From positions 1-9,788 of IMG/VR virus record IMGVR_UViG_2693429554_000021: a stretch of 9,788 nt of DNA; one strand, given 5' to 3'. How positions within the stretch are numbered: the first letter of the stretch is position 1; every line of letters begins with the position of its first letter. The position numbers and the translations under genes are program-made. The notes beneath the pieces are model-generated. The model searched no databases. It was given only the letters and a program-made list of their open reading frames with translations, and was not told the origin of the DNA. Shown here one piece after another: positions 1-9,788 of this stretch. Source of the DNA: a virus (lineage: Duplodnaviria; Heunggongvirae; Uroviricota; Caudoviricetes).

Positions 1-483
1 ATGACGAAGAAAAAAGCACATAAACCTGGTTCAGCGACCATCGCGCTTAACAAGCGCGCCCGTCACGAATACTTTATCGAAGAAGAGTTCGAAGCGGGAC
101 TTGCCCTGCAAGGCTGGGAGGTTAAATCCCTGCGCGCAGGAAAAGCCAATATCAGCGACAGCTATGTCCTTCTGCGCGACGGAGAGGCATTTCTGTTTGG
201 CGCTAACATCACGCCAATGGCTGTGGCCTCCACGCATGTGGTGTGCGATCCTACCCGTACCCGCAAGTTACTTCTCAACCAGCGCGAACTGGACTCATTG
301 TACGGTCGCGTCAATCGAGAAGGCTATACCGTAGTGGCGCTCTCCCTGTACTGGAAAAATGCCTGGTGCAAAGTGAAAATCGGCGTCGCCAAAGGTAAAA
401 AACAGCACGATAAACGTTCAGATATCAAAGAACGCGAATGGCAGGTGGATAAAGCGCGTATCATGAAAAACGCCCATCGTTAA
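1..483 (+). CDS. smpB: SsrA-binding protein SmpB (160 aa, complete)
   Basis: The translation [33 protein letters not shown]... matches enterobacterial SmpB as I recall it; it sits immediately upstream of the tmRNA gene, the conserved synteny. Confidence 0.95.
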
Positions 484-677
484 ACCTATATAAGCGATAC
501 TAATCAAATCCTCACCGCGCCTCCCTATCCGGTGGCGCGAATGAACATCTTGTCGACTGTCAAATCTGACACAGATGTAGCCATCCCATTGCTTAATCGA
601 AAAAAAATAATACTATGCAGGCGCTAATTCCAGGATGATAACGCCTTTTGGGCTAGTCATGCTGCTCATAAATCTGG

Positions 678-683
678 TATACT
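678..683 (+). promoter_or_regulatory. Candidate -10 hexamer (TATACT) of the ssrA promoter
   Basis: TATACT lies about 15 nt upstream of the mature tmRNA 5' end (GGGGCTG at 698); a weak -35 candidate TAGTCA sits at 654-659 with 18-bp spacing. Pattern-based only. Confidence 0.4.
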
Positions 684-697
684 TACCGTTACACATT

Positions 698-1060
698 GGG
701 GCTGATTCTGGATTCGACGGGATTTGCGAAACCCAAGGTGCATGCCGAGGGGCGGTTGGCCTCGTAAAAAGCCGCAAAAAATAGTCGCAAACGACGAAAG
801 CTACGCTTTAGCAGCTTAATAACCTGCTTAGAGCCCTCTCTCCCTAGCCTCCGCTCTTAGGACGGGGATCAAGAGAGGTCAAACCCAAAAGAGATCGCGT
901 GGAAGCCCTGCCTGGGGTTGAAGCGTTAAAACTTAATCAGGCTAGTTTGTTAGTGGCGTGTCCGTCCGCAGCTGGCAAGCGAATGTAAAGACTGACTAAG
1001 CATGTAGTACCGAGGATGTAGGAATTTCGGACGCGGGTTCAACTCCCGCCAGCTCCACCA
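698..1060 (+). ncRNA. ssrA: tmRNA (SsrA), 363 nt, from GGGGCUGAUUC to the 3' ...GCUCCACCA
   Basis: Canonical 5' GGGGCTGATTCTGGATTCGACGGG and 3' GGGTTCAACTCCCGCCAGCTCCACCA ends of the tRNA-like domain; internal tag ORF GCA AAC GAC GAA AGC TAC GCT TTA GCA GCT TAA TAA at 787-822. Confidence 0.95.
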
Positions 1061-1106
1061 AAATTCTCCATCGGTGATTACCAGAGTCATCCGATGAAGT
1101 CCTAAG

Positions 1107-1139
1107 AGCCCGCACGGCACAAGCCCTGCGGGCTTTTTT
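1107..1139 (+). terminator. Rho-independent terminator downstream of ssrA
   Basis: Stem AGCCCGCA (1107-1114) pairs with TGCGGGCT (1127-1134), followed by TTTTTT. Confidence 0.7.
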
Positions 1140-1194
1140 GTGTCTTCAATTTGTCCCGCGAAGTCCGAAGAGAACTAATTAAATCCGAACCTTT

Positions 1195-1245
1195 TAGGCC
1201 CATTGATAGGCCCAACGAAAAGCTCTATTGTTTTCGTTGGGCCTA
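1195..1245. repeat. Repeat cluster upstream of the integrase start: two direct TAGGCCCA copies plus a perfect 15-bp inverted repeat
   Basis: TAGGCCCA at 1195-1202 and 1207-1214; TAGGCCCAACGAAAA (1207-1221) is the exact reverse complement of TTTTCGTTGGGCCTA (1231-1245), with a 9-nt spacer. No U-tract follows on either strand, so it is not an intrinsic terminator. Confidence 0.6.
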
Positions 1246-1263
1246 AACGCATGGAGACTCCCC

Positions 1264-2454
1264 ATGGCAAGAAAAACCAAGCCGTTAACCGATACGGAAA
1301 TCAAAGCCGCCAAACCTAAAGATGCCGATTACCAGCTTTATGATGGTGATGGGCTGACCCTGTTAATAAAGTCCAGCGGTAGTAAGCTCTGGCAGTTCCG
1401 TTACTATCGGCCTCTAACCAAACAGCGAACCAAGCAGAGCTTCGGTGCCTACCCTGCTGTCTCCCTTTCTCATGCGCGTAAACTCAGAGCTGAATCTCGA
1501 GTTTTGTTGGCAAAAGATATTGATCCTCAGGAACACCAGAAAGAACAGGTGAGGAATTCTCAAGAGGCCAAAACCAACACCTTCTTGTTAGTTGCCGAGC
1601 GTTGGTGGAATGTGAAGAAAGCCAGCGTAACAGAGGACTATGCCGACGATATCTGGCGCTCGCTTGAGAGAGATGTTTTCCCAGCAATCGGTGATATCAG
1701 CGTCACTGAGATTAAGGCTCATACTCTGGTTAAAGCTGTTCAGCCGGTTCAGGCCAGAGGTGCATTAGAGACTGTTCGCCGCCTTTGTCAGCGTATTAAC
1801 GAAGTCATGATTTATGCGCAGAACACAGGCCTGATTGATGCAGTTCCCAGTGTAAATATCGGAAAAGCGTTCGAGAAACCGCAAAAGAAAAACATGCCGA
1901 GTATCCGTCCGGATCAGCTTCCACAGTTAATGCAAACAATGCGTACAGCAAGTATCAGTATGTCAACGCGGTGCTTGTTCATGTGGCAGCTTCTCACCAT
2001 TACCCGCCCTGCCGAAGCCGCTGAGGCACGATGGGATGAGATCGATTTCAGTGCTAAAGAATGGAAAATTCCAGCAGCTCGTATGAAGATGAACCGAGAC
2101 CATACGGTTCCACTATCGGATGAGGCTCTTTCTATTCTGGAAATGATGAAGTCACTCAGTGGTGGCCGAGAGTTTATCTTTCCCAGTCGCATCAAACCAA
2201 CCCAGCCAATGAACAGCCAAACAGTTAATGCCGCACTTAAGCGTGCTGGCTTAGGAGGCGTACTCGTATCACACGGTTTACGCTCTATCGCTAGTACGGC
2301 ACTCAATGAGGAAGGATTCCCGCCTGATGTCATTGAAGCAGCACTGGCTCATGTAGACAAAAATGAGGTACGTCGCGCTTACAACCGCAGTGATTACCTT
2401 GAGCAACGTCGTCCGATGATGCAGTGGTGGGCTTACTTTGTAGTGGCACACTGA
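1264..2454 (+). CDS. intA: P4-type tyrosine integrase (IntA-like), 396 aa as encoded; last four codons and the stop are supplied by the IS left end
   Basis: MARKTKPLTDTEIKAAKPKDADYQLYDGDGLTLLIKSSG... is the N-terminus typical of P4-family integrases next to ssrA; C-terminal HxxR...Y region (ALAHVDKNEVRRAYNRSDY) is present. ATG at 1264 with GGAG 7 nt upstream; the ORF-track start at 1228 is an upstream TTG. Codons 2440-2454 lie inside the IS inverted repeat. Confidence 0.9.
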   Translation: MARKTKPLTDTEIKAAKPKDADYQLYDGDGLTLLIKSSGSKLWQFRYYRPLTKQRTKQSFGAYPAVSLSHARKLRAESRVLLAKDIDPQEHQKEQVRNSQEAKTNTFLLVAERWWNVKKASVTEDYADDIWRSLERDVFPAIGDISVTEIKAHTLVKAVQPVQARGALETVRRLCQRINEVMIYAQNTGLIDAVPSVNIGKAFEKPQKKNMPSIRPDQLPQLMQTMRTASISMSTRCLFMWQLLTITRPAEAAEARWDEIDFSAKEWKIPAARMKMNRDHTVPLSDEALSILEMMKSLSGGREFIFPSRIKPTQPMNSQTVNAALKRAGLGGVLVSHGLRSIASTALNEEGFPPDVIEAALAHVDKNEVRRAYNRSDYLEQRRPMMQWWAYFVVAH

Positions 2455-2510
2455 ATTTGGCCACCTGAACAGAGGTGATATGCTCACCTCAGAACAACAC
2501 AGGTGCTCCA

Positions 2511-3681
<1,171 letters not shown>

Positions 3682-3689
3682 CCACTACA

Positions 3690-3780
3690 CTACCTTCAGA
3701 TACGATGCTGCCTCTTCACGAGTGAAGATTTCTTCTTCCACCTGGAATCTCCATTTATTGAGTTGGTATTATTGCGGTAG
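3690..3780 (+). other. Possible displaced 3' end of the integrase gene (about 30 codons in frame with the pre-insertion intA frame)
   Basis: Joining the sequence before the IS to the sequence after it keeps the intA frame open to TAG at 3778-3780. A 30-codon open stretch has a fair chance of occurring randomly, so this is weakly supported. Confidence 0.35.
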
Positions 3781-3807
3781 GTCTGGATATCATTGAGCAA
3801 TGAACAG

Positions 3808-3836
3808 GCCTCATCGAGTGTGAGGCGGTGTTATTT
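3808..3836 (+). terminator. Candidate hairpin plus U-rich tract between the convergent intA tail and the 114-aa gene
   Basis: GCCTCA (3808-3813) pairs with TGAGGC (3821-3826), followed by GGTGTTATTT. Short stem and interrupted U-tract. Confidence 0.3.
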
Positions 3837-3841
3837 CATGG

Positions 3842-4186
3842 TTAGTCCTTGCGTAGCTCGCTGATTCTTCTGTAAGTCTCTGGTGCTTTGTTTCCGTGTA
3901 TCTTCATTTCTGACTTCAACAGAGCAACGAGGGAATCCCATTCGTTGAGGATGCCTTTGAATGCCGGAACGCGCTTTGCAACCTTGTCGAATGAATCTCT
4001 GATTTCTGGAATCTGCTCAACAAGTGCAACGCATCGTCTGAAATCGGCTGCGTCATGTGGAGCACCGAAGCTATGACCATAGATATTCTTTTTCAGTCCA
4101 CATGCGATTGAGGCAAGAGTTGCGCTACTGATGCCAACATCGCCAGTCGATTGCCATTTCAAAACCTTCATAGCCAAATCTGACAT
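3842..4186 (-). CDS. Hypothetical protein, 114 aa, no family recognised
   Basis: Uninterrupted minus-strand ORF (MSDLAMKVLKWQSTGDVGISSATLASIACGLKKNIYGHSFGAPHD...) with GGAGA 7 nt upstream of the ATG; AT-rich composition by eye. Function unknown. Confidence 0.6.
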   Translation of the reverse strand: MSDLAMKVLKWQSTGDVGISSATLASIACGLKKNIYGHSFGAPHDAADFRRCVALVEQIPEIRDSFDKVAKRVPAFKGILNEWDSLVALLKSEMKIHGNKAPETYRRISELRKD

Positions 4187-4200
4187 TTCTTGTCTCCAAT

Positions 4201-4226
4201 AAAAAAACCGCCATCAGGCGGCTTGG
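4201..4226 (-). terminator. Strong intrinsic-terminator-like hairpin with a U7 tract, 15 nt upstream of the 114-aa gene start
   Basis: On the minus strand: GCCGCC-TGAT-GGCGG followed by TTTTTTT, then the RBS GGAGAC and the ATG at 4186. Confidence 0.6.
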
Positions 4227-4381
4227 TGTTCTTTCAGTTCTTCAATTCGAATATTGGTTATGTCTGCATGTGCTATCTGCGCCCATATTATCCAGTGGTC
4301 ATAGCAGTCGTTGATGTTCTCTGTTTCGATAACCCTGTTGAATGGCTCTCCATTCCATTCTCCTGTGACTCGGAAGTGCAT
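4214..4381 (-). CDS. Possible small ORF, 55 aa, acidic, unknown function; stop codon sits in the loop of the 4201-4226 hairpin
   Basis: Hand translation of the minus strand gives MHFRVTGEWNGEPFNRVIETENINDCYDHWIIWAQIAHADITNIRIEELKEHQAA; it is below the ORF-track size cutoff. GGGGA lies 6 nt upstream of the ATG. It contains four ATA codons and no room for a dedicated promoter, so the call is uncertain. Confidence 0.3.
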   Translation of the reverse strand: MHFRVTGEWNGEPFNRVIETENINDCYDHWIIWAQIAHADITNIRIEELKEHQAA

Positions 4382-4394
4382 TTATCATCCCCAT

Positions 4395-4418
4395 AAAACA
4401 AAACTCGCCGTAGCGAGT
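4395..4418 (-). terminator. Second terminator-like hairpin downstream of the PACE gene
   Basis: On the minus strand: ACTCGC-TACG-GCGAGT followed by TTTTGTTTT. Confidence 0.4.
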
Positions 4419-4423
4419 TCAGA

Positions 4424-4451
4424 TAAAAGAAATCCCCGCGAGGGCGGGGAT
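4424..4451 (-). terminator. Intrinsic terminator downstream of the PACE gene
   Basis: On the minus strand: ATCCCCGC-CCTC-GCGGGGAT (8-bp stem) followed by TTCTTTTAT, about 70 nt after the PACE stop. Confidence 0.6.
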
Positions 4452-4523
4452 GTTAAGTCGGTGGGGGTACAGTATGGATATCGAAAATTATTGCGCGATT
4501 TTCATTACTCCCCTGGGAAAACA

Positions 4524-4982
4524 TTATCTGGCAAGCATACGTTGTTGATGCTGTTTCACAACACGTAAACGTAAGCTGTCATAGGCCCAATTGTAGAACA
4601 TGGTATATGGTAGAAAGAAAAGGAAGAATCCTATCTCTAGTGTAAAAGCCTGTAACAGACTGACGCTCAGAATCCAGGACACCATAATGACGCCGATCGC
4701 GATAAATCCACTTTCAAAGCCCAAAGCATGGAATGCACGAACTTTTGCAGTTCGTTTTACCTGATGAGCAGGCCAGTAGCGATCAAATAGCATGTTATAG
4801 ATGATATTCCAGATCATTGCAGTTGAAGCCAACAAGATAGTCATCCCGCCCATTTCGAGTATAGTTCGCTGCATTAACCATGCTGTGGTGGGGGCCAGAA
4901 TCGCAGTGGCAATTCCTTCAAAGCAAATAGCGTGAAAAATACGCTCAAGTAACGATCTGCGTTGAATCGCATTATGTTGCAT
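4524..4982 (-). CDS. PACE-family (AceI-like, BTP domain) small membrane efflux protein, 152 aa
   Basis: Two tandem repeats each carrying the R-x-F-H-A-x-x-F-E motif (ERIFHAICFEGIATAIL and VRAFHALGFESGFIAIG), hydrophobic segments consistent with 4 TM helices, size about 150 aa, and a divergent LysR partner as in aceI/aceR. GAAAGG RBS upstream of the ATG. Confidence 0.8.
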   Translation of the reverse strand: MQHNAIQRRSLLERIFHAICFEGIATAILAPTTAWLMQRTILEMGGMTILLASTAMIWNIIYNMLFDRYWPAHQVKRTAKVRAFHALGFESGFIAIGVIMVSWILSVSLLQAFTLEIGFFLFFLPYTMFYNWAYDSLRLRVVKQHQQRMLAR

Positions 4983-5031
4983 AACTTACCTTTCTTACAG
5001 TTTCGACCGCGTTATGGAGTTGTGAGATTTT

Positions 5032-5048
5032 TATCGATTTATGTGATA
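5032..5048. promoter_or_regulatory. Candidate LysR-type regulator binding box (TATC-N9-GATA, a T-N11-A motif) in the divergent promoter region
   Basis: TATCGATTTATGTGATA lies between the divergent PACE and LysR starts; it fits the generic LTTR consensus. Pattern only. Confidence 0.4.
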
Positions 5049-5085
5049 TATAAAAGATAGATACCATCGAAAAAATTGATAGATT

Positions 5086-5970
5086 ATGCGTTACTCACTT
5101 GAAGCGTTAAGTACATTTGTTGAAGCGGTTTCCTGTGGCTCCTTTTCTGCTGCGGCACGAAGATTACGCAAAAGTCAGTCCGCAGTCAGTACGTCAATTG
5201 CCAATCTTGAGGTCGATCTTGGTATATCATTATTCGATCGCTCTTCGCGAGAACCTGTGCTGACAGAGGAAGGAAAGAAAGTATTGAGTTACGTTCATGC
5301 GATTTTGTCAGCCAGTGAACGTCTTGAGGAGGTGGCGGTTTCGCTTGCCGGAGAGACTGAAGCTCGTCTGACGTTTGTGCTTTCCGATACCCTACACCCT
5401 GACTTATTAGAAGACATCATGGTGCAGTTTGATAGTCAGTTTCCACATACTGAGTTAGAGGTTTTAATTGGTGAGGATGTCGATGTCATCGATCTTTTGC
5501 AAAAAGAACGAGCGCAGATCGGCTTAATTGAGTCTCGGGAACACTACCCCACCGATATTGGCTCAACCCGTTTACCGATGCAAGCGTGGATGGGCATTTA
5601 TGTTTCGGCGTCACATCCACTGTCTGCAGAAAAAACAATCCAGCGGGAACAACTTCATTCATGGCGAGAACTTCGTCTTAATACTTATATCGATAACCGG
5701 GAGATGATTGCCCGTGGACCGGTTTGGTCTGCACCTAACTATTTGTTGTTACTCAGTATGGCCGTACAGGGATTTGGCTGGTGCTCTCTGCCCTGTGCTC
5801 TGGTTGAGGAGTTTGCAACAGAAAAACCGCTGGTTCAGCTCGACGTACCTGGCTGGCCAAAGGCAATTTCTATCGATCTGCTTTGGAATAAAAAATCGCC
5901 ACCAGGCGCGGCTGGAAATTGGCTTAAGCATCATTTACAGCATATCAATGCCCCAAATAGTCGAACTTAG
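5086..5970 (+). CDS. LysR-type transcriptional regulator (AceR-like by context), 294 aa
   Basis: N-terminal HTH signature LEALSTFVEAVSCGSFSAAARRLRKSQSAVSTSIANLEVDLGISLFDRSSREPVLTEEG; length and divergent arrangement are typical of LTTRs. Confidence 0.85.
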   Translation: MRYSLEALSTFVEAVSCGSFSAAARRLRKSQSAVSTSIANLEVDLGISLFDRSSREPVLTEEGKKVLSYVHAILSASERLEEVAVSLAGETEARLTFVLSDTLHPDLLEDIMVQFDSQFPHTELEVLIGEDVDVIDLLQKERAQIGLIESREHYPTDIGSTRLPMQAWMGIYVSASHPLSAEKTIQREQLHSWRELRLNTYIDNREMIARGPVWSAPNYLLLLSMAVQGFGWCSLPCALVEEFATEKPLVQLDVPGWPKAISIDLLWNKKSPPGAAGNWLKHHLQHINAPNSRT

Positions 5971-6171
5971 ATTAGTTAAAATATGGAATCCTGAAATAAT
6001 CTATGTTGATATGTGGAGCCATCTTCCAGGCTCCCACCTAAATCATGTTAGCAGTTCCATTTTTTTGATGATTTCCGCATGAGCATCATCGTTATCCCCA
6101 GCGACAAATTGAATACAAAACCAGTGCTACCGCCATTGCAATTCCTACCGTTGCGAATGCTTCAGGCCAGC

Positions 6172-6954
6172 TCATTGATTCACCTCCTGCGGCGGTTCTG
6201 GTAGTGGCATCCAATTGATTACATCGCATTCAGGGATGCTGATATCATCACCAAGCCACCCTTGACCTTCAGACCAGCATTGCGCGTAATACCCGTATTC
6301 TGTGTTCACTACGCACCACTGCGCGTCGTTCGGCATTCGCTCACTACAGCTTATCCAACTATCCGGAGTTACCGGAAGCGAGAACGGCAGCACATCTCTG
6401 TGAACAAGTTTTTGCTGTGACAGGTTATCCAGAACTTTCTGTACTGCTGCATCACCGAATACACCAAGCGCATCTGCCATAACTCCTACAACCTGATAAG
6501 CCTCAGCGCATACCGTGGATAAACCATCCGGAATTACCGGAGAGTTGCCGGGTTCTTTAATGTGCAAGCGAGGCTCACCATCTTTTGGCTCAGGCCACTG
6601 GCGCTCCATGTTGATCTTCAATTTATCTTCCATAGCAACGTTAATTTCAGCATCGCTGATGCCAGCACGGCGTTGTGCATCCCACAACAGAAACTGCATA
6701 TCAGCCCACTCGCTAAGATCGTCTGGTTCGGCTGCGGCTTCCAGTGCCTCTTTTGAGAGGTGTTTCAGTGGACCAATGGGGCCAACGCAGCCAAATGTGG
6801 AGTCAGACCATTTGGCATGCTCGTGGCGAATCTGTTCGCGTTCCAGTGATGCCAGTGCAATTCGTGCCAGTTCCATTTGTTCGCCACGAGTAAGCCCGTT
6901 TTCAAGCGGATTTTTAATGAACAATTCAATACGTTCTTTGGTAATAGTGGTCAT
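6172..6954 (-). CDS. Phage protein with an N-terminal MazG-like nucleotide pyrophosphohydrolase region (DUF550-like) and a C-terminal DUF551-like region, 260 aa
   Basis: N-terminal ExxE...ExxD pattern (KEALEAAAEPDDLSEWAD) of all-alpha NTP pyrophosphatases; C-terminal ...CDVINWMPLPEPPQ resembles the phage DUF551 signature. ATGA overlap with the upstream gene at 6951-6954. Domain calls are from memory of family motifs. Confidence 0.7.
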   Translation of the reverse strand: MTTITKERIELFIKNPLENGLTRGEQMELARIALASLEREQIRHEHAKWSDSTFGCVGPIGPLKHLSKEALEAAAEPDDLSEWADMQFLLWDAQRRAGISDAEINVAMEDKLKINMERQWPEPKDGEPRLHIKEPGNSPVIPDGLSTVCAEAYQVVGVMADALGVFGDAAVQKVLDNLSQQKLVHRDVLPFSLPVTPDSWISCSERMPNDAQWCVVNTEYGYYAQCWSEGQGWLGDDISIPECDVINWMPLPEPPQEVNQ

Positions 6955-7160
6955 GTGTTAATCCTCAAAACTTTATGCCCGGGCGCAAAAGTACGTGTTT
7001 TGTCTTTGCTTATTCGCCACCCATCTTTACGGGCCTCTTTTGCACAACCAGACCATGACGTACCGATATACTCACCGAAGTCTGGCACTGGATATACACC
7101 TTCCGTACACTGGCGACAATCACAATAGAGATGCATGGTATAACTTGCGGCAATAGCCAT
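6951..7160 (-). CDS. Small Cys-rich hypothetical protein, 69 aa, possibly metal-binding
   Basis: MAIAASYTMHLYCDCRQCTEGVYPVPDFGEYIGTSWSGCAKEARKDGWRISKDKTRTFAPGHKVLRINT; the internal ATG at 7160 has GGAGA 5 nt upstream and lies next to the Ea22-like stop. The ORF-track extension to 7283 overlaps the upstream gene. Confidence 0.5.
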   Translation of the reverse strand: MAIAASYTMHLYCDCRQCTEGVYPVPDFGEYIGTSWSGCAKEARKDGWRISKDKTRTFAPGHKVLRINT

Positions 7161-7161
7161 A

Positions 7162-7710
7162 TCAGTCTCCTTTGATGCGAATACCAGCAGCGCGGATAGA
7201 TTTCCATTGTTCCCACATGCGGTTGAAGTCTGTTCCTGATAAGGTCGCGTTACGGTATCCAGTTTCGGTGCGCAATCCTTCAAGCGTCGATTTGGAAATA
7301 CAAATTGAATGCATTACCCATGATTCAAACAAATCACGCTCCCGAGCTTCGCAACTTTGTTTACTCATCTCTTCAATGCATTGTTTAGCTTCTAAATCAG
7401 CAATTCTGTCAACCACGGCATCGACAGCATCTGAAAAGCCGAACCAGTTGCTCCACTCCGGCCTGTTACCGGTTGCTGCAAAGTACATATCATCTAAAGC
7501 AGACTCAGCATGGTCACGCTCGTTAATGAGTTGCTCTTCGCTTTTCTCCAGTTCTGCAATACGCTTGTTTTGGGATTCCCGTTCATCCAGCAGCGCCAGC
7601 ACAATCGATGGTGTTACCAGCTCATGGAAAAGGTCCGCATCAAATCCCCAGTCGTCATGCATTGCCTGCTCTGCCGCTTCACGCAGTGCCTGAGAGTTAA
7701 TTTCGCTCAC
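7162..7710 (-). CDS. Ea22-like early-left operon protein, 182 aa
   Basis: Same length as lambda Ea22, and the N-terminus MSEINSQALREAAEQAMHDDWGFDADLFHELVTPSIVL matches my recollection of Ea22; GTG start overlapping the upstream stop (GTGA). Confidence 0.65.
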   Translation of the reverse strand: MSEINSQALREAAEQAMHDDWGFDADLFHELVTPSIVLALLDERESQNKRIAELEKSEEQLINERDHAESALDDMYFAATGNRPEWSNWFGFSDAVDAVVDRIADLEAKQCIEEMSKQSCEARERDLFESWVMHSICISKSTLEGLRTETGYRNATLSGTDFNRMWEQWKSIRAAGIRIKGD

Positions 7711-7928
7711 TTCGAACCTCTCTGTTTACTGATAAGCTCCAGATCTTCCTGGCAACTTGCACAAGTCCGACAACCCTGAACGGCCAGACGTCTTCGTTCA
7801 TCTATCGGATCGCCACACTCACAACAATGAGTGGCAGATATAGCCTGGTGGTTCAGGCGGCGCATTTTTATTGCTGTGTTGCGCTGTAATTCTTCAATTT
7901 CTGATGCTGAATCAATGATGTCTGCCAT
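7707..7928 (-). CDS. TraR/DksA-family C4 zinc-finger protein, 73 aa
   Basis: C-x2-C-x17-C-x2-C motif (CCEC...GCRTCASC) and overall similarity to F-plasmid TraR (...CEACGNPIPEARRK...C.EC). Confidence 0.8.
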   Translation of the reverse strand: MADIIDSASEIEELQRNTAIKMRRLNHQAISATHCCECGDPIDERRRLAVQGCRTCASCQEDLELISKQRGSK

Positions 7929-7983
7929 CTTTCATTAATCCCTGAATTGTTGGTTAATACGCTTGAGGGTGAATGCGAATAAT

Positions 7984-8004
7984 AAAAAAGGAGCCTGTAG
8001 CTCC
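7984..8004 (-). terminator. Candidate intrinsic terminator inside the early-left operon, between the orf61-like and TraR-like genes
   Basis: On the minus strand: GGAGC-TACAG-GCTCC followed by TTTTTT. Short 5-bp stem. Confidence 0.4.
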
Positions 8005-8026
8005 ATGATGATTTTGTTTTTCATGC

Positions 8027-8242
8027 TCACCGTTCCTTAAAGACGCCGTTTAACATGCCGATCGCCAGGCTTAAATGAGTCGGTGTGAATCCCATCAGCG
8101 TTACCGTTTCGCGGTGCTTCTTCAGTACGCTACGGCAAATGTCATCGACGTTTTTATCCGGAAACTGCTGTCTGGCTTTTTTGATTTCATAATTAGCCAG
8201 ATGGGCAATGCTGCGAAGGGCGTTTTCTTGCTGAGGTGTCAT
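8027..8242 (-). CDS. Lambda orf61-like small protein, 71 aa from the MTPQQ start
   Basis: MTPQQENALRSIAHLANYEIKKARQQFPDKNVDDICRSVLKK...; the ATG at 8242 overlaps the stop of the upstream small ORF (ATGA). The ORF-track start at 8308 is less likely. Confidence 0.55.
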   Translation of the reverse strand: MTPQQENALRSIAHLANYEIKKARQQFPDKNVDDICRSVLKKHRETVTLMGFTPTHLSLAIGMLNGVFKER

Positions 8243-8322
8243 TGAACAAGTCCCATGTCGGCAAGCATAAGCACACAGAATATGAAGACCGCTGCCAGAA
8301 AAATGCATTCAGTGGTTGTCAT
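8239..8322 (-). CDS. Possible 27-aa hydrophobic peptide, translationally coupled on both sides
   Basis: Hand translation gives MTTTECIFLAAVFIFCVLMLADMGLVQ; its ATG overlaps the orf63 stop (ATGA at 8319-8322) and its TGA overlaps the orf61-like ATG (ATGA at 8239-8242). No strong Shine-Dalgarno. Confidence 0.25.
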   Translation of the reverse strand: MTTTECIFLAAVFIFCVLMLADMGLVQ

Positions 8323-8510
8323 ACCTGGTCTCTCTCATCTGCTTCTGCTTTCGCCACCATCATTTCCAGCTTTTGTGAAAGGGATGCGGCTAACGTATGA
8401 AATTCTTCGTCTGTTTCTACTGGTATTGGCACAAACCTGACTCCAATTTGAGCGAGGCTATGTGCCATCTCGATACTCGTTCTTAACTCAACGGGAGATG
8501 CTTTGTGCAT
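8319..8510 (-). CDS. Lambda orf63-like protein, 63 aa
   Basis: [63 protein letters not shown]; same size and position relative to exo as lambda orf63. Confidence 0.65.
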   Translation of the reverse strand: MHKASPVELRTSIEMAHSLAQIGVRFVPIPVETDEEFHTLAASLSQKLEMMVAKAEADERDQV

Positions 8511-8665
8511 ACAGCTCCCCGTTTATTATTTATCTCCTCAGCCAGCCGCTGTGCTTTCAGGGGATTTCGGATAACAGAAAGGCCGGGAAATACCCAGCCT
8601 CGCTTTGTAACGGAGTAGACGAAAGTGATCGCGCCTACCCGGATATTATCGTGAGGATGCTTCAT
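8483..8665 (-). CDS. Lambda orf60a-like protein, 60 aa
   Basis: [60 protein letters not shown]; the ATG at 8665 forms an ATGA overlap with the exo stop, as in lambda. The ORF-track start at 8671 is two codons upstream. Confidence 0.65.
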
Positions 8666-9342
8666 CGCCATTGCTCCCCAAATACAAAACCAATTTCAGC
8701 CAGTGCCTCGTCCATTTTTTCGATGAACTCCGGCACCATCTCGTCAAAACTCGCCATGTACTTTTCATCCCGCTCAACCACGACATAATGCAGTCCTTCA
8801 CGCTTCATACGCGGGTCATAGTTGGCAAAGTACCAGGCATCTTTTCGCGTCACCCACATGCTGTACTGCACCTGGGCCATGTAAGCCGACTTTATGGCCT
8901 CGAAACCACCGAGCCGGAACTTCATGAAATCCCGGGAGGTAAACGGGCATTTCAGCTCAAGGCCATTGCCGTCACTGCATAAACCATCGGGAGAGCAGGC
9001 GGTGCGCATACTTTCGTCGCGATAGATGATCGGGGATTCAGTAACATTCACGCCGGAAGTGAATTCAAACAGAGTTCTGGCGTCGTTCTCGTACTGTTTT
9101 CCCCAGGCCAGCGCCTTAGCATTAACTTCCGGAGCCACACCGGTGCAAACCTCAGCCAGCAGGGTGTGGAAGTAGGACATTTTCATGTCAGGCCACTTCT
9201 TTCCTGATCGGGGCTTTGCTATCACGTTATGAACTTCTGAAGCGGTGATGACGCCGAGCCGTAATTTGTGCCATGCATCATCCCCCTGTTCGACAGCTCT
9301 CACGTCGATCCCGGTACGCTGCAGGATAATGTCCGGTGTCAT
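8662..9342 (-). CDS. exo: Lambda exonuclease (Red-alpha), 226 aa
   Basis: [65 protein letters not shown]... is near-identical to lambda Exo as I recall it; ATGA overlap with the bet stop. Confidence 0.95.
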
Positions 9343-9788
9343 GCTGCCACCTTCTGCTCAGTGGCTTTCTGTTTCAGGAATCCAAGAGCTTTCACTGCTT
9401 CGGCCTGTGTCAGTTCTGACGATGCGCGAATGTCGCGGCGAAATATCTGGGAACAGAGCGGCAATAAGTCGTCATCCCATGTTTTATCCAGGGCGATCAG
9501 CAGAGTGTTAATCTCCTGCATGGTTTCATCGTTAACCGGAGTGATGTCGCGTTCCGGCTGACGTTCCGCAGTGTATGCAGTATTTTCGACAATGCGCTCG
9601 GCTTCATCCTTGTCATAGATACCAGCAAATCCGAAGGCCAGACGGGCACACTGAATCATGGCTTTATGCCGCAACATTCGTTTGGGATGCGACTGCCACG
9701 GTCCGGTGATTTCTCTGCCTTCGCGGGTTTTGAATGGTTCGCGGCGGCATTCATCCATCCATTCGGTAACGCAGATCGGATGATTACG
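9339..9788 (-). CDS. bet: Lambda Bet (Red-beta) single-strand annealing protein, C-terminal 149 codons; N-terminus lies beyond the window edge
   Basis: ...[68 protein letters not shown]...KATEQKVAA matches the lambda Bet C-terminus; the frame is open to the window end. Confidence 0.95.

Follow-up and report, generated by a model that had tools for sequence, protein, structure and literature searches.

An AceR-like LysR regulator and a PACE-family efflux gene as probable cargo of lambdoid prophages in Escherichia coli

PACE pumps are usually core chromosomal genes. A 9,788-nucleotide stretch of viral DNA assigned to the Caudoviricetes (IMG/VR record IMGVR_UViG_2693429554_000021, positions 1 to 9,788; hereafter the window) carries a PACE gene and a divergent LysR gene on the same stretch as ssrA and a P4-type integrase gene. 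A preliminary description of this DNA took the pair to be a biocide or polyamine tolerance module borne by an element integrated at ssrA. Which mobile element carries the pair, and what may the pair do for its bearer? The best overall explanation, which we consider probable, is a self-contained AceR-like LysR/PACE efflux unit that is prophage cargo and owes its place beside ssrA to a join in an IS3 element.

The PACE gene (4524..4982, minus strand) encodes a 152-aa protein with two tandem BTP domains. Its assignment to the PACE family, proposed earlier from a duplicated RxFHAxxFE motif, was borne out by the profile search against the BTP domain that had been suggested as a check. Pfam BTP (PF05232) matched the product in two stretches (E = 2.8e-44, 149.4 bits), and the scores with the NCBIfam models NF033665 (205.6 bits, cut-off 165) and NF033664 PACE_transport (169.8 bits, cut-off 80) were above their cut-offs. 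Using the motif definitions of PMC6195760 (1A/1B, RxxhaxxfE; 2A/2B, WN..YN..FD type), motifs 1A and 1B were located at residues 14-22 (R14-IFHAICF-E22) and 82-90 (R82-AFHALGF-E90), and motifs 2A and 2B at residues 58-67 (W58NIIYNMLFD) and 126-135 (Y126TMFYNWAYD). The hydrophobic stretches given by a hydropathy scan only (residues ~14-34, 41-66, 83-115 and 103-129) are consistent with four helices, and Glu22 lies in helix 1. The window protein is thus a PACE protein by the sequence definitions of the family. An identical protein is present in RefSeq (WP_001164448.1) under the PGAP name 'multidrug/biocide efflux PACE transporter', so the finding itself is already known, and the correction of its context is the useful addition. 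A PDB sequence search with the pump found no PACE structure, and no PHROG family matched it. Matches to isolated phages in tblastn were rejected, the sole hits being mislabelled bacterial contigs.

Like AceI of Acinetobacter baumannii, the pump has two BTP domains, a helix-1 glutamate and motifs 1A, 1B, 2A and 2B. It is not an AceI orthologue, with 93.8 bits on the AceI equivalog model NF033663 against a cut-off of 180; moreover, aceI is a core chromosomal gene whereas the window pair lies on a prophage. AceI, a distant relative at this score, is also the protein from which the substrate reading given below is extrapolated. The pump scores above the cut-off of the NF033665 clade, which includes ECTW07793_0407 of E. 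coli, STY3166/STM14_3648 of Salmonella and KPK_0842 of Klebsiella, each with a divergent LysR gene like the window pump. ECTW07793_0407, the homologue of strain TW07793 that was cloned in 2015, is probably the window pump, on the grounds of a shared Glu22 numbering, a similar frequency (~0.2%) and flanks of the same kind.

The LysR-type regulator (5086..5970, plus strand) is 294 aa long and contains the HTH_1 and LysR_substrate domains. It is separated from the PACE gene by a divergent control region of 103 bp (4983..5085, GC 0.30), and the aceI/aceR layout described earlier is therefore correct. The best-scoring family of the regulator was AceR (NF052373), with 126.9 bits against an equivalog cut-off of 500. 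In the PDB its best match was 8j4n (E = 1.4e-31); 9iyz and 8wpa, which are AceR DNA-binding domains, matched at E of about 4e-13. The regulator is an AceR-like LTTR and not an AceR equivalog. Every PACE pump that has been studied to date comes with a divergent LysR gene, and AceR activates from two sites (PMC4406071; PMC5961012).

Alignment of the spacer with its Salmonella and Citrobacter orthologues showed that ~67 nt on the LysR-gene side are conserved and ~40 nt on the PACE-gene side are not. The T-N11-A box that had been noticed between the genes is present, in fact as two ATC-N9-GAT dyads. The PACE-proximal dyad (ATCGATTTATGTGAT, 5033..5047), which has a T-N11-A core, is a candidate LysR binding site, and its TATC...CGATA columns are invariant in four of four orthologous spacers. 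The columns of the second dyad (ATCGAAAAAATTGAT, 5066..5080) are also invariant in the orthologous spacers; this dyad is offset from the first by 33 bp, some three turns of the helix, and 5 nt (5081-5085) separate it from the start codon of the LysR gene. Taken by itself the motif has no significance, because four ATC-N9-GAT dyads were found in the whole window against 3.19 expected. What gives the two dyads weight is that both fall within 103 bp, where about 0.03 were expected, and that neither varies in the Salmonella and Citrobacter orthologues. Both domains, the divergent layout and the candidate T-N11-A dyads are therefore present, as for an LTTR with a divergent target. The AceI/AceR system likewise has a divergent LTTR, with two operators that lie upstream of the weak promoter of the pump gene (PMC5961012; PMC6195760), but the AceR sites are of the AGAACAACTTCT type and differ from the candidate ATC-N9-GAT sites of the window. 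A promoter scan gave four sites against 3.4 expected, which is not above chance, and -10/-35 candidates picked manually in the spacer were dropped because they were not conserved in the orthologue alignment. An Rfam scan of the window returned tmRNA only, with no riboswitch or sRNA at the locus.

The same divergent LysR/PACE pair is located between the thiolase gene yqeF and the permease gene yqeG on the chromosomes of Citrobacter and Salmonella. The pump is 79-84% identical in amino acid sequence to the Citrobacter and Salmonella proteins, and DNA homology to their LysR/PACE pair (blastn, 73-76% nucleotide identity) extends over 4522..5942, which marks the extent of the captured two-gene unit. 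The window pair is the orthologue of the chromosomal yqeF-yqeG pair. The divergent LysR gene and the candidate operator dyads are shared with Citrobacter and Salmonella; however, the pair of those genera is fixed in the chromosome, whereas the window pair is found inside lambdoid prophages and is absent from the Escherichia core genome. More diverged homologues, found by sequence alone and leaving genomic position aside, are widespread in Enterobacteriaceae.

A survey of the distribution of the module in prophages had also been proposed. The pair was present in 14 of 5426 complete E. coli genomes (0.26%), as a single copy in each and at least 99.7% identical; 12 of the 14 carriers were inspected directly, and LR778146 and LR778142 were grouped with LR778152 by their same match profiles. 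Among 17 other E. coli copies there were at most 5 SNPs relative to the window, and both ORFs were intact in all 18 copies, the window included. In every case the pair lies just past xis (or torI), and its carrier is a lambdoid prophage or what is left of one. Four attachment sites are represented: tRNA-Thr (thrW), tRNA-Arg (argW) with torI, a site beside torS and one beside ybhC, the last being the lambda att site. The 14 complete genomes do not have it at ssrA, and neither do the 10 contexts shown for the 25 longest gene-carrying contigs, the rest of which lie in similar places. The survey placed the pair in lambdoid prophages and never at ssrA. The torS-adjacent context is a full-length lambda-like prophage. 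Its gene order is int-xis-hyp114-hyp55-PACE-LysR-...-exo-bet-gam-kil-cIII-N-cI-cro-cII-O-P-nin-Q-lysis, and late genes are also present; in this prophage, the single full-length carrier examined (VCSW7), the major capsid gene is disrupted. Several carriers are decaying remnants, and in the tRNA-Arg remnants the pair is kept without almost all other phage genes. The identical gene occurs on three IMG/VR viral contigs. Carrier isolates came from sources including soil, water, goat, dog and bovine, with no clinical enrichment.

In the window, the phage backbone picks up again by 4456 on the left of the unit and by 6047 on the right (backbone matches 4400-4456 and 6047-6100). Megablast of the window against phages and plasmids gave matches limited to such backbone joints of 50-60 nt. 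The left joint (4400..4456, minus strand) is a conserved lambdoid/P22-like sequence, 94-96% identical to 933W, HF4s and many Stx phages. Shortly after the stop codon of the PACE gene it contains a pair of terminator-like hairpins (4451-4432 and 4420-4401). Its neighbours in those phages are ea/ASCH genes on one side and, on the other, a small xis-adjacent ORF (55 aa in HF4s; L0063, 104 aa, in 933W), and in 933W and HF4s ASCH and ea genes occupy the same joint as the pair does here. Two backbone ORFs of unknown function, of 114 aa (3842-4186, minus strand) and 55 aa (4214-4381, minus strand), are matched by phrog_1229 (E = 1.9e-51) and phrog_676 (E = 1.3e-37); in related prophages they are placed between the pair and xis or torI. 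Beyond the pair (6172..9788, minus strand) are lambdoid early-left genes, identified by domain profiles and annotated equivalents: a dATP/dGTP pyrophosphohydrolase-DUF551 protein, Ead/Ea22, TraR/DksA, exo (YqaJ) and the 3' part of bet.

In E. coli the pair is therefore an insert of 1.4 kb with hardly any sequence variation, placed in the xis-proximal early-left ('ea') part of lambdoid prophages that differ in their integration modules. Since a single near-invariant insert recurs across differing integration modules, it is phage-borne accessory cargo, or a moron, and the lambda-type gene order around it and the other genes at the same site in related phages are those of a moron. Like other lambdoid early-left 'ea/b' morons, it is a discrete insert with its own regulator, a contrast in composition and a terminator-like joint, and its site, with xis on one side and the ea/exo genes on the other, is occupied by unrelated genes in other phages. 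Unlike them, its cargo is a PACE pump, with no match among PHROGs or genuine isolated-phage genomes, and it brings a dedicated LysR regulator and does not rely on phage promoters. The earlier view of horizontally mobile, AT-shifted phage cargo was accurate in this respect: the pair (GC 0.43-0.47, intergenic 0.30, window 0.48) is moderately AT-rich and is found in lambdoid prophages at four attachment sites. That a rare PACE gene of E. coli, probably this one, is associated with sequences of phages and transposases had already been remarked on in 2015 (PMC4337561).

The left part of the window has another affiliation. It contains ssrA (698-1060, plus strand; Rfam tmRNA), the P4-type integrase gene intA (1264-2454, plus strand) and an IS3-family element of 1251 bp (2439..3689, plus strand) with ends TGTAGTGG...CCACTACA and a frameshifted transposase gene; the IS3 end supplies the stop codon of intA and the four codons before it. 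Bases 1-3689 match the ssrA/intA/IS3 (EspC-island) locus, which is of the EspC type in strain EC12. The counterpart of bases 2436-9788 is a degraded lambdoid prophage located at tRNA-Thr, and the sole overlap of the two halves is the 1251-bp IS3. The element is flanked by CTT and CTA in the window and thus lacks a target-site duplication, whereas the copy at tRNA-Thr has CTA/CTA in L001 and L002. It is identical to the ssrA copy of EC12, which has no target-site duplication either (CTT/AAT); a single SNP separates the window element from the tRNA-Thr copy of Z1323PEC0014. The whole window was found in none of the 5426 complete E. coli genomes. In the complete genomes examined and the places shown from 24 long contigs, the intA-IS3 junction leads to an integrase fragment, mostly followed by espC, and never to the PACE gene. 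By these matches, the ssrA-intA-IS3 segment belongs to a different island and not to the PACE carrier, and the IS3 is the junction between two unrelated loci. A composite transposon of two IS3 copies around the remnant prophage was also considered and rejected, because the other IS3-family element of L001 and L002 has an identity of only 64%.

How the two loci came together in the window bears directly on the earlier reading, in which one mobile element, integrated at ssrA by its P4-type integrase, carries both the pair and the lambda-like module. ssrA is a well-known integration hot spot, and in the window an unbroken stretch leads from ssrA and intA through the IS3 and the pair to the lambdoid genes. 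Against this contiguity stand the missing target-site duplication, the course of the intA-IS3 junction elsewhere into an integrase fragment and usually an EspC island, the failure of any complete genome to reproduce the window, and the constant company of lambda-type int/xis or torI that the pair keeps at other sites; the single-element reading is largely refuted and seems to us highly improbable. The ssrA/intA adjacency instead arises from a join inside an IS3 copy that is present at both loci in this E. coli lineage. Such a join could be physically real, with IS3-mediated recombination or rearrangement having brought the degraded tRNA-Thr prophage beside the ssrA island, and the pair would then be prophage cargo relocated secondarily. 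Identical IS3 copies at both loci in the lineage are a substrate for homologous recombination, and the ssrA copy of EC12, in lacking a target-site duplication, points to earlier IS-mediated rearrangements here. However, three closed genomes (377323_2f, Z1323PEC0014 and Z1323HEC0355) have both junction types on the same strand and 2.2-2.6 Mb apart, and a single crossover between such direct repeats would split the chromosome. Nor was the join seen in any of the 5426 complete genomes or in the places displayed for 49 long contigs, and a repeat of 1.25 kb is a classic source of misjoins in short-read assembly. We thus regard a real rearrangement as less likely, indeed as somewhat unlikely, and an assembly artefact across the repeat as the most likely origin of the join. 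Adjacency across an IS copy should not count as shared membership of a mobile element.

For the unit itself, a working model can be drawn by analogy with AceR/AceI. A LysR tetramer would bind both conserved ATC-N9-GAT dyads, regulate its own gene and, with a cationic inducer bound, activate a weak PACE promoter. The pump would act as a dimer and, by means of Glu22, couple the export of a short-chain diamine (cadaverine or putrescine) to protons, with a weak side activity on acriflavine-type biocides, and transcription would end at the two backbone hairpins (4401-4451). Short-chain diamines are named as PACE pump substrates by Hassan 2019, as cited in PMC9972920 and PMC9045395, and the dimeric state and the helix-1 glutamate of relatives are treated in PMC7382281 and PMC9045395.

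A different weighting would make the unit primarily a determinant of resistance to chlorhexidine, acriflavine and benzalkonium, selected by disinfectants and spread by phages. The NCBI name of the clade is 'multidrug/biocide efflux', and overexpressed PACE pumps do give such phenotypes (PMC4337561; PMC6195760). Yet for the TW07793 homologue the acriflavine MIC rose only ~2-fold and the chlorhexidine shift was marginal, effects at the resolution limit of MICs that needed overexpression, and the Salmonella orthologue STY3166, the closest tested, gave no resistance (PMC4337561, Table 1). The biocide tolerance first proposed is thus overstated for this clade. The low frequency of the gene in complete genomes and its varied sources, without clinical enrichment, also speak against disinfectant selection, and syntenic chromosomal orthologues and the wide spread in Enterobacteriaceae indicate a family older than biocides, as is also argued in PMC6195760; a primary role in biocide resistance is distinctly unlikely. 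It is doubtful, too, that the pair is a neutral hitch-hiker of no benefit to phage or host. It is rare, several of its carriers are decaying, and the mosaic 'ea' region is prone to recombination and exchanges unrelated genes between phages, all of which would suit a passenger. Against this, both ORFs are intact in 18 of 18 copies with few SNPs, the pair outlasts nearly all other phage genes in the tRNA-Arg remnants, and dN/dS relative to the orthologues is far below 1, though this reflects mostly divergence before capture. The reading as a regulated exporter carried by prophages remains the one we prefer, and any resistance phenotype is expected to be weak. EmrE, an SMR pump in the cryptic prophage DLP12, is likewise a small efflux pump borne by a prophage (SMR on prophages: PMC5840245).

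The source of the pair was approached through its divergence from the orthologues. dN was 0.10-0.14 with dS saturated, most of the divergence predating capture, and GC3 was 0.42-0.44 for the pair against 0.58-0.72 for the orthologues. In a neighbour-joining tree, which carries no support values, the pump is on a long branch outside the Citrobacter and Salmonella group, and a donor search of 185,579 species-representative genomes gave no match closer than 83%. One speculative reading, which we think unlikely to be right as a whole, is that the pair is not a recent import from Citrobacter or Salmonella and would be the last surviving descendant of a yqeF-yqeG locus of Escherichia or of an unsampled sister lineage. 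The chromosomal copy would have disappeared and left temperate lambdoid phages as its sole refuge; these phages would shuttle a regulated diamine/cation exporter among attachment sites to the benefit of their lysogens. If true, this would be the first documented phage-transduced PACE pump, and it would answer the open question of the 2018 PACE review on the mobilisation of E. coli PACE genes.

As it stands, the analysis adds incrementally to a family already described. For one of the rare PACE genes of E. coli it gives a concrete answer: the gene forms a regulated two-gene unit in the variable, xis-proximal region of lambdoid prophages at four or more attachment sites. This is useful for the surveillance of biocide-tolerance genes, and the unit offers a natural system in which PACE function can be tested in E. 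coli.

The gene order of the window was established from an ORF map, ARAGORN and Pfam and NCBIfam scans. The plus strand carries smpB (1-483), ssrA (698-1060), a P4-type integrase gene intA (1264-2454) and an IS3-family element (2439-3689). Two small minus-strand ORFs of 114 aa (hyp114, 3842-4186) and 55 aa (hyp55, 4214-4381) belong to the phage-backbone families phrog_1229 and phrog_676. A gene for a 152-aa membrane protein (4524-4982, minus strand) is divergent from that of a 294-aa LysR regulator (5086-5970, plus strand). The remainder, all on the minus strand, comprises a dATP/dGTP pyrophosphohydrolase-DUF551 gene (6172-6954), Ead/Ea22 (7162-7710), TraR/DksA (7707-7928), exo (8662-9342) and the 3' part of bet (9339-9758). 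The 260-aa product of 6172-6954 has the pyrophosphohydrolase domain (residues 42-137) fused with DUF551 (residues 199-256); the PGAP call at this locus is a shorter protein of 227 aa. An Rfam scan of the window gave tmRNA as its sole match.

The 152-aa protein is a PACE pump. It matched Pfam BTP (PF05232) in two stretches with an E value of 2.8e-44, NCBIfam PACE_transport at 169.8 (cut-off 80) and NF033665, the enterobacterial "multidrug/biocide efflux PACE transporter", at 205.6 (cut-off 165), and it failed the AceI equivalog model (93.8 versus 180). Direct reading gave the motifs R14-IFHAICF-E22, R82-AFHALGF-E90, WNIIYNMLFD and YTMFYNWAYD. The N- and C-halves can be aligned with each other, the hydropathy pattern is compatible with four helices, and the identical protein is named PACE transporter in RefSeq. 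Pfam assigns HTH_1 and LysR_substrate domains to the regulator. Its best NCBIfam match is AceR, the activator of the prototype pump AceI, yet it scored 126.9 against an equivalog cut-off of 500; its closest solved relatives are 8j4n and AceR DNA-binding domains. The preliminary description was thus correct on the family and on the aceI/aceR-like architecture. This kind of feature is described and already annotated, and its interest is for that reason low to moderate. Added here are the precise carrier and point of insertion, the multiple attachment sites, the chromosomal orthologue and a corrected reading of ssrA.

The T-N11-A box proposed between the two genes is present as ATC-N9-GAT dyads, but taken alone it is trivial, with four such dyads in the whole window versus 3.19 expected. 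Two of the four lie inside the 103-bp spacer (5033-5047 and 5066-5080), spaced 33 bp. In an alignment of this spacer with its orthologous counterparts in Salmonella, Citrobacter and one further relative, both dyads and the intervening sequence were invariant and the PACE-proximal 40 nt had diverged. The two predicted dyads match the footprinted two-site arrangement of AceR (PMC5961012). A promoter scan gave no assignable promoter. A terminator scan found two terminator-like hairpins 3' of the pump gene (4401-4451), which are part of a joint common to many lambdoid and P22-like phages.

The pair was found in exactly 14 of 5426 complete E. coli genomes, megablast and sensitive blastn agreeing, each time as a single chromosomal copy at least 99.7% identical. 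Over 1447 bp, none of the 17 other E. coli copies extracted showed more than 5 SNPs relative to that of the window. At tRNA-Thr beside proA the carrier is a degraded prophage with the order lambda-type integrase, IS3, hyp114, hyp55, PACE, LysR, ea genes, exo, bet and gam. LR778152 was put in this group by the same integrase protein, the tRNA itself lying outside the viewed region; LR778146 and LR778142 were assumed to share the arrangement from their match profile, and the context of Z1323HEC0355 was judged from match profile alone. The tRNA-Arg setting is KplE1/CPS-53-like; torI, hyp114, hyp55, PACE and LysR follow one another there, in a fuller prophage in Rb-50 and elsewhere in remnants stripped of almost everything else. 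The VCSW7 prophage, adjoining torS, has int, xis, hyp114, hyp55, PACE and LysR, and beyond them the complete lambda order through N, cI, cro, O, P, nin, Q, lysis, terminase, head and tail. One further copy (L031) adjoins ybhC, the lambda attachment site. Phages 933W and HF4s have the same backbone joint, followed by ASCH and Ea genes in place of the pair. From the shared joint, these replacement genes and the varied contexts, the pair is a two-gene insert in the lambdoid variable region just past xis, recombined onto several integration modules.

The identical pump gene was on three IMG/VR viral contigs; the pump had no match among PHROG families and none in any genuine isolated-phage genome. 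The sole "phage" records with PACE genes (hits H166-H170) are very large contigs that look like misfiled bacterial sequence: one of 691 kb from Salmonella houtenae, and others of 49-379 kb named "Acinetobacter phage MD-2021a". In some tRNA-Thr copies (2015C-4136CT1, L012 3753-5123; L029) IS3 lies about 120-130 bp from the 3' end of the pump gene and hyp114 and hyp55 are gone, which points to an IS-adjacent deletion. The tRNA-Arg remnants have a truncated form of the pyrophosphohydrolase-DUF551 gene, with an intS fragment attached. An insert of about 11 kb (NZ_CP082357.1 2847223-2858681) interrupts the major capsid gene of the VCSW7 prophage. It encodes its own integrase, primase, Icd-like protein, SSB, major capsid protein, head decoration protein and abortive-infection protein, and resembles a capsid-forming phage satellite.

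The pair had been described as cargo of an ssrA-integrated element with a P4-type integrase. This was wrong, as the window halves are two loci joined only via IS3 with unmatched flanks. Positions 1-3689 are 100% identical to EC12 (ssrA, intA, IS3, integrase fragment, then espC) and positions 2436-9788 to the tRNA-Thr prophage of 377323_2f and Z1323PEC0014; the overlap is IS3 (2439-3689). None of the 5426 complete E. coli genomes contained the whole window. The tRNA-Thr copy of IS3 is flanked by CTA/CTA, a clean 3-bp target-site duplication, versus CTT (left) and CTA (right) in the window, where the IS3 sequence is that of the EC12 ssrA copy and 1 SNP from the Z1323PEC0014 tRNA-Thr copy. The join is most likely a misjoin across the 1.25-kb repeat. 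Alternatively, the source strain may have undergone a genuine IS-mediated rearrangement; in 377323_2f, Z1323PEC0014 and Z1323HEC0355 both junctions lie on one strand, 2.2-2.6 Mb apart, so that a simple crossover would split the chromosome. Among places shown from 24 long contigs, the intA-IS3 junction always ran into the integrase fragment, mostly then espC, and none of the displayed contexts from the 25 longest contigs with the pump gene was at ssrA. Whether misjoin or rearrangement, the P4-type integrase is not the vehicle of the pair. A composite transposon was excluded, since the other IS3-family element in the remnant prophage is only 64% identical.

The 3' end of intA is interrupted by IS3, whose terminal repeat (2439-2454) supplies the final four codons (V-V-A-H) and stop of the 396-aa integrase. 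Of the 413-position PRK09692 profile the product matches only positions 1-395, and it keeps the RRAY tyrosine region. The IS3 at the EC12 ssrA locus (L004 11439-13505) is also without target-site duplication (flanks CTT/AAT). Beyond it lies a second integrase, truncated at the N-terminus and starting around residue 165. This arrangement suggests that an IS once mediated deletion or fusion among tandem islands upstream of espC. The tmRNA tag of K-12 is ANDENYALAA. That of the window (787-822, within ssrA), also present in the identical EC12 sequence, is ANDESYALAA (codons GAA AGC TAC), which would be an AAC-to-AGC change relative to K-12.

The nearest non-Escherichia proteins are Citrobacter and Salmonella PACE transporters (79-84% identity). 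There the same divergent pair has a fixed chromosomal site between thiolase yqeF and permease yqeG, near kduI and kduD; nothing lies at this position in E. coli K-12. DNA similarity to these orthologues (73-76%) is confined to 4522/4524-5942, beginning at the pump stop codon; the captured piece was therefore the two-gene unit. Against the orthologues dN was 0.10-0.14 with dS saturated, and GC3 was 0.42-0.44 versus 0.58-0.72. Among species-representative genomes no match was closer than 83%, and in an NJ tree of PACE and LysR, drawn without support values, the E. coli allele was a long branch outside the Citrobacter and Salmonella group. Either the donor has yet to be sampled or phages have carried the unit for a long time. 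Enterobacter hormaechei plasmids NZ_CP114989.1 and NZ_CP126871.1 (51-59 kb) carry a PACE gene 73% identical to the window protein; such small plasmids are a second, non-phage mobilisation route for this PACE clade.

Beyond the family membership, gene layout, conserved dyads and prophage carriage demonstrated here, the regulator would, by analogy with AceR/AceI (PMC5961012; PMC4406071), bind both dyads and activate the pump promoter when a cationic ligand is present. The pump may be a dimeric proton antiporter using the helix-1 glutamate, as in other PACE work (PMC9045395; PMC7382281). Cadaverine and putrescine were proposed as physiological PACE-family substrates (Hassan 2019, as cited in PMC9972920), where the Salmonella orthologue STM14_3648 is listed as a putative diamine pump.

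The suggestion of biocide tolerance was optimistic. MIC shifts of ECTW07793_0407 from E. coli TW07793 are small (acriflavine, 6.25 versus 3.125 ug/ml; chlorhexidine, 0.39-0.78 versus 0.195-0.39 ug/ml), and the Salmonella orthologue STY3166 had no biocide effect (PMC4337561, Table 1). Biocide phenotypes are weak in this PACE clade. The window pump is probably identical to ECTW07793_0407; TW07793 is an O157:H39 atypical EPEC (PMC5039186), which would fit the EspC-island lineage seen here. The ORFs of the pair persist intact where prophage remnants have lost most else, which hints, short of proof, at retention by selection.

Follow-up and report, generated by a model that had tools for sequence, protein, structure and literature searches.

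EaA, the product of the eaA gene, is a 260-residue protein of the P22 EaA family in which a MazZ-type pyrophosphohydrolase domain with an intact set of catalytic residues lies between an N-terminal leader and a C-terminal DUF551 domain. The gene is found on the minus strand of a 9,788-nucleotide stretch of viral DNA (hereafter the window). We consider it probable that EaA is an early-left accessory protein of lambdoid phages whose MazZ-type domain cleaves a purine (deoxy)nucleoside triphosphate, and that it shapes or cleans the dNTP pool early.

The gene belongs to an already annotated and well-populated family, and neither its architecture nor its context is new. The novelty implied by an earlier note on this DNA is therefore absent: the architecture is that of P22 EaA, and the 100% identical loci in E. 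coli carry the RefSeq name ‘dATP/dGTP pyrophosphohydrolase domain-containing protein’. As a discovery the gene matters little, since neither the pairing of domains nor the family (P22 eaa) nor the RefSeq name is new. Most members of the enzyme family PF04447 occur in ordinary temperate phages (P22, Stx), P1-like phage-plasmids and virulent Klebsiella phages, and their core is nearly invariant. The question raised is what purpose a dGTP/dATP pyrophosphohydrolase serves in phages with ordinary DNA, the gene being present in roughly half of E. coli genomes.

The ORF is uninterrupted and is present in the window's ORF list exactly as the earlier note had claimed. Its start at position 6954 is well supported, because a GAGGA Shine-Dalgarno sequence precedes the ATG at a distance of 7 nt and the ATG lies in an ATGA overlap with the stop of the preceding 69-aa ORF. 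The RefSeq (PGAP) model is different: it has a 227-aa CDS starting from a CTG at codon 34, and the first 42 codons are set aside as a pseudogene that is ‘partial, missing C-terminus’. We favour one 260-aa product on the strength of the Shine-Dalgarno sequence, the ATGA overlap and the full-length 260-261-aa entries for EaA-type proteins in the databases. The split in RefSeq (6853-6954 in the window; 7658-7783 in locus L001) probably arises as the leader module matches another protein cluster. A consensus scan gave no convincing promoter close upstream of eaA and no convincing terminator just downstream. The features discussed below are listed in Table 1.

Table 1. Positions of eaA, its modules and neighbouring features in the window.
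Feature	Position	Strand	Basis or remark
tmRNA gene, tag peptide ANDESYALAA	698-1060	+	locus 100% identical to several complete E. coli genomes
PACE transporter (chlorhexidine efflux type, PF05232)	4524-4982	-	cargo between prophage remnant and IS3
LysR regulator, divergent	5086-5970	+	cargo between prophage remnant and IS3
27-codon hydrophobic ORF, MSWPEAFATVGIAMAVALVLYSICRWG	6092..6175	-	read from sequence; GGAGG Shine-Dalgarno
EaA-family ORF: leader, DUF550, linker, DUF551	6172..6954	-	ORF list, Pfam, P22 EaA similarity
DUF551 (PF04448) small beta domain, aa 199-256	6187..6360	-	Pfam
Linker, aa 138-198, variable; two helices of low confidence plus disordered stretches	6361..6543	-	pLDDT 38-62
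PF04447 all-alpha NTP pyrophosphohydrolase domain, aa 42-137	6544..6831	-	Pfam
Predicted metal-binding motif, E69-x-x-E72-x9-E82-x-x-D85	6700..6750	-	aligns with MazZ E35, E38, E50, D53
N-terminal leader module, aa 1-37, MTTITKERIELFIKNPLENGLTRGEQMELARIALASL	6844..6954	-	near-identical in P22 EaA; helical model
69-aa ORF, phrog_926 (unknown function)	6951..7160	-	PHROG E=3.6e-36; annotated WP_000951713.1
GAGGA Shine-Dalgarno sequence	6962..6966	-	7 nt ahead of eaA ATG at 6954; read from sequence
Ead/Ea22-like gene, marking the ead-small ORF-eaA arrangement	7162..7710	-	PF13935, E=1.2e-12
TraR/DksA-type zinc finger, 73 aa, lambda Orf73 type	7707..7928	-	three genes upstream of eaA

Modular build and active site of EaA

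Two Pfam families account for most of the protein. PF04447 (dATP/dGTP pyrophosphohydrolase, formerly DUF550; MazZ type) is matched with 140.1 bits (cut-off 23; E=2.9e-41), over positions 1-96 of the 97 in the profile, while PF04448 (DUF551) is matched over its full profile (1-68) with 42.8 bits against a cut-off of 22 (E=1e-10). The ExxE...ExxD pattern reported earlier is thus real, lying inside the PF04447 match and far beyond chance, and the DUF551-like character of the C-terminus is confirmed; profile and structure checks of both domains upheld the domain calls. The description of the protein as MazG-like holds at the level of fold and superfamily, where profile search, structure prediction, fold search and the alignment with MazZ all point to PF04447 of the MazZ type, but canonical MazG (PF03819) has no match in this protein even at E<=1. 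The relation of the enzyme domain to canonical MazG is therefore one of superfamily (fold) only. An NCBIfam search of the protein returned no family, and every PHROG match is to a family of unknown function.

EaA had also been described as a fusion of two domains. Both are present, but the protein has at least three modules, as a leader of 37 residues has to be added. Residues 1-48 match PHROG families of their own (3323, 10451 and 660), so the N-terminus is a module apart; the leader is modelled as helices with pLDDT of about 80-89. The linker has low coverage and conservation in the homologue alignment and does not resemble the linker of P22 EaA. The DUF551 signature (W..SERMP / HWMPLP) is present as W200, S204-E-R-M-P208 and W248-M-P-L-P252, with I-N preceding W248 here in place of the usual T-H. 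A structural or functional relative of DUF551 was sought and none was found.

To what extent the modules travel together can be seen among the homologues. An exhaustive search collected 4249 cluster representatives at E<=0.001. In the alignment of 150 cluster representatives used here (clusters at 50% identity), DUF550 is found in 147 and DUF551 in 48; in those without DUF551, other C-terminal modules take its place.

The AlphaFold2 monomer model, for which the 150 representatives were the input, contains four confident helices (residues 23-54, 60-75, 80-96 and 101-117; pLDDT 85-90) and a confident beta domain (residues 200-250), with residues from about 120 to 195, the linker, poorly defined. 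By structure prediction and fold search, the enzyme domain has the all-alpha four-helix fold of MazG/HisE, and the top structural match in the fold searches is MazZ of phage S-2L (PDB 7ODY). A plain sequence search of PDB returned no meaningful match (a GST and a nitroreductase, both at E>0.2), and a profile search of PDB reached 7ODY only at E=0.12; the convincing link came from hhalign and the fold searches. The family profile aligns with MazZ over 90 columns at 31% identity (E=2.7e-5), and S-2L MazZ, with its sequence taken from its genome record, is itself a member of PF04447 (E=2e-11).

The alignment with MazZ extends to the active site. The predicted metal-binding motif reads E69-A-L-E72, nine residues, E82-W-A-D85, and its four acidic residues coincide with the Mn2+ ligands of MazZ in 7ODY (bioRxiv 10.1101/2021.04.30.442174). 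R118 aligns with MazZ R83, the Arg of the two-metal mechanism, and D92 with MazZ D60, which contacts the 2-amino group of guanine (bioRxiv 10.1101/2021.04.30.442174). In addition, W49, K111, N115, W120, R129 and H131 correspond to the MazZ pocket residues W15, K76, N80, W85, R94 and H95. I56, one of the two specificity residues of MazZ, is replaced by F88 here.

Among the 150 representatives, E69, E72, E82, D85 and R118 are 97-100% conserved, and all active-site positions that align with MazZ are at least 95% conserved, in contrast to the highly variable sequence flanking residues 39-133. Given these retained positions between variable flanks, the DUF550 domain looks catalytically competent and strongly constrained, as judged from the alignment.

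The earlier note had called the substrate unknown. This was overstated, as relatives in PF04447 have been assayed on dGTP or on dATP and dGTP. S-2L MazZ is specific for (d)GTP (bioRxiv 10.1101/2021.04.30.442174), and the DUF550 proteins of phiVC8 and of Acinetobacter phage SH-Ab 15497 act on dATP and dGTP, according to PMC12884076, where the DUF5664-DUF550 protein of SH-Ab 15497 is also the source of the present name of PF04447. These relatives resemble EaA to different degrees. MazZ shares with the EaA domain the Pfam family, the metal ligands, the catalytic Arg and most pocket residues, but is a stand-alone protein of 105 aa with about 30% identity and has neither leader nor DUF551; furthermore, mazZ sits between datZ and purZ, whereas eaA is found here in a phage with ordinary DNA. 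The SH-Ab 15497 protein is, like EaA, a fusion of DUF550 with a second domain, but what is joined to DUF550 there is not DUF551 but DUF5664, which lies at the N-terminus and is a nucleotide hydrolase in its own right, and the protein falls in the clade of the Z-phages. It should be noted that the assayed PF04447 enzymes all serve the synthesis of 2-aminoadenine DNA and that the Z-phage DUF550 proteins form a clade of their own (PMC12884076). With no more than about 30% identity to MazZ and with F88 in place of I56, EaA could have a substrate different from that of MazZ.

Operon, locus and spread

In the direction of transcription, the genes are bet, exo, DUF1317 (lambda orf61 type), DUF1382 (orf63 type), a 93-aa ORF, the TraR/DksA zinc finger (orf73 type), the Ead/Ea22-like gene, the 69-aa ORF and eaA. 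This block is the lambdoid exo-xis ‘ea’ region of the early-left operon, and the lambda-like placement proposed earlier is borne out by the exo, DUF1317, DUF1382, TraR-like and Ead/Ea22-like neighbours. A Pfam scan of the neighbours matched only recombination, Ea22, TraR, IS3, LysR and PACE families, the remainder having no match. Homologues of the TraR/Orf73 type substitute for ppGpp/DksA by direct action on RNA polymerase (PMC9239242); the TraR-like neighbour is relevant should the DUF550 enzyme affect the pools of guanine nucleotides.

P22 EaA (eaa, AAF75006.1) shares with the present protein the leader, DUF550, DUF551 and the place after ead and a small ORF. The two are identical at 35 of 37 leader residues, at about 80% of the DUF550 core and at 45% overall. 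P22 EaA is the longer protein (317 aa against 260 aa here): an insert of 41 aa follows its leader, and its linker is unrelated to the present one. The order in P22 is ead-eai-eaa-eag-eac-xis-int, whereas here eaA is followed by the 27-codon ORF, the LysR/PACE cargo and IS3. A functional study of EaA was not found in the literature searched. Phage HK620 has in the same operon position (hkaG(ead)-hkaF-hkaE) the protein HkaE, which has the same leader (78% identity over residues 1-46) and DUF551 but lacks DUF550. Thus, eaA is a cassette whose ends are constant and whose enzyme module may be absent.

In a tblastn search of phage genomes, 783 records match EaA, 367 of them Klebsiella phages; P22 eaa is recovered at 45% identity over 98% of the protein and a Stx1a phage at 83%. 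Parts of eaA match 2746 of 5426 complete E. coli genomes, with up to 10 copies per genome, and these matches include P1-like phage-plasmids of about 90-100 kb. The eaA DNA is 100% identical in four unrelated complete E. coli genomes (human and dog isolates) and 97-98% identical in further ones.

The locus in the reference genomes is a prophage remnant, carried for example by strain 2015C-4136CT1. Its gam side ends in a truncated P gene, and an immunity region is not visible at the reference loci. On its other side, the end of eaA is directly followed by the cargo (the LysR regulator and the PACE efflux transporter), by a pair of small phage ORFs and by IS3; similarity to other alleles of eaA stops two codons ahead of the stop codon. 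The left part of the window (1-2440; smpB, tmRNA and intA) is 100% identical to a reference-strain locus situated 2.4 Mb from the rest of the window, and the join with the remainder lies at the end of IS3. It is therefore probable that the integrase encoded in the window does not belong with the eaA operon. The E. coli genome collection matches both halves of the window, and exact-match scans of species-representative genomes with the int/IS3 junction and the tmRNA tag region gave no match. The tmRNA tag of E. coli K-12 is ANDENYALAA and so differs from that encoded in the window.

Proposed role of EaA and its alternatives

By analogy with MazZ, the enzyme domain (residues about 39-135) would form a dimer or tetramer with shared active sites, in which E69, E72, E82 and D85 would hold two or three Mg2+ or Mn2+ ions. 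The metals, together with R118, would cut the alpha-beta phosphoanhydride bond of a purine (deoxy)nucleoside triphosphate to give dNMP and pyrophosphate. The substrate would most likely be dGTP, or possibly dATP; D92 matches the Asp with which MazZ reads guanine. In an intact phage, eaA would be transcribed early from pL and its translation coupled in a chain with that of its neighbours, and EaA would reshape or clean the purine dNTP pool as phage replication begins. Among the roles considered, we rank general shaping of the purine dNTP pool first, followed by removal of damaged dNTPs and then by counter-defence or action on alarmones.

The leader and DUF551 are portable modules that most likely serve for scaffolding or docking, and the hydrolase would be an insert that can be left out; the docking role of DUF551 is a conjecture. 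DUF551 is also carried by YfdS of the E. coli prophage CPS-53 (PMC4776307), which lacks a pyrophosphohydrolase domain and is linked to peroxide tolerance (PMC4776307, PMC10834534). Overproduction of YfdS together with YfdQR is linked to inhibition of replication initiation. In the yfdR-yfdS pair of CPS-53, the YfdS gene adjoins that of YfdR, a YfbR-like nucleotidase with an HD domain; PF12917, the Pfam model for YfbR-like proteins, has been used to detect DatZ (PMC12884076). In phages with ordinary DNA, DUF551 thus stands beside or is fused to homologues of both Z-cluster hydrolases, which hints at a tie between DUF551 and nucleotide or replication functions.

Of the alternatives, the one that survives best is that EaA sanitises the pool, removing 8-oxo-dGTP, 2-hydroxy-dATP or dITP when the prophage is induced by oxidative stress or the SOS response and so keeping the phage DNA clean. 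In fold and active site, EaA is like the house-cleaning enzymes MazG, RS21-C6 and iMazG, the exo-xis genes influence peroxide-triggered induction of Stx prophages (PMC4699033), and the link of YfdS to peroxide tolerance described above would be in keeping with such a role. However, the assayed PF04447 members use canonical dGTP and dATP (PMC12884076), and the family is common in virulent Klebsiella siphophages (the 367 records above), where there is no stress induction. On balance we regard this alternative as unlikely.

Less likely again is that EaA is a targeted hydrolase for takeover or counter-defence, in which the leader and DUF551 would dock on a host complex, such as the replication or transcription machinery, and DUF550 would destroy a guanine nucleotide locally. 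The target would then be something other than bulk dGTP, for example (p)ppGpp, a purine dNTP that has been oxidised or a nucleotide made by a defence system. If true, this would explain both the optional nature of the enzyme module and its retention in half of E. coli genomes.

Counter-defence or host takeover, which the earlier note had called conceivable, could also mean that EaA hydrolyses guanine-based signals such as (p)ppGpp, or toxic nucleotides made by defence systems, and thereby blocks abortive infection or shifts the balance between lysis and lysogeny. The one published precedent is Atd1: this MazG-like pyrophosphatase, encoded by a phage, breaks down ppGpp and relieves the toxicity of TIR-STING and retron-TIR (bioRxiv 10.1101/2022.06.09.495361). 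The predicted pocket of EaA retains the guanine-reading D92, the same operon encodes a TraR/Orf73-like protein that works at the ppGpp/DksA site of RNA polymerase (PMC9239242), which is suggestive, and eaA is a non-essential mosaic accessory gene, like many anti-defence genes. On the other hand, Atd1, although presumably of the same superfamily, lacks DUF551 and acts on ppGpp and not on (d)NTPs; it is described as MazG-like and by that description is set apart from DUF550, and EaA has no PF03819 match. In addition, HK620 fills the same position with a protein that has no enzyme. A PADLOC search of eaA and five neighbours gave no match, which says little, as the library consists of models of defence systems and not of anti-defence genes. 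We consider this reading doubtful, and more so than the docked hydrolase.

It is more improbable still that eaA is a silent relic, functionless in this host as part of a defective prophage fragment and with its ORF intact only by recent acquisition. The reference block, from gam, bet and exo to eaA, is indeed flanked by the truncated P gene on one side and by cargo and IS3 on the other, and the consensus scan found no promoter-like site close upstream. Against this, the reading frame is unbroken, none of the catalytic residues has been lost, both signals for translational coupling are in place, and the same DNA recurs unchanged in four unrelated genomes and at 97-98% identity in others. Moreover, such a reading concerns expression in this host and not the identity of the protein. 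Finally, a Z-DNA (2-aminoadenine) role, in which EaA would supply dGMP to PurZ as MazZ does, was rejected for this locus on gene content despite the shared Pfam family, as no ORF for DatZ (HD) or for an adenylosuccinate synthetase-like PurZ occurs in the window or the reference locus, the phages most closely related (P22, HK620 and Stx phages) are absent among the Z-genome phages described in the literature searched, and the DUF550 proteins of Z-phages are a separate clade (PMC12884076).

Small ORFs on either side of eaA

The 69-aa ORF upstream of eaA, which is translationally coupled to it, contains a C-x-C-x-x-C ... C pattern. It was considered as a relative of P22 Eai and rejected, the sequences being unrelated; for the middle gene, the likeness to ead-eai-eaa is thus one of position and not of sequence. 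On a P1-like phage-plasmid, a 69-aa ORF (WP_153061224.1, hypothetical protein) adjoins the DUF550-DUF551 gene, and here the likeness is in size and position.

Downstream, eaA had been taken for the last gene of the operon. Strictly, it is not the last ORF, as the 27-codon hydrophobic ORF follows it with an ATG that overlaps the TGA stop of eaA (ATGA). A PHROG search with this ORF returned zero matches. This putative gene may encode a small membrane peptide. On P1-like phage-plasmids, its DNA is conserved at 93.5% next to the DUF550-DUF551 gene, where, as elsewhere, it is unannotated.
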